Assembly (NCBI GenBank): GCA_963668115.1
Contig: OY764147.1
Location: 1,928,345 to 1,992,344, forward strand
Direction of reading: 5' to 3'
Length of the DNA: 64,000 nt
From: Dehalococcoidia bacterium
Lineage (GTDB): Bacteria > Chloroflexota > Dehalococcoidia > Plut-88900
Positions 1-64,000 of the stretch are shown here, in pieces (the stretch's first letter is position 1; each line of letters begins with the position of its first letter). The notes beneath the pieces are model-generated. The model worked only from the letters and a program-made list of their open reading frames with translations, did not search any database and was not told where the DNA came from. A program made the position numbers and the translations under genes.

Positions 1-353
1 CCATCGCTCTAGTGGATGCGGCTCTACGGCGTCGGTTCTACTTCTATGACTTCTTCCCCGACAAGCCCCCGATTAAAGGGCTTCTTCGCCAGTGGCTCGA
101 AAAGAATGACCCCGAGATGATGAAGGTCGCCGATTTAGTAGACCGCGCGAACAAGGCATTAGAAGACCGCCACTTGAGTATTGGGCCAAGCCATTTCATG
201 AAGAAAGAACAGAAACTAGACAAAGAACGGGTGCGATTCATCTGGGAACGAGCCGTTTTCCCCTACATTGAGGAGCAACTGTTTGGACGGCAAGAAGACA
301 TAGACAAGTATAGGTTCCACAGGCTAGAGCACATATTGGATGGCAATACATAG
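1..353 (+). CDS. mcrB: McrB-like AAA+ GTPase subunit of a 5-methylcytosine restriction system, C-terminal fragment (5' end lies outside the window)
   Basis: ORF 12..353 is open to the window edge; 'AALRRRFYFYDF' sensor-like motif typical of McrB C-terminus; followed 18 bp later by McrC. Confidence 0.55.
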   Translation, partial: IALVDAALRRRFYFYDFFPDKPPIKGLLRQWLEKNDPEMMKVADLVDRANKALEDRHLSIGPSHFMKKEQKLDKERVRFIWERAVFPYIEEQLFGRQEDIDKYRFHRLEHILDGNT

Positions 354-370
354 GAATCTTCCCAGAGGGG

Positions 371-1636
371 ATGGGGGATAAGAGCTGGCGCAGAGAGATG
401 TCCAAGATTGACCTCCAAGAATACCAGCAGAGCACGCCAAACCGTCTAACGCCTGAACAACGGGACACCCTAAGGACAGTCATTCCGGACCTCTCCATCG
501 ACCATGTTGCGGGGAGAGAGAGTTTGTACATACTTACCCCCGGATCGACTGTTGGGGCAGTAGAGGTTAATGATCTCTCGGTGGTGATAGAGCCGAAGAT
601 TGGGATATCACAACTTCTGTCGTTGGCGTGCTACGCCATCGGGAAGGTGAAGTTTCAGGAGACGGACGTAGACCTCAGGGAAGAAAAAACGTTGCCGGAT
701 GCGTTGGCTCTCGCGTTATCAGCGGCGGCGAGGCAAGCATTCGGTCGGGGGTTGCTGCATGGGTATCTGGTACATGAAGAGGCGTTGCAGACGGTGCGGG
801 GGCGCATCCGGTTCAATGACCAGATACGGCGGAGGTTCGGAATAGCGCTGCCGGTGGAGGTGCGGTATGACGAGTTTACGGACGATATCACGGAGAACCG
901 GCTGGTGAAGGCGGCGGTGGCCCGGCTTGGCGGGTTGCGGTTGCGGTCGCAGAAGGCGCGGACGGGTCTCGGGTGGGCGTGGGCGATGCTGGACAACGTG
1001 TCGCAGGTGGACTACCGGCCCAAAGACGTGCCGGAAGTGAAGTTCGACAGGCTGAATGAACACTACAGGCAAGTAGTGGCGCTGGCTCGGTTGATTCTGC
1101 GGCACGGGGCTTTTGAGTCGGGGCGGGGGGAGGTGCGGGCACAGGGGTTCCTGATGGACATGAACGTGGTGTTCCAGGAGTTTGTTACGGTGGCGTTGAG
1201 GGAGGCTTTGGGGGTGTCGGCGCAAGTGTTTGGCGAGCAGTGGATTTCTCCATTGGCCGTTGATGGACGGATTGCGCTAAAGCCGGACTTGGTATGGAGG
1301 CGGGGACCTGCTTATAGATTCGTCGGCGATGCGAAATACAAGCATATCAAGGATGACCGCTTTCCCAACGCCGATATCTATCAGATATTTGCATATATGA
1401 CATCGGCTAAGCTACGAAATGGAATGCTAATCTACGCAAAGGGAGAGGTGGAAGATACAACGTATTCGGTGCGGAACGCCGACAAAGAAGTGTACGTGGC
1501 TACGCTAGACCTGGAAGGCGACCTGGATTCGATATTGGGTCGGGTGGAGGAGTTGGCGGAGGGGATTAAGGGACTTGCCGACGTAGGGGGATCACCCTCA
1601 CCCTCTCACGCCCGAGGCGCACTTACAGCCCCTTGA
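371..1636 (+). CDS. mcrC: McrC family 5-methylcytosine-specific restriction endonuclease subunit
   Basis: 421 aa; C-terminal PD-(D/E)xK-like 'KPDLVW...VGDAKYK' motif; RBS agagggg before ATG 371; adjacent to McrB fragment. Confidence 0.7.
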   Translation: MGDKSWRREMSKIDLQEYQQSTPNRLTPEQRDTLRTVIPDLSIDHVAGRESLYILTPGSTVGAVEVNDLSVVIEPKIGISQLLSLACYAIGKVKFQETDVDLREEKTLPDALALALSAAARQAFGRGLLHGYLVHEEALQTVRGRIRFNDQIRRRFGIALPVEVRYDEFTDDITENRLVKAAVARLGGLRLRSQKARTGLGWAWAMLDNVSQVDYRPKDVPEVKFDRLNEHYRQVVALARLILRHGAFESGRGEVRAQGFLMDMNVVFQEFVTVALREALGVSAQVFGEQWISPLAVDGRIALKPDLVWRRGPAYRFVGDAKYKHIKDDRFPNADIYQIFAYMTSAKLRNGMLIYAKGEVEDTTYSVRNADKEVYVATLDLEGDLDSILGRVEELAEGIKGLADVGGSPSPSHARGALTAP

Positions 1637-1649
1637 GGGAGAGGGGACT

Positions 1650-1771
1650 GGACACCACTCCGTTCCGTTCGGTCGACCCTTCGACTCCGCTCAGGGCGAA
1701 CGGAACCCCCACCCCGCGGGATGGATTCACGCCAATGGCGCATCTTCGACCCGACTACTCGGGAATGACGG
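1650..1771 (+). repeat. MITE-like nested-hairpin repeat, copy A (122 bp, identical to 1900..2021)
   Basis: Exact 122-bp direct repeat; outer stem gttccgttcg/cgaacggaac, inner gtcgacccttcgac palindrome; ends with gggaatgacgg module. Confidence 0.85.
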
Positions 1772-1899
1772 CATAAGGTGGGTGGGGATGATGGAGAGGG
1801 GCTTAGGGAGCGACGCTGGAGATTCCTCGCGGGGCATCGGAATGACAGTGTAGTGATGTGCAGGGCTAGGCAAGGGTGAGCGGCACCGCGCCGGGGAGG

Positions 1900-2021
1900 G
1901 GACACCACTCCGTTCCGTTCGGTCGACCCTTCGACTCCGCTCAGGGCGAACGGAACCCCCACCCCGCGGGATGGATTCACGCCAATGGCGCATCTTCGAC
2001 CCGACTACTCGGGAATGACGG
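1900..2021 (+). repeat. MITE-like nested-hairpin repeat, copy B (122 bp, identical to copy A; period 250 bp)
   Basis: Identical to 1650..1771. The 128-bp spacer 1772..1899 carries a 28-bp module (1820..1847) that recurs in reverse complement inside mnmG. Confidence 0.85.
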
Positions 2022-2076
2022 GTTAAAGGGTCGGGAATGATCCGCCATGGGCGGACAGGCTCCCCCGGAGGGTGGG

Positions 2077-3072
2077 TTATTTGGGGAGGACGGTGACTTT
2101 GATGGCGCCGGTGGACTTGTCGAGGGCGGTGTCGAAGGCGTGGGTGATGTGGGTGAGGGGGAAGCGGTGGGTCTGCATGAAGGCGACTTCGGAGGAGTAG
2201 CGGGCGAGGGAGTGTATGGTGGAGGCGAACTCCCGGCCATGGACGCCGACGCCGTACATGCTGGAGCCGACGATGTCGACTTCCTTGGCGACAAGCATGA
2301 GGCCGTCGACCCGGGAGTTGGCGGTGAAGATGCCGAGGATGACGATGCGGGCCTCGGGCTGGGCGGCTTTGATGGCATCGTTGATGGTGTCTGCTGCGCC
2401 GCCTACGGTTTCGATGACTACGTCGGGCTGGCGGTCCCGGGCCCAGTCTTCCCATTCGGTCTCGGAGAGGGGTGTGAGGCCGAGGCGTCGGGCGGCGTCG
2501 AACTGCTGGGGGTGTCGGGCGGTGATGGCGACTTCGGCGGCGCGGTCTCGGGCGAGGAGGCCGGCGAAGAGGCCGATGGTCCCGGCACCCAGGACAAGGA
2601 CACGGCTTTCGATTTTGAGCCGGGCGAGGGCGACGCCGCGGTAGGAGCAGGCCATGGGCTCGACGAGGGAGGCGAGGAGCGGGGGGAGGGAGTCGGGGAC
2701 GGGGTGGAGGGTGTGGGCGGGGACGTCTATAAACTCGGCGAGGCCGCCGGGCTCATCGATGCCGATGAACTTCATGGTTGGGCAGATGTTGGTTGCGCCG
2801 GCGGCGCAGTAGTTACAGTTAAGGCAGGCGTCCAGGGGTTCGATGGCGTAGAGGGAGTCGGGGAGGCCGGCGCCGCCTTCGATTATCGTGCCGACGATCT
2901 CATGGCCCATGACGACGTTGTTGTGCCGCGTGCTACGTCCGGCGTAGACGTGGAGGTCGGAGCCGCAGATGCCGCAGGCGGTGACGGAGATTCGGACGCG
3001 GGTCGGGGGGAGGGGGACGGGTTCGACGTCTTCCACGACCATGCCCTGGGAAGTCCACATTGAGCGCAGCAT
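2077..3072 (-). CDS. Zn-dependent alcohol dehydrogenase (MDR superfamily, sorbitol/threonine dehydrogenase-like)
   Basis: GHEIVG and CGICGSDLH zinc motifs, GAGTIGL NAD-binding motif; start placed at ATG 3072 with GGAGG 8 nt upstream (the longer ORF to 3234 would run into the HAD gene). Confidence 0.85.
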   Translation of the reverse strand: MLRSMWTSQGMVVEDVEPVPLPPTRVRISVTACGICGSDLHVYAGRSTRHNNVVMGHEIVGTIIEGGAGLPDSLYAIEPLDACLNCNYCAAGATNICPTMKFIGIDEPGGLAEFIDVPAHTLHPVPDSLPPLLASLVEPMACSYRGVALARLKIESRVLVLGAGTIGLFAGLLARDRAAEVAITARHPQQFDAARRLGLTPLSETEWEDWARDRQPDVVIETVGGAADTINDAIKAAQPEARIVILGIFTANSRVDGLMLVAKEVDIVGSSMYGVGVHGREFASTIHSLARYSSEVAFMQTHRFPLTHITHAFDTALDKSTGAIKVTVLPK

Positions 3073-3145
3073 AGGGTTGCCTCCGGGGGGTGATGTGGGG
3101 AAGTCTACACGGGCCTCGGGGGGCCGTCCACGAGGAGCGGGGTCT

Positions 3146-3892
3146 CTAGAGTCTTGCGAGGGCTTCGGGTAGCTCTGAGAGGTTGTCGACGCGGGCGTCG
3201 GGGGAGACGGGGACGTGGTCCCAGGTTGCACCACCTATGAGGACGGCTTTCATGCCGACGCGCTGGGCGCCTAGGATGTCGGTTTCGGGGCGGTCACCTA
3301 CGTGGACGGACTGTCGGGGGTCGGCGCCGATGGCTTGGAGGGTATCCAGGAAGAGGGTGGGGGCGGGCTTGGCGATTTGCTCCTCATCGGAGAAGGTGAG
3401 GTGGAGGAGGTACCGGGCAATGCCGATGTCGGCGAGGAATTTTCGGGCGAGGGCGCCGGGGGTGGTTCCGGAGTTGCAGATCAGGGCGATCCTGTAGCCC
3501 TCGTCGGTGAGGGTGGAAAGGGTCTCGAGGACGCCGGGCATCAGGGCGGGGGGGTGCTCCAGGAAGGCGTTCAGGTGGCGCTCGGAGACCTGCGCTTTGG
3601 CTTCGGGGTCGAGGGAAGAGGAAAGGTCGGGCTGGATGGAGTCGAGGAAGTCGTTCAGCTGGGTTTCGAAGGGGGTGTCGAGGCCTCGGGTGCGGACGTT
3701 TTCGAACTTCTGCTGGGAGTCCCAGTAAACCTCGGCAATGTGCTCCCTGGTGCAATGGACACCGTACTCGGAGAGGATGGCGGTTGTGGCGTCGATTCTC
3801 TTCCTGGCTCGGGAGACTCCGCCGCCTGCCACGTCCCTTATGAGGGTGTTCCACAGGTCGAATGTGATGCCTTGTATTGCGTCGTTTCTCAT
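3146..3892 (-). CDS. HAD-superfamily hydrolase (phosphatase-like)
   Basis: N-terminal FDLWNTL (DxD-type HAD motif I) and C-terminal VGDRPETDI motif. Confidence 0.8.
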   Translation of the reverse strand: MRNDAIQGITFDLWNTLIRDVAGGGVSRARKRIDATTAILSEYGVHCTREHIAEVYWDSQQKFENVRTRGLDTPFETQLNDFLDSIQPDLSSSLDPEAKAQVSERHLNAFLEHPPALMPGVLETLSTLTDEGYRIALICNSGTTPGALARKFLADIGIARYLLHLTFSDEEQIAKPAPTLFLDTLQAIGADPRQSVHVGDRPETDILGAQRVGMKAVLIGGATWDHVPVSPDARVDNLSELPEALARL

Positions 3893-3945
3893 GCCCGTAT
3901 TCCAGTTTCTACACTTGCCTCAGTTGCATGAAATGTCCCCAAATG

Positions 3946-3969
3946 AATCGGGGGCGGGTGTTTTCCCGC
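3946..3969 (-). terminator. GC-rich hairpin (gggggcggg-tgttttc-ccgccccc) just downstream of the apt stop
   Basis: 9-bp perfect stem; on the minus strand it is followed by GATTCATTTGGGG; the HAD gene follows on the same strand, so it could act as an attenuator. Confidence 0.35.
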
Positions 3970-3973
3970 CCCC

Positions 3974-4486
3974 TCAGTATTCGATGACGGTTGTAATTGG
4001 ATAGCCCTTGATGCGGTCTCTGCCTCCGAGGTCCGTGAGCTCGATCAGGAAGGCCAGTCCGGCCACCACCCCGCCCAGCTCCTCCACCAGCCTCACCGTC
4101 GCCTCCGCAGTGCCCCCGGTGGCCAGCAGATCGTCTACGACCAGTACCCTCTCCCCGCTGGACACGGCATCCCTGTGCAGTTCCATGGAGTTGGAGCCGT
4201 ACTCCAGGTCGTAGCTGACCTTGACCGCCTCCCTGGGCAGCTTGCCCTCTTTCCTGACCGGGAGGAGCGGTTTTCCCAACTCCAGGGCCAGGGGTGCGGC
4301 GATAAGGAAGCCGCGGGCGTCGATGGCGGCGAAGGAGTCTATGTGATTGCCGTCAATGTCCTGCTTGATGAGGTCCAAGGCGTGACGAAAGGCGGGAGGG
4401 GACTGGAGGAGGGGGGTGATGTCTCGGAAGAGGATGCCGGGCTTGGGGAAGTCGGGGACGTTGGCGATGTAGTCTTTGAGGTCCAT
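3974..4486 (-). CDS. apt: Adenine phosphoribosyltransferase
   Basis: MDLKDYIANVPDFPKPGILFRD N-terminus and VVDDLLATGGT PRPP-binding motif; start chosen at internal ATG (M23 of the longer TTG ORF). Confidence 0.85.
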   Translation of the reverse strand: MDLKDYIANVPDFPKPGILFRDITPLLQSPPAFRHALDLIKQDIDGNHIDSFAAIDARGFLIAAPLALELGKPLLPVRKEGKLPREAVKVSYDLEYGSNSMELHRDAVSSGERVLVVDDLLATGGTAEATVRLVEELGGVVAGLAFLIELTDLGGRDRIKGYPITTVIEY

Positions 4487-4581
4487 CCGGGCTGGTTCCA
4501 GGAGCAATTTCTGCTGCGGAGTAACTTTAACGGATTTGGAGGTGTCAATCAAAGGTCGGGAGTGGGGATAAAGGATGGGGA

Positions 4582-4610
4582 TTGCATTGTGATGTGTATG
4601 CCGTCATAAT
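4582..4610 (+). promoter_or_regulatory. Sigma70-like promoter TTGCAT-17-CATAAT upstream of vapBC; ATG at 4617 lies about 7 nt after the -10 (possible leaderless mRNA)
   Basis: Hexamers read directly from sequence; no SD in front of the vapB ATG. Confidence 0.35.
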
Positions 4611-4616
4611 GCCAGC

Positions 4617-4853
4617 ATGGCAGTCAAGATAACAATTAGGGACATTTCCGAGGAAGTCCGTGACGTGCTAGCGGCACGCGCAGCCGCGCGTCGGCAGTCC
4701 ATGCAGGCCTATCTGCGGGGCGAACTGGAACGGCTCGCTTCCCGTCCTTCGAATGCTGAGTGGGTTAGAGAGTTGCGGGAGTGGAAGAAGGAACACGGGA
4801 TTGACGTTCCCACGTCCGCAATTCTTGAGGCCAAGGACGCAGACAGAGATTGA
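4617..4853 (+). CDS. vapB: Ribbon-helix-helix antitoxin (VapB/FitA-like)
   Basis: 78 aa; N-terminal basic beta-strand MAVKITIRDISEEVRD; stop overlaps the start of the PIN toxin gene (ATGA). Confidence 0.6.
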   Translation: MAVKITIRDISEEVRDVLAARAAARRQSMQAYLRGELERLASRPSNAEWVRELREWKKEHGIDVPTSAILEAKDADRD

Positions 4854-5413
4854 CTGTTGTCCTTGATTCTTCCGCACTTATCGGAGTCCTTGTGCGTTCG
4901 AGTTCAGGAGGCCTCTGGGCGGCTGGTGTATTGGAAGATGAGCAGATTATAGCGCCCGAAATCCTCTTGTCTGAAACAGCTAACGGATTACGACGTCTAG
5001 AGCTTCAGGGCCACTTGTCAAGTCTGGAAGCCAATGGCGCCTTTGACCGAGTTTGTACGTTGCCAGTTGAGTTACATCCGTTCTCCCCATACGCCGAGCG
5101 GGTCTGGGAACTGCGGTTCAACCTCACCGCCTACGACGCATGGTACGTGGCCATAGCCGAGGCAATGGAGTGTCCCTTGGCCACTCTGGACCTGAGAATG
5201 GCTCGTGCCAGCGGGACGCGGTGTGAGTTCCTGCATCCACCCGACTTTATTGGGAAGGCCCACCCAGTCCCGGTTGAGGTCAAATGTAGCTATTGCCAAA
5301 AGCCTACGAAGGTGTTCCGAGTCCGGACGGCCAACTACTGCTCCCCTTCACATAGAACGTTGGCGTGGAAGAAGCGTAAAGAAGAGGCAATGGCGTCTAG
5401 AGCAGCCACTTAG
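4850..5413 (+). CDS. vapC: PIN-domain toxin (VapC) with a roughly 55-aa C-terminal Cys/His-rich extension (putative zinc ribbon)
   Basis: VLDSSALI and E..D.WY PIN acidic residues; C-terminal CEF...CSYC...YCSPSH spacing; 187 aa versus a typical 130-140 aa. Confidence 0.7.
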   Translation: MTVVLDSSALIGVLVRSSSGGLWAAGVLEDEQIIAPEILLSETANGLRRLELQGHLSSLEANGAFDRVCTLPVELHPFSPYAERVWELRFNLTAYDAWYVAIAEAMECPLATLDLRMARASGTRCEFLHPPDFIGKAHPVPVEVKCSYCQKPTKVFRVRTANYCSPSHRTLAWKKRKEEAMASRAAT

Positions 5414-5439
5414 ACACCCTATCACCTGACCGATATAAT
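5411..5439 (+). promoter_or_regulatory. Sigma70-like promoter TAGACA-17-TATAAT in front of the first LLM gene
   Basis: Perfect -10 at 5434..5439; RBS gagagg 6 nt before ATG 5460. Confidence 0.4.
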
Positions 5440-5459
5440 CCCCCCACCCGAGAGGCTTT

Positions 5460-6410
5460 ATGACCAGCAAGCCCCGCATGAAGTTCGGCGTGTCCCTGGG
5501 ACAGGAGCGCGTAACATGGCCGGAGATCGAGGAAGCGGCGATTCTCGTCGAGGAGCTGGGCTTTGACTCTCTCTGGTCTCACGACCACCTGATACCCTCC
5601 GATCCGGGCCGCAACGAGGGGCCGTGCCTGGAGGCGTGGGCGATTCTCGGGGCGTTTGCGAGGATGACGAAGACCGTGACCATCGGGCCGATGGTGGCGG
5701 GGAATACGTATCGCAACCCGGTGCTGCTGGCCAAGTCGGCCACGACTGTGGACATCATCAGCGGAGGCAGGCTGATATTCGGGATCGGGGCGGGGTGGTT
5801 CGAGATGGAGCACACGGCCTACGATTTTCCCTTCTATACCGTCGGAGGGAGGATCAGCCGCCTTGACGAGTCCGTAGAGCTCATCAAGAAGCTGTGGACA
5901 TCGGACGGGCCCGTGGACTTCGACGGCAAGTATTACAACTTGCGGAGCGCCCCCTTCGACCCCAAGCCAACTCAGCAACCCCACCCACCAATCCTCATAG
6001 CCGGGGGCGGTGAGAAACGCACCCTGAGGGTGACGGCCAAGTGGGCCGACATGATGAACATCAACGGCCATGCTCAGATTGCAGCCCACAAATACCGGGT
6101 GCTGGAGGAGCACTGCCGGGCTGTCGGGAGGAACCCTGCCGATATTGTGAAGACCGCCAACGGGGCCTTCGTGCCGCCCGAGAAGATGGACGACTGGAAC
6201 CAGTGGATGGACCGTCTCGCCGAGACCATGCCCGATCAGAGGAAGTCCCGGGGAGAGGGCGGGGTAGTGGGAGACATGGACGTCATCAGGGACTGGGTGA
6301 GGGGTCACGTGGAGGTCGGGACTCAGCATGTCATCTTCACCATGCGTTCTCCGTACCCACTGGAGTCGCTCAGGACCTTCGCCAGAAAAGTGATGCCGGA
6401 GTTCAGATAG
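5460..6410 (+). CDS. LLM-class (luciferase-like) F420/FMN-dependent oxidoreductase
   Basis: 316 aa TIM-barrel LLM signature (DSLWSHDHL, GGRLIFGIGAGW, PKPTQQPHPPILIAGGG). Confidence 0.85.
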   Translation: MTSKPRMKFGVSLGQERVTWPEIEEAAILVEELGFDSLWSHDHLIPSDPGRNEGPCLEAWAILGAFARMTKTVTIGPMVAGNTYRNPVLLAKSATTVDIISGGRLIFGIGAGWFEMEHTAYDFPFYTVGGRISRLDESVELIKKLWTSDGPVDFDGKYYNLRSAPFDPKPTQQPHPPILIAGGGEKRTLRVTAKWADMMNINGHAQIAAHKYRVLEEHCRAVGRNPADIVKTANGAFVPPEKMDDWNQWMDRLAETMPDQRKSRGEGGVVGDMDVIRDWVRGHVEVGTQHVIFTMRSPYPLESLRTFARKVMPEFR

Positions 6411-6420
6411 GAGAAGCGAA

Positions 6421-7584
6421 ATGGCAGCGCCAAGGGACATTCCCTTCCCCGTAGAGGAATACAGGGCCCGACTCTCCGGAGTCCAGGAGCGGATGCGCTC
6501 CCGGGACATCGACGTGCTGCTCGCCTATACGCCGGAGAACATCAACTACCTCACCGGCTACAACACGACGGGCTATTATGTCTACCAATGCCTGATGGTG
6601 CCCGCCGACCGGGACCCGATAATGGTGACCCGGGAGCTGGAGAAGGACAACGTCACCATGGGCACGTGGCTCGACGACTACCGCATATTCGGGGACTCCG
6701 AGGACCCCGTGGCCACGACCTGCGACGCCATCAAGGAGTTCGGGTATGCGGACAAACGCATCGGCTTCGAGTCGACGTCCTGGTTCCTGCAATTGCGGGA
6801 CTACCAGCAGACGGTGTCCCTTCTTCCCAACGCGGAGGTGAAGGATGGAGGCAATATCGTCGAGGAGAACCGGGTCATCAAGTCGCCCCGGGAAATTGCG
6901 TGCATCAGAGAGGCCGCGCGGATAGTGGCGAAGGGGATGCAGTCGGGGATCGATGCTTCCAGGCCGGGAGTCACCGACAACTACGTGGCCGGAGAGCTCA
7001 CCCGCACCCTCTACGCCGAGGGCAGCATCTACTTCGCGGGGCAACCCTACGTGGCCTCCGGCAAGCGGACGGGCAGAGGCCACATAACCTTTGCCAATGT
7101 CACCCTTGAGCCCGGCGACCCCGTATTCTTCGAGATATCCGCCAATGTCAGCCGGTACAGCGCCTCCCTGATGCGCACCATCTCCCTCGGCCCACCCGAC
7201 GACATGGTCAAGAGCGTCGCCGAGGCGTCCATCGCCGGCCTCACGGCCGCGGTGGAGAACATGGGCCCAGGCATGACCTCCCACGACGCCGACGCTTTCT
7301 GCCGCAACGCCATCACCAAGGCCGGATACGGTGAGCTTTTCAACCACCGGACGGGCTACTCCATAGGGGTCGGGTATCCGCCGGGGTGGGGCGAGGGCCA
7401 CATCATGGACATCAAGCCCGGGGACCAGCGGGTACTCAAGCCCGGCATGACCTTCCACCTGACCCCCGCAATACTGATTCCGGGGGTGGCGGGCCCCGGG
7501 TTCAGCGAGACTATCCTGATAACTGATGACGGCGCGGAAGTCCTCACCAATTTCCCCAGGGAGTTCCTTGTCAAGGACGTATAG
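6421..7584 (+). CDS. M24-family metallopeptidase (Xaa-Pro aminopeptidase/creatinase-like)
   Basis: 387 aa; creatinase N-domain plus pita-bread fold with HRTGYSIGVG motif; RBS taggag. Confidence 0.85.
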   Translation: MAAPRDIPFPVEEYRARLSGVQERMRSRDIDVLLAYTPENINYLTGYNTTGYYVYQCLMVPADRDPIMVTRELEKDNVTMGTWLDDYRIFGDSEDPVATTCDAIKEFGYADKRIGFESTSWFLQLRDYQQTVSLLPNAEVKDGGNIVEENRVIKSPREIACIREAARIVAKGMQSGIDASRPGVTDNYVAGELTRTLYAEGSIYFAGQPYVASGKRTGRGHITFANVTLEPGDPVFFEISANVSRYSASLMRTISLGPPDDMVKSVAEASIAGLTAAVENMGPGMTSHDADAFCRNAITKAGYGELFNHRTGYSIGVGYPPGWGEGHIMDIKPGDQRVLKPGMTFHLTPAILIPGVAGPGFSETILITDDGAEVLTNFPREFLVKDV

Positions 7585-7614
7585 CGCCGGGCCGGGCAAA
7601 GGGACGCCTCTCGC

Positions 7615-8565
7615 ATGACTTTCAAAAGGCGCATGGAATTCGGGGGGATGGTCAGCGCGGCCAACGTCTCCTGGCCCGAGTTCCGCCGCATGTGCGAGAC
7701 CGTCGAAGCCCTGGGGTTCGACCACCTCTGGGTCGCAGATCTGCTGACACCCTCGGAAGCCGACTGGTCGGACGGGCCCGTCCACGAATGCTGGAGCTTT
7801 CTCTCCGCGGTGGCTTCGTTCACGGACCGCATACGCATCGGGCCCCTGGTTGTCTCCAACACCTATCGGCACCCGGTCGTCTCGGCTAAGATAGCCGCCA
7901 CAGTAGATATCATTAGCGAGGGCAGGCTGACGTACGGGGTCGGGGCGGGGTGGGCCCGGGAGGAGCACCGTTCCTACGGCATCCCATTCCAGCCCATCGG
8001 GGAGCGAGTGGGTCGGGTGGAGGAGGCCATGCAGCTAACCAAACTGCTCTGGCAGTCCCCGGATCCCGTGACGTTCCACGGTCGGTACTACACCCTGGAC
8101 AACGCCCCGTTCAACCCCAAGCCCGTGCAGAAGCCTCACCCTCCCATCATGATCGCCGGCGGAGGGGAGAAGCTGACCCTCCGCGCCGTGGCGCGGCATG
8201 CAGATGAGATGAACGTATATGGCAGCCCCGAGGAGGTGGCCCACAAGTTCGACGTCCTGAGGAAACACTGCGAGAACGAAGGCCGAGATTTCGACGAGAT
8301 CAAGAAGACGGTACTGGTGCAGATGGTTCCCCCGGAGCGACAGAAGGAATGGGATGAATTCCTGGCCAAGATAGCCGCGGAGGAACCCGAGTTGCTCAAC
8401 CGGGGCCAGAGCCAGGCCATGACCGGGGATGTGGACGACTGGAAGGAGTGGGTGCAGGCTCGGGCGGAGGTGGGCGTAGACCAGGTGATAATCAACCTCT
8501 TTGCGCCCTTTTCCTTTGACTCTATTGAAAGATTCGCCAAAGAGGTAATTCCCACCTTCCGATAG
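7615..8565 (+). CDS. LLM-class F420/FMN-dependent oxidoreductase (paralog)
   Basis: 316 aa; closely parallels 5460..6410 (GPLVVSNTYRHP, PKPVQKPHPPIMIAGGG). Confidence 0.85.
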   Translation: MTFKRRMEFGGMVSAANVSWPEFRRMCETVEALGFDHLWVADLLTPSEADWSDGPVHECWSFLSAVASFTDRIRIGPLVVSNTYRHPVVSAKIAATVDIISEGRLTYGVGAGWAREEHRSYGIPFQPIGERVGRVEEAMQLTKLLWQSPDPVTFHGRYYTLDNAPFNPKPVQKPHPPIMIAGGGEKLTLRAVARHADEMNVYGSPEEVAHKFDVLRKHCENEGRDFDEIKKTVLVQMVPPERQKEWDEFLAKIAAEEPELLNRGQSQAMTGDVDDWKEWVQARAEVGVDQVIINLFAPFSFDSIERFAKEVIPTFR

Positions 8566-8641
8566 AATTGCCCCGCTCGCCGGACGGGGCGACGCGCCGG
8601 TCGCCCCTACAAGTTCAGAAGGGACTCGGAGGAGACGACAG

Positions 8642-9571
8642 ATGACAAAGGTGAAGTTCGGGCCCATCTACACCCGCATTGAAGACCTGATGGGCCCCGT
8701 GGAGCTGGCGGAGAAGTCAGAGTCCTGGGGCTACGATTCCTTCTGGGTGCCCGACTACATCCTCAAACCCCGCCTCGACGCCCTCATCATCCTTGCCGCC
8801 GCCGCCCAACGCACCTCCACCATAGAGTTGGGGACCGCAGTCATGGTGCTTCCGTACAAGGACCCATTGGTCCTTTCCAAGTCGGCGCTGTCCGTTGACG
8901 TGCTTTCCAATGGGCGGCTGCTGCTGGGGGTGGGGATCGGGGCCAACCCGCGAGAGTTTGACGTGCTTGGTCTGGACATCAAGTACAGGGGTCGGGTGTC
9001 CGACGAACGGCTGGACATCATGTCCCGCATCCTGAACGGTGATACCGTCACACACCACGGACGCTTCCACTCATTTGAAGACGTCGCCATAGGCCCGCCG
9101 TCAGTGAGCAAGCCCCGGATCCCGATATGGCTCGGGGCTCATTGCGGGGGCGGCTGGGCCGAGGGCGCCCTCCGGCGCACGGGCCGCTACGGTGACGGCT
9201 TCATACCCACGGAGGCCAGCATCGAGCAGTACAAGGACGCCATGGACCGCATCTCCCGCTACGCCGAAGAGGCAGGCCGGGACCCATCGCAGATCGAATG
9301 GGGCATCTTCATCTTCATCATCATGGAGGACTCCCGGGAATACGCCGAGCGCAAGGGGTTCGCGGAGCTGGCGGATCGGCTGGACCGGGACTACCCGCTG
9401 GTGCACGGTCGGGCGGCGGCTGCGGGGACGGTGGACGAGTGCATCGAAGCTATACAGGCCTACGTGGACATCGGGGTTACGCACTTCATCCTGGACTCGG
9501 CGTCCCCCGCGGAAGAGATCGTCGAACAGTACGAGCGGGCGGCGAAAGAGATAGTGCCGCACTTCCACTAG
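8642..9571 (+). CDS. LLM-class F420/FMN-dependent oxidoreductase (paralog)
   Basis: 309 aa; MTKVKFGP N-terminus shared with other LLM paralogs; RBS ggagga. Confidence 0.85.
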   Translation: MTKVKFGPIYTRIEDLMGPVELAEKSESWGYDSFWVPDYILKPRLDALIILAAAAQRTSTIELGTAVMVLPYKDPLVLSKSALSVDVLSNGRLLLGVGIGANPREFDVLGLDIKYRGRVSDERLDIMSRILNGDTVTHHGRFHSFEDVAIGPPSVSKPRIPIWLGAHCGGGWAEGALRRTGRYGDGFIPTEASIEQYKDAMDRISRYAEEAGRDPSQIEWGIFIFIIMEDSREYAERKGFAELADRLDRDYPLVHGRAAAAGTVDECIEAIQAYVDIGVTHFILDSASPAEEIVEQYERAAKEIVPHFH

Positions 9572-9619
9572 GCCCACCGAAGCCACGCATTGTGGAGTTG
9601 TCCAGGAGACCTGGGAGGG

Positions 9620-10597
9620 TCAGGCCGAGGGCTTGATCCCCCTCACCAAAGGCAGAACTTCCTGAGCGAACCTCTCGTACTGTTCCATCATCCGCTCAGG
9701 GACAACCCCCGCGTTCATCACGAAGTGCGTGACTCCCGCATCGACGTACTCCTGGATCCCCTCTGCACAGTCCTCCGCTCGACCCGACACGTTAGCCTCC
9801 CCACGCACCGCCCTGGTATGGCTCCTCCGCCGGTTGGACTCCGCCTCCAGCGTTTCCCAGGCGCGCTCCGGGTCGTCATCGAGGCAGAACCAGAGCACGG
9901 TGCCGAACTCGATTGCGTCCGGGTCGCGCTTGGCATCTCGGGCGTAGGCGCGTACCTTTTCCCGCACGGCCCTATATTCTGACGCGGGAACCAGGGTGGG
10001 CACGAAGCCGTCCGCCATATTGCCGGCCCTCACGACTGTCGACTCCACGAGGCCGTTTTTCCACAGGGGGCCCATCCAGATCGGGGGGTGGGGCTTCTGC
10101 GCGGTCTCGGGTCCCACCTGCACTCCATCCATCTGATGGAACTTGCCCTTATGGGAGACGTTCTCTCCGGAAAGGAGCTTGCGCAGCAGCATGAGCTTTT
10201 CGTCTGCCATCTTGCCTCGTTCGTGGATGTCGAGGCCGAGGGCGTCGAACTCCCTCTTGTTGCTCCCCACCCCCAATCCCAATATAACGCGCCCGTTGGT
10301 TAGGACGTCCACCGTTGCCACCGACTTTGCCAGCAGCAGCGGATGCCTGTACGGGAGCACCATCACCGCGGTTCCCAGCAGAATATGGTTCGTCCTCTGG
10401 GAGGCAGCGGCGAGAAGGGCAAGGGGGTCGGGGGAGCCGCCGAGGGCGAAGTCGGTGGTCCAGAAGGAGTCGAAGCCTGCGGCCTCGGCGCGGACCGCCA
10501 TGTCGACAGCCTCGGTCGGGTCGTTTATGTGGGAGTGCATTATTCCGAATTTCACGTCAGCAGCATCCTGTCCTAAAGAAAGATAAAGGGCTGGCAC
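9620..10597 (-). CDS. LLM-class F420/FMN-dependent oxidoreductase (paralog); start uncertain (possibly GTG about 10555)
   Basis: 325 aa LLM signature; by analogy with the other paralogs the N-terminus may begin at VKFGIMH. Confidence 0.8.
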   Translation of the reverse strand: MPALYLSLGQDAADVKFGIMHSHINDPTEAVDMAVRAEAAGFDSFWTTDFALGGSPDPLALLAAASQRTNHILLGTAVMVLPYRHPLLLAKSVATVDVLTNGRVILGLGVGSNKREFDALGLDIHERGKMADEKLMLLRKLLSGENVSHKGKFHQMDGVQVGPETAQKPHPPIWMGPLWKNGLVESTVVRAGNMADGFVPTLVPASEYRAVREKVRAYARDAKRDPDAIEFGTVLWFCLDDDPERAWETLEAESNRRRSHTRAVRGEANVSGRAEDCAEGIQEYVDAGVTHFVMNAGVVPERMMEQYERFAQEVLPLVRGIKPSA

Positions 10598-10655
10598 AGA
10601 ATGCCAACCCTTTTCTCATTGTCAGCTAAACCAGGTTGTTTTCGGTGTACCGCCC

Positions 10656-11819
10656 CTACAGATTCGCCACGAACTTCCTTATCCCCTCCACCCCCTTCTC
10701 CAGGTTTTCCATGCTTGTGGCGAAAGATATACGCACAAACCCCTCCCCGTATGCTCCGAAGGAGATGCCCGGGAGCACTGCAACGCCGTTTTCGTAGAGC
10801 AGCCGGTCGCCGAACTCCTGCGCCGAAAGCCCGAGGTCTGACACATTCGGGAAGAGGTAGAAGGCGCCCTCGGGCTTGACGCAGCGGATGCCGTCAATTT
10901 CGTTCAGGGCGTCGCAGGTCATGTCCCTGCGCCTTCGGAACTCCGCAACCATCGCCTGGGGCTCTTCCTTGGAACCCTCCAGGGCCGCAATCCCCGCCTT
11001 CTGGACAAAGGGCGCTGTGCAGGAGACGCTGTTCACCATCAGCTTGGAGATGTGGGGCACCAGCTCCGACGGGAACACCCCGTACCCGAGCCTCCATCCC
11101 GTCATGGCATAGGTCTTCGAAAAGCCGTCCAGGATTACGGAATGTTCCAGCATTCCCGGCAACTGGGCAATGCTGGTGTGAGTGCTGTCGTAGACGATGT
11201 CCCTGTACATCTCGTCGGAGAGGACCAGGATGTCGTTCTCCTTGGCCATATCGGCGACGGCCTCCAGGTCCTCCCTGTCCATCATGCCGCCCGTCGGGTT
11301 GTGGGGAGAGTTGAGGATGATCAGCCGGGTGCGGGAAGTAATGGAGCGCCTCACCTCGTCGAGGTCGGGCTTAAAGCCTTCCTCTTCGTACAGGCGCATG
11401 GGCACGGGCGTAGCCCCCGAGAACTTGATCATCGACTCATAAATCGGGAAGCCGGGGTTCGGGTAGATAACTTCGTCTCCCTCTTCAACCAGGGCAGTGA
11501 GGAGGAAGTACATAATCGGCTTGGCGCCCGGCGTGACAATGATCGAGTCGGGGGAAACGTCAATGCCGCGGGTCTCGGAGGTGTGCTTTGCCACTGCTGC
11601 CCGGACATCGGGTAGGCCGGCTGCGGGCCCGTAGTGGGTGAAGCCTCCGTCAAGAGCGTCCTTGGCCGCTCCGATGATGTGGCCGGGGGTGTCGAAGTCG
11701 GGTTCGCCCAGCTCCAGGTGGACGACGTCGACACCCGTCGCCGCCAGCGCATTGGCCTTGACCAGGACCTCGAACGCGGTCTCGGTGCCCAGGTTGCTCA
11801 TTCTCGAGGCCAGTTTCAT
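10656..11819 (-). CDS. PLP-dependent aminotransferase class I (aspartate/aromatic aminotransferase-like)
   Basis: 387 aa; [16 protein letters not shown]-lysine motif; NSPHNPTG motif. Confidence 0.85.
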
Positions 11820-11953
11820 TTTCCGTGCTCCTCCCGGGACGCAAATGTCATAAATTACAGGCGGGAATTATATCACGGCCACGGTTACATCCATTAAGGC
11901 TTTCAGCTAGAATGACCCCCGACTCCCTACAGCACCCCCAAGAGGTTTGCGCC

Positions 11954-12898
11954 ATGCCCAAAGTCGAATTCGGACCCCTTTACACCACCATGGAGAAGTA
12001 CATCGGACCCGTGGAGTTCGCCGAAAAGGCCGAAGCCTGGGGATACGACTACTACTGGGTGCCCGACTACGTCACGCTTAGCCCCATGGACGCCTTTGTG
12101 CTGCTTTCGGCGGTGGGGCAGAGGACGAACTCCATCAAGTTGGGGACCGCCGTTGTGGTTGTGCCGTTCAGGACGCCCTTCCAGCTTGCCAAGGCCTCGG
12201 CGACGGTGGACGTGTTGTCGGGTGGGCGTTTCACCTTGGGGGTGGGGATAGGGGGCGCCGTGCCCCGGGACTTCGATGTCGCCCAGGTCGACATGCGAAA
12301 GCGCGGCCGCATCTCCAACGAGACCCTCCACATCACCCGCCGCCTCCTCACCGAGGAGAACGTCAGCCACCGCGGCCACTACTATTCATTCGACGACCTT
12401 ACAATCGAGCCACGGCCCGTAAACGACTCCGGGATACCTATCTGGATAGGTTCCATCTGTAACAACGGCTTCCCGCAGGGTGTCGTGGACCGGGCGGCAC
12501 GCTACGGCGACGGATTCTGCCCTACCGACACCCCAATCGAAGAGTTCAAGAAGGTCCAGGAGCGTGTCCGTGCCAGGGCGGCAGAGCTGGGTCGGGACCC
12601 GGACTCCATACAATGGGGCTTGCTGGCCTGGACCTGTGGCGGTAGTTCCAAGGAAGAGGCACGGCAGACGGCGAGCCGAGAGATAAGCAAACGGCTGGAG
12701 TCGGAGTGGGACGTGCAGGCGGACAACGGGTACATTCTCGGGACTCCCGAGGAGATGGCCGAGACCCTTCAGGGCTACGTGGATATTGGGGTGACGAATT
12801 TCGTCGTGGACCCGGCCTGCGCACCGGAAGACATGCTCGAAATGTTCGAGGTCTTCGCGAAAGAGGTCACACCCCACTTCAGGGGCGAAGACAGCTGA
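11954..12898 (+). CDS. LLM-class F420/FMN-dependent oxidoreductase (paralog)
   Basis: MPKVEFGPLY start at ATG 11954 (the longer ORF from 11825 has no LLM-like N-terminus); stop overlaps the next LLM start (ATGA). Confidence 0.8.
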   Translation: MPKVEFGPLYTTMEKYIGPVEFAEKAEAWGYDYYWVPDYVTLSPMDAFVLLSAVGQRTNSIKLGTAVVVVPFRTPFQLAKASATVDVLSGGRFTLGVGIGGAVPRDFDVAQVDMRKRGRISNETLHITRRLLTEENVSHRGHYYSFDDLTIEPRPVNDSGIPIWIGSICNNGFPQGVVDRAARYGDGFCPTDTPIEEFKKVQERVRARAAELGRDPDSIQWGLLAWTCGGSSKEEARQTASREISKRLESEWDVQADNGYILGTPEEMAETLQGYVDIGVTNFVVDPACAPEDMLEMFEVFAKEVTPHFRGEDS

Positions 12899-13848
12899 TG
12901 AGCGAATTGGGATTCGGGGTTACCCTGTTCGACGCGAATGAGAGGCCGGTTATCAAGCAGGGTGTCGACGCAGAGGCATGGGGCTATTCCATCTTCTGGG
13001 CCCCCGAGTTTTTGGGCATCCCCACCCTTGAACCCTTTCCCGTCCTCTCAGCAGTAGCACAGCACACCACCAGCATCAGGCTGGGCACCGGAATAGCGGG
13101 GCTGGCCGTTCGCAGCCCCGTCCAGATGGCCAAGGCCGCAGTCACCACCGACATCCTTTCCAACGGCCGGCTGGTGTTGGGGCTGGGGTTGGGGGGACTT
13201 GTTCCCATCGATCTGGAGGTCGAAGGCATCCCCAATCTCAGGGAACGCGGGCGCATCTCCAATGAGCGCCTCGAAATCCTCTATAGGCTCTTTACCGAGC
13301 GCATCGTTTCCTATTCCGGTGACTACTATGATTTCAAGGACTTTACCCTGGGTCCCGACCCCGTGCAGAAGCCCCGAGTCCCCATCTGGCTCGGGGCACG
13401 GTGGACGGGCAAGATAGCCGATGCTGCCCTCAAGCGCGCCGGGACCTACGCCGACGTCTTCATCTTCCCCGCCGACACCCCAACGTCCTACTATACTTAC
13501 GGCAAGGAAAAGGTCCGGGCCTACGCCGAAGCCGCGGGTCGGGACCCGGACGCCATAGGCTTCGCAAGCACCATGTGGACGTGCCTCGGGCCGTCTCGGG
13601 AGAAGGCAATTGAAGTCGCCGACCGCATCATCCCGGAGATGCTCAGCGTGCCCTGGGTGGTGCCGGACAACGCCTGCTACGGCATGGGCACCCCCGAGGA
13701 CTGCATCGCAACGGTGGAGGAGTTCGCCGAACTGGGTGTATCGCACCTCATCATGAACCCCTGCTGCGATTACGAAGAGGTCACGGCGCAGACCGAGCAG
13801 TTCGGTCGGGAGGTAATATCGCACTTCAAGTCGGGTGATGCCTCGTGA
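12898..13848 (+). CDS. LLM-class F420/FMN-dependent oxidoreductase (paralog; near-duplicate of 13845..14792)
   Basis: ATG 12898 overlaps upstream stop; MSELGFGVTLFD N-terminus; highly similar to the downstream gene. Confidence 0.8.
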   Translation: MSELGFGVTLFDANERPVIKQGVDAEAWGYSIFWAPEFLGIPTLEPFPVLSAVAQHTTSIRLGTGIAGLAVRSPVQMAKAAVTTDILSNGRLVLGLGLGGLVPIDLEVEGIPNLRERGRISNERLEILYRLFTERIVSYSGDYYDFKDFTLGPDPVQKPRVPIWLGARWTGKIADAALKRAGTYADVFIFPADTPTSYYTYGKEKVRAYAEAAGRDPDAIGFASTMWTCLGPSREKAIEVADRIIPEMLSVPWVVPDNACYGMGTPEDCIATVEEFAELGVSHLIMNPCCDYEEVTAQTEQFGREVISHFKSGDAS

Positions 13849-14792
13849 CAATAATGGAGTTCGGGGTTACCCACACCGGGCTAAGTGACCGCTCGCCGGT
13901 GCGGCAGGGCATGGACGCCGAGGCCTGGGGCTACGGCATTTTCTGGGCGCCCGAATTCCTCGCGATTCCGACCCTTGAACCCTTTTCCGTCCTCTCAGCC
14001 GTGGCCCAGCGCACCTCCACTATCAAGCTAGGCACGGGCGTCGCAGGGCTGGCACTGCGCAGTCCATTCCAGCTAGCCAAGGCTGCCATCACCACGGACA
14101 TCCTATCCGACGGACGGCTGGTACTCGGGCTGGGCCTGGGGGGTGTCCATCCCAAAGACCTGGAGGTTGAGGGCATTCCCAACCTGCGGGAACGGGGCCG
14201 GGTCTCCAACGAGAGGCTGGAAATCCTTTACCGGCTCTTCACCGAGAAGAACGTCTCCCACTCCGGCGAATACTACCAGTTCGAGGACTTCACCCTCACC
14301 CCCGACCCCGTGCAAAGGCCCCATGTTCCCATCTGGGTCGGGGCACGGTGGTCGGGCAAGATCTTCGACGCCGCCCTGAAGCGCGCCGGGACCTACGCCG
14401 ACGTCTTCATCTTCCCCGCCGACACGCCGACGGACTACTACCCGGGCGCCAAGGAGAAGATCAGGAAGTACGCCGAAGCTGCGGGCCGGGACCCGGGCGA
14501 TATCCGTTTCGCCTCGACTCTCTGGACTTGTCTTGCCTCATCGCGGGAAGAAGCAAAGGCCATTGCCAACCGTGAGATTACCCGTTCGCTGCAAGTCCCC
14601 TGGGTGGTCCCCGACAACGCCTGCTACGGGCTCGGGACGCCGGAAGACTGCATAGCTACCGTGGAGGAATTCGCAGACCTCGGCGTCTCCCATCTACTCC
14701 TGGCCCCCTGCTGCACTCCCGAAGAGATTACCGCCCAGACGGAGCAGTTCGGCCGCGAAGTCGTATCCCATTTCAAAGGTGATGCCCAATGA
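13845..14792 (+). CDS. LLM-class F420/FMN-dependent oxidoreductase (tandem duplicate)
   Basis: 315 aa; most residues identical to 12898..13848; 4-bp overlaps on both sides. Confidence 0.85.
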   Translation: MTIMEFGVTHTGLSDRSPVRQGMDAEAWGYGIFWAPEFLAIPTLEPFSVLSAVAQRTSTIKLGTGVAGLALRSPFQLAKAAITTDILSDGRLVLGLGLGGVHPKDLEVEGIPNLRERGRVSNERLEILYRLFTEKNVSHSGEYYQFEDFTLTPDPVQRPHVPIWVGARWSGKIFDAALKRAGTYADVFIFPADTPTDYYPGAKEKIRKYAEAAGRDPGDIRFASTLWTCLASSREEAKAIANREITRSLQVPWVVPDNACYGLGTPEDCIATVEEFADLGVSHLLLAPCCTPEEITAQTEQFGREVVSHFKGDAQ

Positions 14793-15718
14793 ACAAAATC
14801 CAGTTCGGACCCCTCTTTTTCCCTACCGAAGAAGGCCCCGAGGCCCTCGAACTCGCCAAAATGGCCGATGACCTCGGGTACGACTACTTCTGGGTCCCTG
14901 ACTACGTGACCCTGCCTTACCTGGACGCCTTCGTCCTGCTGGCAGCAGCCGCCCGGGAGACGAAGAACGTGAGGCTCGGAACTGCGGTGACGCTGGCGCC
15001 TTTCCGGTCGCCCTTCCAGATGTTCAAGGATGCGGCGTCGGTGGACGTGCTTTCGGATGGTCGGCTGACGCTGGGCGTGGGTATCGGCGCCGTGGCCCGG
15101 GACTTCGAGATCGCTCAGGTCGACTTCCGTAAGCGCGGCCGCATCTCCGATGAGTACATCGACATCACCCGACGCCTCTTAGCCGGGGAGCACGTGGACT
15201 ACGACGGTGAGTTCTACAGCTTCCGCGACCTGACTATGGGCCCTCGACCCGTCCAGCAGCCCGTTCCCATCTGGATCGGGGCAAATGGGCAGAGCGGCTT
15301 TCCACCGGGTGTGCTGCGTAGAGCAGGGCGCCTCGGGGACGGCTTTTTCCCCACCGAGACCCCCATCAAGACCTTTATGGAGGCCCAGGCCAGCATCCAG
15401 GAGCACGCCGAGGCCGCAGGCCGCAATCCCGACAACATCGGATGGGGCCTGCTAACCTGGAGCGCCCTGGCCGACAACCGGGAAGAGGGGGTCAGGACGG
15501 CTGAAAGGGAGATCGGGGCCCGGCTGAACAAAGTGCACACGGTGAACCCGGATGCCGGGTACGCAGTCGGGCGGCCCGAGGACATGATCGAGACCATAGA
15601 GTCCTTCGCCAAGATCGGTGTAACCAACTTCGTCATAGATCCCGGATGCCACCCCCGTGACATACGCACCCTCGTCGAGACCTTCGCCAAAGAGGTCATG
15701 CCCCACTTCCGAGATTAG
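14789..15718 (+). CDS. LLM-class F420/FMN-dependent oxidoreductase (paralog)
   Basis: 309 aa; MNKIQFGPLF N-terminus; start overlaps upstream stop. Confidence 0.85.
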   Translation: MNKIQFGPLFFPTEEGPEALELAKMADDLGYDYFWVPDYVTLPYLDAFVLLAAAARETKNVRLGTAVTLAPFRSPFQMFKDAASVDVLSDGRLTLGVGIGAVARDFEIAQVDFRKRGRISDEYIDITRRLLAGEHVDYDGEFYSFRDLTMGPRPVQQPVPIWIGANGQSGFPPGVLRRAGRLGDGFFPTETPIKTFMEAQASIQEHAEAAGRNPDNIGWGLLTWSALADNREEGVRTAEREIGARLNKVHTVNPDAGYAVGRPEDMIETIESFAKIGVTNFVIDPGCHPRDIRTLVETFAKEVMPHFRD

Positions 15719-15745
15719 TGCGCAGTTAAATCCAAGGAGATTGTC

Positions 15746-16726
15746 ATGGCGTTAAAAATAGGAATCCACGCCGGCCCACAGGACTGCTCCTACGAAGACC
15801 TGAAGCGGCTGTGGCACATGGCCGACTCCTCGGGGTTTTACTGGGTCTCGGTCTGGGACCACTTCTACGAGACCCCGGTTATCGACGGCAAGGGCCCCTG
15901 CTTCGAGGCCGTGTCCATCATGACCGCGCTGGCTGCGGAGACGAAGAACGTACGAGTCGGGTGCCTGGTGTTCTGCGTCGGGACCCGGAACCCCGGTCTT
16001 TTGGCTAAGGCAGCTGTCACCATCGACCACGTCAGTAACGGGCGTTTGGAACTAGGAATCGGCTACGGCCCGTGGGGTCCGGAATACGTCGCCTATGGGC
16101 TTGACCTGCCTACAATGAAGGCCCAGATGGACATCCTGGAGGAGGCGGCGCAAATCACCCGCTCCATGCTCCACAACGGGACCACCAGCTTCCAGGGTAA
16201 ACATTTCCAGATCGAAAATGCCCACGTCTACCCCCGACCTATCCAGGACCCCCCGAGGCTGTGGATAGCGGGCATAGGAGAAAGGCGCATTCTGCCAATG
16301 GTCGCCCGCTACGCCGACGGCTGGAACGCCACTTACATCCCCGACGCGGCCTTCAAGTCCAAGAACGAGCTGTTGAACAGGCTATGTGAGGAGCAGGGTC
16401 GGGACCCGGCGGAGATCGCCCGTACCTGCAACGTAGGCTTCTACATGGGCGCCGACGAAAAAGCCGCCCAGCGAAAGCGTCGGGAGTTCGAGGAGAAATG
16501 GGGTCGGGGGGAGGCGGGTCCCGACGACGCGAAATACGACAAAGACCGGGACTACCTGGCGGAGTTCGAACAAGGGATGATCTTCGGCACCGCCCAGAAC
16601 GCCATCGAGCGGCTCGGGAGTTTGCAGGAGTCGGGGGCGGACCAAGTCAACATCTCCGTCCGCGCCCCCTTTGACTGGGAGGGGTTGCAGGCCTTTGTGG
16701 AGGAGGTCATTCCAGCGTTCAGTTGA
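15746..16726 (+). CDS. LLM-class F420-dependent oxidoreductase (more divergent paralog)
   Basis: 326 aa; RBS aaggaga; LLM fold motifs (PRLWIAGIGERR). Confidence 0.8.
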   Translation: MALKIGIHAGPQDCSYEDLKRLWHMADSSGFYWVSVWDHFYETPVIDGKGPCFEAVSIMTALAAETKNVRVGCLVFCVGTRNPGLLAKAAVTIDHVSNGRLELGIGYGPWGPEYVAYGLDLPTMKAQMDILEEAAQITRSMLHNGTTSFQGKHFQIENAHVYPRPIQDPPRLWIAGIGERRILPMVARYADGWNATYIPDAAFKSKNELLNRLCEEQGRDPAEIARTCNVGFYMGADEKAAQRKRREFEEKWGRGEAGPDDAKYDKDRDYLAEFEQGMIFGTAQNAIERLGSLQESGADQVNISVRAPFDWEGLQAFVEEVIPAFS

Positions 16727-16746
16727 GTTGCCCTACGGTGACACCT

Positions 16747-16959
16747 ATGAATAGGGCCGATAAAGCGGAAATCACATTCATAGTCAGCGTCGACGAACTG
16801 GACGGTGGCTATTCTGCTAGCGCCTTGGAGTTTGGCATCCATACCCAGGCCGACACGCTTGACGAGCTGCACTACAACATGGCAGAGGCCGTCGAGTGCT
16901 ACTTTGATGATGGGCAGGCATTGCCGCGGATTCGGGTAACTACGGATATTCCAAGTTAA
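16747..16959 (+). CDS. HicB-like / UPF0150-family small antitoxin-like protein (no adjacent HicA)
   Basis: 70 aa from ATG 16747; ITFIVSVDELDGGYSASALEFGIHTQADTLDE pattern typical of HicB N-domain. Confidence 0.5.
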   Translation: MNRADKAEITFIVSVDELDGGYSASALEFGIHTQADTLDELHYNMAEAVECYFDDGQALPRIRVTTDIPS

Positions 16960-16986
16960 CTTTACGGGGGCGAGGACCCCTATGCC

Positions 16987-18330
16987 CTACCCCTCCTCCG
17001 TCACCCGATCAACGAACTCCTTCGCCAGCCCGAGATACGAGTCGGGGTCCAGCAGCCGGTCTATCTCCGCCTCTGATAGGACATTGGTGACCCTTTCGTC
17101 CTCCATCAGCAGGTCTTTCAGCCACCGACCCTCCTCGAAGGCTTTCTGGGCGGCCTCGTAGACCACGTCGTGGGCGGTGAAGCGGCCGAGGGTCTCGGCC
17201 AGCCCGATCATCACCGCCTCCGACATTATCAGGCCCCGGCTGTGGTCCAAGTTCCGGCGCATGGCCTCGGGCTTGACCTGCAGGTTCTCGAAGATGCCGA
17301 TGGACAGGTTCAGCAGGCCCGCGGCAAGGATGCACCCCTCCGACACGAAATGCCATTCGGTGTGCCACACCGCCGAGTCCCGTTCGTCCTCGTGCTCCAG
17401 CCCCTCCAACGCTGCCCCGGCCAGGGCGCGGATGATCCGGGCCACGGCGATCACCTGCTCGGACCAGGTCGGGTTTCGCTTCTGGGGCATCGTGCTGCTG
17501 CCAACCTGCCCCACCCCGAACTTCTCCTCAAGCTCGCCCATTTCAGTCCGCTGCATCAGCACGACCTCGTGGGTCATCTTCGCCAGGCTGCCCGCAATCA
17601 TTGAAAGCACCGTGATGAACTCAACGAGGTTGTCCCGGGCCGAGTGCCAAGTAATGACCGGGTTCCCAAGCCCCAGGTCCTCCATCAGGGCGTCCCGCAC
17701 CTCAGTCGCCCTGTCACCCAGCGACGAAAGCGTGCCCGCCCCACCACTGAACTGCCCTACCAAGAGCCTGGGCTTGCACTGCTCCATCCGCTCGATGTGC
17801 CGGCCCATCTCCGCCGCCCATACAGCCACCTTGTACCCGAAGGTGATCGGCAATGCCTGCTGCCCGTGCGTCCGACCCGCCATAAGAGTACCTCGGTGCT
17901 CCTTTGCCAGGTCGATGAGCGACCGGTGCACTCGCCCCAGGTCCCGATTCAGGATCGCCAGGGCCTGCCTCAGCTGCAGCACCATCCCCGTGTCCATGAT
18001 GTCCTGCGTCGTCGCGCCCCAGTGGATGTACTCACCAGAGTCCCCCGGACAGTGCCGTTCAAGTTCCTTGATTACGGGGACAATGGGGTGTCGGGTCACG
18101 TCCATGTCCCGCTTGATGGCCTCGAGGCTCATTTCACTGGCATTGCAATGGGCGACGATGGCGTCCGCCGCTTCCTGTGGGACCACCCCCAGCCGCCCCT
18201 CGACCCGGGCGAGGGCCGCCTCCACGTCCAGCCAGCACTGGAGCTGGTTCCGCTCCTCGAAAATGGCGCGCATCTCGTCGGTGCCGAACAGGTCCTTGAA
18301 AAACGCCGAGTCCAGGGGTGTCGAGCCCAT
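16987..18330 (-). CDS. Fumarate-lyase superfamily enzyme (adenylosuccinate lyase / 3-carboxy-cis,cis-muconate cycloisomerase-like)
   Basis: 447 aa; GSSTMPQKRNP signature of the aspartase/fumarase family. Confidence 0.8.
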   Translation of the reverse strand: MGSTPLDSAFFKDLFGTDEMRAIFEERNQLQCWLDVEAALARVEGRLGVVPQEAADAIVAHCNASEMSLEAIKRDMDVTRHPIVPVIKELERHCPGDSGEYIHWGATTQDIMDTGMVLQLRQALAILNRDLGRVHRSLIDLAKEHRGTLMAGRTHGQQALPITFGYKVAVWAAEMGRHIERMEQCKPRLLVGQFSGGAGTLSSLGDRATEVRDALMEDLGLGNPVITWHSARDNLVEFITVLSMIAGSLAKMTHEVVLMQRTEMGELEEKFGVGQVGSSTMPQKRNPTWSEQVIAVARIIRALAGAALEGLEHEDERDSAVWHTEWHFVSEGCILAAGLLNLSIGIFENLQVKPEAMRRNLDHSRGLIMSEAVMIGLAETLGRFTAHDVVYEAAQKAFEEGRWLKDLLMEDERVTNVLSEAEIDRLLDPDSYLGLAKEFVDRVTEEG

Positions 18331-18515
18331 GTGATATTCCTTTCAATGTGGGAGGGTGTCGGGAGCGCCCGCCTAGCCTAATGCGGAGGGAGGGGGATGG
18401 CAACACGGGTGTCGCCGTACCCTAATTGTACAGGCGCCGAATCACAAATAGTCGCGCCGGCAATGTTATAATTGATGTATCCCATTTGGAATACACATTT
18501 TTCGGGAGGTATACG

Positions 18516-18779
18516 ATGGCTAAATCCGCAATGGTACGAGCACGGGTAGAGCCCGAATTGAAGCGCCAGGCCGAAGAACTATTTTCGGAGCTTGGATTAT
18601 CTGCCACGGAGGCAATTACACTCTTTTACAGACAGGTCGCAATACACCGAGGCTTACCATTCCCTGTGCGAATTCCAAATGCAGAGACCTTAGAGGCGCT
18701 GCGGCAAGCTGAGAATCGAGAAGACCTCCTTGAATACTCCAGTATCGAAGACTTCAAGGAAGACCTAGAGCGCGCATAG
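18516..18779 (+). CDS. dinJ: RelB/DinJ-family antitoxin
   Basis: 87 aa from ATG 18516 (GGGAGG RBS); MVRARVEPELKRQAEELFSELGLSATEAITLFYRQV matches DinJ; the toxin gene starts immediately after its stop. Confidence 0.75.
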   Translation: MAKSAMVRARVEPELKRQAEELFSELGLSATEAITLFYRQVAIHRGLPFPVRIPNAETLEALRQAENREDLLEYSSIEDFKEDLERA

Positions 18780-19046
18780 ATGCGGCTTCGAACAACGAGG
18801 GGGTTTAGGAGAGATGCTGGCAGGGCAAAGAGGCGAGGCAAGTCCATGCATAAGCTCTGTACGGTCGTGGAATTGCTTTTGTCAGGCGAGTCCCTCCCCT
18901 CGCGATACAGGCCCCACCGTCTCTCCGGCAACTGGTCTCACTATTGGGAATGCCATATCGAATCCGATTGGCTTTTGGTCTGGAACCGAGAGGAGGATGA
19001 GTTGATACTGGTACGCACCGGTACACATTCCGACCTATTTGATTGA
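18780..19046 (+). CDS. yafQ: YafQ-type RelE/ParE-family mRNA interferase toxin
   Basis: 88 aa; HRLSGNWSHYWECHIESDWLLVWNREEDELILVRTGTHSDLF closely matches YafQ. Confidence 0.8.
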   Translation: MRLRTTRGFRRDAGRAKRRGKSMHKLCTVVELLLSGESLPSRYRPHRLSGNWSHYWECHIESDWLLVWNREEDELILVRTGTHSDLFD

Positions 19047-19109
19047 CCCATACTCACCCCCATCCCCGCGCTATAATGTCCCCACCCCACCCCAAGGAGG
19101 AACCCCGAC

Positions 19110-19511
19110 ATGAAAAAAGAGGTCGTTAACTCACCGAAGATTGGCAAGGCTTTTTCCAGCACCACCTGTCACGCCACCAAGGCCGGCGGTTTCCTGTTCA
19201 TTACCGGCCAGGTCGCCAACCCCCCGGACGTAGGCGGCAACCCCCATGCCACCCCCGAGATGGGCACCATTGAGCAGCAAGCTACCCAGGTCATGGAGAA
19301 CCTCAAGGCTATCCTGGAGGAGGCCGGCACCAACTTCGACAACGTGATCAAGCGCAACGTCTACCTTACCCACATCAACGACTTCGACCCCGTGTACAAG
19401 GTCATGGAGAAATATCTCTCCTCGCCGATGGCCAGCACGGGCGTCCTCGCAGGGCTGATTCCCCCCAGCGCCCGACTCGAAATCGAGCTCATCGCCGTCA
19501 TACCCGACTAA
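19110..19511 (+). CDS. ridA: RidA/YjgF/TdcF-family reactive-intermediate deaminase
   Basis: 133 aa; RNVYLTHINDF and C-terminal ARLEIELIAV motifs; RBS aaggagg. Confidence 0.8.
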   Translation: MKKEVVNSPKIGKAFSSTTCHATKAGGFLFITGQVANPPDVGGNPHATPEMGTIEQQATQVMENLKAILEEAGTNFDNVIKRNVYLTHINDFDPVYKVMEKYLSSPMASTGVLAGLIPPSARLEIELIAVIPD

Positions 19512-19527
19512 CACCCTGGAGTTTTTC

Positions 19528-19953
19528 ATGTTTATCCGCCTTCACCACGTCGGCCTTCTCGTCAAGGACCTCAACGAGACCAAACGCCTCTACTGCGACC
19601 ACTATGGCCTTAGACCCGGCCGGGAGTTCGATCTTGTTGAAGAAGACGTGCGCATTCTCAACATACCCATCGGTGACAGCATGATCGAGGTCAACCAGGT
19701 CATCAACCATGACAGCGGCGTCGGACGCTACCTGGAGAAGAACGGCGATGGTCTCCATCACATCTGCCTTGAGTCCGACAACCTTGACGCCGACCTGGCA
19801 ATGCTGAAGCCCCTCGGCTACGACCTCATCAAGCCCATAGGCTCCAACGACTACGGCTTCCGGGTCGGCTGGATTCACCCCAGGCAGGCCCAGGGCGTCC
19901 TAATCGAGCTCTGGGAAAACCCCAAGGGCAAGCCCGACATCTCCCGCTCTTAG
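19528..19953 (+). CDS. VOC-family protein (glyoxalase/methylmalonyl-CoA epimerase-like)
   Basis: 141 aa; LHHVGLLVKDL and HHICLESDN VOC metal-binding pattern. Confidence 0.75.
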   Translation: MFIRLHHVGLLVKDLNETKRLYCDHYGLRPGREFDLVEEDVRILNIPIGDSMIEVNQVINHDSGVGRYLEKNGDGLHHICLESDNLDADLAMLKPLGYDLIKPIGSNDYGFRVGWIHPRQAQGVLIELWENPKGKPDISRS

Positions 19954-19995
19954 TCCACCTGCAGCCAACCGATTAGTAACTATCCAAGGAGATTT

Positions 19996-20541
19996 TTGAC
20001 GATGGAAAGCAATTCACTGGCAAAACTGGCTGACCTGTTGAGACAGCGCAACCATATCGATGATGCCATTGCCAACCTAATAGACCGTCCAGCCCATTCA
20101 AGCCATCTTGGTGAGTTCGTTGCTGCCGAGATTTTCAACATTAAGTTGGCAGAATCCGCTGTGCAGAAAGGCAGTGACGGCCATTTCACTAACGGACCCC
20201 TCACCGACCAGTCGGTTAACGTCAAGAAATACTCCCTAGATAATGGCATACTTGATATCCGTCCCAATGCAGTTCCAGATTACTACCTTGTTCTCACTGG
20301 CCCACGCTCTTCGGCAATGTCGTCGCGAGGCACAAGTCAACCCTGGACTATTGAAGCGGTCTATTTATTCAAGGCTGATCCTTTGATTCAAAGCCTGAGA
20401 CAACGCGGCATCAAGCTCAACGAAGCCACCAGTGTTAGACGTCACTATTGGGATGAGGCGGAAATCTACCCTACCCCTACCAACCCCGCCCTAGTATTGA
20501 CCCCTGAACAACGTTCTGTGCTCGCGTTATTCAAGGGTTAG
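19996..20541 (+). CDS. Hypothetical protein, no recognisable family; lower GC than its surroundings
   Basis: 181-aa ORF (TTG 19996 or ATG 20002) with aaggag RBS; compositionally distinct. Confidence 0.5.
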   Translation: MTMESNSLAKLADLLRQRNHIDDAIANLIDRPAHSSHLGEFVAAEIFNIKLAESAVQKGSDGHFTNGPLTDQSVNVKKYSLDNGILDIRPNAVPDYYLVLTGPRSSAMSSRGTSQPWTIEAVYLFKADPLIQSLRQRGIKLNEATSVRRHYWDEAEIYPTPTNPALVLTPEQRSVLALFKG

Positions 20542-20546
20542 CTAGG

Positions 20547-20885
20547 CTACCCGTACAGTCCGTCCGTCTTTGCCGCCATTATGAAGTCGTTGCGGTGGAG
20601 GTTGCGGATCTTGTGGGTCCACCAGGTGACGCGTACCTTTCCCCATTCGGTGATGAGCCTCGGGTGATGGCCCTCGGCATCCGCCGTACTCCCGACCCTC
20701 TGCGTAAACGACAACGCCTCACCGAAGTTGCCAAACTTAAAGGTCCGGTCCAACTTCGGAATCCCACCCTCGTCTATCAACTCCCACTCCGACACCTGCG
20801 GACGAAGCCCCGCGATCTCATCTTCCGTCACATGCGGCGCATCCCGACGGCACGCCACGCATTTCTCCTGTGTCAATGAAGCCAA
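20547..20885 (-). CDS. phhB: Pterin-4a-carbinolamine dehydratase
   Basis: 112 aa; EGHHPRL...W..V.V.WWTH signature of PCD/DCoH. Confidence 0.8.
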   Translation of the reverse strand: MASLTQEKCVACRRDAPHVTEDEIAGLRPQVSEWELIDEGGIPKLDRTFKFGNFGEALSFTQRVGSTADAEGHHPRLITEWGKVRVTWWTHKIRNLHRNDFIMAAKTDGLYG

Positions 20886-21031
20886 AGTTATGTCCTCCCG
20901 GATTATTCCGTTTCGTCAAATCGGCCCTAACTTCCTCCCCTTGCCGCTCCACGCCTTCTACGATATATTACATCGACTGACAGCCGCACTACCTAAGCTG
21001 CGGCGCAACTTCAACAACCCAGGGGATCTCC

Positions 21032-21226
21032 ATGGCATACGCCGAGCAGGACAGCGTCGAGGCAGGACTAGAGTTCAAAAGCCCCAGTGGCCTGAACGTC
21101 AAGACTACGGGCAACACCGTATTCCTGGACGCCGACAGCATGTACGTCCATGAGGTCGAAATCGCCGACGGCGACTGGGAAGGCGAGAAGTTCCTGCTCA
21201 ACCTGGACTACGCCGAGGCGAAGTAG
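21032..21226 (+). CDS. Small acidic hypothetical protein (64 aa)
   Basis: Preceded by TTGCCG-17-TATATT promoter-like hexamers (20941..20969) and a weak RBS; no homology recognised. Confidence 0.3.
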   Translation: MAYAEQDSVEAGLEFKSPSGLNVKTTGNTVFLDADSMYVHEVEIADGDWEGEKFLLNLDYAEAK

Positions 21227-21280
21227 CGGCATCCCTACCAGTCAAAGCCATAACCAATCGGGCGTAACCCTCGCCAACCG

Positions 21281-21616
21281 CTAACGCCGTAATGCTAGAC
21301 GCTCTGCGGCCAACCGGTTCATACTGACTCCGGCTTCGGCGGCATCCATAGCGAGGGAGCGGTGGGTGTCGGGTGGGATGCGAAGTGTGAGAGTCCCGCT
21401 GTAGCGTCGTGTGGAAATCGGCTCAGGGACCGGCTTGCCCTCCTCACGTAACCATCGGATCGAGAAGGCCACCAGCTCACGGATGCCTGCGAATGCCTTT
21501 TCCGGCGTGTCGTCCAGGTGGCTGAGGGAGCCGAACTCGGAGCACAGCCCGACGAACTCCTCGTCCTCCTCGGACCAGAGGACTCGGTAAGCGTATCGGT
21601 CGGCGATTTCAGGCAT
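21281..21616 (-). CDS. hicB: HicB-family antitoxin (UPF0150 N-domain plus C-terminal ribbon-helix-helix), orphan
   Basis: YRVLWSEEDEEFVGLCSEFGSLSHL HicB N-domain; C-terminal TLTLRIPPDTHRSLAMDAAEAGVSMNRLAAERL RHH; no HicA ORF in the 58-bp upstream gap. Confidence 0.7.
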   Translation of the reverse strand: MPEIADRYAYRVLWSEEDEEFVGLCSEFGSLSHLDDTPEKAFAGIRELVAFSIRWLREEGKPVPEPISTRRYSGTLTLRIPPDTHRSLAMDAAEAGVSMNRLAAERLALRR

Positions 21617-21674
21617 CGATCTGCTCTTTAGGCTTCCTTGATAAATGAAGGTCTAAAAAGTGTCAATTCTTCTC

Positions 21675-21980
21675 TTATGGGGTCGTAATATCGCAGTTAG
21701 CTTTAAGCCAGTCTATAGCTTCTCTGGCTTCTTGCTGATTTAATTGGACATAAAATAGGTTATACCAAGCATAATCCTCCTCTAATTGAGTATCGCTGAT
21801 GAGGGGATTCTCCTGGATTTTCCCCAAGTACCATTCACATGCAGGCTCTTTGCCTCCAAAAGCACTTTTTGTGATTACGCTTGGGGTTCCACCAGGCAGT
21901 GATGAACAACCCACAGTGGTAGTGATAGCTATCACTACCACTGTCACAGCTACCGGCAATTGTCTCAATGCTCTGAACAT
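21675..21980 (-). CDS. Small secreted lipoprotein (hypothetical) in a low-GC islet
   Basis: Signal peptide plus lipobox (VAVTVVVIAITTTVGCSS); the segment 21620..22140 is clearly AT-richer than its flanks. Confidence 0.55.
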   Translation of the reverse strand: MFRALRQLPVAVTVVVIAITTTVGCSSLPGGTPSVITKSAFGGKEPACEWYLGKIQENPLISDTQLEEDYAWYNLFYVQLNQQEAREAIDWLKANCDITTP

Positions 21981-22142
21981 GTTGCCATCCTTAAATAGCT
22001 CCATAATTATACTTGAACTTAATGGCCCATGAACGAGTAATATCTGTTAATTACCGACATGGAACCTACGGATAAATACATGTGTATCTGCTCTCTTCTC
22101 ACCAATACCCATTATAAACAAGAATTGTCAAATTATTAGTTT

Positions 22143-23189
22143 TTAACTTAGAGCACCTCCCTCCACCTCCCCCCTCAGCCCCGATATCCAACTGTTCATC
22201 GCCCTGTGCGACATCACCTTCACACCCGACACGACCATCATCCGGTACACCCAGCCCCGACTCACCTTGCTCCTGCGGCTTGGGTCCAGCCACTCTTTGT
22301 TCTTCGCCAGCTCCGCCAGGGTCCCAAGACCCATAAGCAGGGGCCAGGCGGTCGCCAACCGGAGGCGATAGTGTCTCTTGGGGATGGCCTGCAGGTATTC
22401 GGCGGCGGCCTTGTAGTGGTCCAGGGCTCGGCTGATGCCCCACGTTAGCGCAGTCCTGGCAGCCTCACTGTTTTTGGAGTCGAGCAGGTCATCTGCGGAG
22501 AGCCCGACTCGCTCCAACACTTCGCTCGGCAGGTAGCACCGGCCCAGCCGCAGGTCCTTGGGAACGTCCCTGAGGATGTTGGTCAGTTGCAGGGCCTTGC
22601 CGAACCTCACCCCCTTCTCGCTCATCTCTTCCGAATCCCAGCCCCCCAGCCCCGACAAGTGCGCCATGCACATCTCCGTCCAGAACCGACCCACGCATCC
22701 CGCCACCAGGTACGTGTACTCGTCGAGTTGCTCCGGGGTCTGGAAGCCCGTCACGCCTTCTTCTCGGAAGTAGGTCAGGTCGAGCTCCATACCCTGGGTC
22801 AGCGTCACGACCACCTGCCGGACTCGGAAGCGGTCCATCTCATCTTGTTCGTCCAGCATGGATATGGTCGTCGGCATGGCCCCGACGAGCTCCCGCTCGA
22901 TCCCACCCAGCCCCTCCTCCGCCGTCCGGGCAAGGGGCTCGACCTTGTCCGCGCCGCCTTTCCCTTCGACCATTCCGCGAAACTCCAGCAGCATAGCTAA
23001 CCTGTTATCGGCAGCGGCGGTCTTGGAGTCGGCTATTGTGTCTGCGGTACGCGCCAGCAGGTAGGCAAGGCCGAGGGGCTTTCTGAGGTTTCCGGGAAGC
23101 ACCCGAAGAGTCAGGTAGAAAGCCCGGGATGTGCCCTTAAGCACGGGCCCGAGGAGCCGGGCTTCTTCGTCCGGCGTTACGACCGGCAC
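22143..23189 (-). CDS. Squalene/phytoene synthase family protein (HpnC/HpnD-like); start uncertain (GTG about 23189)
   Basis: SRAFYLTLRVLP and YLLARTADTIAD isoprenoid-synthase motifs; the first ~208 aa of the 556-aa ORF overlap the GMC gene in another frame and are discarded. Confidence 0.7.
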   Translation of the reverse strand: MPVVTPDEEARLLGPVLKGTSRAFYLTLRVLPGNLRKPLGLAYLLARTADTIADSKTAAADNRLAMLLEFRGMVEGKGGADKVEPLARTAEEGLGGIERELVGAMPTTISMLDEQDEMDRFRVRQVVVTLTQGMELDLTYFREEGVTGFQTPEQLDEYTYLVAGCVGRFWTEMCMAHLSGLGGWDSEEMSEKGVRFGKALQLTNILRDVPKDLRLGRCYLPSEVLERVGLSADDLLDSKNSEAARTALTWGISRALDHYKAAAEYLQAIPKRHYRLRLATAWPLLMGLGTLAELAKNKEWLDPSRRSKVSRGWVYRMMVVSGVKVMSHRAMNSWISGLRGEVEGGALS

Positions 23190-23191
23190 AC

Positions 23192-24736
23192 CTATCCCGC
23201 CACCCCCAACCCCACCTTCATACCGATGAGCATGCTGGTCAGGTTGGTGTTGGCCAGGGGGATTACCGGAATGATGGAGGCGTCGGCGACATAGAGGTTG
23301 TCCAGCCCGTGCACCTTGCCCCGGGCGTCCACCACAGACCCCGGGTCTGACTCGGGGCCCATCTTGCACGTCCCGGAGGCGTGGGAGTAGTTCCCAATCG
23401 ACTGTTTTAGCTGGGCTGCTATCCCTTCGTCGGTCTGAAGCGGGGCCCAGGGATCCAGTTCTTCCTGGACGAATGAGGACAGGGGCGGCGCCTGCATTAC
23501 GCTGCGGAACACCTTCAGAGCATACACAAGGGCCGCCATATCCCGGCCTTCTTCGTCGGTGAGGTAGTTGGTCTCGATTGTCGGGGGGGCTTCCGGGTCC
23601 TGGCTGGTGATCCACATGCGTCCCCGAGACCTGGGGGCCATGTGGCAGATGAAGCCTTCCAGCGTGCGGGCCTCCAGCGTCCTCGGCACCTGGGAGGGCA
23701 ACATGTGCAGGTCGAATGGCAGCCCCTCCTGGCAGACGGGGCTCTGTGCTCGGAGGATCACCTGTCCCCTGTATAAGCTCTCTTCGCCCAGGTCTCGCAC
23801 TATCCGGTCCCATCTCTCATCCGTCGGCCTGTACTGCACGTAAAAAGACGGGTGGTCATGGAGGTTTCTCCCGACCCCTTCGATGACCGCCGTTTCATCC
23901 ACCCCGAGCTTTTTCAGCATATCCCCCGGCCCCACCCCCGACCTCATCAGTATCGAAGGCGTGCCATAGCTTCCCGCCGAGAGGATAATCGTGTCTGCCC
24001 GGAGTTCGACCTCTTCTCCTCGGGCCTTTACCAACAATGCCTGCGCCCTTGACCCCTCGATTACTACCCTGTCGATCATCGTGTGGTCAAGGATGGTCAG
24101 GTTGGATTGGTCCCTCACGGGGTCGAGGAAGGCGAAGGCGGCATTCCAGCGCTCCGAGTCCTTGACGTTTCCGTGGTAGGACGCGACCCCTTCTTCGGGG
24201 GTAGGGCCTCCCATGTCGTCGACCCTGCCGTAGCCCGTGTTCAGGGAAGCCTCTATAAAAGCTTGCTGGTAGAGTGAAAGCTCACTTTCCGCCATCCGGT
24301 GCGTATAAAGCGGGCCTTGAGTCCCCCTGTAAGGAGTCACCGAGTCCTCAGCCGTTCCCTCCACAGCCTGTATCAGGGGAACAATGTCTTTATATGACCA
24401 GCCGGGGTTGCCGGCGTCGGCCCAGGCGTCGTAGTCCCGGGGCACTCCCCATATTGCTGCACAGTCGTTGTGGGAGGAGCACCCGCCGATTACCCTGGCC
24501 CGGAGTTCCGTGAAGCTCGACCCTCCGGGTCGGTTGGCCTTGTAGCCCCAGTCGTGGCTGTCGGGATCGAAGCGGGGGTCGAGCAGGTCTTTGGGCCAGC
24601 GTCCCTCCGACTTCGACCCGTAGTCGGGGCCCGCCTCCAGCAGCGCCACCGACAGCCCGGCCTTGCTCAGCACGTTCGCCGCCGCGCACCCCGCCGACCC
24701 CCCACCCGCGACTATCACATCATAATGCAGCTTCAT
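23192..24736 (-). CDS. GMC-family FAD-dependent oxidoreductase (choline dehydrogenase-like)
   Basis: 514 aa; N-terminal YDVIVAGGGSAGCAAA Rossmann fold; C-terminal GTCKMG and ADASIIP GMC motifs. Confidence 0.85.
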   Translation of the reverse strand: MKLHYDVIVAGGGSAGCAAANVLSKAGLSVALLEAGPDYGSKSEGRWPKDLLDPRFDPDSHDWGYKANRPGGSSFTELRARVIGGCSSHNDCAAIWGVPRDYDAWADAGNPGWSYKDIVPLIQAVEGTAEDSVTPYRGTQGPLYTHRMAESELSLYQQAFIEASLNTGYGRVDDMGGPTPEEGVASYHGNVKDSERWNAAFAFLDPVRDQSNLTILDHTMIDRVVIEGSRAQALLVKARGEEVELRADTIILSAGSYGTPSILMRSGVGPGDMLKKLGVDETAVIEGVGRNLHDHPSFYVQYRPTDERWDRIVRDLGEESLYRGQVILRAQSPVCQEGLPFDLHMLPSQVPRTLEARTLEGFICHMAPRSRGRMWITSQDPEAPPTIETNYLTDEEGRDMAALVYALKVFRSVMQAPPLSSFVQEELDPWAPLQTDEGIAAQLKQSIGNYSHASGTCKMGPESDPGSVVDARGKVHGLDNLYVADASIIPVIPLANTNLTSMLIGMKVGLGVAG

Positions 24737-24751
24737 TTCGGACGAGACTCT

Positions 24752-25639
24752 CTAATACCCCATCCGCTCGATGTGCTCTATTAGCTGCTTGATGGTTGCT
24801 TCTCCGGCACGGGTCCCGGGTTGTCGCACGACCGGGCTCCCGAGCAGGCCCCGGTAGTGCAGTGCGTTCTTCCGGATGCTCAGGTCAATCCCGTCCTGCA
24901 CCTCGAACAGGATCAGGGGGAGCCATTCGTAAAAGAGCTTTTCCGCGGCGTCGGTCTCGCCCTCCGCCATGTGGCGGCAAATCTTGACCAGGGTTTCCGG
25001 GAAGGCGAAACCCGTCATGGCTCCAGCCCCTCCCTGTGCCAGCTCGTCCAACAGAAACAGACCGCCCAGACCGCCGAAAATTGTAAGCCTGTCACCGGCC
25101 AGCGCCTTGATGGCGCGGACCTTCGGGGGGGTGGGTGGGGCCTCTATCTTGCAGTACTGCACCGACGGGATGTCGTCCGCGAGGCGCATGAAGAACTCCG
25201 GCGGCATGTGCACGCCCGTGGTCTTTGGGTAGTCCTGCACCACGATGTCGATATCCACGGCCTCGGCGATGCGATAGTAATGGGAGTAGACGACGTCCAG
25301 GTTGGACTTGGGCATGGGTGGAGGGGCTATCATCACCGCTGCGGCCCCCATCTCCTTCGCCTCCCGAGTGCGTGCTATGGCAGTCACGGTGCTCGGGCCA
25401 GAGGTTCCCAGGGTCACGGGCATCCCGTTGGCCTCGGCGATCACCGTCTCGGCGACTCCTCGGCCCTCGGCGTCCGTCAGCCGGTGAGCTTCGCCCATCA
25501 CGCCTAGGGCCACGACGCCCTCGCACCCCGACTCCCGGGCCTTGCCGACCAGGTTCGGTATGCTGGACTCGTCCACCGATTCGTCTTCGTGAAAGGGTGT
25601 CGCCAGCATCCAGTGAACGCCTTTGAGCTTACTTGCCAT
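24752..25639 (-). CDS. Dihydrodipicolinate synthase/N-acetylneuraminate lyase family (DapA-like) aldolase
   Basis: Start at ATG 25639 (GGAGG RBS); VHWMLATPFHEDESVD N-terminus and TIM-barrel class I aldolase pattern. Confidence 0.7.
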   Translation of the reverse strand: MASKLKGVHWMLATPFHEDESVDESSIPNLVGKARESGCEGVVALGVMGEAHRLTDAEGRGVAETVIAEANGMPVTLGTSGPSTVTAIARTREAKEMGAAAVMIAPPPMPKSNLDVVYSHYYRIAEAVDIDIVVQDYPKTTGVHMPPEFFMRLADDIPSVQYCKIEAPPTPPKVRAIKALAGDRLTIFGGLGGLFLLDELAQGGAGAMTGFAFPETLVKICRHMAEGETDAAEKLFYEWLPLILFEVQDGIDLSIRKNALHYRGLLGSPVVRQPGTRAGEATIKQLIEHIERMGY

Positions 25640-25842
25640 CCGAGACCTCCCTATTAGGTACACGCGGGTATCGAACCGTGTTATTGGAGATGCTGAAAGT
25701 GCGCCTTTGGCGTGGGCCGCATTATGTTTGAGGGGATTCTCGGGTGTCAACAGCCGTTGCGCCCTCCACCCCTTGCATCGCCTATTCCTGCGTAATGGTA
25801 GAATGGCTACTGTAAGGAGCACACCCCGGAAAGCGAGTACAC

Positions 25843-26160
25843 ATGAGAAAGGCAAACGCCGCAGCACCTATGCAGGCTGCAAGACCCACCGTGCCGCCAG
25901 CTCGCCCTAAAGATGAAACGGCCCGCCTGGGCAAAGAAATCTACGAGCGGGACATTCGCCCAGTGGTGGAGGCAGACCACAAAGGGGATGTCGTCGCCAT
26001 CGATGTGGACAGCGGGAAATGGGCCGTCGGCTATGAGGCATCTGAAGCGGTGGACCTCCTGAGCGCCCAATGGCCCGAGGCCCATGACATCCTGTGCCTG
26101 AGGGTAGGCCGCATTGCGGTATACAGCTTCGGCGGCAGCTCTTTGCGGAGACCCGAGTGA
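25843..26160 (+). CDS. DUF5678-like small protein
   Basis: HKGDVVAIDVDSGKWAVG and ILCLRVG motifs; TGgTAGAAT extended -10 upstream; stop overlaps the GTG start of the downstream protease. Confidence 0.5.
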   Translation: MRKANAAAPMQAARPTVPPARPKDETARLGKEIYERDIRPVVEADHKGDVVAIDVDSGKWAVGYEASEAVDLLSAQWPEAHDILCLRVGRIAVYSFGGSSLRRPE

Positions 26161-26528
26161 TCCAGGGCTACGTTAGCGACTCCTATGAAGCCATCGTTGC
26201 CTTCACCATACAAGGCCCGTCGGGTCTAACAAGAGAAATAGAGGCCGTGATAGATACCGGCTACACCGGATTCCTTACCCTGACCCGTGGGCTGGTGAAT
26301 GAGTTGCAGTTGCGTTTCCGGAACCGTGACTTGGCAATTCTTGCAGACGGACGTGAGGCGGTCTTCGACGTTTACGGTGTCACGGTTCTGTGGGACGGTA
26401 ATAGCCGGTACGTCGACGCTTATGTGTCCGATGCTAGTCCACTGGTGGGGATGCGGCTGCTGGACGGCCACAACCTGAACGTCGAAGTGGTGAACGGCGG
26501 ATCCGTGGCAATCCAGGGCCGAGCGTAG
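26157..26528 (+). CDS. Retropepsin-like (clan AA) aspartic protease
   Basis: IDTGYTGFLTL contains a DTG catalytic motif; GTG start at 26157 overlaps the upstream stop (GTGA). Confidence 0.65.
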   Translation: MIQGYVSDSYEAIVAFTIQGPSGLTREIEAVIDTGYTGFLTLTRGLVNELQLRFRNRDLAILADGREAVFDVYGVTVLWDGNSRYVDAYVSDASPLVGMRLLDGHNLNVEVVNGGSVAIQGRA

Positions 26529-26719
26529 AGAAGCCGGACACCCGCCCCTTGCATCCCCCCACCCCTCGACCTATCCTTTTCCCCAAGTGGCATCGCCCCG
26601 ATAAGCCCTCTCCACAAAAAGATTTTTCCCGTTAAACAATCAAACCCGTGCCTGAGAGCTCAATTCAATCAAATAGACTGGCCTCTGAATCATGATCATT
26701 TCTTGGAGTACCCACCCCC

Positions 26720-29635
26720 GTGACCCTCGCCGTTAAGTCCGACATATCCCTGGCCCGAGACCTGGCCGCAGAGCTGGAGCGACGCGTATCCGGGGAAGTG
26801 CGCCTCGACGAATTCTCCCGCACCCTCTACAGCACCGACGCCAGCATCTACCAGATGAAGCCCGTGGGTGTTGTATTCCCGCAAGACGTCGACGATGTCG
26901 TTGCCGTAACAGAATTCGCCCACCGGGAGGCTATCGCCGTCCTGCCCCGGGGCGCGGGCACCAGTCTTTCCGGCCAAACCGTTAACCACGCCATAGTTAT
27001 GGACTTCAGCCGACACCTCAACCGGTTGCTGGAAGTGAACCCAGAGGAAGGCTGGGCCCGTGTGGAGCCTGGTATCGTAGTAGCGGCGCTCAATCGGCAG
27101 GTTGGCGGCCACCGCCTCCAGTACGCCCCCGATCCCTCGACGGTGAACCGCGCCACGGTCGGGGGCGGCATTGGGAACAACTCCTGTGGTACTCACTCCG
27201 CCATTTTCGGCAAGACCCTCGACCAGGTCATTGAGCTTGACACCATCCTGTCCGATGGAACCCGGGCGCGGCTCGGCTCTCTATCCCCGACTGAGCTGGA
27301 AGCCCGTCTCTCTACCCCCGGTCTCCTCGGCCACGTCTACAGAGAGACCGCCCGCCTCGCCGAGGCCAACCGGGCTGAGATCGACGCACGGTACCCCAAG
27401 ATCATGCGCCGCGTCAGCGGCTACAACCTGGATGAGTTCCTGGACCCCGACCCCTTCAACCTAGCCCGCATCGTCGTCGGCTCCGAGGGCACCCTCTGCA
27501 CCATTACCGAGGCTAAGGTCAAGCTGGAGCCCCTTCCTAACTTCACGGGCGTCGCCGCGCTCCACTTCGATGACATCTTCCAGGCCTGCGACGCCACGTC
27601 GGCAATAATCGAGCACTCTCCCGCCGCCGTCGAGTTCATCGACGACATGATTATCCGGCAGACCCGGGCGTCCCTGGGCCTGAAGCGCTACATAGACTTC
27701 ATGGAGGGCGACCCCGGGGGCCTGGTCCTGGTCGAGTTCTTCGGCGACTCGGAGCCCGAGGTCCGCACCAAGCTCGACGCCTTCAAGACCGACATGGAGC
27801 GCCAGCGGCTCGGCTACGCCTGCGTCAACCTGCTGGAGAAGGAAGACCAGGCCAAGGCCTGGGCTGTCCGGAAGGCGGGGCTCGGGCTCCTGATGGGCGT
27901 CCGCGGCGACGCCAAGCCCATCCCCTTCGTCGAGGACGCCGCCGTTGACCCGACCCGGCTCGGCGAGTTCGGGCGTCGCTTCGACGAGATAGTCCAGGCC
28001 CACAACACGACGGCTTCCTATTACGGTCATGCGAGCGTCGGGTGCCTGCACATCCGACCACTGGTCAACCTGAAGAATGACGCCGGCATCAACCGGATGG
28101 AGTCCATCGCTGAGGCCGTAGCCGACCTAGTCCTGGAGTTCGGGGGTTCTTTGAGTGGCGAACACGGCGACGGCATCGTCCGGGGCGTCTGGACGGAGAA
28201 GATGTTCGGCCGCAGGATCTACGACTCCTTTGTCGAACTCAAGGACGCCTTTGACCCCAAGCGCATCATGAATCCGGGCAAGATAGTCGAGTGCCCACTC
28301 ATGTCGGAGAACCTGCGTTATGGTACCGACTACCGGGCCCAGTCCCTCAACACCCGTATGGACTTCTCCTCCTTCGAGGGTTACGCCGGGGCCGTGGAGA
28401 TGTGCAATGGGATGGGCGAGTGCCGGAAGTCGGCGGGCGTCATGTGCCCGTCCTTCCAGGCCACGAGGGAGGAGGAACACTCGACCCGGGGTCGGGCCAA
28501 CCTACTGCGTGCCGCTCTATCCGGCGCCCTCCCCCACGAGACCATGATCAGCGAACGACTCCATGAGGCGCTGGACCTCTGCCTTGAGTGCAAGGGCTGC
28601 AAGGCCGAGTGCCCGTCCAACGTGGACATGGCCAAGCTCAAGTACGAGTTCCTGGAGCGCTATAACGCCGCCAACGGGACGCCCCTCCGGTCACGAATCT
28701 TTTCCGAAATCGCACTGATAAACAAGGTCGGGTCTGCCCTGGCGCCACTGTCCAACTGGTTATTCCAACTGCCAGGCGCCCGATCGCTAAACCACCGGCT
28801 TCTCGGCATCCATAGAAATCGGTCCATGCCCCCGTTTGCCAGCCTCACCCTCCACGAATGGTTCAACGGCCACCGACCCCTCAGCCCCGGGGCTCGGGGG
28901 GAGGTCATACTCTTCAACGACACCTTTATGACCTACAACTACCCGTCTGTCGGGATTGCTGCGGTGGAGTTGCTGGAATTGGCCGGGTACCGGGTGCGGC
29001 TTGCCAACGTGCGCTGCTGCGGCCGGCCGATGATCTCCAAGGGCCTGCTTAAGAGGGCCCGTGGGAATGCCCGATACAACGTGAACAGACTATTCGATGC
29101 GGCTTCCAGGGGTATACCAATTATCGGGTGCGAGCCCAGTTGCCTGCTCGCCTTCCGAGACGAATACCCCGACCTTCTCCAGGACAATAAGTCAAAGGTC
29201 GTGGCGGAAAACACCTTCATGATAGACGAATTCCTGGCCAGACTGGCGGAGGAGGGGAAGCTGGATATCGCCTTCTCCACCCAGCCCCGTAAGGTCCTCT
29301 TCCACGGCCACTGCCACCAGAAAGCCCTGGTTGGGGTGGAGGCCGCCAAGACCTCCCTTTCCCTCCCACCGGGCCACGAGGTGGAGGTTATCGACTCGGG
29401 CTGCTGCGGCATGGCCGGCGCCTTCGGCTACGAGAAAGAGCACTATGAGCTCTCCATGCAGATTGGGGGTATGAAGCTCTTCCCGGCCATCGAAGCCAAG
29501 GGCCAGGGGTGGGAGGTTGCCGTGATGGGGGTCTCCTGCCGCCAGCAGATCGAGCACGGCACCGGGCGTCGGACCCGACACCTGGTGGAAGTCCTCCGGG
29601 ATTCCGTCCTCACCGAACAGATCCCTCTCCCCTAG
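26720..29635 (+). CDS. FAD-linked oxidase (GlcD/D-lactate dehydrogenase-like) fused to a C-terminal Fe-S / cysteine-rich CCG domain
   Basis: 971 aa, GTG start; N-terminal FAD-binding PCMH-type domain (RGAGTSLSGQ), central CxxCxxC...C and C-terminal CCG-like cysteine motifs. Confidence 0.8.
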   Translation: MTLAVKSDISLARDLAAELERRVSGEVRLDEFSRTLYSTDASIYQMKPVGVVFPQDVDDVVAVTEFAHREAIAVLPRGAGTSLSGQTVNHAIVMDFSRHLNRLLEVNPEEGWARVEPGIVVAALNRQVGGHRLQYAPDPSTVNRATVGGGIGNNSCGTHSAIFGKTLDQVIELDTILSDGTRARLGSLSPTELEARLSTPGLLGHVYRETARLAEANRAEIDARYPKIMRRVSGYNLDEFLDPDPFNLARIVVGSEGTLCTITEAKVKLEPLPNFTGVAALHFDDIFQACDATSAIIEHSPAAVEFIDDMIIRQTRASLGLKRYIDFMEGDPGGLVLVEFFGDSEPEVRTKLDAFKTDMERQRLGYACVNLLEKEDQAKAWAVRKAGLGLLMGVRGDAKPIPFVEDAAVDPTRLGEFGRRFDEIVQAHNTTASYYGHASVGCLHIRPLVNLKNDAGINRMESIAEAVADLVLEFGGSLSGEHGDGIVRGVWTEKMFGRRIYDSFVELKDAFDPKRIMNPGKIVECPLMSENLRYGTDYRAQSLNTRMDFSSFEGYAGAVEMCNGMGECRKSAGVMCPSFQATREEEHSTRGRANLLRAALSGALPHETMISERLHEALDLCLECKGCKAECPSNVDMAKLKYEFLERYNAANGTPLRSRIFSEIALINKVGSALAPLSNWLFQLPGARSLNHRLLGIHRNRSMPPFASLTLHEWFNGHRPLSPGARGEVILFNDTFMTYNYPSVGIAAVELLELAGYRVRLANVRCCGRPMISKGLLKRARGNARYNVNRLFDAASRGIPIIGCEPSCLLAFRDEYPDLLQDNKSKVVAENTFMIDEFLARLAEEGKLDIAFSTQPRKVLFHGHCHQKALVGVEAAKTSLSLPPGHEVEVIDSGCCGMAGAFGYEKEHYELSMQIGGMKLFPAIEAKGQGWEVAVMGVSCRQQIEHGTGRRTRHLVEVLRDSVLTEQIPLP

Positions 29636-30606
29636 ACCAGCGGCACAATCTCTTCCGCAAACCGCTCTATCTGCTCCCGCTGGTACTCCCCAGACGCCGA
29701 TCCCCGGTAACTGAAGTCCAGCAGGAGGTGGTCTACGCCCGCGTCGAAAAAGGCCCTGACCCTCTCTGCGCAAGATTCCGGGGATCCGACGATGGTCATG
29801 TCCTCCGGCTGTACCCCCGACGCCGTCAGGCGTATGCACTGCCGCAGCTGGGGGACGACCTCGGTCTCCACCTTGCTTTCGTCGTCGACGATGGCGACGA
29901 AGTTCATCAGGCTTATCTTCAGGGAGGCACCCGCCCTGTCGTTCTCCGCCTCAATTGCCGGGATCCACTGCTCCCTAATCTCTTCGACGGGCATGGGAGC
30001 GGGCAGAATGTGGGTGGCGTACTTCGCTGCCCTGGGTATGGAGGGCAGGCCGCCGCCGTACCAGATGGGCGGGTAGGGTTTCTGGACGGGTTTCGGGTCA
30101 AGGGTTACGTCTTCAAGCTGGTAGTAGCGGCCGTTGTGCGTCACGCCGTCCTCCGTCCAGAGTCGGGTGATTAGCTCCATCTGCTCGTCCGTGACCCGGG
30201 CCCTGCGGCGGTGGTGCTCCTCCGCACCGGCCATGTGGAAGTCGCCGGGCGACCAGCCCATGCACATCCCCGGTATGAGGCGACCTCCTGAGATCACGTC
30301 GATGGTCGAGAGGTTCTTGGCCCAGAAGTAGGGCGGAAGCACGGGGAGGATGAGCGAGTGAATGCCGAGCCGCAGCTTCTTGGTGACTGCGAACAGGGCC
30401 GGGAGCAGGGCGAGGGGGTCGAAGAGATGGTGGCTGCCGAAGCGGTCGAACATGGGGGCGTGGGGCAGGGTCATGTGGTACGGAAACCCCGCCGAATAGA
30501 ACCCCAGCCGGTCAAGCTGTTGTACCACGTCCGTTAGAGATTCCATGGTGGGGGGCGTCGCGCCCCAACCGTAAATGTACGCGCTGAACCTGCTCATGTC
30601 GGCCAT
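29632..30606 (-). CDS. LLM-class F420/FMN-dependent oxidoreductase (10th paralog)
   Basis: 324 aa LLM pattern (PKPVQKPYPPIWYGGG); RBS aaggtgga; stop overlaps the FAD oxidase stop region. Confidence 0.8.
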   Translation of the reverse strand: MADMSRFSAYIYGWGATPPTMESLTDVVQQLDRLGFYSAGFPYHMTLPHAPMFDRFGSHHLFDPLALLPALFAVTKKLRLGIHSLILPVLPPYFWAKNLSTIDVISGGRLIPGMCMGWSPGDFHMAGAEEHHRRRARVTDEQMELITRLWTEDGVTHNGRYYQLEDVTLDPKPVQKPYPPIWYGGGLPSIPRAAKYATHILPAPMPVEEIREQWIPAIEAENDRAGASLKISLMNFVAIVDDESKVETEVVPQLRQCIRLTASGVQPEDMTIVGSPESCAERVRAFFDAGVDHLLLDFSYRGSASGEYQREQIERFAEEIVPLV

Positions 30607-30700
30607 GTTCGTCCACCTTGCTTTCCGGCCAAAGAATCTTCAAGTCGTGCGCCGGGCGCACGACTTGAAGGAAAGACTCGCCTGAAGGAAGGGATGCGCC

Positions 30701-30904
30701 CTAGGCCCGGGCCTTCATCCTCTCCGACAGCATCTCGCCGCCCATGGCCCAGTGCTCGCCCACCGTCTCCGTGATGATGACGTGCACCGATTCCGCCGAG
30801 GGGGTGCCTGCGATGTTGACCATGGCGTCGGTCATCGCCTTCACCAGGTCGGACTTCTGGTCTTCGCTCCTGCCGGGCAGCATTTCGACTCTAACTATGG
30901 GCAT
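30701..30904 (-). CDS. 4-oxalocrotonate tautomerase family protein
   Basis: MPIVRVEMLPGRSEDQK with Pro1 after Met; about 67 aa; GGAGG RBS 6 nt upstream of the second ATG. Confidence 0.75.
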   Translation of the reverse strand: MPIVRVEMLPGRSEDQKSDLVKAMTDAMVNIAGTPSAESVHVIITETVGEHWAMGGEMLSERMKARA

Positions 30905-30978
30905 AACCATCCTCCTTCACGCATTGGGACTCTCAGGGTTGGGAACGCGAAGATATTATCAGTACGGGCCGAACGGCG

Positions 30979-32352
30979 CTACCGAGGGGGAAGGGCAAAG
31001 GGGAAGGACACCGAGGGGTTGCGCTCGAGGAGCCGGCGCCAGACCGCCTGACCCATCTCTTCGGCCCGGGCCACGACATCTTCCTCGTCGATGGTCAGCA
31101 GCTTGCCGTCCCTCATCAGCCAATTGCCGTCTACCATTACGGCTTCTATGTCGTCGGCCTGCCCGTTGTGGATAAAAGCCGACACTATGCGGTGGTTCGG
31201 CACGAGGTGGGGGCGCATGGTGTTAATCATGAACAGGTCGGCCTTCTTGCCGACCTCCAGGCTCCCGACCTCTTCTCCGAGACCCAGGGCTCGGGCGCTG
31301 CCTATGGTGGCCCACTCCAGCATCTGCTCGGGCTGAGGGGCCATAGGCGTGTGCCGGCGTACGCGCTCGGCGAAGAGGCCGGTGCGCAGAACGTGGAGCA
31401 TGTTTTCGTCCATGTTGTCGGAGCCCATGCCCATGTTGCACCCTGCTGCGTTCAGCTCGGTGGCCGGGGCTGCGGCGCCTCGTCGGGCAGCGATGGCCGG
31501 GTTGAAGGACACGTTGGTCCGCATCTGGCCCGCCAGGGCAATCTCCGATTCGTCCAGGTACCGGCAGTGGGCGGCCACGACCCTCGGGCCGAGGGCGCCG
31601 TTGGCGTAGAGGTACTGGGTCGGCCTCACGCCCCTGGTGCGCATCACCGCCTGCACCTCGTTGTAGCTTTCGCTGAGGTGGACGGTCATACCGATGTCGT
31701 ACCGGTCGGCGACCCGGCGGCACTCCTGCAATAGCTCGGGGGAGCAGTACTCGGGGGTGGAGGGGGAGGTCATGCACGTCACCCGACCGCCGGCCTTCCC
31801 ATGCCATGCCTCGATGAGATCGACGCTTTTGCGCATACCTTCTTCGGCCTTGGCGGGGATGAAGCTGTACCGGCTCTGTCGGGCCAGGGGCATGTCCACG
31901 TCCTCGACATACTCGGCCAATGCTAGCCTCATGCCGGTGGCGGCTAGCGAGTCGGCGTAGTTGGCGATGTCCGCCTCGATCTCAAGGACGCAGGTTGCGC
32001 CGCTGCGCAGGGACTCGATGGCCCCCAGGAGAGCGAACACGTTATCCTCTTCGTTGCCCATCAGGGACCGGGTGTCTTCGGGGAAGCGGAGGGTTGTGGG
32101 GAACCCGGTGTCCTCCAGGATGCCCTTGTTGATGGTCTTCAGGAGGTGGGTGTGGGCGTTAACCAGGCCCGGGAACACGGCCTTTCGTTGTCCGTCGATC
32201 ACCTCGGCGTCCGGGAGCCGGGCGATGACTTCCTGGGAAGGGCCGAGGGCGACGATTCTTCCGCTGTCGATGCCTATAGCGGAGTCGTGGAGGATGGTGT
32301 TGCCCGGGCCGCCGGTGACGATTGTTGTGTTCTTGATAATTGTTGCGGTCAT
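30979..32352 (-). CDS. Amidohydrolase-superfamily enzyme (chlorohydrolase/aminohydrolase-like)
   Basis: GLVNAHTHL metal-binding motif, HLSE, and SDN downstream; start chosen at ATG 32352. Confidence 0.8.
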   Translation of the reverse strand: MTATIIKNTTIVTGGPGNTILHDSAIGIDSGRIVALGPSQEVIARLPDAEVIDGQRKAVFPGLVNAHTHLLKTINKGILEDTGFPTTLRFPEDTRSLMGNEEDNVFALLGAIESLRSGATCVLEIEADIANYADSLAATGMRLALAEYVEDVDMPLARQSRYSFIPAKAEEGMRKSVDLIEAWHGKAGGRVTCMTSPSTPEYCSPELLQECRRVADRYDIGMTVHLSESYNEVQAVMRTRGVRPTQYLYANGALGPRVVAAHCRYLDESEIALAGQMRTNVSFNPAIAARRGAAAPATELNAAGCNMGMGSDNMDENMLHVLRTGLFAERVRRHTPMAPQPEQMLEWATIGSARALGLGEEVGSLEVGKKADLFMINTMRPHLVPNHRIVSAFIHNGQADDIEAVMVDGNWLMRDGKLLTIDEEDVVARAEEMGQAVWRRLLERNPSVSFPFALPPR

Positions 32353-32422
32353 TGTGCAGATGTCGTGTGGTAAGGGACTCGGGGACTCTACTCGGGTCAA
32401 GGGCTATAATACCGCTCAAACC

Positions 32423-33094
32423 ATGAACGGCAAAAGGTGCATACAACTACCGCTTCTCCTAGTGGCCCTCATCCTCCTCCTCGCCGCGGCGTGCTCTGCA
32501 TCCCCGCCCACCCCCACCCCCGAGCCTACGGTCGAGCCCACGGTTAGACCTACGCCAACCTCGCTTCCCATCCCCACCGCCACGCCGACACCGGAGTCGG
32601 CCCTGAGGCTGGGAATCAAGGACACGCCCAATCCCGATGGCCTTCAGATCGGTGCCGAAATCGGGACCCTTGCGCCGGACTTTCGGCTGGAGACCGAAGA
32701 GGGCGAGGTCCTGGTGCTCAGCGACTACCGGGGCAAGCCCGTATTCATCAACTTCTTCGCTGTCTGGTGTGGCCCCTGCCGCTTCGAAATGCCCGAGATT
32801 GAAAGCGTCCACCAGTCCCTGGGCGATGAGCTGGTTGTGCTTGCAGTGGACGTCCGGGAGTCGGCGGAGAGGGTGAAGGGATACAAGGAGCTGCTGGGCC
32901 TGACCATGCCCACGGTACTCGACACCCGACGCGAAGTCGCAAACTCCTACCAGGTCCCGGGCCTGCCCTGGACATTCATCCTGGATGAGCAGGGCGTGAT
33001 CCGCCACATCAAGTTCGGGGCGTTTCTGAGCCGGGAGGAGATTATTGCCGCGCTGGGCAGTGTGGGGATTACGGAGGGGTCGGGGTCGGGCTAG
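32423..33094 (+). CDS. TlpA/ResA-like thiol-disulfide oxidoreductase lipoprotein
   Basis: Signal peptide plus lipobox (LLLAAAC), Pro/Thr-rich linker, thioredoxin WCGPC active site. Confidence 0.85.
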   Translation: MNGKRCIQLPLLLVALILLLAAACSASPPTPTPEPTVEPTVRPTPTSLPIPTATPTPESALRLGIKDTPNPDGLQIGAEIGTLAPDFRLETEEGEVLVLSDYRGKPVFINFFAVWCGPCRFEMPEIESVHQSLGDELVVLAVDVRESAERVKGYKELLGLTMPTVLDTRREVANSYQVPGLPWTFILDEQGVIRHIKFGAFLSREEIIAALGSVGITEGSGSG

Positions 33095-33390
33095 GCCGCG
33101 CTTGGTTCCTTGAACCTTTGGACCTTGATCCGCTTTGCGCGGTCGCGTGCGTGCCAGAGGTCGTAGGCCATCTGCATCCCCAGCCAAGTTTCGGGAGTAG
33201 ACCCGAAGGCTTTTGACAGCCTTATGGCCATGTCTACCGAGATCCCGGCCCTCTCGTTAATCACATCGGAGAGAGCTTGCCGAGTTACGCCTAGTCCTTT
33301 GGCCGCGTTTGTAATTGTTAGGCCCAACGGTTCCAGGCATTCATATTTCACTATTTCGCCGGGATGACATGGATCGGCCATCGGCATCAT
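33091..33390 (-). CDS. higA: HigA-family HTH (XRE) antitoxin
   Basis: 99 aa; HPGEIVKYECLEPLGLTITNAAKGLGVTRQALSDVINERAGISVDMAIRLSKAFG matches HigA. Confidence 0.8.
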   Translation of the reverse strand: MMPMADPCHPGEIVKYECLEPLGLTITNAAKGLGVTRQALSDVINERAGISVDMAIRLSKAFGSTPETWLGMQMAYDLWHARDRAKRIKVQRFKEPSAA

Positions 33391-33399
33391 CTTACCTCC

Positions 33400-33678
33400 T
33401 CAGTGATAGTCGATGTAGTCGACATCGTATACGTCTCCGTCTTCAAATCGGAATGTAACCCGCCAATTGCCAGACACCGAGACAGCGTAATGACCCTTCA
33501 TATTGCCAGAAAGCTGATGGAGCCGAAATCCTGGAAGGTTCATACTCCTTGGCGACGCGCTCCTATCCAGTGTTGTCAGGATACGCCTCAACCTTTTGGC
33601 ATGTTCTGGATTGACTCGTTGCACGTCCACTTTCCTAAAGAACGACCTGAGCCCTCTGTGCCTGAAGGAACGAATCAC
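33400..33678 (-). CDS. higB: HigB-family RelE/ParE toxin (killer protein), GTG start
   Basis: 92 aa; GFRLHQLSGNMKGHYAVSVSGNWRVTFRFEDGDVYDVDYIDYH matches the HigB signature. Confidence 0.8.
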   Translation of the reverse strand: MIRSFRHRGLRSFFRKVDVQRVNPEHAKRLRRILTTLDRSASPRSMNLPGFRLHQLSGNMKGHYAVSVSGNWRVTFRFEDGDVYDVDYIDYH

Positions 33679-33702
33679 ATTGGAAGTGTATAGTGTCGTC
33701 TG

Positions 33703-34347
33703 TCACTTGTCAATTGACGCGGCCGAAACCACGTACACCGGGTCACTATAGGCGCCGACCCTCGGGGTGATGTCCCGGGCCTCGGGCTCGCCCCATCGAC
33801 CCGACCGATGGAAATACGCCCCTATCAGCTTTGCCCTATCCGAGTCTGAGAGCGCTTTCCAGATGGCTGTGGCCTTGGTTGGGAACATGCGGTTTGAGTA
33901 GATGACGTGGAATCGGGCCCCGGGCTTCAAGACTCTCGCTACCTCTGCGAATACCTGCTCGGGCCTGGTCAGGTACTGTACTGATACCGTCAGGATTGCC
34001 GCATCAAACGCCTCATCCCGAAAGGGTAATGCAGGATGGGCATTAAGGTCGTGGGTCACGGCTTCGTCAAGTTGACGGTTCTCCTTCATCTCAACCCGGT
34101 TCAATCCAAGCCCGACCACTTTGCCCATCGCCGGGCGGTCCGGCAGATGTGATCTCCAGCTGCTCATCAGGTCCAGTAATGCGCCTCCCGCAGGCAGGGT
34201 ATCAGACAGGTAAGCGCCTATGGCACGTATGGCGTGTTCGTCAATGTGGACTACCAGCCGAGGCTCGGCGTAGAAGAGGACGTCGGGCCTCTCGTCGTCT
34301 CTCCTGAAATACTCGGGTCGGAAAAGGTCTCCTGGTTGTCTACTCAC
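33703..34347 (-). CDS. Class I SAM-dependent methyltransferase
   Basis: 214 aa; LDLMSSW and VLKPGARF motifs of the Methyltransf_11-like fold. Confidence 0.7.
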   Translation of the reverse strand: MSRQPGDLFRPEYFRRDDERPDVLFYAEPRLVVHIDEHAIRAIGAYLSDTLPAGGALLDLMSSWRSHLPDRPAMGKVVGLGLNRVEMKENRQLDEAVTHDLNAHPALPFRDEAFDAAILTVSVQYLTRPEQVFAEVARVLKPGARFHVIYSNRMFPTKATAIWKALSDSDRAKLIGAYFHRSGRWGEPEARDITPRVGAYSDPVYVVSAASIDK

Positions 34348-34439
34348 GCAATATTCCCTTACGCTGCAGTCTGGGGCTCACAATACTGTACCCCAATGAA
34401 GCCTCCGATGACCGAGGTTTCTCTTTAGCCCTTATACTC

Positions 34440-36041
34440 ATGGGCAACCCCGAAGGAGGACACCCGATTATGGCCGAAGAAAAGAACTCGACGGTCGATG
34501 CTGGAGCTTTCATCGCCTGGGCGCAAGGCGAGGCCATACCTTTATCAATTCCCCGGCATGATGAGAACTATGACGATCTGGGGTTCCTGGGAGATGTGGT
34601 CGGTGATGCCCGCATCGTCGCTATCGGTGAGAACGCCCACTACCTGCACGAGTGGAACCGCATCCGTGCAAGGGTGTTCAAGTACCTTGTAGAAGAGCAC
34701 GGATTCAATACCTTCGTGCTGGAGTCGGGGCTTGTAGAAAGTCGGGCCATTCACGAATACGTCGCCGGGGCCGACGTGGACTGGGATACGGTGGTCAACT
34801 CGGTGACCAATGCCTGGGGGATATGGGCGGAGCTACAGGAACTCATCCAGTGGATGAGGGAGTACAACGCCAACCCAAATCGGGACAGGGAACTGCGTTT
34901 CTACGGGATGGATGGCTCCGGGAACTGGTTCCATGCCCGGCACGCATTCAATGCGGTGGTGGACTTCGGCCGCAAGGTGGACACCGGTCTCGCCGACCAC
35001 GTGGAGGCCATCTTTGAAGGACCTGTCCGAGACATCAATTTTGATAATCGAAGCGAGGTCGAAGAAGAAACCTGGCGCCGGCTCATTGCAGAATCGACCC
35101 TCGTCGTCAACCTGATCGAACAACGGAGGATGGCTTATATCCGGGCCAGCTCACAGGACGACTACGACTGGGCGTTGAGGAGCGCAGAAATCTTGCGTGA
35201 CCTGTTCCTGACTTTTGCCCAGACCGGGGATTTGGATTCCGCCGACGGATTCAGAGCCTTCTGGAACACCCGAGACGTCTCCATGGCCTGTTCCTTGGAA
35301 TGGATCCTGAAACGTGAAGGCCCCGGGGCCCGGATGGTTGTCGGGGCCCACAACAGCCATCTGCAGCTGTACCCGGTGCGAGTCCAGAGAGGGACCTCCA
35401 TGGGTTCCTACGCCGCAAATCGTATAGGCAGGGAAAAGCTGCTGTATATCGGCGTTTCCAGCACCTACTCAGTGAAGGGCGAAGACCCGATACCCGACTC
35501 CAACGCTGCCGCCTATGAGCAGGTCGGGCCTGAGTGTTATTTCCTGGATTTTCGCAAAGCGCTCGACTCCGGGCCCGCAGCGGACTGGCTGAACACCGAG
35601 AGGATGACGCGCCACAACCTTCGCTATAACCCCGAGGCGCCGGGGCTTGCCTGGGACTGCCTGATATTCCACCGCACAGTCTCGATAGCGGAGGTGGCGC
35701 TCCCGCCGTCAATGTCGAGGGAACTTGCCGCGCCGGACCCTTCGCGGTTCGACGATCATGTGGGCCGTTATTCGATAGTCGGGTTTCTCGGCCAACACCC
35801 TGACCTGGACATCACCCGAAAGGGTGACAAGCTCTACTCCAACGGGGAACGAGACCTGAGCGGCGAGCTATTTCCTCCCTACCTTTCGGAGATCCGGGGG
35901 ACGGAGGACGGGAGTTTCGTCTGGTCGGGATGGCCGGCGGTGCTCGAATTTCAGCCCGGCGCTGGACGTAGCGAGCGGGTGACGGTCACCATGCCGGGTA
36001 TGGGCAGCTTTCATGGAAAGCGGGTCGAAGCCTCCGATTAG
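34440..36041 (+). CDS. Erythromycin esterase (EreA/EreB) family protein
   Basis: 533 aa; IVAIGENAHYLHEWNRIRARVFKYLVEEHGFNTFVLE matches the Ere-family N-terminal region. Confidence 0.7.
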   Translation: MGNPEGGHPIMAEEKNSTVDAGAFIAWAQGEAIPLSIPRHDENYDDLGFLGDVVGDARIVAIGENAHYLHEWNRIRARVFKYLVEEHGFNTFVLESGLVESRAIHEYVAGADVDWDTVVNSVTNAWGIWAELQELIQWMREYNANPNRDRELRFYGMDGSGNWFHARHAFNAVVDFGRKVDTGLADHVEAIFEGPVRDINFDNRSEVEEETWRRLIAESTLVVNLIEQRRMAYIRASSQDDYDWALRSAEILRDLFLTFAQTGDLDSADGFRAFWNTRDVSMACSLEWILKREGPGARMVVGAHNSHLQLYPVRVQRGTSMGSYAANRIGREKLLYIGVSSTYSVKGEDPIPDSNAAAYEQVGPECYFLDFRKALDSGPAADWLNTERMTRHNLRYNPEAPGLAWDCLIFHRTVSIAEVALPPSMSRELAAPDPSRFDDHVGRYSIVGFLGQHPDLDITRKGDKLYSNGERDLSGELFPPYLSEIRGTEDGSFVWSGWPAVLEFQPGAGRSERVTVTMPGMGSFHGKRVEASD

Positions 36042-36061
36042 GCTGTAGCAGGCGAGAACGC

Positions 36062-37327
36062 TCAAGCTGGGGTAGGTGTCCTGCCCGGGTTCCGGAGAAG
36101 CACTGCGCTCACTACCAGGGCCAGGGACCCGAACGCCGTGTAGAAAAGCGCCTGCCTCAAGTCGCCGGTTGCCTCCTGTATGAAGCCCACCATCATCGGC
36201 CCGATGGCAGCGCCGGTCGAAATCGCAATTCGCAGAAGAGCCTGGCCCACTGCCACTTCCCTGGGCTTGATATTCGGCAGGTAGAAGACCATCCCCATCA
36301 GCACGGCGAAGAATGCTGAGAAAACACCCTTAACAGTCGCAAGAAGGACGACCAGTACTGCCGGTTCCGTGTAGAGCAGGAGCAGGATGAGGACGAACTT
36401 CGCAATCCCGCACGTTGCCAGGACAAGAGGCCTATGCCGGTTGAAGAAACCAACGGCGTTAATGCCTATGGAACTGGGCGCCGCTGCCAGCGCCGACAAC
36501 CCCACCGCCACCCCGACCATCGTGGCAGATAAATTCAATGTGGTCTCTGCGAATGTCGGCCAGAATACACTGAATGCCATCTCCGAAAGGACCACACCCA
36601 GCAACCCGACACTCGCAAACCACAGTTCCCGGTACTTCAGCACGCTCTTCAGAGGAGTACCCGCCTGAGATTGGGTGCGTCTATTCTGCTCTTCTCCTCC
36701 CCTCTCTCTCCCGACCACGAACCACAGCAGCGTCAGCGCCAGGCACAGGAATCCCCAGACGTGAAGTGCATTCCTCCAGCCTCCCGACCATTCAATAATC
36801 AAAGGCGTGAGGAACGAGACCACACCGAACATCGTGTCCACGCTTCCCACCAGGATGCCGTTGGTCATGGCCATCTGACGCCTGGTCGACCACTGCTGGA
36901 TGAGCAGGACCCTCGGGGCTTGCGTGAACATGGTGCCAAGGGCCAGGGACACCCTGCCGAGAATCAGCACCGCATACACCGGCGCCCGGGCCTGTATGAA
37001 CACCGACCCGGCGACTAGCAGCAACGCGAAAGTCATCATTCGCCGGGGCCTGAACCGCGATGACCAGGAATTTATCGGCATTACCAGAACGAGGTTTGCA
37101 AGCAATGCCGAAGACCCCACCAGACCCTGCTGCGTAGGAGAGAGACCCAGCTCTTTGGAGATATCGGGCAGCATCAGCCCGATGAAAAAGAGCATGGACA
37201 TCGACGTGGAAATGCCCGACGCCATGCCCCCGATAACCACCCACCGATACCGCGGGATGGCGTCTTCCTGGGCAGTACCGAAACGAAGGGTTTCCGAAGA
37301 TGTGGCTGCCATGCTATTGACAGCCAT
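36062..37327 (-). CDS. MFS transporter
   Basis: 421 aa, 12 predicted TM helices, MFS loop motifs. Confidence 0.8.
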   Translation of the reverse strand: MAVNSMAATSSETLRFGTAQEDAIPRYRWVVIGGMASGISTSMSMLFFIGLMLPDISKELGLSPTQQGLVGSSALLANLVLVMPINSWSSRFRPRRMMTFALLLVAGSVFIQARAPVYAVLILGRVSLALGTMFTQAPRVLLIQQWSTRRQMAMTNGILVGSVDTMFGVVSFLTPLIIEWSGGWRNALHVWGFLCLALTLLWFVVGRERGGEEQNRRTQSQAGTPLKSVLKYRELWFASVGLLGVVLSEMAFSVFWPTFAETTLNLSATMVGVAVGLSALAAAPSSIGINAVGFFNRHRPLVLATCGIAKFVLILLLLYTEPAVLVVLLATVKGVFSAFFAVLMGMVFYLPNIKPREVAVGQALLRIAISTGAAIGPMMVGFIQEATGDLRQALFYTAFGSLALVVSAVLLRNPGRTPTPA

Positions 37328-37339
37328 TATAAGCGGAGG

Positions 37340-38593
37340 CTAGATGATGCCTGCCTCCCGGAACCTCTCCACCTCTGCCCAGTCGTACCCGCACTCCTCG
37401 GTCAACACTTCCTCGGTGTGCTGTCCGAACTCGGGGGCCGGATTTCCGACCATAGCCGGAGTCCTGGAAAACTTGACGGGCAGGCCCGTAGTCCTGGTAG
37501 GGCCCATAGTCGGATGCTGTGTGGGAACCACGTACTCGTTTGCGAGCACCTGCGGGTCTGTGGCCGATTCAGCCACCGTATTCACGGAGGTGTATACGAA
37601 CCGCACCTTCCTCCGGGTAAAGAGGTCGGCCCATGATTGTCGGGCCCTGGAGCCGAATGTTGCGATCAGGATATCCCTGAGCTCTGCCGCGTACTGCAGC
37701 CTGCCGGACAGCGTGTTGAATCGCGGATCGCTTACAAACTCATCCAGCCCCATTACGGAGCAAAACTCTTCCCATATCCTCTCCGAATGGGGCTCGTTGA
37801 GCATGAGCCATTTTCCGTCCGCGCACTTGTACCAGTTGACGAAAGGGTCCAGCGAGCCACGGGGAGATGTTCCGAAGGTCGAGTCGTTCTTCCATAGGAA
37901 CATGTGGAAGTTGTCATGCTGGAAGTGCACCGAGCTCCCTAGCATCGAGGCCTCCACCGCCTGCCCCACCCCATGTCTCTCCCTTGCTATCAGGGCTGCC
38001 ATGATGCCATAGACCAGCATCGTGGCGCCCAGCTGGTCAAAGGTCCCGCCCCCGATGATTATTGGGTCCCCGCCCTCGGCGTTGCCCATTCGGTAGGCGA
38101 ATCCGGTATGGGCCTGTATCGAAGAGTCGTAGCCGTGCTTGTTGGCTAACGGCCCTCGGGTCCCGTAGGCGGTGTTAATAGCCCAGATGAGCCTGGGATT
38201 GATGGCGGACAGGGTCTCGTAGTCGACCCCCAGCCGTTCCACCACATCCGTGGTGTAGTTGGTGAAGAAGACATCGGCCTTGGAGACGAGTCTTCGGAGG
38301 ACTTCCTTGCCCTGCTCGCTCTTGAGGTCAAGGGTGATGGCCCGTTTGCCCCGGTTGACCATCTCGAACCACAGGGCCCGACCGCCGGGCAGTTCCAGGC
38401 TGTGGCCGAAGGCCTGGGTGACGCCCCGGCACGGGTCCCCGACCACCGGCTGCTCTATCTTGATTACGTCGGCGCCCAGGTCTCCGAGCATGTAACCTGC
38501 CGCGCCGCCGTTGTGCCAGACGGCCAGCTCAATGACCCGTATCCCCTTCAAGGGCCCCGAGGTACATCCCGCTTCTCCGTTTGCCGAGTCCAT
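37340..38593 (-). CDS. CoA-transferase family III (CaiB/BaiF-like)
   Basis: Start at ATG 38593; GPLKGIRVIELAVWHNGGAAGYMLGDLGADVIKIE N-terminal signature; followed 12 bp later by the MFS gene (operon). Confidence 0.85.
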   Translation of the reverse strand: MDSANGEAGCTSGPLKGIRVIELAVWHNGGAAGYMLGDLGADVIKIEQPVVGDPCRGVTQAFGHSLELPGGRALWFEMVNRGKRAITLDLKSEQGKEVLRRLVSKADVFFTNYTTDVVERLGVDYETLSAINPRLIWAINTAYGTRGPLANKHGYDSSIQAHTGFAYRMGNAEGGDPIIIGGGTFDQLGATMLVYGIMAALIARERHGVGQAVEASMLGSSVHFQHDNFHMFLWKNDSTFGTSPRGSLDPFVNWYKCADGKWLMLNEPHSERIWEEFCSVMGLDEFVSDPRFNTLSGRLQYAAELRDILIATFGSRARQSWADLFTRRKVRFVYTSVNTVAESATDPQVLANEYVVPTQHPTMGPTRTTGLPVKFSRTPAMVGNPAPEFGQHTEEVLTEECGYDWAEVERFREAGII

Positions 38594-38998
38594 GTTGCGC
38601 CCCTTCCCCGGCTCGAAAAATTTTGCCCGACATGATAGACCCGCACCACCCATTCAGCAATACAAATCGGCTTGTGCAAACCCGGTATTGCGCGATTCAC
38701 CACAATGGCCTTATATTGGAAGTACATCAAGAAAGGAGGTGATCAATTGGAAACAGATGATAAACGGACTGGTGAGGTGTCTGTAACGTAAACGGTTTTG
38801 ACACGTAGTCGTGCCCATTGGGTTCCGTTTACGGAATCCGCGCAGGCACCGGGCCCCGAAGCTCCCGGGTAGTCCACCGGGGCGGCCGCAAGGCTGAAGC
38901 GCTTCGGGGCTTTTCCTTTGCCCGTCTTAACTCCAAAACAATCTATCGCCGCACTGCCTAGGGGTCACTACAGGAAGACTCTTAAACATCAGTAAGGC

Positions 38999-40072
38999 CT
39001 AGCAATCAGCCAATGGGAGTTCGGAGAGGTCATTGCTGCGGGCATAATGTAGGAGTCGGGGTATACAGCCGGCAAGACGATTTCCTCCAGCGATATACAG
39101 AGAATTAAGCTCAGACAACTTGCCCAATTCCGGCGGTATCTCTCCGCTCAACTTGTTGTAGTTGAGCCATAATGTTTCCAACTTGGAAAGGTTTCCCAAT
39201 TCCGGCGGTATCTCTCCCGTTAGCTCATTCTCACGGAGATTCAACTCTTCTAGGTTGGAGAGTTCACTCAGTTCGGGCGGTATCTCCCCGCTTAAGTTAT
39301 TATCCCAGAGGCTCAGGCGCTCCAAGCTGAAAAGCTTGCCTAATTCCGGGGGTATCTCCCCGCTTAAGTTATTATCCCAGAGGCTCAGGCGCTCCAAGCT
39401 GAAAAGCTTGCCTAATTCCGGGGGTATCTCCCCGCTTAACCCTTCGAAACCGAGATCCAGTGCCACAACCCGGTCATTCACGGCGGTTACGCCGTCCCAT
39501 TCGCCAATGGGTTTATCGCTTAGCCAGTTTTCGTTACTGTCCCAACTCGGGCCATTCGTAGCGTTGTACAAGGTAATCAAAACTTCCCTATCAGATTCGG
39601 GAGTATGCCAGCAAGGTGGCAGCTCAAGGGATTCTCCCCATTCGGATAACTGATCTTTGTGTAACTCGTCCCATTCAGATGGTATCTCTCCACACAATTC
39701 GTTAAAGCTGAGAGACAGTGATTCCAAGTTGGCAAGTTTGCCTAGTTCCGACGGTATTCGCCCGCTCAACTCATTGTCATCAAGCCACAAAACTTTTAGG
39801 TTGGAGAGTCTACCTAGTTCCGGTGGTATTTCCCCACTCAACTCGTTCCAACTGAGATTCAATACCACAACACGGCCGTTTTCAGTGATGACACCATCCC
39901 ATTCGCCAATGGGCTTATCGCTCAGCCAATTGTCATTATGCCTCCAATCCGGGCCATTTGTAGCGTTATACAAGGTGACCAAAACTTCCCTGTCCGACTC
40001 AGGAGTATCCCCGCAGGCTGACAAAATAATGGACGTTACGCAAATTATCGCCAGTAAGACAACGATCAACAT
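38999..40072 (-). CDS. Leucine-rich-repeat lipoprotein (plant-type LRR units L..LSGEIPPELG), internally duplicated two-domain architecture
   Basis: Signal peptide plus lipobox (ILSAC); two TPESDREVL(V/I)TLYNATNGP...W domain starts; about ten 24-aa LRR units; low-GC region. Confidence 0.8.
   Translation of the reverse strand: MLIVVLLAIICVTSIILSACGDTPESDREVLVTLYNATNGPDWRHNDNWLSDKPIGEWDGVITENGRVVVLNLSWNELSGEIPPELGRLSNLKVLWLDDNELSGRIPSELGKLANLESLSLSFNELCGEIPSEWDELHKDQLSEWGESLELPPCWHTPESDREVLITLYNATNGPSWDSNENWLSDKPIGEWDGVTAVNDRVVALDLGFEGLSGEIPPELGKLFSLERLSLWDNNLSGEIPPELGKLFSLERLSLWDNNLSGEIPPELSELSNLEELNLRENELTGEIPPELGNLSKLETLWLNYNKLSGEIPPELGKLSELNSLYIAGGNRLAGCIPRLLHYARSNDLSELPLADC
39291..39434. 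repeat. Perfect 72-bp x2 tandem repeat inside the LRR gene (two identical 24-aa LRR units)
   Basis: The 72-bp unit tctccccgcttaagttattatcccagaggctcaggcgctccaagctgaaaagcttgcctaattccgggggta occurs twice consecutively. Confidence 0.85.
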
Positions 40073-40661
40073 TTGACTTCTGCCGATTAAAGGAATGATG
40101 GCGTCACCTCAATGAATAGGTCGACACAAAACTTAAACCGGAATCTGTTCGCATGTCAATTTTTACCGTCACTTGAACTTGAATTTTATGAGTGCCTTCA
40201 AATTTATTCGAGGTCAAACACTGACTTGGCCGACTTGACAGCCTCCATATACAATGATAGCATATATATGCTAGTTATAATGTACTAGAAAAGGAGGTGC
40301 ACCTATGAATCCCTGACGTAGTGCGCATCTGGATTCGACCCCGGATGCCGTATCGTGCCCATGGTTCGCAGATATTAGCGTTAGGAGAAGTTAATGAGCA
40401 ATTGGCAACATAGCCGTGAAGGACCGAAGGAAGAACTATCCAGTGGAGGCATAAGTCATGAGCCGACTTAAGCAGTTGCATCTCAAATGCACACAAAATG
40501 ACAATACTGTGACTGTCGAGGTGCATCTCGCAGACTCTTCAGAATCAGATCAAGAAAATCTAGGTAAATATGGGCATATCATGTCCCTTATTCAACATCT
40601 TCGTAGATTTATTACTGTATTCCTAATTTTGATAGCGTAATTGTTTGATTTAAAATAGAGT

Positions 40662-40700
40662 CGTTTTAAGGGGGAGACGCTGCCAAGCAGCGTCTCCCCC
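40662..40700 (-). terminator. Strong hairpin (13-bp stem gggggagacgctg/cagcgtctccccc, loop ccaa) about 60 bp downstream of the btpA-like stop
   Basis: Perfect stem seen directly; on the minus strand it is followed by TTAAAACGACTCTATTTTAAAT. Confidence 0.5.
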
Positions 40701-40755
40701 ATTTCCATAAGGAGATTGTGGGCCATGAAATGAGCCTAGAATAAGACGAGACTTC

Positions 40756-41556
40756 CTACCCTCGCCCCGCCGAAACGAGCCTCGCCACCCTCTCCACATC
40801 GGCCGGATTGGATACCACGCTACCCCTCTTCAGGCTCGTTCCCACGATCACCCCGTCCGCCCATTCCAGGTAGTCCCCGATGTTTGCCTCGGTGACTCCG
40901 CTCCCGACCAGCACCGGCGTCCCTTCAGGTACAACTTCCTTCACTGCTTTAACGTCGGCGATGTCTGCTTCCTCTCCGGTGAAGGCCCCCGTCACGATTA
41001 ACGCGTCCGCCAATCCACGATATATCGCCGCCTTGGCAGCGTCCCGGATGTCCTGCTCTCCGAGGGGCACGGCGTGCTTGACCAGGACATCGGCGAGGAG
41101 TTTCACGGGAGCCGCCAGAGCAGATCTCCTTCTGACCGTATCCTCGGCCCGGCCCTCGATGATCCCCTGGTCGGTGACCATTACGCCGGTGTGAACGTTG
41201 ACCCTTATGAACTCGCCGCCCGTGGCGTAGGCAAGGCCGAGGGCGGCTACGGGGTCGTTGCGCAGGACGTTCACGCCAAAGGGGACTTCGACGTTGTTGG
41301 CCACGCTCTCTATGACCACCGCCATAGCGGCGACGGTCTCGGGTGGGACGGGCCCGCGCAGAAAGGGCACGTCGCCGAAGTTTTCGAATATCACGGCGTC
41401 GACGCCGCCGCGGGCGAGGGCCTCGGTGTCCCGCAGCGCGTGCTCCACGACGGAGTCGAGGTCTCCCTTCCAGCCGGGACTCCCGGGCAGCGGCAGCAGG
41501 TGTACGACCCCTATGATCTCTTTAGCGCCATCGCGGCTCTTGCTCAATACAGGCAT
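40756..41556 (-). CDS. BtpA/SgcQ-family TIM-barrel protein
   Basis: Start at ATG 41556 (GGAG RBS); GVVHLLPLPGSPG N-terminus characteristic of the BtpA family. Confidence 0.7.
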   Translation of the reverse strand: MPVLSKSRDGAKEIIGVVHLLPLPGSPGWKGDLDSVVEHALRDTEALARGGVDAVIFENFGDVPFLRGPVPPETVAAMAVVIESVANNVEVPFGVNVLRNDPVAALGLAYATGGEFIRVNVHTGVMVTDQGIIEGRAEDTVRRRSALAAPVKLLADVLVKHAVPLGEQDIRDAAKAAIYRGLADALIVTGAFTGEEADIADVKAVKEVVPEGTPVLVGSGVTEANIGDYLEWADGVIVGTSLKRGSVVSNPADVERVARLVSAGRG

Positions 41557-41695
41557 AGATTCTCCGGGCCTAGGGTATCCCGACCCGTGCAAAAAAGGAA
41601 CCTACACACCGACCTTTTGTTGCCCGACCCCACGTCTGGTAGAATCACACCCATAAACGGTCCCTTGATAGACCGTCAGCGAGGGGTGAGGCGCT

Positions 41696-42982
41696 ATGGT
41701 AGTCACGACCAAGAGGGAAATCGAAACTCTTACAACCCAAAGACCGGATGTCCAGGACGAGGCCTACGGAGCGACGCAGATCGGCCCGTTCGACTACGTG
41801 CCGAAGGTCGGGTTCCGGGAGTACTGGTACCCGTGCGTCTGGTCGAAGGAGGTAGGGCGGAAGCCGAAGAACATCAAGATGCTCGGGGAGGAGCTGGTGC
41901 TGTTCCGGGGCAAGAAGGGCAATGTTGTCGCGCTGAACGAGTGGTGCCCGCACCGCGGGGCTCGGCTCTCCCGGGGCTTCTGCGAGTTTGAGGGCACCGT
42001 GACCTGCCCTTACCACGGGTACACGTTTGACGAGTCGGGCAACTGCGTGGCCGGCCTCATCGAGAGTACGGACTCCCCGCTGGTAGGCAAGATGCGCACC
42101 CGCTCCTATCCCACCGCCGAGTGGAACGGCATCGTCCTCGTCTGGATGGGGGAGACCGACCCCGTTCCCTTCGAAGAAGACCTCCCCTACGAGTTCTCCG
42201 ATGCCACGCTCACGGGCCGCAAGTACACGCGGGTCAAGATGTGGGAGACCAACTGGACCGAGCCCATGAACCAGGGCATCGATTACCATGAGTTCTACCT
42301 GCACCGGGGGCTTAACTTCTGGCGTTTCGTGGACTGGCGTTTCCCCTTCTGGCGGCCGAAGTCGGTCTCTACGGGGGGCACCGAGATAGTCTCCGAAGGA
42401 GATGACAACATCTGGGTCAAAACGGCGCAGGCCAAATTTGGTCATGCGGAGTATCCGGGCCTGGGCAAGTGGCCCCGCAAGACATGGTGGCGCAAGCTTC
42501 CCGCTCCCAAGACCCCCAACGCAGGCATGATCGCCACCGCCACCGGCGAAAAGGCCTGGGCCACCTACAACCACAACCTGCAACTTCCCACGAAGATTAG
42601 GGTCTGCATCGGGAGCCTGGTGCACCTGCGCTGGGGCGTACCCGTCGACGAGGAGAACACCCGGGTCTGGACGTTCACCATCTGCAAGACGCCGAAGACC
42701 ATCTTCGGCAAACTGTGGATGGACGTCTGGTACTACTTCTGGAACAAGCCCGCCCGGGTCATTGCCATCAACGAAAAAGAAGACCTGATAGTCTTCAAGA
42801 ACGAGCACATCAACCTGGAGCGGCCGCAGAAGCTCGGGCTCTTGGACAGGGGCCTGATCCTCTTCCGGCGTAACTTAGCGAAGAGATCTCGGGACTTCCA
42901 GCGTCTCGGCGGCGCTCAGGGCTGCCTAAAGCAGGAGCCCGACCCCTCAATGGTCCGGCAGTGGGCGCGTAATCACCGGTAG
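41696..42982 (+). CDS. Rieske [2Fe-2S] non-heme iron oxygenase alpha-subunit-like protein
   Basis: CPHRGARLS...CPYHGY Rieske motif; 428 aa; RBS gaggggtgagg. Confidence 0.8.
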   Translation: MVVTTKREIETLTTQRPDVQDEAYGATQIGPFDYVPKVGFREYWYPCVWSKEVGRKPKNIKMLGEELVLFRGKKGNVVALNEWCPHRGARLSRGFCEFEGTVTCPYHGYTFDESGNCVAGLIESTDSPLVGKMRTRSYPTAEWNGIVLVWMGETDPVPFEEDLPYEFSDATLTGRKYTRVKMWETNWTEPMNQGIDYHEFYLHRGLNFWRFVDWRFPFWRPKSVSTGGTEIVSEGDDNIWVKTAQAKFGHAEYPGLGKWPRKTWWRKLPAPKTPNAGMIATATGEKAWATYNHNLQLPTKIRVCIGSLVHLRWGVPVDEENTRVWTFTICKTPKTIFGKLWMDVWYYFWNKPARVIAINEKEDLIVFKNEHINLERPQKLGLLDRGLILFRRNLAKRSRDFQRLGGAQGCLKQEPDPSMVRQWARNHR

Positions 42983-43062
42983 GCTGCGCCACTGCCCCGG
43001 CGACTTGCTCAATGAACCTACCTTGATCACTTCGACCAAGGTTCCGATTAACGGTTGATAGC

Positions 43063-43090
43063 GTACCACTTAAAGTGGTACGCTACTCGC
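43063..43090. promoter_or_regulatory. Perfect 12-bp-arm palindrome agcgtaccactt-aa-agtggtacgct immediately upstream of the second higB start (putative operator)
   Basis: Inverted repeat read directly; lies between a TTGATA hexamer and the GTG at 43094. Confidence 0.45.
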
Positions 43091-43093
43091 GTC

Positions 43094-43390
43094 GTGAAAG
43101 TCACCTTCGCCAACAATAAGCTTGAGCGTTGCTTTCACAACCATACTGAAGCTGTCCGTGAATGGGGCCCTAGGGTCGGCCTTAGGTATGTGAGCAGGAT
43201 CGAAGTATTGATTGTAGCCGACAGCTTGCAGGTTCTCAGGAAGTCGAAGGCTCTCGGACTCCACAGGCTAAAGGGAAACATGCGTGGGCTATGGGCCATG
43301 ACAGTACAGGGGCGATGGCGGTTGATTATCGAACCGATCAATGACCATTCCATAATCGTAAGGGATGTGAGTGCACACTATGGCGACTGA
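43094..43390 (+). CDS. higB: HigB-like RelE/ParE-family toxin (second copy, divergent)
   Basis: VKVTFANNKLERCF N-terminus and LHRLKGNMRGLWAMTVQGRWRLIIE core resemble HigB; GTG start chosen downstream of the palindrome; stop overlaps the higA start. Confidence 0.6.
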   Translation: MKVTFANNKLERCFHNHTEAVREWGPRVGLRYVSRIEVLIVADSLQVLRKSKALGLHRLKGNMRGLWAMTVQGRWRLIIEPINDHSIIVRDVSAHYGD

Positions 43391-43733
43391 CGTTAAAGCA
43401 ACAGCCTCCAAGTCACTGGAAACGACTGAGAATAGGCCAACAATTGCGATTCCTCCGGGCTTGATGATCAGGGATGAGCTTGAAGCCCGGAGAATGAGCC
43501 AACGACGATTGGCATCCGAGATGAAGCGACCCCTTCATGTCATCAACGAAATCGTGCTGGGGAAAAGGGCTCTCACACCAAGGACCGCTCTGGAACTTGA
43601 GAAGGTACTGGAGATACCTGCCCACGTTTGGATCGGGCTTGAAGGCCGATATCGGCTGGCGCTCGAGCTTGGATGTCCTCTTGCTTCAATCGATGAGATT
43701 GGCCCACTTACCGACGACTCCTCTATAGATTAG
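43380..43733 (+). CDS. higA: HigA-like HTH (XRE) antitoxin
   Basis: LMIRDELEARRMSQRRLASEMKRPLHVINEIVLGKRALTPRTALELEKVL HTH; ATG 43380 overlaps the toxin stop by 11 bp. Confidence 0.7.
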   Translation: MATDVKATASKSLETTENRPTIAIPPGLMIRDELEARRMSQRRLASEMKRPLHVINEIVLGKRALTPRTALELEKVLEIPAHVWIGLEGRYRLALELGCPLASIDEIGPLTDDSSID

Positions 43734-43848
43734 CCCACACCACCGAGACCCAACCCCGGGAATGTGTATTGAATTCCCGGAGTTCTTTTTCTCCCTCAGT
43801 GCATAGGGCCGCATCCCCGTCTAAAAGGGTGCTAGGATTGCGCCCGCC

Positions 43849-45081
43849 ATGCTACGTGCGCTCGGTGGAGTATCCCGGATAGGAAGCAGCCCCGCTTACG
43901 GATGGATCGTCATCCTCACCTGGATGCTGGTCCACATGTGGGGTTTCCTGGTCATGGAGACCCTGGGACTCTTTCTTCCCAGCATGAGGGACGAGCTGGC
44001 CCTCACCCCGGTGCGTGAAGGGCTCCTCGGAGCGGCGCCCCAACTCACCATCCTCGTTCTGTCGGTCCCCTTCGGCCTCTACCTGTCCCGCTTCTCCCCA
44101 AGGCTTCTCACCCTCGTATCCATTGTTGGGGCCATAGCCGTGATCTTCTTCCAGGCGTGGGCCCCCGTCTACGCCCTCGTCCTGATCGCCCGGTTCCTCT
44201 ATGGCCTGACCATAGTCGCTCGGGAGCCGGCCCAGACCCTGCTCATCAGGATGTGGATATCGCCCCGACGGATTCTCATCGCCAACGCCTCCGTCGAACT
44301 CCTATGGGGCGTGGGCTCGGCCTTCTTCATCGTCGTCCCCCTGGTCCTGGAGGCCCTCGACGGTGACTGGCGAAGGACCATGCAGGTCTTCGGGTACGCA
44401 ACCATCGGATTCGCCCTCCTTTGGCTGCTGCTCGGGAGGGAAAGACCGATGCCCGCCACCGAGAAAGAAGCCGAGGCCCGGGGCCCCGTTTCCGTTCGAA
44501 GCGCTCTTCGCTACCCTGAACTCTGGCTTCTGGCCATCGGCGTCTTGGGTATCGAGCTCACCTTTTCCTCTTTTGGCACTTTCTGGCCCAGCCTAATGCT
44601 CGACAGATACGACATCCCAGTGAAGACCACCGCTCTGCTGTGGGCTATTGCTGGGATGGTTGCCGGCCCCGCCGCCCTCGGCATCAGCCTGCTGGTGAAC
44701 AGGACCGGCAAGCGCAGGACAGCGCTGCGGATGGGAGGCATATTCGTATCCGCCACTACCATAGCCCTTCTCTACTCCGGGTCATTTCCGGTGCTGGTAG
44801 TCCTTTCGCTCTTGAACGGCCTGAGCGTCACCTTCTTCCCGGTGGTTATGACCATCCCCTTCCAGCTGAAGGGCATACGTACCCGGGAGATCGCCACCGC
44901 AGCGGGCTTTCTCAATGCGGCCATGATGGTGGGTTCTGTGTCGGGGCCCGTGGTGGCGGGACTGCTCCACGAGGCAACGGGAGACCAGAGGCTCGCCCTC
45001 ACCATAACCGGGCTTGCCGGTGTCCTCTTGACCCTCGGCGCCCTGTTCCTATCGGGGGAGTGGGACCGCAACACCGACTAG
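43849..45081 (+). CDS. MFS transporter (tandem paralog 1)
   Basis: 410 aa, multi-TM; near-identical N-terminus to the downstream paralog. Confidence 0.8.
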   Translation: MLRALGGVSRIGSSPAYGWIVILTWMLVHMWGFLVMETLGLFLPSMRDELALTPVREGLLGAAPQLTILVLSVPFGLYLSRFSPRLLTLVSIVGAIAVIFFQAWAPVYALVLIARFLYGLTIVAREPAQTLLIRMWISPRRILIANASVELLWGVGSAFFIVVPLVLEALDGDWRRTMQVFGYATIGFALLWLLLGRERPMPATEKEAEARGPVSVRSALRYPELWLLAIGVLGIELTFSSFGTFWPSLMLDRYDIPVKTTALLWAIAGMVAGPAALGISLLVNRTGKRRTALRMGGIFVSATTIALLYSGSFPVLVVLSLLNGLSVTFFPVVMTIPFQLKGIRTREIATAAGFLNAAMMVGSVSGPVVAGLLHEATGDQRLALTITGLAGVLLTLGALFLSGEWDRNTD

Positions 45082-45164
45082 GCGGTCCTCCACCCTCCAT
45101 CGATTCGTTTCCCGTACTTCCGGACGTTGTCTCCGCTCCTTTTGGTGATAGCATTGCCCGCATC

Positions 45165-46406
45165 ATGGCGCAGGCAGTCCGGCAAGCATCCAACACTGGC
45201 AGCAGCCCCACCTACGGCTGGGTCGTCATCCTCACCTGGATGGCCATCCACATGTGGGGATACCTGGTTATGGAGACCCTTGGTCTCTTCCTGCCCAGCA
45301 TGCGCGAGGAACTCGACCTCACCCCCGTCCGTGAAGGTTTCCTCGGGGCTGCGCCTCAATTCACCGTCCTGCTGCTGTCCATACCCTTCGGCCTGTGGCT
45401 GTCCCGCTTCTCTCCCAAATGGATCACCCTGGCCTCCATTGTCGGCGCCATACTGGTCATCTTCATGCAGGCCTGGGCCCCGGTCTACGCCTTCCTGCTC
45501 CTCGCCAGGGCCCTGTACGGACTATCCATAACCATCAGAGAGCCCGCCCGCACCCTCCTTCTCAGGATGTGGATAAAGCCCCGACAGATCCTCATTGCCA
45601 ACGCCTCCATTGAGCTTCTCTGGGGCATCGGGGCGGCATTCTTCATGCTGGTGCCGGTAATCCTGAAGGCCCTGGACGGAGACTGGCGTAGGACCATGCA
45701 GGTGCTTGGTCTCGTCACCATCGCAATAGCCGTGGTCTGGCTGCTGGTCGGGAGAGAGCGCCCCCTGCCCGACGCCGAAACCGAAAGGGAGAGCAAGGAG
45801 CCGGTATCCATCAGGAGCGCCCTGCGCTACAAGGAGCTGTGGCTCCTGGCCTTCGGCCTGGTCGGTGTGGAGATGACATTCGCTTCCTACCTCACCTTCT
45901 GGCCCAGCCATATGAAAGACACCTATGGCATCGATATCCAGACCTCCGCTCTCATCTGGGCGATAGGAGGGATGGTTGCCGGGCCGTCGGGCTTGGGAAT
46001 CAACCTCATGATCAACAGGACCGGCAGGCGCAGGACAGCCCTGCGGGTGGGCGGCATCCTGATATCCGTGACGACAATTGCCCTGCTCTATTCCGGCTCT
46101 TTCCCCCTGCTGGTCGTCATCTCGCTGCTCCACGGCCTCAGCTTCACCTTTTTCCCCGTGATTTTCACCATTCCCTTCCAGCTAAAGGGTATCCGCACCC
46201 GAGAAATCGCCGTCGCCATGGGCTTCCTGAGGTCGGCCTTGATGGTCGGCGCGATGGCCGGCCCTGTAGTAGCAGGCATCCTCCACGAGCTAACCGATGA
46301 CCGACGCCTCGCCCTCACCATAGTAGGCATGGCCGGTCTAACCCTGAGCATCGGCGCCCTCTTCCTCTCCTCCGAATGGGACCGACGCCCCAGCGAGCAA
46401 GATTGA
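45165..46406 (+). CDS. MFS transporter (tandem paralog 2)
   Basis: Start at ATG 45165 (MAQAVRQASN...), parallel to paralog 1; the 5' extension of the 588-aa ORF overlaps paralog 1 and is discarded. Confidence 0.8.
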   Translation: MAQAVRQASNTGSSPTYGWVVILTWMAIHMWGYLVMETLGLFLPSMREELDLTPVREGFLGAAPQFTVLLLSIPFGLWLSRFSPKWITLASIVGAILVIFMQAWAPVYAFLLLARALYGLSITIREPARTLLLRMWIKPRQILIANASIELLWGIGAAFFMLVPVILKALDGDWRRTMQVLGLVTIAIAVVWLLVGRERPLPDAETERESKEPVSIRSALRYKELWLLAFGLVGVEMTFASYLTFWPSHMKDTYGIDIQTSALIWAIGGMVAGPSGLGINLMINRTGRRRTALRVGGILISVTTIALLYSGSFPLLVVISLLHGLSFTFFPVIFTIPFQLKGIRTREIAVAMGFLRSALMVGAMAGPVVAGILHELTDDRRLALTIVGMAGLTLSIGALFLSSEWDRRPSEQD

Positions 46407-46431
46407 GACTGGGCTTACCTCCCGGCCTCTC

Positions 46432-47634
46432 TCAATATGTCCGCCCCTTCCACCCCCCGCCCCGACCCCTCCAACTCCGCAACGCGGAATCCACCGTCAT
46501 CAGCGTATACAGCAACCCCGACACCGGGAGCAGCGTCGCCCACCCCTTCATTAGCCCGTACCACCTCAACATCGGCACATACAGCGCGGCCATCAACCCC
46601 CATCCGGCCAGACCCGATCCCAGCATCACCCAAGTCGCCACACCCCCAACCCCAACCACCGACAGGCCAATCCCGGCTCCCATCGTCGCTGGAGAAACTA
46701 GGTAAAGCCAGACCATCCCCAAAACTGTTCCCGCCAACACCACTGGCGAACGTCTTAGCTGGACGTATGCCGTCCTGGCCACCATGTCCCAGATGCCCCT
46801 CAGTCCGTCGTATGGCCGGATGCTCCGCACCTCCTGGCTCAACCCCAGCCACAGCTTCCCCTCCACCCGTGGCCCGCGCACCAGCCTCGCCAGCGCGCAG
46901 TCGTCGATTACCGCATCCCTTATCGCAGCGAGGCCCCCGACCTCGATTAGCCGCTCCTTCCTGACCAGCACACATCCCCCCGCCGCCGCAGCCGTCCCCC
47001 GACCGTGATCGTTCACCCACCTGAACGGATACAGTTTGCCGAAGAAGAACACGAACGCCGGTATCAGGAGCTTGTCCCAAAATGTCGAGACGTAAAGCCT
47101 CGCCATCACCGACACCATGTCCAGCCCCTCCCCCTCCGCCCGCGCCACCAGCCCTGTTAGCACGTCCGGCGAATGCAAAATATCGGCATCGGTGAACCAG
47201 AAGTATTCGTGCTCCTCCCCCGAGGCCGCTTCCACCCCCTCGTGCAGGGCCCAGACCTTGCCGGCCCAGCCGTTGGGCCTCTCCTTCGCCACTACCACCC
47301 GAAACGGCGGACACTCCTTGACCCGTGATGCCGCCTCCCTCGCCACATCCGCCGTTCCATCGGAGCTCCGGTCGTCAACCAGATAGACCGATAACTCGCC
47401 TGAATAACGCTGCCCCAGCACCGACCCAATGGTCTCCCCTATGAACTCCGACTCATCCCTCGCCGGTACGACAGCCACTACCCGTGGCCACACGTGATTT
47501 CCCCAGTCGTCGTTAGTATCGAGGCGCTGGTCCGTAGCCCAGAATCGCCCCCGAAAAAACGTAAGCCATATCCAGCCAAGCAGGGCAGATATAGAAAGGC
47601 CCGTCCCCACCCAAGCCCCGAGTTCCCCCGTCAT
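46432..47634 (-). CDS. GT2-family glycosyltransferase, hopanoid-associated HpnB-like
   Basis: N-terminal TM helix, VVAVVPARDE and DDRSSDGT GT2 motifs; HpnB-like TM-rich C-terminus. Confidence 0.6.
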   Translation of the reverse strand: MTGELGAWVGTGLSISALLGWIWLTFFRGRFWATDQRLDTNDDWGNHVWPRVVAVVPARDESEFIGETIGSVLGQRYSGELSVYLVDDRSSDGTADVAREAASRVKECPPFRVVVAKERPNGWAGKVWALHEGVEAASGEEHEYFWFTDADILHSPDVLTGLVARAEGEGLDMVSVMARLYVSTFWDKLLIPAFVFFFGKLYPFRWVNDHGRGTAAAAGGCVLVRKERLIEVGGLAAIRDAVIDDCALARLVRGPRVEGKLWLGLSQEVRSIRPYDGLRGIWDMVARTAYVQLRRSPVVLAGTVLGMVWLYLVSPATMGAGIGLSVVGVGGVATWVMLGSGLAGWGLMAALYVPMLRWYGLMKGWATLLPVSGLLYTLMTVDSALRSWRGRGGGWKGRTY

Positions 47635-47653
47635 CGATGCAAGTCAGTGGGCT

Positions 47654-47950
47654 CTAGGGCTCGGGCCTGTCCGGCACGCCGTCAAACGACGCCATCTTGT
47701 CCAGGTAGTGCTTGGGGTCCGACGACGTCGGGGAGTTCTTGAACGCCTCATCGACCATCTTGTCGTACTTCGGGTCAAGCTCCTCCATCTTCGTCGCTGC
47801 CGTCTTGTGCAGGGCAAACGTGGAGAACTTACGCTCCGCCCCCGACCCCCCGCACCCTTCACAAGTCGCGGTCTCGGGAGGCGCGAAGTTCCTCCAGTAG
47901 AGGCTCGTCACCCGGCTGCAATGCGGACACGCGTACTCATACAGAGGCAT
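47654..47950 (-). CDS. FmdB-family zinc-ribbon protein
   Basis: MPLYEYACPHC...CEGCG; two CxxC pairs at the N-terminus; 98 aa. Confidence 0.75.
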   Translation of the reverse strand: MPLYEYACPHCSRVTSLYWRNFAPPETATCEGCGGSGAERKFSTFALHKTAATKMEELDPKYDKMVDEAFKNSPTSSDPKHYLDKMASFDGVPDRPEP

Positions 47951-47958
47951 GACGAGTC

Positions 47959-48384
47959 CTACGCTGCGAATACCGTTTCTACCTGCGTGGAGGCGTCGAA
48001 GAAATTCTGGATCGAAAGGTGGTATCGGAAAAAAGACTGGCGCAGAAGGTCGTCCCTGGCCCGCAGCACTCCTGTCTCTCGACTCAAGTCCAACGTGTTC
48101 AGGCTATGCTCCCCGTCTGCCCCGCCATTGGCCTTGATGTTCTCCAAAAGCCCTCTCCACTCCGCCGGCGACATCTCCAGGTAGAAGTCCATCTCCCCCA
48201 GCCCCTCCACCCCGACCTCCGACACCTCTTCACACGCAAACGCCTCGAACTTCAGCCGGAAGGCCCTGTCTCCCACCCTCACCCCCATCGTCGTGTCGCA
48301 GTTTCCCAGCGCCCGGAACTCTTTGCTCCCATTGACGGTCTGCCTCACCTCCTCGAACCACTCTACGGACGGAAATACCGGCAT
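47959..48384 (-). CDS. Hypothetical protein, possibly SCP2 sterol-carrier-like fold
   Basis: 141-aa ORF forming an operon with the fmdB-like gene; weak resemblance to SCP2 domains. Confidence 0.35.
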   Translation of the reverse strand: MPVFPSVEWFEEVRQTVNGSKEFRALGNCDTTMGVRVGDRAFRLKFEAFACEEVSEVGVEGLGEMDFYLEMSPAEWRGLLENIKANGGADGEHSLNTLDLSRETGVLRARDDLLRQSFFRYHLSIQNFFDASTQVETVFAA

Positions 48385-48520
48385 CTGAATCTCTCCTCCG
48401 ATGCCGATGTTAAGCGTCCCTTTCTCGCAGTGTCAACCGCGCCGGATACACTCTCAGGATGACAAGTTAATCACAGCCTGTTAGATTGCTCTCAACGACA
48501 CGTTGAAGAGAATTACGGAC

Positions 48521-48889
48521 ATGCTCAATCCCAAAGTCCGGGAAGCCCTCGAAAAAGACCTCGTCATCGACATCACCACCACGGGCCGCAAGAGCGGCCA
48601 GCCCCGACGCGTCGAAATCTGGTTCCATAACCTGGATGGCATCCTCTACATCACCGGTCTCCCCGGGACCCGAGGTTGGTACGCCAACATCCTCGCCGAC
48701 CCCCGTATGACCTTCCACCTCAAAGAAACTACAGCAGCCGACCTCCCCGCCCGCGCCACCCCCATCACCAACGTCGAGCAAAAGCGTGACATCCTCCGCC
48801 GCATCTGCACCAAGCAGGGCACCTTGGAACAACTGGAGGCACGGGTCTCCGGCGCCCCGCTCATCAAGGTAGATCTCGTTCACGATTAG
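48521..48889 (+). CDS. Deazaflavin (F420)-dependent nitroreductase-family protein (Ddn/DUF385-like)
   Basis: DITTTGRKSGQPRRVEIWFHNLDGILYI split-barrel motif; ATG 48521 preferred over the upstream TTG. Confidence 0.7.
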   Translation: MLNPKVREALEKDLVIDITTTGRKSGQPRRVEIWFHNLDGILYITGLPGTRGWYANILADPRMTFHLKETTAADLPARATPITNVEQKRDILRRICTKQGTLEQLEARVSGAPLIKVDLVHD

Positions 48890-48975
48890 CCTTACTCGCC
48901 GAGTTTGACCCCACCCATCCACCCCCGCTAGCATAACCCCATACCCCGAGACCACACGAGGGAGGAACCAAGCCC

Positions 48976-50142
48976 ATGCCCGGACCCGTCATCGACATCG
49001 ACAGCCACATCTGGGAAAACCTCCCCGTCATGGCCGAATACCTGGCCCCGAAGTATCGACACCTCGCCCTCTCCATCCGGGAGGACGAGCGCGGCCTTGA
49101 GTACATGACCGTCGAGGGCCGTAAGCCCCACAACCTCTTCCTCCGGGAGGGGCGTTTCGGGCGCATGGCCGCCGGCAAGTCCATCGAAGAGAAGCGGGAC
49201 ATATACCTCAAGCCCGGGGCCGTCACCTACGAACAGGGCCTTATCAACGTCCCCGCCTCCCACCAGCCCGGCCCCCGAGTACAGGTCCTCGATGAGGAGG
49301 GCATCGACACCTCCTTCATCTACCCGACCCTCGGTCTGCACTGGGAGACCGACGTCAAGGACCCCAACGTCGCCGTCGCCTATGCCCGCGCCTATAACGA
49401 CTACGTCTACGACTTCTGCAGCGACAACCTGGAACGGCTCCAGCCCATCGCCCATATAACCCTATTGGACATTGAACAGGGCACAGCCGAGCTTCGCCGG
49501 ATGGCGGCCCAGGGAGTGAAGGCCGCCCTCATCAGCGGCTTCCCCCTCAACGGCCGCTCCTACGGAGACCCGGCCTTCGACTCCTTCTGGTCGGCCTTGG
49601 AAGAGCTTCAGATACCCGTGACCCTTCACGTCGTCGGTGGCTTGTATCCCTTCTATAATGCCAACTTCCCCAACACCTCCCTCAACGACCTGCTGGACTC
49701 CGATATCTGGTACTTCGTCCTCATGGAGCCTCCCGCCGTCCATCTCGGGTTTGGGAGCATGGTCGCTGGCCGGGTCTTCGACCGGTTCCCGGGTCTGAAA
49801 GTTGTCCTCCTCGAGACGGGCAGTGCTTGGATGCTCTACTGGTTCGAGCGGATGGATGGCCTCATCGACGCCTTCCCCGGTACCAGCGAGATGTCCCTGT
49901 ACCCCAGCGAGTATTTCAAGCGCCAGGTCTGGACATCCATGGACCCCGACGAAGAGCTCGCGCCCCTCGTCGTGGAACGCTTCGGCTCCAACAAGTTCAT
50001 GTGGGGCGCCGACTTCCCCCACTCCGAGGGCATGACCGGCGCCGTTGGGGCCCTTAAAGAAAGCCTGGAACCCCTCCCACCCGACGCCCAGGCTAACATC
50101 CTCGGCCTCAACGCTGTGGACCTGTACCGGCTCTCCTCCTGA
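48976..50142 (+). CDS. Amidohydrolase-2 (PF04909-like) metal-dependent hydrolase
   Basis: 388 aa; IDIDSHIWEN N-terminus; TIM-barrel hydrolase His/Asp pattern. Confidence 0.7.
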   Translation: MPGPVIDIDSHIWENLPVMAEYLAPKYRHLALSIREDERGLEYMTVEGRKPHNLFLREGRFGRMAAGKSIEEKRDIYLKPGAVTYEQGLINVPASHQPGPRVQVLDEEGIDTSFIYPTLGLHWETDVKDPNVAVAYARAYNDYVYDFCSDNLERLQPIAHITLLDIEQGTAELRRMAAQGVKAALISGFPLNGRSYGDPAFDSFWSALEELQIPVTLHVVGGLYPFYNANFPNTSLNDLLDSDIWYFVLMEPPAVHLGFGSMVAGRVFDRFPGLKVVLLETGSAWMLYWFERMDGLIDAFPGTSEMSLYPSEYFKRQVWTSMDPDEELAPLVVERFGSNKFMWGADFPHSEGMTGAVGALKESLEPLPPDAQANILGLNAVDLYRLSS

Positions 50143-50167
50143 CCCTTCCCTCCCCTTCACTGCCTCA

Positions 50168-50197
50168 GTTTGACTACCCCCTCCACCGCCCCATATA
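50168..50197 (+). promoter_or_regulatory. Sigma70-like promoter TTGACT-18-TATAAT in front of a roughly 200-nt leader of the first SBP gene
   Basis: Hexamers read directly from sequence. Confidence 0.35.
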
Positions 50198-50402
50198 ATG
50201 CCCACTCGTAGTCCCCCCGATACTGGTCGTTGCAGGAAGGCAACCCCAGACCCGACTCTCGACCATCCTCGCGACTGTTCCGGAGCCTGCATCCCGCTGC
50301 GGAGGTAGCTTATGGAATAGACCCGGCAGCAGATGAACTGTCTGCGGGGAGGCGCGTAATCCCTCCGAAGGCATCCTTAACACTGAAGGAGAATCTACAG
50401 GT

Positions 50403-51722
50403 ATGAAAAAACATTCTATGAAATCTAGGAGCAAGCGATGGCTGGCATTCGGGCTTCTTTCCCTTGCCCTGGTCGCTTTGCTTGTAGTTGCGGCCTGTGG
50501 CGAGTCAGCCACCGCCACCCCCGAGCCCGAGGAGGCGATGCCCGAGCCCACGCCCACCGCAATGATGGAGGAAGAGCCCGATGAGCCTTCCACCGGCTTG
50601 CGTCCTCTAAGCGAATGGACCGTCGATAACCCCGCCACCCACGAGGAGATCGAGGCGGCGCTGGCGGCCCACCAGGGCGGCTCCTTCGTCTTCGTCTCCT
50701 GGGGAGGCTCTTACCAGGACATGCAGGCCAAGGCGTTCCTGAGGCCCTTCGCCGAGAAATTCGGCGTGAATATCATCGAGGACGGCCCTCCCGACTACGC
50801 CAAGGTGCGGGCCATGGCCCACACAGGAAACGTGACCTGGGACGTGGTCGATGGCTCCGGCCAGGCCGGCGTCACCATGGGCCTCGAGGGCGTGCTGGAA
50901 GAGCTCGACGAGTCCATCATCAACAAGGCAGACCTGTTCCCCCACATCCGTGACGCGCCGTGGATCGGCGGCGGAGGCTCCGCCTACTCCATGGTCATGA
51001 TGTACAGCACGGACACTTACCCGGACGGCGGGCCTCAGCCCTCCAGCTGGGCCGACTACCTGGACAAGGAGAAGTTCCCCGGCATTCGCGGAATGATTCC
51101 CCAGGACTGGAACTGGAAGCACATGGTGCGCTGGCCCCTTATCGCCGACGACCCCTCGCTCCTTGAAACCGAGGAAGGCAGGGCTACGCTGTCAGCCATG
51201 TCCCCGGAGCAGCTGGACAAGGCCTGGAGACTTGTCGAGGAGCAGTGGATCCCCGCTATCGACATCTTCACCTCCGGAATCTACGACTGCCTCGCCTTCC
51301 TCGACTCCGGGGAGGTTGACATCTGCCAGGGGGACAACGGGGCCGCATACAACGGCATCGTGGAGGAAGAGTTCAACGTCGCGGCCTGCTGGGAGTGCGG
51401 GCACGATGTGCTGACCGACAACTGGTGGGTCATTAAGGGCATCAAGGAAGAGGACCCCAAGAAGTGGGAGCTCATTAACCTCTTCTTCGCCTGGACCCAG
51501 CACCCGGAAATTGCGGCAAGCCAGGCCCTCTACCAGCCCTTCGGGCCGACCAACCTGAAGTCGGCGCCCTTCCTGGATGCGCCTGAGTTCGACAGAATAA
51601 GGCCGTACCTGCCCACCGCCGACGCCAACCTTCCCTACGCCATCCTCATGGACGAGGCTGCTGACGGGGAGATAGGTGGACCTCAGGCGGAAATCTGGTT
51701 CGAAGTTCAGGGCAAGAATTAA
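50403..51722 (+). CDS. ABC-transporter periplasmic substrate-binding lipoprotein (PotD/PotF-like), copy 1
   Basis: Signal peptide plus lipobox (LVVAACGES), Pro/Glu/Thr linker, 439 aa SBP fold; no permease or ATPase genes nearby. Confidence 0.75.
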   Translation: MKKHSMKSRSKRWLAFGLLSLALVALLVVAACGESATATPEPEEAMPEPTPTAMMEEEPDEPSTGLRPLSEWTVDNPATHEEIEAALAAHQGGSFVFVSWGGSYQDMQAKAFLRPFAEKFGVNIIEDGPPDYAKVRAMAHTGNVTWDVVDGSGQAGVTMGLEGVLEELDESIINKADLFPHIRDAPWIGGGGSAYSMVMMYSTDTYPDGGPQPSSWADYLDKEKFPGIRGMIPQDWNWKHMVRWPLIADDPSLLETEEGRATLSAMSPEQLDKAWRLVEEQWIPAIDIFTSGIYDCLAFLDSGEVDICQGDNGAAYNGIVEEEFNVAACWECGHDVLTDNWWVIKGIKEEDPKKWELINLFFAWTQHPEIAASQALYQPFGPTNLKSAPFLDAPEFDRIRPYLPTADANLPYAILMDEAADGEIGGPQAEIWFEVQGKN

Positions 51723-51926
51723 TTAGGCCCAGGCAAGAAAACAGTGGGGGGCCGGTCATGCGACCGGCTCCCCACTGTGGTAACTCCGATCTTTGGCCCC
51801 ATGCTGGGAGGTGGCTGATGGACTAGAAAAGGCGGCATCCGTGCCGCAGCCGGTAATGTGAGCTTAACGCCCATTACAGTTGAGTACGTTGGACTGGTTG
51901 AGCAGCGATTGGAGAAGAGGTTAGCT

Positions 51927-53234
51927 ATGAGAAACGAGACCCGCAATTTCAAGAGCAAGCGGTGGTTGGCCATGGTCCTTCTGTCCCTGGCCCTCGTCGC
52001 CCTGCTAGTGGTTGTGGCTTGCGGAGAGTCCGCCACGGCGACTCCGGAACCCGAGGACGCCATGCCCGAGCCAACCCCCACGGCTATGATGGAACCAGAT
52101 GAGCCGGAGACTTCGTTGCGGCCCATCAGCGAATGGACCGCCGACAACCCCGGCACCCACGATGAGGTCGTTGCTGCCCTGGCAGCCCACCGCGGCGGCA
52201 GTTTCACCTTTGCATCCTGGGGCGGCGCCTACCAGGCCATGCAGCGTCAGGCCTTCCTTGTCCCATTCGCAACTGAATTCGGCGTCGAGATCATTGAAGA
52301 CGGCCCACCCGACTACGCCAAGGTCAGGGCCATGGCCCGCACCGGCAACATCACATGGGACATTATCGACGGCTCCGGCCAGGCCTCAATCACCATGGGC
52401 CTTGAGGGAGTCCTCGAAGAGGTCAACCCCGCTATCGTCGACAAGACCGACCTCTTCCCCCACATCCGGGACGCCCCGTGGATCGGCGGCGGAGGCTCTG
52501 CCTTTTCCCACATGGTCATGTGGAGCAAGGACACCTACGGAGACGACGGGCCCAAGACCATGGCCGACGTTTTCGACAAGGAGAAGTACCCCGGCCGCCG
52601 CGGCATTTTCACCCAGGACTGGGCCTGGAAGCACCGCGTACGCTTCGGACTCCTTATCGATGATCCCACCCTCCTTGACACCGAGGAAGGCAGGGCTTCT
52701 CTGTCGGCCCTCTCTCCCGAGCAGCTCGATTATGCATGGCAGGTTGTCGAAGAAGTGATGATTCCCAATACCGACGTCTTCTTCTCCGGCGCCAGCGACT
52801 GCCCGGCCCTTCTGGAGTCCGGTGAGCTGGACGTTTGCGAGACCGACAACGGCATCGGCTTCGACTCAATCGTCAATAGTGGTCTAAACGCCCACCTGTG
52901 CTGGGAGTGCGGCCACGACGTGCTGACGGACAACTGGTGGACCCCCAAGGGTCTCGCCGAGCAGGAGCCTGAGCGATATGAGCTCATTAACCTGTTCTTC
53001 GCATGGGCCCAGCATCCGGAAATCGCGGCCAGCCAGGCTCTTTACCAGCCCTACGGCCCGACCAACCTGAAGTCGGGACCTTTCCTGGCCGACCCCAAGT
53101 TCGACACCCATAGGCCATACCTGCCCACCGCAGAGGCCAACCTCCCCTTCGCCATCTTGATGGACGAGGCAGCGGACGGAGTAATAGGCGGCGCGCAGGC
53201 GGAAATCTGGTTCGAAGTACAGGGCAAGAACTAG
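51927..53234 (+). CDS. ABC-transporter substrate-binding lipoprotein, tandem paralog (copy 2)
   Basis: Start at ATG 51927; signal, lipobox and linker almost identical to copy 1; mature domain is similar but divergent. Confidence 0.75.
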   Translation: MRNETRNFKSKRWLAMVLLSLALVALLVVVACGESATATPEPEDAMPEPTPTAMMEPDEPETSLRPISEWTADNPGTHDEVVAALAAHRGGSFTFASWGGAYQAMQRQAFLVPFATEFGVEIIEDGPPDYAKVRAMARTGNITWDIIDGSGQASITMGLEGVLEEVNPAIVDKTDLFPHIRDAPWIGGGGSAFSHMVMWSKDTYGDDGPKTMADVFDKEKYPGRRGIFTQDWAWKHRVRFGLLIDDPTLLDTEEGRASLSALSPEQLDYAWQVVEEVMIPNTDVFFSGASDCPALLESGELDVCETDNGIGFDSIVNSGLNAHLCWECGHDVLTDNWWTPKGLAEQEPERYELINLFFAWAQHPEIAASQALYQPYGPTNLKSGPFLADPKFDTHRPYLPTAEANLPFAILMDEAADGVIGGAQAEIWFEVQGKN

Positions 53235-53260
53235 TCCAAGCCGGTCAAGCCGAAAAAAGA

Positions 53261-53300
53261 GGGGGCCCGAGCTTGCTCGGGCCCCCTCAACTTTCACATC
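53261..53300 (-). terminator. Bidirectional intrinsic terminator between the convergent SBP and mnmG genes
   Basis: A-tract followed by a 12-bp perfect stem gagggggcccga / tcgggccccctc with loop gcttgc; on the minus strand this gives hairpin + UUUUUUCGG. Confidence 0.6.
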
Positions 53301-53308
53301 AATGCTGC

Positions 53309-55366
53309 CTAGGTTGCCTCAACCCTCTCCCGCCCCCGCTCCAAATGCACCAGCAGCAGGCTGATGTCCGAGGTCCTCACCCCCGGCACCCGGGATGCCT
53401 GCCCCACCGTCAGCGGCACGAAGCGGCCTAGGTTCTCCCGGGCCTCGTTCGAAAGGCCCTTGATCTCCCCGTAGTCCACGTCCTGCGGAATCGGTCTCTG
53501 CTCCAGCCTGCGTATCCTCTCCACCTCCCGGCCCTGACGCTCGATGTAGTCCTGGTACTTGGCCTCGATCTCCACCTGCTCCCTCTCCTCCTCCCCCAGT
53601 CCCTCGTCCCCCAGGCCTAGCTCTACCGCCGTCTGATACCCGACCTCGGGCCTGCGCAGGAACTCCATCCCCGTGACCGCCTTCCGAACGGGCGTCAGCC
53701 CGATGCTTACCAGGTGAGGGTCTATGCTTCCGTCCTGCGGCAGATACGTCTTGCCCAGCCTTTCCATCTCCCGGGTCACCCGGCTACGCTTCTCCTCCAC
53801 CGTCCTGTATTGCCCCTCGCTGAGCAACCCAACGTCATAGCCGATGGGAGCGAGACGGAGGTCGGCGTTGTCCTGACGTAACAGGAGCCGGTGCTCGGCC
53901 CGAGACGTGAGCATCCGATACGGCTCGAAGTGGTCCCGGGTCACCAGGTCGTCTATCATCACCCCCAAATAAGCCTGGTCCCGACGCAATACCATCGGCC
54001 CCCGGCCCTTCACCCGAAGCGCCGCGTTTATCCCCGCCACTATCCCCTGCCCCGCCGCCTCCTCGTACCCCGATGTCCCGCACACCTGCCCCGCCAGGAA
54101 CAGGTTTGGAATCAGCTTTGTCTCCATCGTCGCGTTGATCTGGTCCGTCAACACGAAGTCGTACTCTATGGCGTAGCCGTGCTTCAGTATCTCGGCCCGT
54201 TCCAGCCCCGCTATCGACCTCACGAAGGCTTCCTGCACGTCCTCCGGAAGGCTGGTATTAGCGCCCTGGAGGTACACCTCGTCGGTCTGCCAACCCTCGG
54301 GTTCCAGGAACAGGCCATGTGACTCCTTGTGGGCGAAGCGCACAACCTTGTCCTCGATGGACGGGCAGTACCGTGGCCCGACCCCCTCTATCGAGCCGTT
54401 GAACATCGGCGCCCGGTCCAGGTTTGCAGTGATAAGTTCGTGGGTCATGGGATTCGTGCTCACCAGGTAGCAGGCCATCTGCGGCCGCCACCCCGACTCC
54501 TGGGGCTTGGGATATACCGGATTAGGCGTAGGAAAGCGCAGTGAATCGCCGTTGGCGCCCCAGAAGCTGAAGTGCAGGGGCGTCGGGCTGCCGGGCTGTA
54601 TCCTGGCCTTTGAGAAGTCGATAGTGCGAGCGTCCAGCCGGGGCGGCGTCCCTGTCTTGTGTCTTCCGAGAACGAACCCCAACTGCTTCAACGACTCCGA
54701 TATCTCCGACGCCGCGGGCTCCCCCGCCCGACCCCCCGTGTACGCCCGCTCACCCATGATGATCTTTCCCGCCAGCGACGTCCCTGTAGTCAGCACCACC
54801 GTCCTCCCCACATATGCCTCCCCGGACTTCGTCTCCAAACTGATCCACCCACCCTCAGACAATCCGTCATTCCCACCCCCGAGCCGGAATCCATCCCCTC
54901 CCCCAATATCACTACGACGCCTATCTCCCATGTCATTCCGATGCCCCGCGAGGAATCTGGGGTGGGGTCCGCCTCCTCCCCCCAGCACAATCCCCACAAC
55001 CAAATCCTCCCTGGCCGTCAACCCCTCCTGCCTCTCCAGCGTCCTCCGCATCTCCCGCGCATACATCTCCTTATCCGACTGGGCACGAAGTGCTTGCACC
55101 GCCGGTCCCTTCCCTGTGTTCAGCATACGGATCTGGATGAACGTCTTGTCCGTGTTCCGGCCCATCTCCCCACCCAGCGCATCCACTTCCCGGGCCAGGT
55201 GTCCCTTCGCCGGCCCCCCTATCGACGGGTTGCAAGGCATCAGTGCGATATGGTCCAGCTTCATCGTCAGGACCAGGGTATCGCAACCCATCCGCGCCGC
55301 CGCCAAAGCTGCCTCGCACCCCGCATGCCCCGCCCCGATAACAATTACGTCGTAGGTCTTGGTCAT
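53309..55366 (-). CDS. mnmG: tRNA uridine 5-carboxymethylaminomethyl modification enzyme MnmG (GidA), carrying a roughly 45-aa Gly/Arg-rich in-frame insertion
   Basis: [28 protein letters not shown]-terminus and GidA core motifs; 685 aa versus about 630 typical. Confidence 0.85.
54864..54985 (-). repeat. Repeat-family-derived segment inserted in-frame within mnmG
   Basis: Begins with the ccgtcattccc terminal module; 54931..54958 is an exact 28-bp reverse-complement match to 1820..1847; ggggtgggg module at 54960. Confidence 0.7.
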
Positions 55367-55444
55367 TATGTTGGAAATATTAATGCGCTACCTCCCCATG
55401 AGGTCAAGGATAGAGGCAAGGTGGGTATGGTGTAGAATAACAGC

Positions 55445-55711
55445 ATGCCGTCCGTAGAGTCGGGTCTACAATACACCCGACATGCTCTGCAGGCCATTGA
55501 AGAGCGCAGAATCCAGTTGAACTGGGTTGAGGAGACAATAACAAAACCCGAGTTGCGCACTAACGACCCCGAAGATGAAGAGTTGGAACGCTTCTATAAA
55601 CGCATCCCCGAATATGGGGATCGGGTGTTACGGGCAGTTGTTAACACTCGGGAATCCCCCTGGCGTGTAATAAGCGCTTTCTTTGATGGCAGAATGAGAA
55701 ATAGATTATGA
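55445..55711 (+). CDS. DUF4258-family protein (putative toxin-like partner of DUF2283)
   Basis: 88 aa; overlaps the downstream gene by ATGA; the DUF4258+DUF2283 arrangement is a recognised two-gene module. Confidence 0.5.
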   Translation: MPSVESGLQYTRHALQAIEERRIQLNWVEETITKPELRTNDPEDEELERFYKRIPEYGDRVLRAVVNTRESPWRVISAFFDGRMRNRL

Positions 55712-55908
55712 AGCTATACGTCGATAAGGAAGCCGACGCCCTATACCTGCGTCTGGACGATTCTCCGATATTGGAATCCGAAGAAGTCTCCGCAGGTGTT
55801 GTTCTCGACTACAACGAGGCGAGGGATGTAGTGGGTGTCGAGATGCTAAACCTCTCAAAGCGTTCATCAAGGCTCAACCTCTCCGCCCTTCAGTTCGAGA
55901 CCGTCTAG
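55708..55908 (+). CDS. DUF2283-family small protein
   Basis: MKLYVDKEADALYLRLDD...GVEMLN pattern typical of DUF2283. Confidence 0.55.
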   Translation: MKLYVDKEADALYLRLDDSPILESEEVSAGVVLDYNEARDVVGVEMLNLSKRSSRLNLSALQFETV

Positions 55909-55975
55909 AGACTAGTCGGGCCTCCGGCCCTTCACCGTCAACCCTTACCTCGCCGCTCTGCCGTATAATTCATCT

Positions 55976-57103
55976 ATGGCAACTGAAATCCAGACCACCC
56001 CCGCCCCCACCCGCGCCCCGACCACCACCAAGCCCACCGTCGCCGCCGTCTTCACCTCCCCCGACACCGTCCTGGACGACTACGTCCGCCTCGCCGAGCT
56101 TGCCGGGATGGAAGACCATCTCCCCAGGGACCTCCCAACCCTCCTCAAGATAAACATCTCCTGGCAGTACTACTACCCCGCATGCTCCACCCCACCCTGG
56201 CAGATCGAGGGGACGGTGAAGGCCCTACAGGCCAACGGCTACAACGACCTCATCGCCGCTCACAACGGCACCGTGGTCGTCGACGCCCGGGAAGGCGAGG
56301 TTCGCAACAAGCAGAAGGTCGTCACCGACAAGTACGACCTCCCCAACATGCACCTCGAAGAGGACCCCGTTCGCTGGATCGAGTACCGGCCCAGGGCCAA
56401 AATGCTGGCCCTGGACGAAATCTTCCCCGACGGAATCCAGATCCCCGAGCCTTTCATCGGCAAGAACATAGTCCAGCTCCCGACCATGAAGACCCACGTC
56501 TTCACGAAGATGACCGGCGCCATGAAGAACGCCTTCGGGGGCTTGCTGAACAGGAAAAGGCACTACACCCACTCCGTCATCCACGAGACCCTCGTCGACC
56601 TCCTCGCCATCCAGAAGGAGATCCACCCCGGCATCTTCGCCATGATGGACGGCGCCTTCGCCGGCGACGGCCCCGGGCCCCGAGCCATGCGCTGGCACGT
56701 CAAAAACCTCCTCCTCGCCAGCGGCGACCAGGTCGCCATCGACGCCGTCGCCGCCAGGCTCATGGGTTTCGACCCCATGTCCATCAAGTTCATCCGCCTC
56801 GCCCACGACGCCGGCCTCGGGTGCGGAGACCCGAGGGAAATCGAGATAGCGGGAGAGGACCTGTCGGGGGTGAACTGGGGGTTCAGTGGGTCGGAGAACA
56901 CCTTTGCCAGCCGCGGCCAGAAGCTGATTTACTGGGGCCCGCTGAAGCCCCTGGAGAAGCTGCTGCTCAGGTCGCCGCTGGTGCCCTGGGCCTACCTCGC
57001 GTCGAACCTGTACCACAACGTCTTCTGGATGAACCTCGTCGGCAAGGGCAGGATCAGGAAGGCTATGAAGACGGGCTGGGGCAAGCTCTTCCTGAGCTAC
57101 TGA
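55976..57103 (+). CDS. DUF362-domain protein
   Basis: 375 aa; LPTMKTHVFTKMTGAMKNAFGGL motif recalled as DUF362-like; Thr/Pro-rich N-terminus. Confidence 0.45.
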   Translation: MATEIQTTPAPTRAPTTTKPTVAAVFTSPDTVLDDYVRLAELAGMEDHLPRDLPTLLKINISWQYYYPACSTPPWQIEGTVKALQANGYNDLIAAHNGTVVVDAREGEVRNKQKVVTDKYDLPNMHLEEDPVRWIEYRPRAKMLALDEIFPDGIQIPEPFIGKNIVQLPTMKTHVFTKMTGAMKNAFGGLLNRKRHYTHSVIHETLVDLLAIQKEIHPGIFAMMDGAFAGDGPGPRAMRWHVKNLLLASGDQVAIDAVAARLMGFDPMSIKFIRLAHDAGLGCGDPREIEIAGEDLSGVNWGFSGSENTFASRGQKLIYWGPLKPLEKLLLRSPLVPWAYLASNLYHNVFWMNLVGKGRIRKAMKTGWGKLFLSY

Positions 57104-57408
57104 GACCCGCCGCCCTCTTCCTCGTCAAAGTCCTCGTCGCTGAACACCCCGACCTCCCGACCCTGGTACACCGCGACTATGAAGTCGCCCCGCGAAGCGT
57201 CGGCGGTCATCACCAGCTCTTCGTCGATGGTGTCTATCAGCTCCTGGACGCCTTCCTGCGTGACGTTCTCCAGCACGCATAGCGTACCGTGGACTACGTT
57301 GGAGCCGAAATGCAGGTCTATCCGACCCGCCGTGCTCTCGTCGTCGATTATCGTATAGGTCTCGGACTGGGGCGTACGGCATTCTCTTTCGAATCGGTAG
57401 GGGGCCAT
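57097..57408 (-). CDS. Hypothetical small protein with an acidic C-terminal tail
   Basis: 103-aa ORF; convergent 7-bp overlap with the DUF362 stop; no family recognised. Confidence 0.35.
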   Translation of the reverse strand: MAPYRFERECRTPQSETYTIIDDESTAGRIDLHFGSNVVHGTLCVLENVTQEGVQELIDTIDEELVMTADASRGDFIVAVYQGREVGVFSDEDFDEEEGGGSQ

Positions 57409-57429
57409 TGCCGGTGTTTCCTCTCTGGT

Positions 57430-58701
57430 CTAGGGCCGGACGTGTCCGCGGCCCAGGATTATCCACTTGTAGGATGTCATTTCCCGGAGCCCCATCGGGC
57501 CCCGAGCGTGCATTTTCTGTGTGCTGATCCCCACCTCCGCCCCCAGCCCGAACTGCCCGCCGTCCGTGAACCGCGTGCTCGCGTTCACGAAAACCGCCGC
57601 GGCATCAACCTCGTCCAGGAACCTCTGCGCCGCCGAGTAGTCCTCGGTGAGGATCGCCTCCGAATGCCCCGACCCGTATGCCTCGATGTGGGCCAGGGCC
57701 TCGTCCATGTCGTCGACTACCTTCACCGAGGCGACCAGGGCCAGGAACTCCATCCCCCAGTCCGACTCCACCGCAGCCGACACACCGCCCATCCCATTTA
57801 TCACGTCGAAAGCCCTCTCGTCGCACCGGATCTCGACGCCCTTCTCGCCCCAGGCGCGGGCTATCCGGGGAAGATATTCTTGGGCGACTGAGGAGTGCAC
57901 GATGAGGGTGTCCAGGGCGTTGCAGGTGGAGGGGCGTTGTACCTTCGCATTGTAGGCTATGGCCACCGCGCTGTCGAGGTTGGCGGACCTGTCCACGTAG
58001 GTGTGGCAGACCCCCACCCCGCCCGCCACCACGGGCATGGAAGCGTTCGAGTCCACGTACCGGATGAAGTCCTCGCTGCCCCGGGGCACCATCAGGTCGA
58101 TTATGCCCTTCATCTCCAGCATCTCCCCGACCAGGGCCCGGTCCGTGGAGTCGACGAACTGCACCGCCTCCCCCGGGCCCCCCGCCTCGACCAGGCTGTC
58201 CCGCACGATGGATGCCAGCAGCCGGTTCGACCGGATGGCCTCCTTGCCGCCCCTCAGCAGCACCGCGTTCCCCGACTTCAGGCATAAGCAGGATATATCA
58301 ATTGTCACGTTGGGCCGGCTCTCGTATATCGCCCCGATAAGCCCCAGCGGCACCCGACGCTTCCCCACCTGCAACCCGTTGGGCAGTGTCCGCATGTCGA
58401 ACGTCTCCCCGACGGGATCGGGCAGCCCGGCGATGCTCTCCACGTCCTCGGCGAGGGCCCGGATGCGGTCATGGGTGAGGAGCAGCCGGTCCAGCAGCGA
58501 CTCCGAAAGTCCCGACTCGGCGCTGGAGTCATAGTCCTGCCGGTTCGCCTCGACAATCTCGTCCTGCCGCTCCACCAACGCCCCGGCGATGTTCAGCAAC
58601 GCCCGGTCCTTAACCGCACTGGAAGCCCGACCCAGCTCCCGCCCCGCCCCCCGCGCCGCCAGCGCCTGCGCCCTCAGGTCTTGTTTAACCGTGGTGGTCA
58701 T
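57430..58701 (-). CDS. proA: Glutamate-5-semialdehyde dehydrogenase (gamma-glutamyl phosphate reductase)
   Basis: Start at ATG 58701 (AGGTG RBS); ALDH-fold ProA motifs (PLGLIGAIYESRPNVT, catalytic Cys region STCNALDTL). Confidence 0.85.
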   Translation of the reverse strand: MTTTVKQDLRAQALAARGAGRELGRASSAVKDRALLNIAGALVERQDEIVEANRQDYDSSAESGLSESLLDRLLLTHDRIRALAEDVESIAGLPDPVGETFDMRTLPNGLQVGKRRVPLGLIGAIYESRPNVTIDISCLCLKSGNAVLLRGGKEAIRSNRLLASIVRDSLVEAGGPGEAVQFVDSTDRALVGEMLEMKGIIDLMVPRGSEDFIRYVDSNASMPVVAGGVGVCHTYVDRSANLDSAVAIAYNAKVQRPSTCNALDTLIVHSSVAQEYLPRIARAWGEKGVEIRCDERAFDVINGMGGVSAAVESDWGMEFLALVASVKVVDDMDEALAHIEAYGSGHSEAILTEDYSAAQRFLDEVDAAAVFVNASTRFTDGGQFGLGAEVGISTQKMHARGPMGLREMTSYKWIILGRGHVRP

Positions 58702-58901
58702 AGCGACACCTATTATCAGACCTCCACCTTTGAGGGGCAAGAACGGTCGGGCATGCTGTCAATTAGCTCCATCGTCCGCACACTCACCGTGCACCTCCAC
58801 TTACGGATTACGTTAGTTAAAATATATCAGACCGTGGGTCTAAGCACCGCCTAAGACTACGCCGCTTACTGGCAAGAATAACACTCGAGGAAGCACGACC
58901 A

Positions 58902-59933
58902 TTGGCTAAGAACAAGCGCACGTTGCCCGCTCCAAACACTTGGGACAATTCAAATCAGCACTGGGTTTCGCAGTTTCTCTTAAAAGGCTTTGGCCTTCCA
59001 GGCAATGCAAGTCATGTATATACCTTGGATAAACGCACTCTTTCTACCACGATTCGATCTGTAGACGACGTTGCTTCTAAAGTGAATTTGCTCACAGCCC
59101 AGGACAATAGCCGCTTAACTAGTATTGAGCGCAGCATTACCGGAGCGGTTCAACGCCTTCGTAAAGGCCACCAAATTCACCTGGCAGTAAAGGAACGACA
59201 ATTACTCAACGACCTAGTACTGTCTCTAATCCTGGCTGACCCTTATTCTGGAGTGAAAAGAGAAAAGCTACGCAAGGACGTCGTTCAGAATACGGCCAAC
59301 ATGATTGCCGAGATTGCATTTCGCAATGGGTTGCCAGTCAGTAGGCCTCGACTACAATCCTCAATGCACCCACTTCTACCGGAGGATGTTCTAACGCTGG
59401 CGCTGGACTCCGAAAACAGCCTGACCTCCATCGCCTTAAGCCTTATGGGTTTGAGTATCCATAAGGCAACAAAACCCCTCGTGATTGGTGATTCTCCGGT
59501 GATGATTGCTCGAGCGCGGCGTAACAGTGTCCCAAGCCTGTTAAATTTTGGCAGCGAGATAGCATTGCCTATAGCCTATAACTGCGTCTTGGTCTACGAC
59601 TGGGTTACTGAACCAAACACGGTGACTCTAGCGGATCCCCTGACCAACCAGCAAAGTCGACTAGTAGGACACTATTACTGGAGTATTTCAAGGTGCCGGT
59701 ACGTGTTTAGTCGAACACGCGACGCACTTTACGAAGCTAGGATGCCATACGAGTCATTAGTTGAGTCGACGGGCTCAGTTACTCCTTCCACAGGTTGGCA
59801 TCTTATGCAGGAAATAGCCAAGAATAGTGAAATACGGCGACAGCTGCAGGATGACCAGGAACGCCTAAAGTTTGAGAGGGGGATCAATACTCTTGCGACC
59901 CGAGGTGACGCCCGACCTCTGTATGAGTATTGA
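58902..59933 (+). CDS. DUF4238-family protein on the opposite strand between proB and proA, low GC
   Basis: 343 aa, TTG start; N-terminal HWVSQFLLKGF resembles the DUF4238 'H.VPQFYL..F' motif; GC about 47% versus roughly 62% in the flanks. Confidence 0.5.
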   Translation: MAKNKRTLPAPNTWDNSNQHWVSQFLLKGFGLPGNASHVYTLDKRTLSTTIRSVDDVASKVNLLTAQDNSRLTSIERSITGAVQRLRKGHQIHLAVKERQLLNDLVLSLILADPYSGVKREKLRKDVVQNTANMIAEIAFRNGLPVSRPRLQSSMHPLLPEDVLTLALDSENSLTSIALSLMGLSIHKATKPLVIGDSPVMIARARRNSVPSLLNFGSEIALPIAYNCVLVYDWVTEPNTVTLADPLTNQQSRLVGHYYWSISRCRYVFSRTRDALYEARMPYESLVESTGSVTPSTGWHLMQEIAKNSEIRRQLQDDQERLKFERGINTLATRGDARPLYEY

Positions 59934-60056
59934 CTATTCGTCTCTCGTCCACCTAAGGCCGGATCTTGCCCAACAACCGGCCTAGCTCACACCGGGTTTT
60001 CATAAACGGTTGAGCCGCTCGTGATAGCGCTCTATGTGTGGATATTTCGCCATAAC

Positions 60057-61199
60057 CTACAACAACACCAAATTATCCCGGTGCACCAGCTCCGCCCCGT
60101 ACTCATACCCGAGAATTTCGAATATCCTACCCGACCTCTCCCCCGCAATCGCCCTCGCATCCTCCGCATCGTAGTTTGACAGGCCGCAGGCTATCCGGTT
60201 CCCGTCCCCGTCCTCCACGACCAGCACGTCGCCCCGCTCAAAGCTCCCCGACACCTCCGTCACCCCCGCAGGCAACAGGCTCTTCCCTCCCTTCACCACC
60301 GCCGACGCCGCTCCCCCGTCCACCCGCACCGACCCCCGGGAGTTCAGCCCGCTCAGCATCCACCGCTTCCGGCTCTCCATCTTCGTCGTATGGCTCGGGA
60401 AGAACGTCCCCAGCCCCTCGCCCCCGGCCAGCCTCGGGATCACGTTCTCCAGCCGCCCCTTGGCGATCACAACGTCCACCCCCGACGCCGTCGCCAGGCT
60501 CGCAGCCTGCAGCTTGGTCACCATCCCCCCGACCGCCTTGCTGCTCTTGGTGCCCGCCGCCAGCGAGGTTATGGAGTCGTCGATGGTCTCGACCTTCGGG
60601 ATTAGCTCGGCCTGAGGGTCGTGCATCGGGTCCGAGGTGTACAGCCCGGCCACGTCCGAAAGTATCATCAGCAGGTCCGCATCTACGAGGTTCGCCACCA
60701 TCGCTGAAAGGTTGTCGTTGTCCCCGAACCGGGCCCCCCTTATCTCCTCGACGGCGACCACGTCGTTCTCGTTGACAATCGGCTGCACCCCGAGCTCCAG
60801 CAACGTGTTAAGGGTGTTGCGCACGTTCAGATACCCCAGCCTGTCCGACAAGTCCCCCCTCGACACCAGCGCCTGCGCCACCGTTATCCCGTGCTCCCCA
60901 AACAGCCTGTCGTAGGCCTGCATCAGCCGGCCCTGTCCCACCGACGCCAGCACCTGCTTCAGCGGCACCCCCCGATGCTCCGGCACCTGACCCAGTATCT
61001 CCCGCCCCGACGCCATCGCCCCCGATGACACCAGCACCACCTCCATCCCGTCCCGCCTGATCTCCGCTATCTGCCTCACCAGCGAGGCCATGCAGTCCAG
61101 GTCGAGGCCGCGGTCGGGCCCCGCTAGCAAGTTGCTCCCCAGCTTGACCACCACCCTCCGGTACGCGCCCGATTCTAGGTTGTTATTCGACTTAGCCAT
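60057..61199 (-). CDS. proB: Glutamate 5-kinase (with C-terminal PUA domain)
   Basis: Start at ATG 61199; VVVKLGSNLL, amino-acid-kinase fold, C-terminal PUA domain (VDGGAASAVVKGGKSLLPAGV). Confidence 0.85.
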   Translation of the reverse strand: MAKSNNNLESGAYRRVVVKLGSNLLAGPDRGLDLDCMASLVRQIAEIRRDGMEVVLVSSGAMASGREILGQVPEHRGVPLKQVLASVGQGRLMQAYDRLFGEHGITVAQALVSRGDLSDRLGYLNVRNTLNTLLELGVQPIVNENDVVAVEEIRGARFGDNDNLSAMVANLVDADLLMILSDVAGLYTSDPMHDPQAELIPKVETIDDSITSLAAGTKSSKAVGGMVTKLQAASLATASGVDVVIAKGRLENVIPRLAGGEGLGTFFPSHTTKMESRKRWMLSGLNSRGSVRVDGGAASAVVKGGKSLLPAGVTEVSGSFERGDVLVVEDGDGNRIACGLSNYDAEDARAIAGERSGRIFEILGYEYGAELVHRDNLVLL

Positions 61200-61324
61200 T
61201 TCCTGCTTCGACAAGGAATCGAGTATAGCACCGGCCATTCAAAACAGTGGTGGGAAGGGGCAATGCTCCTTCCCACCACTGGACTAATTTACAACTGTAG
61301 CTTCCACTTCAGAGCGAGAATTCG

Positions 61325-61405
61325 TCCCCTTGGGGTGGGGCATTCCGCTCGCCCTGAGCGGAGTCGAAGGGTCTCAAGAGCGGAATGGGTGGGGTGTCCC
61401 GCTCC
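61325..61405 (-). repeat. Nested-hairpin repeat, copy C (reverse orientation relative to copies A/B)
   Basis: Core gccctgagcggagtcgaagggtc identical to the reverse complement of the copy A core; outer stem cattccgctc/gagcggaatg differs from A by compensatory changes. Confidence 0.8.
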
Positions 61406-61491
61406 GCTATCTCGTTGGTATACAAAGGTCTCGTCGAGGGAAAGGAGGCAGAAAGCCACACTTACCCTACCCAGTACCCCTTGAGGTCTCC

Positions 61492-62373
61492 CTACGTTGT
61501 CCCGTTGGAGCCGTCCTCCTGCGCAGTCGCAGCCAGGTTCATGAACGGCTTCAGCACGTTCGTGAACTCCATCGGGAAAATGAACTTGGTGGACGGGCTC
61601 GCCCCGATGTCCTTCAACGTCTCGAAGTACTGTAGGCTCATCGTCTTGGAGTCGACCCCCTGTGCCACCCTGTAGATCTGGTCCAGCGCATTGCTGAATC
61701 CCTCGGCGTTCAGAATCGCCGCCTGTCTGTTGCCCTCGGCCTTCAAAATTTCTGCTTGTCTCAGTCCTTCGGCACTCAGGATGGCAGCCTGCTTCTGGCC
61801 CTCGGCGACGGTGATGTTCGCCTCTTTCTGGCCGTCCGCCTCGGTGACCACCGCCCGGCGTTCCCGCTCGGCGGCCATCTGCCTGTTCATGGCGTGCTGT
61901 ATCTCGGCAGGCGGGTCGATCTCCCGTATCTCGACCGCCGTGACCTTCACCCCCCACCTCCCCGTCACCTCGTCCAGCTTAACCCGCAGGATTTGGTTGA
62001 TCTCCTCCCTCTTTGCCAGGACGTCGTCCAGCGGAATATCCCCGACCACCGCCCTCAGCGTTGTCGTCGCCATTCCGACAATCGCCGCCCTGAAGTCCTG
62101 CACCTCCAGCACGCTCTTCTCCGCCTCGTGGTCCAGCACCTTGTAGTAGATCAGGAAGTCGATGTCTATCGGCGCGTTGTCCTTGGTGATGTTCGTCTGT
62201 CGGGCGACGTCAATGACGTCTTCTCGGAGGTCGACCTTCTGGAAGCTGTCGACGAACGGGATTAGCAGCCGAAGCCCCGCCCCCTTCAGCCCGAAGAACT
62301 TGCCCAGCCTGAAGGGCACCATCCTTTCGTACTGCTTCACTATGATTACCGGAAATATAACGGGTGTAGCCAT
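61492..62373 (-). CDS. SPFH/band-7 (stomatin/prohibitin-like) protein
   Basis: 293 aa; SPFH domain followed by coiled-coil AEGQKQAAILSAEG repeats; downstream of nfeD. Confidence 0.85.
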   Translation of the reverse strand: MATPVIFPVIIVKQYERMVPFRLGKFFGLKGAGLRLLIPFVDSFQKVDLREDVIDVARQTNITKDNAPIDIDFLIYYKVLDHEAEKSVLEVQDFRAAIVGMATTTLRAVVGDIPLDDVLAKREEINQILRVKLDEVTGRWGVKVTAVEIREIDPPAEIQHAMNRQMAAERERRAVVTEADGQKEANITVAEGQKQAAILSAEGLRQAEILKAEGNRQAAILNAEGFSNALDQIYRVAQGVDSKTMSLQYFETLKDIGASPSTKFIFPMEFTNVLKPFMNLAATAQEDGSNGTT

Positions 62374-62391
62374 ATACGGCTCCTTTCTGAT

Positions 62392-63723
62392 TCACGCTTT
62401 ACGGACCTTGATTATAAGTCCATCCACCCCAACCACCTCCACCTTGTCCCCCACCCCGATCTCCTCCTCCCCCGACGAAACCGCACTCCACGTCTCACTG
62501 GTAAGCTGCACAGTCCCGACTGGACTCAAGGCCGTCAAGACCTTGCCTGTCTGCCCTATCAAATTCTCTCCAACCTGGGTGTACTTCATCTTTCGCGTCC
62601 TCACCACCGCCCCGACGATAAACAGTGCGAAAAAGGCAATCAGCCCCGACAGTATCCCCACCAGCCACAAGCTTATCCTGACTACGGGCGCATCCGGAAA
62701 GTCCGGCTCCCCGACGGAGAAGAGCAGCAATGTGCCCAGCACGAACGCGACCACTCCACCTATCCCCAGGAACCCCAGCCCCGGGGCCTGGATTTCGAAG
62801 AATATCAGTATGGCGGCCAGTGCAAGAAGTACGATGCCCGCCCAGTTGAAAGGCAGCGTGCCCAGGGCCACCAACCCGATTATCATGGCGAGGCCCCCGA
62901 CCACGCCTGGCACTATCAGCCCGGGGCTAAGTAGCTCCACGAACAGGCCCAACGCCCCGAAGGTCAGCAAAAGCCCGATAACGTTCGGGTCCCCGACGAA
63001 CCCGAAGAACCTCTCCGCCAGGCTCATATCCACCTCACGCTCCACCAGCCCTTCCGTCTCCATCGTCACCACCCCCGACACCGTCTCCGTCTCCCGCCCG
63101 TCCAGCTGTTCCAGCAGGTCCTCCATGTCCACTGCCACGAAGTCGACTAGGTTCGCCTCCACCGCCGCCGAGGCCGTGTATGCCTCGGCCTCGGTGATGG
63201 TCTTGGTCAGGGCCTCCTTGTCCCGGCCCCGCTTCTCGGCTATGCCCTCGGCCATGGCGACGGTGATATTCGTGGCTTTCTCGGAGAGGGTGTCGGGCAA
63301 ATCTTCCCCGTCCGCCGACACCGGCGGCGCCGCCCCGATGGATGTGCCTTCCGCCATCACCGCAAAGTTCGCCGCCGCCGTCACAAACGTCCCCGCCGAA
63401 GCCGCAAAAGCGCCCGGTGGATACACGTACACCGCCACAGGCACATCGGCGCTTAGCAGATGTTCAACAATCTTTTCAGTGGACGAAAGCAGGCCTCCCG
63501 GCGTGTCCAGCTTGATGACCACCAGCGACGCCCCATCCTCCTCCGCCAGCCTGATCCCCCTGGAGAAGTACCTCTCCGCGTTGGGGTCTATGTTGCCGTC
63601 ATAGGTGAGTACGTAGACCTGCTCTGTCGCGCTTTGGGCGTGGGCGGGGGTCAGCAGCAACGCCAGCCCGACAACCAACATCGCCACCGCCAGTGACAGC
63701 CTGATGCCCCTTTTCACCCCCAT
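62392..63723 (-). CDS. NfeD-family membrane-bound ClpP-class serine protease
   Basis: 443 aa; signal peptide, ClpP-like N-domain, multi-TM region, C-terminal OB-fold; classic nfeD-stomatin operon. Confidence 0.85.
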   Translation of the reverse strand: MGVKRGIRLSLAVAMLVVGLALLLTPAHAQSATEQVYVLTYDGNIDPNAERYFSRGIRLAEEDGASLVVIKLDTPGGLLSSTEKIVEHLLSADVPVAVYVYPPGAFAASAGTFVTAAANFAVMAEGTSIGAAPPVSADGEDLPDTLSEKATNITVAMAEGIAEKRGRDKEALTKTITEAEAYTASAAVEANLVDFVAVDMEDLLEQLDGRETETVSGVVTMETEGLVEREVDMSLAERFFGFVGDPNVIGLLLTFGALGLFVELLSPGLIVPGVVGGLAMIIGLVALGTLPFNWAGIVLLALAAILIFFEIQAPGLGFLGIGGVVAFVLGTLLLFSVGEPDFPDAPVVRISLWLVGILSGLIAFFALFIVGAVVRTRKMKYTQVGENLIGQTGKVLTALSPVGTVQLTSETWSAVSSGEEEIGVGDKVEVVGVDGLIIKVRKA

Positions 63724-63764
63724 GCTTCGAATTATACAACCTCATCATTTCCTCCCTTCACGTT

Positions 63765-63870
63765 CCGTCATTCCCGCAAGAGCCAAATGCCGCTCGCTTC
63801 AGGGGTGGGGCAGAATCCGCTCATCCTGAGCAGGGTCGAAGGGTCGAGCGGATTCTGGGAGGTGTCCCCC
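63765..63870 (-). repeat. Nested-hairpin repeat, copy D (full length, with terminal modules ccgtcattccc ... ggtgtccccc)
   Basis: Outer stem cagaatccgctc/gagcggattctg (12 bp, compensatory relative to A and C); core atcctgagcagggtcgaagggtc. Confidence 0.8.
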
Positions 63871-63914
63871 TAACGGGCAGGCCATGTAAATGTCACTGCT
63901 ACGAAGAGTGGAGG

Positions 63915-63972
63915 CGATGTGGGGCCGCTCATACTGAGCCCTGTCGAAGCATGAGCCGGGGGAGCGGTCGTT
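63915..63972. repeat. Related short hairpin repeat, copy E (ccgctcatactgagccctgtcgaagcatgagccggggagcgg)
   Basis: Shares the ctgagc...gtcgaag motif; stems gctcat/atgagc and ccgctc/gagcgg. Confidence 0.6.
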
Positions 63973-64000
63973 GCTATAATCTCACCAGGGACGGCTTCCC

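Follow-up and report, generated by a model that had tools for sequence, protein, structure and literature searches.

A DUF4238 gene cassette between remnants of a Type IIG restriction-modification gene at the proB-proA locus of a Dehalococcoidia genome

In the window, the 64,000-nucleotide stretch of Dehalococcoidia DNA analysed here, proB and proA are separated by a gap of 1,355 bp (58702..60056) that carries a gene on the opposite strand. Has a foreign gene broken the proBA operon, as an earlier note on this DNA had claimed, or did it come to lie between the two genes in some other way?

Anatomy and foreign origin of the gap

The core flanks, the gene and its surrounding cassette are:

57430..58701, minus strand: proA (glutamate-5-semialdehyde dehydrogenase), right-hand core flank; PRK00197, 582 bits, and TIGR00407, 500 bits (NCBIfam)
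58785..59954, plus strand: mobile DUF4238 cassette (117 bp upstream, gene, 21 bp downstream), delimited by homology to locus L081
58887..58893, plus strand: ribosome-binding site GAGGAAG, spaced 8 nt from the TTG start codon, conserved in L081
58902..59933, plus strand: DUF4238-family gene, 343 aa, putative single-gene anti-phage system (Pfam PF14022, homologues, dN/dS, AF2)
60057..61199, minus strand: proB (glutamate 5-kinase, PUA domain), left-hand core flank; TIGR01027, 409 bits (NCBIfam), AA_kinase and PUA (Pfam)

The layout described in the earlier note, in which a low-GC segment of 1.35 kb splits proB from proA and encodes, on the opposite strand, a 343-aa DUF4238-like ORF with a TTG start, was borne out by these coordinates and by the Pfam match. 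The contrast in base composition also stands but its figures (about 47% GC against about 62%) do not, the measured values being 49.8% against 65–66%: GC is 0.498 in the gap, 0.664 in proA and 0.654 in proB, and the gap lies ~3 SD under the mean of all 1,355-bp windows of the 64 kb (mean 0.604, SD 0.035). An alternative start for proB is the ATG at 61238. Amino acid identity to the five closest sequenced relatives (L001–L005) is 85–96% for ProA and 86–97% for ProB, and synteny with them is unbroken on either side of the locus.

The match to PF14022 (DUF4238) scored 30.7 bits (E = 2.8e-7; residues 18–232 on profile positions 1–237 of 281), only 3.7 bits above the gathering cut-off of 27 bits. 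There are 54 homologue clusters, down to an E-value of 1e-23, and nearly all carry a precomputed PF14022 assignment. The homologue at L081, which is 84% identical, has an ATG at the same start codon preceded by the same GAGGAAG site, and the dN/dS ratio between the two genes is 0.16, i.e., they are under purifying selection. The ORF at 58902..59933 is a real gene, and the alternative that it is non-coding, raised in the earlier note, does not hold.

The homology to L081 (positions 507–1676) covers the whole cassette, with 84.6% nucleotide identity over 1,172 bp, and the L081 copy adjoins pyruvate:ferredoxin oxidoreductase genes, not proBA. The cassette is low in GC in both hosts (0.49 in the window; 0.50 against 0.59 in L081). 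It could be supposed that the gene is native, inherited vertically and lost by the relatives, and its presence in the window genome, but nothing more, fits such a history. That history is scarcely credible given a GC3 of 0.50 against 0.88 in the flanks, the absence of DUF4238 from the proB-proA site in all 80 related proA loci (where a copy of native GC would have spoken for it), the location of the closest homologue at a different locus, again low in GC for its host, and the remnants of another gene on both sides of the cassette (see below). The proposal of horizontal acquisition is upheld by the first three of these points.

Target-site duplications, which the earlier note had suggested looking for at the cassette ends, are not there: the search for these and for terminal repeats returned only short two-copy repeats, none of them at both ends. 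One candidate, repeat D3 (58784–58795 / 60076–60087), was dismissed as a chance occurrence, its second copy lying within proB and off the junction. No recombinase ORFs were found in 55–64 kb, nor among the scanned cargo ORFs of the relatives (L009, L026 and L046 lay outside the scan). A transposon, IS or integrative element would be recognised by target-site duplication, terminal inverted repeats and a gene for a transposase or integrase, and the cassette has none of these. Searches for close relatives at the site returned none from IMG/VR viral contigs and three distant loci from JGI metagenomes. An imperfect 13-bp direct repeat, too short to weigh, can be seen by eye near TCCAC at both cassette ends.

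Remnants of a Type IIG gene beside the cassette

Three of the five closest relatives (L002–L004) carry in the gap a Type IIG restriction-modification (R-M) gene of ~1,025 aa, co-oriented with proBA and starting 3 nt from the proB stop. The enzymes of L002 and L004 contain the Pfam domains Type_ISP_C (325 and 309 bits), ISP_coupler, N6_Mtase and Eco57I, and that of L002 matches the PADLOC model REase_MTase_IIG over its full length (994 bits). From these domains they are predicted to be Type IIG / Type ISP-related enzymes, single polypeptides with coupler, gamma-class N6-methyltransferase and Type ISP specificity domains. The L002 and L004 enzymes are 86.5% identical, a divergence that matches those of ProA (87.0%) and ProB (87.9%) and so argues for ancestral occupancy of the gap. 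The target-recognition domain has been swapped between the close relatives L003 and L002. In the window, both ends of this gene are still present:

58716..58794, minus strand: 3' remnant of the Type IIG gene, last 25 codons and stop (tblastn, DNA homology)
58785..58794, no strand: left junction, ~10 bp, CACCGTGCAC on the plus strand and GTGCNCGGTG on the minus strand as aligned
59955..60016, no strand: junction segment of 62 bp, defined by the ends of blastn tracts, matching neither the relatives nor L081
60017..60053, minus strand: 5' remnant of the Type IIG gene, ATG and ~12 codons, MAKYPHIERYHE (alignment, tblastn)

The 3' remnant is identical at 25 of 25 residues to positions 998–1022 of the L002 enzyme (tblastn, E = 2e-11), and DNA homology with L002–L004 runs from proA up to 58794. 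At the other end, DNA homology runs from proB to 60017, and the 5' remnant begins at exactly the same distance from the proB stop (3 nt) as the intact gene of L002–L004, with 14 of 17 residues identical to the enzyme N-terminus (tblastn). Since only 13 and 25 codons are left, the Type IIG gene is non-functional in the window. Similar traces occur elsewhere: L001 keeps a 17-residue C-terminal Type IIG remnant, and L036 one that derives from another cargo gene. On the left side, the tract shared with L002–L004 (ending at 58794) overlaps that shared with L081 (starting at 58785), and the ~10 bp that the cassette has in common with the 3' end of the Type IIG gene are possibly a microhomology crossover point, although so short a match may also be due to chance.

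Because both ends of the Type IIG gene flank it, the cassette replaced that gene. The claim that the insertion disrupted the proBA operon is therefore not sustained, as the two genes were already split in the ancestor by the co-oriented Type IIG gene, the ends of which survive beside the cassette. The alternative, a de novo insertion of foreign DNA into an intact, adjacent proBA pair with disruption of the operon, would agree with an insert that is antisense and low in GC, and with the adjacency of proB and proA in many related species. It is contradicted by the remnants, which sit at the exact L002–L004 positions, and the gap was already 1.6–3.1 kb long in all five of the closest relatives; with no target-site duplication either, it is very improbable. 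In the comparison with empty sites suggested in the earlier note, a spacer of ≤150 bp was found in 33 of 63 related species, and the closest five are all filled.

The same observations bear on the possibility of an assembly artefact, in which the cassette would have been wrongly joined to proBA. In its favour, the window belongs to a metagenome-assembled genome, and a metagenome project of the same type yielded the 84% homologue. Nevertheless, an identical protein is on record (P0001; longest contig ~3.0 Mb according to the collection record), synteny with the five relatives extends without a break across both flanks, both junctions lie, precisely placed, inside the remnants of one gene, and the other known copy of the cassette is 15% divergent, so that such an error is most improbable.

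The proB-proA spacer across Dehalococcoidia

Sixty-three Dehalococcoidia species with proB upstream of proA were surveyed. Besides the 33 with short spacers, the spacing is 150–500 bp in six and >500 bp in 24, and every gap >500 bp is lower in GC than its proB and proA. None of these 24 contains DUF4238. The cargo that could be named was as follows:

L002–L004: Type IIG enzyme
L016, L021, L025: NotI-like restriction endonuclease (REase) and D12 methyltransferase (MTase)
L019: ThaI REase and MTase
L058: MTase and Type II REase
L034, L054, L065, L068: N4/N6-MTase-Mrr fusions
L066: GmrSD
L040, L055: DUF3800, with a weak match to the PADLOC candidate PDC-M04A in L040 (L055 lay outside the PADLOC scan)
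L027: lone MTase

Unannotated occupants include proteins of 284 aa (L005:4018–4872), 268 aa (L036:2572–3378), 267 aa (L049:3181–3984), 404 aa (L075:4673–5887), 311 aa (L068:4898–5833) and 229 aa (L034:5212–5901), and a pair of small ORFs in L001. At least 12 unrelated cargo gene families are found at the site; all identifiable cargo ORFs of the relatives are co-oriented with proBA, and only a few nucleotides separate the cargo from the genes on either side. Components of R-M or Type IV systems occur in 14 of the 24 occupied relatives and DUF3800 in two, while the cargo of the remaining eight has no recognisable defence domain, so that 'defence hotspot' is a statement about the majority. With the same core flanks around variable, non-homologous content, the spacer is a hotspot, and a previously undescribed one; its content is rich in known defence systems as judged from counts at the site itself, set against no genome-wide background. 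Thus ~40% of the sampled Dehalococcoidia species have foreign cargo of one or two genes at this site, mostly for restriction and a third of it unknown. The site provides an anchor-based route to candidate defence genes in a large, uncultivated class whose phages have hardly been studied. Some proA loci have no proB upstream (L007, L013, L015 and others); these had been considered as giant islands and were set aside, as they represent a different synteny. In L006, an exception, a DUF3644 gene and an N4/N6 methylase-like gene (N-terminal motif only) precede proA at a contig end.

Like the cDHS1/2 sites of P. aeruginosa (Johnson et al. 2023, PMC10250203) and the defence-island hotspots of E. coli (PMC10121019), the proB-proA site has fixed core-gene flanks, no integrase inside, and variable low-GC content in which known defence systems stand beside many unknowns. 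It differs in being much smaller (0.6–3.6 kb with one or two genes, where the published sites have a median of 6–26 kb; PMC10250203, PMC10121019), in lying within a biosynthetic operon whose strand nearly all of the tightly packed cargo shares, and in spanning a whole class (ProA identity down to ~62%) rather than one species. Taken jointly, these features may describe a class-wide, recombinase-free, operon-embedded defence hotspot, in which cargo would hitch-hike on housekeeping expression while the essential flanks would anchor interspecies homologous exchange and make clean loss costly; we offer this tentatively, as a reading with slightly less than an even chance of being right. If it is, the unannotated occupants (those of L005, L036, L049, L075, L068 and L034, and the L001 pair) would be new defence genes, and the DUF4238 subfamily the first antisense, self-promoted exception at the site.

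The history that best accounts for the locus as a whole, and which we regard as probable, is that the DUF4238 cassette replaced an ancestral Type IIG gene in the proB-proA defence hotspot. On this account small defence genes have repeatedly arrived and been exchanged in the short spacer in Dehalococcoidia, and the ~1,025-aa Type IIG gene would already have occupied it in the ancestor that the window genome shares with L001–L005, on the operon strand, with 3 nt separating it from the proB stop and 14 nt from the proA start. In the window lineage, ~3 kb of that gene gave way to the foreign cassette of ~1.17 kb, inverted and with its own 117-bp upstream region, leaving the first ~13 and last 25 codons behind. 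The exchange was presumably by illegitimate recombination, possibly guided by microhomology, rather than by transposition or site-specific integration, and conserved sequence in proB and proA may then have allowed the new arrangement to spread by homologous recombination. Since DUF4238 took over the place of an older restriction enzyme gene, the puzzling 'split operon' would be routine turnover of defence genes at a hotspot. Allelic substitution of R-M genes (Furuta et al. 2010, PMC2853133) is similar in that an unrelated defence gene is swapped at the same locus with short remnants left; the insertion of R-M genes into operon-like structures and, as in L003 and L002, the swapping of target-recognition domains have parallels in the same study, whereas the replacing gene here is not R-M and is inverted relative to the operon. 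The intact Type IIG genes, the specificity-domain-swapped allele, the replaced gene with its remnants and the empty sites together form a natural series for swaps that occur without mobile-element machinery.

How proA would be expressed beside an inverted gene is suggested by one further feature:

58712..58740, minus strand: promoter-like element TTGCCC-17 nt-GATAAT, with 10 nt between its end and the proA ATG (consensus scan and conservation)

Both hexamers and their 17-nt spacing are kept in the window and L001–L005 (6/6), in spite of variation in the 17 nt between them. When the gap was scanned for promoters and terminators, the counts were not above shuffled expectation, so that only the conservation pattern of this proA-proximal element was used. 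The pattern leaves the balance about even that it is an internal proA promoter, insulating proA from whatever occupies the gap. Transcription of proA would then most likely start from this element, kept within the 3' remnant. The gene proB is now convergent with the cassette. The 62-bp junction segment between the convergent DUF4238 gene and proB contains a GC-rich hairpin (59956–59983); folding of this spacer gave z-scores of −1.2 to −1.6, which are not significant.

The DUF4238 protein and its possible role

The earlier note held that DUF4238 has no known function. This is correct for its chemistry and needs correction for its phenotype, as one DUF4238 protein gives strong resistance to T7 (Rousset et al. 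2022, PMC9122126); the member tested, against eight phages, was an E. coli P2-hotspot protein (PMC9122126). From its family membership and genomic company, the window gene seems reasonably likely to be a single-gene anti-phage defence in its host organism. Homologues have as neighbours CBASS, Kiwa, Abi_2, Type ISP-like enzymes, HicB, PIN, HNH, integrases and IS elements. Together with the R-M and Type IV genes at the site in relatives, the CBASS, Kiwa and Abi_2 neighbours agree with the earlier suggestion of defence-type cargo. Comparison of the neighbours of five homologues revealed no conserved partner or lost upstream gene for the cassette, and no domain fusions of DUF4238 occur among the matches listed (the best 150 of 1,031 relatives). 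A partnership with Type ISP-like enzymes was considered for L085, L086 and L087 and rejected: the neighbouring ~1,030-aa enzymes are 22–25% identical to the L002–L004 gene or unrelated to it, which indicates generic co-location in islands.

Alternatively, DUF4238 could be selfish or maintenance cargo (toxin-like, addiction, anti-plasmid or anti-MGE), or a non-defence traveller with defence islands. Knowledge of the family stops at phenotype, short of chemistry, and comes from a single member and eight phages (PMC9122126); the protein matches no defence model, and the neighbours of homologues include toxin–antitoxin components (PIN, HicB) and IS elements. Yet the sole tested member is protective (PMC9122126), no cognate antitoxin-like partner was seen, restriction systems fill the slot in relatives, and the gene is under purifying selection, which together render this alternative improbable, if less so than those considered above. 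The PADLOC check proposed in the earlier note found no matching model (PADLOC-DB v2, E ≤ 0.1), and PADLOC v2 may hold no DUF4238 model. The PHROGs and NCBIfam profile libraries and a tblastn search of 50,697 phage records likewise returned no match.

The protein is standalone, single-domain and soluble, and its AF2 model is of good quality (pLDDT 83, pTM 0.77). Foldseek against BFVD returned one significant match, V9IQH5 of the P2-like phage Smp131 (E = 5.4e-6, probability 1.0, 317 columns), with a low TM-score of 0.35–0.39. We take V9IQH5 to be the Smp131 DUF4238 protein Smp_43, the sole annotated 298-aa protein of that phage. Smp_43 scores 27.5 bits on PF14022, and hhalign of the subfamily profile against it gave E = 0.08, aligning only the D-x-P strand region. 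Searches of the PDB by sequence profile, with narrow and broad alignments, returned nothing under E = 0.5, and by fold the best E-value was 1.0, so solved structures show no likeness to the model and the mechanism is not inferable by homology. As sequence similarity to a phage DUF4238 protein is statistically nil, the tie to the tested E. coli protein consists of Pfam membership and one fold match of low TM-score.

The system known to DefenseFinder as Rst_DUF4238, from the E. coli P2-like prophage hotspot (PMC9122126), is likewise a standalone Pfam DUF4238 protein of ~300–350 aa carried without a partner gene as hotspot cargo; the window protein has the His and D-x-P motifs of the family and a fold that matches the Smp131 member. 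In contrast to Rst_DUF4238, it is very divergent, with no BLAST or hhalign similarity to the phage member, belongs to an environmental subfamily with an extra C-terminal region, and is encoded on the chromosome of an uncultivated member of the Chloroflexota, between housekeeping genes and not in a prophage, where it is known from sequence alone.

The subfamily is tight (44 representatives at E ≤ 1e-30), and its extra C-terminal region ends in a long helix. Both the N-terminal His motif (QHWxxQFLxxF) and the GDSPV (D-x-P) motif are present in the window protein. In an alignment of 51 sequences of the broad family, including Smp_43, H20 is invariant and E76, D197, P199 and P223 are conserved at ≥90%. 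His20, Glu76 and Asp197-x-Pro199 might point to an enzyme, hydrolase-type or metal-dependent, in preference to a passive binder, but this is doubtful. With this candidate His/Glu/Asp site, a divergent and well-modelled subfamily is added to the DUF4238 defence family.

The DUF4238 cassette between proB and proA

The proB–proA interval of the window is 1,355 bp in length and is occupied by an ORF that runs opposite to the two proline genes:

57430..58701, minus strand: proA (NCBIfam equivalog model, 582 bits)
58902..59933, plus strand: DUF4238 ORF, 343 aa, TTG start, the one long ORF of the interval
60057..61199 (alternative ATG at 61238), minus strand: proB (NCBIfam equivalog model, 409 bits)

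The earlier note had described a proBA pair split by a low-GC DUF4238 ORF on the opposite strand with a TTG start, and both its coordinates and its description hold on re-analysis. A ribosome-binding site (GAGGAAG) is found 8 nt before the TTG. The GC content of the interval (0.498) is well below that of proA (0.664) and proB (0.654), and about 3 SD under the average of every window of that length in the 64 kb (mean 0.604, sd 0.035), while GC3 is 0.50 for the ORF and 0.88 for the flanks. The Pfam DUF4238 match (30.7 bits, E 2.8e-7) only just exceeds the curated cut-off of 27. The existence of 54 homologue clusters, a family alignment that begins at residue 1, an ATG at the equivalent codon and an identical ribosome-binding site in the closest homologue (P0002, 84% amino-acid identity), and a dN/dS of 0.16 between these two genes show that the ORF is a genuine gene.

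P0002 is carried on a 6.9-kb contig, L081, where its neighbours are not proBA but genes for pyruvate:ferredoxin oxidoreductase, lipoate-protein ligase and GroES. The nucleotide homology between the window and L081 (84.6% over 1,172 bp) delimits the following element:

58785-59954: DUF4238 cassette shared with L081, consisting of the gene with 117 bp preceding its start codon and a further 21 bp on the downstream side

The cassette is foreign to both hosts, as it is low in GC in each of them.

In three of the closest relatives (L002–L004), the gap is filled by a Type IIG restriction-methylase gene. DNA homology of the window to these loci extends 40 bp beyond the proB stop, up to 60017, and on the other side reaches 58794, 93 bp ahead of the proA ATG; the two extensions correspond to where the Type IIG gene starts and ends. 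Next to proB the window has TAG-GTT-ATGGCGAAATATCCACACATAGAGCGCTATCACGAG..., read as MAKYPHIERYHE, and 14 of 17 residues of this remnant match the N-terminus of the enzyme, beyond which the sequence is unrelated and meets a stop. Next to proA, the final 25 codons match those of L002 at 100% identity (E 2e-11). Between L002 and L004, the Type IIG proteins share 86.5% identity, in line with ProA (87.0%) and ProB (87.9%), so the gene has passed vertically since the common ancestor of these two genomes, also an ancestor of the window genome. In the window lineage, about 3 kb of the Type IIG gene was lost and the DUF4238 cassette came in, a direction that is clear because the end-pieces cannot rebuild an intact gene. 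The remnants on both sides point to replacement rather than to the de novo disruption of an intact proBA operon envisaged in the earlier note.

At the proA-side junction (58785-58794, CACCGTGCAC, + strand), the homology tract of L081 type and that of Type IIG type have about 10 bp in common, which is compatible with a microhomology-mediated join, although too short for proof. The proB-side junction (59955-60016) consists of 62 bp matching neither the Type IIG relatives nor L081, and includes a GC-rich hairpin between the convergent genes. Target-site duplications, which had been suggested previously, were looked for, but neither these nor terminal inverted repeats were found for the cassette. 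A single illegitimate recombination, either in the window lineage or in an unsampled close relative, probably created the cassette allele, which could next spread by homologous recombination in the conserved proB and proA flanks.

As the cassette in the gap is antisense, proA is no longer able to rely on read-through from proB. Within the retained Type IIG 3' remnant is TTGCCC-17 nt-GATAAT, whose end is 10 nt upstream of the proA ATG. Both hexamers and their spacing are kept in the window and in the five closest relatives (L001–L005), including the two that lack the Type IIG gene, and the spacer sequence is variable. A promoter scan of the gap did not rise above shuffled expectation; the conservation pattern fits a promoter-like element, and so a putative promoter, ahead of proA. 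If true, this would account for the tolerance of any cargo at the site.

The proB–proA site in relatives

A ProA scan using one genome per species returned 80 loci, all from Dehalococcoidia or Chloroflexota MAGs, the closest by ProA identity being L001–L003 (95–96%) and L004–L005 (85%). None of the 80 encodes a DUF4238 relative. ProB is encoded upstream of proA in 63 loci, with a spacing of ≤150 bp in 33, 150–500 bp in 6 and >500 bp in 24. Empty sites, proposed as a check on insertion, are present among the wider relatives but not among the five close ones, all of which have an occupied gap (1.6–3.1 kb). In every gap >500 bp, GC is below that of proB and proA.

Cargo of the proB–proA gap in relatives (profile search of gap ORFs)
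L002, L003, L004: Type IIG / Type ISP-related restriction-methylase, 1,022–1,029 aa (Pfam Type_ISP_C, ISP_coupler, N6_Mtase, Eco57I; PADLOC REase_MTase_IIG, 994 bits)
L016, L021, L025: NotI-family endonuclease and D12 methylase
L019: ThaI endonuclease and methylase
L058: methylase and Type II endonuclease
L034, L054, L065, L068: N4/N6-methylase-Mrr fusions, 536–551 aa
L066: GmrSD (Type IV)
L040, L055: DUF3800 proteins
L027: lone methylase
L005:4018-4872, L036:2572-3378, L049:3181-3984, L075:4673-5887, L068:4898-5833, L034:5212-5901, L001:5104-5668: low-GC ORFs, proBA strand, no match

The ORFs of the last entry gave no significant Pfam match, and no PADLOC match in a scan of all but the L001 ORFs; by position, they are candidate new defence genes. 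At L006, a DUF3644 gene and a methylase-like gene (called from an N-terminal motif only) precede proA at the contig end. Every identifiable cargo ORF in the relatives is carried on the proBA strand, often a few nt from the flanking genes, and this bias is unlikely to be due to chance, since at least 12 unrelated cargo families are involved (chance of uniform orientation ~2^-12). The sole antisense occupant is the DUF4238 gene of the window. No recombinase was found in the window at 55–64 kb or in the scanned gap ORFs of relatives.

The same kind of turnover or decay is visible at other loci. L001 retains a 17-residue C-terminal Type IIG remnant beside different small ORFs, and in L036 (2456-2556) a methylase-Mrr gene survives only as its final 32 codons, directly after proB. 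The methylase of L019 (4925-5860) is broken into three reading frames, either as a possible pseudogene or through an error in sequencing, while that of L027 (1410-2411) is intact without its endonuclease. The Type IIG proteins of L003 (2912-5986) and L002 (2918-5986), whose ProA are 98% identical, share only 31–41% identity across residues ~600–900 and 80–98% elsewhere, which amounts to a target-recognition-domain swap within the hotspot gene. Allelic substitution of R-M genes, Type IIG domain swapping and R-M insertion into operon-like structures were described by Furuta et al. 2010 (PMC2853133).

The proB–proA site is built like the defence hotspots between core genes known from P. aeruginosa (PMC10250203) and E. 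coli (PMC10121019), but is miniaturised and embedded in an operon. The suggestion of foreign, defence-type cargo gains support from low GC in both hosts and from restriction genes at the same site in relatives. No description of this site was found in the literature searched. Both components are of known kinds: the gene belongs to the DUF4238 defence family, and the site to the defence hotspots that are flanked by core genes and undergo allelic substitution. The hotspot provides a discovery handle in an uncultivated class.

The DUF4238 protein

DUF4238, given in the earlier note as having no known function, has a published anti-T7 phenotype: a single DUF4238-domain protein from an E. coli P2 prophage hotspot confers strong T7 resistance, its molecular function being unknown (PMC9122126). 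A 2024 survey still placed Rst_DUF4238 among the systems not assignable to a known domain family, and for Pseudomonas it is listed as a defence system moving from one context to another (PMC12629846).

The AlphaFold2 model of the window protein is confident (pLDDT 83.4, pTM 0.77), and comprises a beta hairpin at the N-terminus, an insertion of five helices, a mixed sheet and, at the C-terminus, a long helix. Solved structures showed no resemblance (best Foldseek E 1.0; nothing below E 0.5 in PDB profile searches). The sole significant match among viral models was V9IQH5 (E 5e-6, TM 0.35–0.39), an uncharacterised 298-aa protein of the P2-like Stenotrophomonas phage Smp131. Judging from its length, this is taken to be Smp_43, the only annotated 298-aa protein of Smp131, which adjoins the integrase and has a borderline Pfam DUF4238 match (27.5 bits); sequence similarity to the window protein is otherwise negligible.

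An exhaustive profile search returned 44 representatives at E≤1e-30, which form a tight subfamily marked by a C-terminal extension. At E≤1e-3 the number rises to 1,031, and the best 150 of these are short proteins (≤398 aa) without fusions. In the broad family H20 alone is invariant, and E76, D197, P199, P223, L27 and F30 are ≥90% conserved. Homologues of 35–52% identity adjoin CBASS, Kiwa, Abi_2, a Type ISP-like enzyme, PD-(D/E)xK/Cas4, HicB, HNH, integrases and IS elements, and have no partner gene in common. On balance, the window protein is a DUF4238 member that is divergent in sequence and stands alone, and its most likely role is anti-phage defence by a single gene. Given the His/Glu/Asp set, the best guess would be that it acts as an enzyme.

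Other variable and low-GC positions

Directly downstream of proA is a 103-aa ORF (57097-57408, minus strand) that is kept in relatives; it has no Pfam match and only a weak PADLOC PD-(D/E)xK match (E 0.002). Upstream of proB, a segment of about 210 bp that is absent from all five close relatives (61286-61498, minus strand) holds a hairpin-forming dispersed repeat with the core CGCTCGCCCTGAGCGGAGTCGAAGGGTC. Together with related copies at 1675-1702 and 1925-1952 (minus strand), this makes three in the window where 0 are expected, suggestive of a small element resembling a MITE or REP.

A second small variable spot of low GC (~0.50) is located between mnmG and a DUF362 gene (55392-55963), and carries two overlapping plus-strand ORFs (55445-55711 and 55708-55908), whose DUF4258 / DUF2283 pairing resembles a toxin‒antitoxin module. 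The spot measures only ~50 bp in L001, L002–L004 retain the DUF2283 part without DUF4258, and L004 has ~1.5 kb of other sequence. Within mnmG itself (53309-55366, minus strand; 685 aa), a Gly/Arg-rich stretch at ~54870-55010, where the L004 DNA alignment breaks, looks like an insertion.

A HicB-family antitoxin-like ORF (21281-21616, minus strand) sits in a 0.42-GC pocket of a low-GC stretch at ~21.3–21.9 kb, and the adjoining small ORFs have no assignment. The lowest GC of the window (down to 0.41) is reached in an island at ~38.4–40.5 kb around a gene for a 357-aa leucine-rich-repeat protein (38999-40072, minus strand), flanked by genes for a CoA-transferase and a BtpA-family protein, and this is probably another horizontally acquired gene.

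Follow-up and report, generated by a model that had tools for sequence, protein, structure and literature searches.

RAYTs are domesticated enzymes that act on single-stranded DNA (ssDNA) hairpins; the gene is flanked by the repeat that it recognizes, and solo or clustered copies form mosaics. These transposases and their REP/BIME repeats are reportedly the subject of work by Nunvar in 2010, Bertels & Rainey in 2011, and Ton-Hoang in 2012. Ssn nucleases and their NTS or Ssn-related-motif (SRM) repeats constitute a second system (Chenal et al. 2025, Nat Commun; PMC11893778). Neisseria SsnA binds the hairpin of the NTS, a CGTC-REP, as ssDNA and cleaves a few nucleotides upstream of it; only one strand is bound, and RNA and double-stranded DNA are not (PMC11893778). 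The Ssn clade is nearly synonymous with CDD cd10448 (GIY-YIG_unchar_3), and an SRM is a 20–50-nt inverted repeat with a predicted hairpin and many copies per genome (PMC11893778). CGTC-tagged REPs, surveyed by Di Nocera, De Gregorio & Rocco in 2013, include Neisseria dRS3 and Rickettsia RPE-4/6 and are composed of an unpaired 5′ tag (CGTC, TGTC, or CCTC), an 8–9 bp stem starting with AT, a 4–5 nt loop, and a CCA tail. Their stems display complementary substitutions and G·T pairs, and the authors of the survey report no dedicated transposase for them (PMC3733652).

Here we describe a hairpin repeat in a 64-kb stretch of Dehalococcoidia DNA (the window) and a candidate partner enzyme for it, a single-domain GIY-YIG nuclease. 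The window holds five copies (A to E), all of which are intergenic and hairpin-forming. Copies A, B, C, and D share the core CYCTGAGC-NNN-GTCGAAGGGTC, enclosed by outer stems that vary in sequence yet remain complementary, and the 21-nt core occurs four times in the window against 0.03 occurrences expected by chance. A sequence-only reading had reported a near-identical core and differing but complementary outer stems in A, C, and D; the sequences it quoted are present and the complementarity is confirmed, but copy A, which it placed within 61325–63972, lies at 1895–1971, and there are in addition a twin (B) and a fifth copy (E).

Copy A (1895..1971, minus strand) scores 68.8 bits with model R1 and 24.7 bits (E = 1e-4) with R2, a covariance model built independently from gene-flanking repeats only. 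Its identical twin B occupies 1645..1721 on the same strand (R1 68.4 bits). Both read GTTCCGTTCG-CCCTGAGCGGAGTCGAAGGGTC-GAC-CGAACGGAAC, and in A, which is situated between convergent gene ends at 1636 and 2077, GTTCCGTTCG and CGAACGGAAC form the outer stem with the common core inside. The duplication spans 122 nt (1650–1771 and 1900–2021) in which every base is identical; Tandem Repeats Finder makes no call in the A/B region, where unrelated sequence separates the two 122-nt copies. Copy C (61326..61404, plus strand; R1 103.8 bits, R2 E = 0.01, ssDNA fold z = −2.6) lies in the 3′ untranslated region of an SPFH gene, antisense to it, and reads CATTCCGCTC-GCCCTGAGCGGAGTCGAAGGGTC-TCAA-GAGCGGAATG. 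Its elements run in the order GGGGTGGGG, the outer stem CATTCCGCTC/GAGCGGAATG, the inner hairpin GCCCT-GAGCGGAGTCGA-AGGGT, a spacer, and GGTGGGGTGTCCC. Copy D (63796..63872, plus strand; R1 58.8 bits, R2 E = 0.007, DNA fold z = −3.4) reads CAGAATCCGCTC-ATCCTGAGCAGGGTCGAAGGGTC-GAGCGGATTCTG, with CAGAATCCGCTC and GAGCGGATTCTG pairing around the core ATCCTGAGCAGGGTCGAAGGGTC; it occupies the strand opposite to nfeD, 73–149 nt ahead of the start codon of that gene. Copy E (63910..63975, plus strand; CCGCTCATA-CTGAGCCCTGTCGAAG-CATGAGCCGG) is a degenerate copy of the canonical type that R2 detects at 24.6 bits (E = 1e-4; 63921–63962) and R1 weakly (E = 0.04). Folded as DNA, A, C, and D yield z = −2.0 to −4.4, and E alone folds no better than shuffled sequence. 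The repeat also generates spurious short ORFs in the window, with the peptides PFALSGVEGS, VRPERSRRV, and FDSAQGER. A text search of the literature with the exact DNA strings and the repeat-encoded peptides returned no relevant paper, and an earlier depiction in figures is possible.

Directly upstream of copy A lies a CGTC-tagged, NTS-like module (1972..2023, minus strand), identified by direct reading as CGTC-ATTCCCGA-gtag-TCGGG-[tcgaagatGCGCCattGGCGTg]-AATCC, with a second small hairpin nested within it; this module recurs in front of copy B at ~1722–1773. Its layout of tag, stem starting with AT, and tail is that of the CGTC REPs (PMC3733652) and the Neisseria NTS (PMC11893778). A partial CGTC-tagged module (CGTCATTCCCGCAAGAGCC...; 63766..63801, plus strand) sits directly upstream of D within D's inserted block, and the block comprising this module and copy D is entirely missing from two related loci (L295 and L296). 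The modules upstream of A, B, and D share with CGTC REPs a CGTC or TGTC tag and a stem starting with ATTCC. A free-standing TGTC-tagged REP (1818..1847, minus strand; TGTC-ATTCCGATGCCCCGCGAGGAAT-CTCC) recurs in many related loci, and two tagged REPs without an attached hairpin copy lie at 54865..54960 on the plus strand (CGTC-ATTCCCACCCCCGAGCCGGAAT-CCA, and TGTC-ATTCCGATGCCCCGCGAGGAAT-CTG followed by GGGGTGGGG). The classic CCA tail occurs at 54865 and in copies from related loci. CGTC/NTS-type REPs, a kind of repeat established as an Ssn substrate, are abundant in genomes that carry the hairpin copies and are often fused directly upstream of them; a generic search of the window for CGTC-tagged hairpins was too noisy, with control tags performing equally.

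The hairpin copies themselves resemble CGTC REPs as short intergenic palindromes, with compensating stem changes and G·T pairs, at co-directional and convergent sites that are at times nested or clustered in mosaics, but we rejected their assignment to this class. They lack the tag, GGGGTGGGG(C/G) preceding the outer stems and GCTC the inner stem; GGG replaces the CCA tail; and the loop is 27–29 nt long and contains a second hairpin. A stem starting with AT is present in copy C (ATTCCGCTC), whereas the stems of A and B start with GT.

Copies C and D/E bracket an operon on the minus strand (61492..63723) that comprises nfeD (62392–63723; Pfam NfeD domains) and the SPFH/stomatin gene (61492–62373; Pfam Band_7), and whose gene order is kept in five orthologous loci (L293–L297). 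Copy C is missing from all five. Copy D was detected at the orthologous site in none of them and is absent from the alignment of L293–L296, the four loci whose upstream regions aligned; an orthologue of copy E is present in L295 and L296. Because the relatives' orthologous loci lack them, C and D look like recent insertions in the window lineage, not a conserved feature or regulatory signal of the operon. The two copies do flank the nfeD-stomatin operon, as had been noticed, and for annotation the hairpins around it are repeats of a dispersed element. The operon carries its own intrinsic-terminator-like hairpin (61241..61281, minus strand; 18-bp arms followed by TTTTGAATGG), which is separate from the repeat, has copy C upstream of it, and is conserved with compensating changes in L293–L296, loci without copy C.

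Filled and empty sites at syntenic positions among genomes 84–93% identical demonstrate that copies turn over between genomes. Comparison of filled with empty sites revealed no clean target-site duplication or defined insertion junction, which weighs against a nuclease target. Flanking G-runs resemble direct repeats, yet their variation is not matched within individual copies, and we rejected them as evidence of transposition. The repeat is also unlike a MITE: the pattern is reversed, in that conservation lies inside (loop and core) and variation in the outer arms, and the flanking GGGGTGGGG and GGYGGGG are similar but unmatched copy by copy.

The transcribed hairpin could act in cis as an RNA element that protects 3′ ends, terminates transcripts, or marks a processing site. 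Copies lie mostly near gene ends, convergent contexts outnumber divergent ones 16 to 9, G·U-type wobbles are tolerated, and REPs in enterobacteria stabilise upstream mRNA. Such a role would nonetheless be hard to reconcile with the lack of orientation bias relative to co-directional neighbour genes (26 sense, 19 antisense; p = 0.37), approximate counts from a crude codon-usage gene caller that placed a HAD-like hydrolase ORF (3146–3892) on the wrong strand and missed a DUF4238 gene. There is also no U-tract: a terminator scan makes no call at any copy, and no T-run follows the hairpin on either strand. Rfam 15 yields no match over the copies, either across the whole window at the gathering threshold or in two regions at E up to 10. 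Folded as RNA, A and B show no gain in stability over shuffled sequence (z about 0), and the operon evidently does not need C and D, given their absence from five of five and four of four aligned orthologous loci, respectively. We consider an RNA function very doubtful. Inspected by hand for hammerhead, K-turn, and T-loop motifs, the loop CUGAGC...GUCGAAG contains tandem G·A/A·G pairs beside a G-C but not the hammerhead core CUGANGA.

We aligned 82 copies, 78 of them distinct, drawn from the window and from 48 loci in related Dehalococcoidia MAGs, a sample of about ten genomes and 0.45 Mb. Standard pairs fill 97.6% of stem cells, compared with 33–52% after a shift of the 3′ partner by 1 to 3 columns. 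Two-sided changes occupy 36 cells against 6.3 ± 2.1 in shuffled alignments, with none of 500 shuffles reaching 36, although the model's structure guided the fit of the alignment and the copies share descent, so that cells are not independent events. Changes on both sides affect 6 of the 15 stem pairs, one of which is C-G in 61 copies, U-A in 16, and unpaired in none. The first 47 copies were collected with a search pattern that excludes the 3′ arm, and the same compensation is visible when they are read directly. The stem covariation first noted in three window copies is thus demonstrated in a larger alignment.

Orthologous copies are 94–100% identical across species, compared with 66–85% for the 250-nt flanks on each side, and the differences between orthologues fall in loop or flank positions or turn Watson-Crick pairs into G·T wobbles. 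Because the stems covary, orthologous copies outlast their flanks, and orthologue differences spare pairing, these data support a hairpin under constraint rather than one that is simply decaying. On the strand written as sense, G·T wobbles outnumber A·C mismatches 76 to 13 (29 to 11 without one dominant pair, p = 0.006), and 107 to 49 in the broad copy set, an excess that may be inflated by a copy-collecting model that rewards G·U pairs. We take it as a sign of strand-specific folding of a single strand. The broad consensus is CCGTTCG-YCC-TGAGC-N3-(G)TCGAA-GGR-YGAACGG, to which the local Dehalococcoidia version adds outer layers; phyla have the loop and the 5′ CCGTTCG in common, and covariation in the inner stem involves at least four pair types. 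The sequence-only reading had favoured a functional structure over neutral decay: the constraint is borne out and a DNA recognition site fits best, whereas the terminator and transcript stabiliser it also listed do not agree with the orientation, U-tract, terminator, and Rfam results above.

A gene travels with the hairpin. In a related Dehalococcoidia MAG (L080), two sense copies precede and one inverted copy follows an ORF of 94 residues that encodes a GIY-YIG domain (Pfam PF01541, E = 6.5e-19), and the hairpin of copy A from CCGTTCG to CGAACGGA differs from these copies at two positions, as does that of B. Close homologues on other large contigs (P0004 and P0006) have different neighbouring genes and are likewise surrounded by 3 to 6 copies; hairpins on both sides of a small single-domain GIY-YIG gene are seen in L080, L291, and L292. 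The 64-kb window itself contains no GIY-YIG gene, a point against the nuclease as partner. We retrieved 80 unrelated metagenome loci via the protein alone (gene of ~95 residues). Within 300 nt of the gene, the core motif occurs upstream in 42 of these loci and downstream in 47; 37 loci have it on both sides. Its density is 2.52 per kb near the gene and 0.16 per kb further off (16-fold), with 126 near-gene matches against 7.9 expected (Poisson p about 1e-102). Copies tend to be in sense upstream (41 vs 15) and inverted downstream (49 vs 21). Conversely, R2 recovers exactly the five copies in the window and nothing else below E = 1. These results demonstrate an association between gene and hairpin, and homologues of the tiny protein form >5000 database clusters at E below 1e-5.

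IS200/IS605 TnpA had been put forward as an example of a cognate transposase, which would make the repeat a REP-type miniature element moved by a Y1 HUH transposase (RAYT or TnpA) that recognizes the ssDNA hairpin. Its biology would be similar, with clustered or mosaic intergenic palindromes in both orientations and presence/absence variation, and REP families likewise show complementary stem changes and G·T pairs (PMC3733652). The copies, however, lack the GTAG tag, and a six-frame search with a crude motif, which covered the window plus ~0.45 Mb of related loci and hence a fraction of each genome, found no HUH/Y1 candidate (one irrelevant match, to a 576-residue ORF). The gene that is repeatedly bracketed encodes a GIY-YIG protein and not a Y1 transposase, and we judge a Y1-driven element highly improbable.

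We give somewhat more room, though still little credence, to a selfish or neutral palindromic repeat without a dedicated enzyme, spread by mosaic-block duplication or borrowed transposases, its stems kept by descent from perfect palindromes and by intra-hairpin templated repair, and the GIY-YIG gene being a preferred landing site. The copies form few subfamilies and hence record few independent compensatory events, and entire composite blocks exist in duplicate, one of 122 nt within the window and another of ~440 nt shared by L079 and L090. Unrelated insertion sequences (IS30-like, IS481-like, and DDE_Tnp_1) adjoin copies, an indication that these palindromes attract insertions, and CGTC REPs have no dedicated transposase according to their survey (PMC3733652). 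Neutral decay, on the other hand, would not produce phylum-wide conservation of the loop and CCGTTCG together with a covarying inner stem. It would not explain why orthologous copies are better kept than their flanks, and the inverted layout around one small gene at 37 of 80 loci is hard to obtain from a mere landing preference.

Our preferred reading, which we regard as probable, is that the hairpin is the target of a small, Ssn-like GIY-YIG nuclease and is read as ssDNA, not as a functional RNA. One DNA strand would extrude the hairpin when single-stranded, during replication, repair, or DNA uptake, and a single-domain GIY-YIG nuclease whose gene lies elsewhere in the genome would bind the extruded hairpin and probably cut close to it. 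It is from homology and the shared layout that we infer ssDNA binding, cleavage, and any cellular consequence. Together with its two flanking hairpins, the nuclease gene would form a compact unit resembling an insertion sequence, of which the solo hairpins A to E may be dispersed offspring or targets. We propose that recognition, and with it retention or propagation, is limited to copies that can still fold, and that compensatory changes persist for this reason.

If the pairing of nuclease and hairpin is real, it would give a very large family of tiny GIY-YIG proteins both a function and a recognition sequence, and would explain a GC-rich intergenic hairpin that is common in many phyla and a source of spurious short ORFs. 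It would also add a new specificity to the site-specific ssDNA nucleases under development as laboratory tools.

Among described systems, REP/RAYT resembles the present one in having an enzyme that acts on ssDNA hairpins, a gene flanked by its own repeat, and dispersed and mosaic copies; here, however, the associated enzyme is a GIY-YIG nuclease rather than a Y1 HUH transposase, and no copy carries a GTAG tag. The present system and Ssn with its SRMs are alike in layout. Both comprise a single-domain GIY-YIG protein of ~94–100 residues whose gene is bracketed by a hairpin repeat, often inverted, and in both the repeat is dispersed intergenically in many copies (here 5 in 64 kb and 82 in 0.45 Mb) and oriented by a conserved unpaired 5′ sequence. 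The L080 protein shares 39% identity (E = 4e-13) with a GIY-YIG protein in L003, and inverted CGTCATTCCCGCGAAAGCGGGAAC repeats enclose the gene of the latter in the arrangement published as NTS-ssn-NTS (PMC11893778). NTS-like CGTC repeats often adjoin the hairpin copies.

The two systems differ in the repeat. The conserved elements here are the 5′ CCGTTCG and the 11–12-nt loop TGAGC-N3-(G)TCGAA, compared with CGTC-ATTCCC...GGGAAT-C for Ssn, and the Dehalococcoidia hairpin is wrapped in two further hairpin layers. SsnA activity is affected by the stem sequence itself, whereas the outer stem here is freely variable, which counts against a nuclease target. The same is true of the misfit to the published SRM consensus, HGTCWYN(0-2)YYVSBRHN(0-5)WNVSBRGN(0-2)RNCYNB: copy C, a widespread form of the core, and a local CGTC REP all fail to match it, and its one match in the window lies away from the copies (0.8 expected).

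They differ also in the protein. Pfam assigns the L080 protein to GIY-YIG only, and NCBIfam and PADLOC give no match. Its nearest family of solved structures is UPF0213, the E. coli YhbQ-like family, represented by BH0048 (PDB 1zg2, E = 2.6e-16) and EF2693 (PDB 1ywl, 9.2e-12), both deposited as hypothetical proteins. Proteins of this type have been classed as "unknown function" ever since structural genomics solved the two structures, and to our knowledge no connection of the family with a repeat has been reported. The NTS-flanked homologue is much less close to BH0048 (E = 0.0024). The hairpin-associated nuclease may therefore sit outside the characterised Ssn clade, cd10448, a further point against a target of the Ssn kind. 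On the best reading of these sequences, the hairpin consensus would be new and the enzyme closer to the UPF0213 family. More tentatively, we suggest that UPF0213-type proteins could be site-specific ssDNA nucleases whose cognate hairpin across bacterial phyla is CCGTTCG...CTGAGC-N3-GTCGAAGG...CGAACGG, with gene and hairpins forming a minimal unit that propagates itself and seeds solo hairpins in genomes from Chloroflexota to Proteobacteria and in phage contigs. On this view the Dehalococcoidia copies, whose core sits in the loop of an NTS-like stem (ATTCCGC...GCGGAAT), might be composite sites for two nucleases, and the system would be a second, independent nuclease-repeat pairing beside Ssn and the NTS.

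The window holds one hairpin element, represented by four strong copies and one weak copy. Copies A (1895-1971) and B (1645-1721) lie on the minus strand, copies C (61326-61404) and D (63796-63872) lie on the plus strand, and copy E (63910-63975) is degenerate and weak. The repeat sequences quoted in the sequence-only reading are present as described there, and the 21-nt core CCTGAGCNGNGTCGAAGGGTC occurs four times in the window versus 0.03 expected. Every copy is built of hairpins nested within one another. The outermost layer pairs a G-run with a C-run (GGGGTGGGG ... TCCCCNCCCC); the outer stem comprises 9-12 bp and varies from copy to copy (A and B have GTTCCGTTCG/CGAACGGAAC, C has CATTCCGCTC/GAGCGGAATG, and D has CAGAATCCGCTC/GAGCGGATTCTG); and an inner 5-bp stem, (G/A)YCCT ... 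AGGGT, closes the 12-nt loop GAGC-NNN-GTCGA. The single-stranded DNA folds of A, C, and D are better than those of shuffled sequence (z = -2.0 to -4.4), while that of copy E is no better.

Copies A and B lie where two genes converge (ends at 1636 and 2077) and are included in an exact 122-nt repeat (1650-1771 and 1900-2021, 250 nt apart), each unit of which carries one of the two copies together with a CGTC module that has a small hairpin (GCGCC-att-GGCGT) nested in it. The syntenic region of a related locus, L076, also contains two copies, but their arrangement differs from that in the window, indicating that the A/B cluster is being rearranged. Two ORFs occupy positions 12-1636 upstream of this cluster. 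The one at 371-1636 might conceivably be McrC-like, in which case restriction-type genes would lie near such repeat clusters.

The sequence-only reading held that the copies retain their hairpins through compensatory base changes. Scanning one genome per species with the pattern GGGGTGGGG-N(6-22)-CTGAGCNNNGTCGAAGG yielded 61 loci, 47 of them belonging to about ten Dehalococcoidia MAGs that are 3-3.4 Mb in size. For every subtype, direct reading shows the 3' arm of the outer stem, which falls outside the search pattern, to be complementary to the 5' arm. We then trained a covariance model on 24 copies of equal length and searched the window and 48 loci with it (E up to 1e-3), which gave 82 copies with 78 distinct sequences. 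The covariation claim is borne out: standard pairs make up 97.6% of stem cells across the 78 distinct copies, a share that falls to 33-52% if the 3' partner is shifted by 1-3 columns. Both sides change in 6 of 15 stem pairs, and the 36 cells with such changes exceed the 6.3 +/- 2.1 seen in shuffles (0 of 500 shuffles as high). In the clearest covarying pair, which is never unpaired, 61 copies have C-G and 16 have U-A; a second is A-U in 44, G-C in 7, G-U, an intermediate state, in 2, and unpaired in 1. The alignment behind these counts was fitted to the covariance model, and the copies form a handful of subfamilies, so the compensatory events that are independent are few.

Orthologous copies across species are 94-100% identical, whereas the adjoining 250 nt are 66-85% identical. 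Their differences fall in the loop, spacer, or flanks, or else turn a Watson-Crick pair into G.T. The higher identity of the copies relative to their flanks and the placement of these differences indicate that the hairpin is under constraint or homogenisation rather than decaying freely. Together with the stem covariation, this supports the earlier inference of selection on structure. One rival explanation that was weighed is a repeat without a dedicated enzyme that stays palindromic by descent and through repair templated within the hairpin. G.T mismatches exceed A.C on one strand by 76 to 13 (29 to 11 without the dominant pair), and the same strand of a broad repeat set shows 107 G.T versus 49 A.C.

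Copies C and D flank the nfeD-stomatin operon, as previously noted, bracketing NfeD (62392-63723, minus) and SPFH/stomatin (61492-62373, minus) in direct orientation. Five orthologous loci of nfeD-SPFH were compared, and proB (60057-61238 in the window, minus) is retained downstream in four of them. Copy C is absent from all five. In the window it resides within an insertion of ~185 nt, with the SPFH stop codon on one side and, on the other, an 18-bp hairpin (61241-61281, minus) that separates it from proB and is followed by TTTTGAATGG (TTTT) and by a conserved GGTGCTATACTCGA. This hairpin and GGTGCTATACTCGA are kept in the four aligned relatives, the stem with compensating changes. The nfeD-SPFH operon probably has its true terminator in this hairpin, and GGTGCTATACTCGA is the probable -10 region of the proB promoter, with proB likely starting at the second ATG near 61199 rather than at 61238. 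Copy D and a partial CGTC module (63766-63801) are missing from the four relatives aligned there, while copy E is shared by the window and two of those four and is older than D. The bracketing of nfeD-SPFH by two recent insertions may well be due to chance.

Filled and empty versions of the same site are also seen at window 3075 versus L076 and window 48898 versus L084, and between the related loci L087 and L071 and L048 and L079. The copies are thus dispersed elements that turn over between genomes. A candidate target for their insertion is the loop of the GGGGTGGGG...CCCC hairpin. At L079 (5596-5698), a second core (CATGTCCTGAGCCCCGTCGAAG) is inserted inside the first core of one copy; the 22-nt core may be able to duplicate or insert independently. 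Between proB and proA (57430-58740, minus) is a slot with different cargo in each relative: a DUF4238 gene in the window (58902-59933, plus), which lies on the opposite strand and which a codon-usage model fails to recognize as native, unknown ORFs in L294 and L295, and a type ISP restriction-modification enzyme in L296. This slot looks like an integration hotspot. Transposase genes (IS481-like, IS30-like, DDE_Tnp_1, and rve) adjoin hairpin copies or the nfeD locus in relatives (L062 2107-3069; L061 3422-4432; L293 271-1728 and 6771-7451), which suggests that palindrome clusters attract unrelated insertion sequences.

Covariation had been taken to signify a functional RNA or DNA structure, and an RNA element acting in cis was weighed as one form of it. 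No Rfam family matches the copies, a terminator scan makes no call at any copy, and no copy is followed by a T-run. By an approximate codon-usage gene caller, 26 of the 82 copies are sense and 19 antisense between co-directional genes (p = 0.37 for strand), with 16 more between convergent and 9 between divergent genes. This indifference to gene orientation is unlike a strand-specific RNA signal. A DNA recognition site is favored over the RNA readings. Elsewhere in the window, 38724-38918 (plus) matches Rfam Ms_IGR-5 (RF02471; 58.8 bits, gathering score 45), an sRNA family described in Actinobacteria; the window is otherwise Dehalococcoidia-like.

A six-frame motif search of the Dehalococcoidia loci identified one small GIY-YIG ORF, at L080 2418-2700 (Pfam PF01541, E = 6.5e-19). 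Two sense copies of AGTCCGTTCGCCCTGAGCAGAGTCGAAGGGTTGACCGAACGGAC lie upstream of this gene and one inverted copy lies downstream, and the upstream hairpin differs from window copies A/B at 2 positions. The protein has >5000 database relatives, some with annotated termini that extend into the repeat (e.g., RPSTSSGRTD). Two close homologues, situated on other large contigs in unrelated gene neighborhoods, are bracketed by three to six copies. At one homologue locus, L291, a GmrSD_N gene lies ~3.6 kb upstream of the GIY-YIG gene.

We retrieved 80 metagenome loci by protein patterns alone and searched them for the motif TGAG[CT]-N(2-4)-[TC]CGAA. Of these loci, 42 have the motif within 300 nt upstream of the gene, 47 have it downstream, and 37 have it on both sides. 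Close to the gene there are 2.52 motifs per kb, versus 0.16 per kb further away (126 near-gene motifs, with 7.9 expected; Poisson p about 1e-102). Most upstream copies are sense (41 versus 15), and most downstream copies are inverted (49 versus 21). The gene-flanking repeats share the consensus tCCGTTCG-YCC-TGAGCYTGTCGAA-GGR-YGAACGG and constitute a family that spans many bacterial phyla. In a gap-free alignment of 105 repeats, the loop and the 5' CCGTTCG are fixed, while three inner pairs covary with up to four pair types and are almost never unpaired. A model built solely from gene-flanking repeats gives, below E = 1, the five copies of the window and no other match, placing the window copies in that family. 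In viral contigs the loop alone occurs with many different stems, and 35 of 113 distinct matches are flanked by a stem of 3 bp or more (7 expected).

The repeat family as such is ordinary REP-like biology, and a REP mobilized by a Y1 transposase was considered as a further rival; the sequence-only reading had likewise offered an IS200/IS605 transposase as the cognate enzyme. The gene-repeat association does not favor that enzyme and makes the GIY-YIG nuclease the likely partner. We infer that the hairpin would form on one strand of transiently single-stranded DNA, where the GIY-YIG protein would bind it and cut nearby. The gene and its flanking hairpins would then make up a minimal mobile or domesticated unit, and solo copies would persist only while they fold, giving rise to the compensatory pattern. 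By analogy with Neisseria, such a system could possibly modulate incoming or replicating single-stranded DNA near flanked genes. Within the searchable literature there appears to be no earlier description of a pairing between this very widespread hairpin and a UPF0213-like GIY-YIG protein, and the pairing is open to direct test.

A second module sits directly upstream of many copies (e.g., CGTC-ATTCCTGC-GGAG-GCAGGAAT-CCA). Copies A, B, and D are each preceded by a version of this module, and free-standing versions occur at 1818-1847 and 54865-54960. The module belongs to the CGTC-tagged REPs described by Di Nocera et al. (PMC3733652), a family that includes Neisseria dRS3 and is defined by a CGTC/TGTC tag, an 8-9-bp stem beginning with AT, a 4-5-nt loop, and a CCA tail. 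In the Ssn system published by Chenal et al. 2025, SsnA, a 94-residue single-domain GIY-YIG nuclease, binds only one strand of the NTS (CGTCATTCCCGCGMAVGCGGGAATCYRG, an extended CGTC repeat), folded as a hairpin of single-stranded DNA, and cuts a few nucleotides upstream of the hairpin; a typical ssn gene has copies of its own repeat on either side (PMC11893778), and an association of 81% is reported for SRM and ssn. At L292, in a MAG with a close homologue of the Dehalococcoidia nuclease (73% identity), the GIY-YIG gene is flanked by CCGTTCG-type hairpins, and CGTCATTCCCGCGAAAGCGGGAATCTAA (4449-4476), ~150 nt downstream, is the Neisseria NTS consensus with one mismatch; both repeat types thus occur at one nuclease locus.

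The viral contig L003 carries a GIY-YIG gene between inverted CGTCATTCCCGCGAAAGCGGGAACCCAG repeats, a textbook NTS-ssn-NTS layout, and the L080 protein is 39% identical to this NTS-flanked protein (E = 4e-13). The L080 protein nevertheless lies much closer to the UPF0213 structures BH0048 and EF2693 (E = 2.6e-16 and 9.2e-12, respectively) than does the L003 protein (0.0024). The hairpin does not fit the published SRM consensus. We therefore describe the predicted mode of action as Ssn/NTS-like but do not file the system in the characterized clade.
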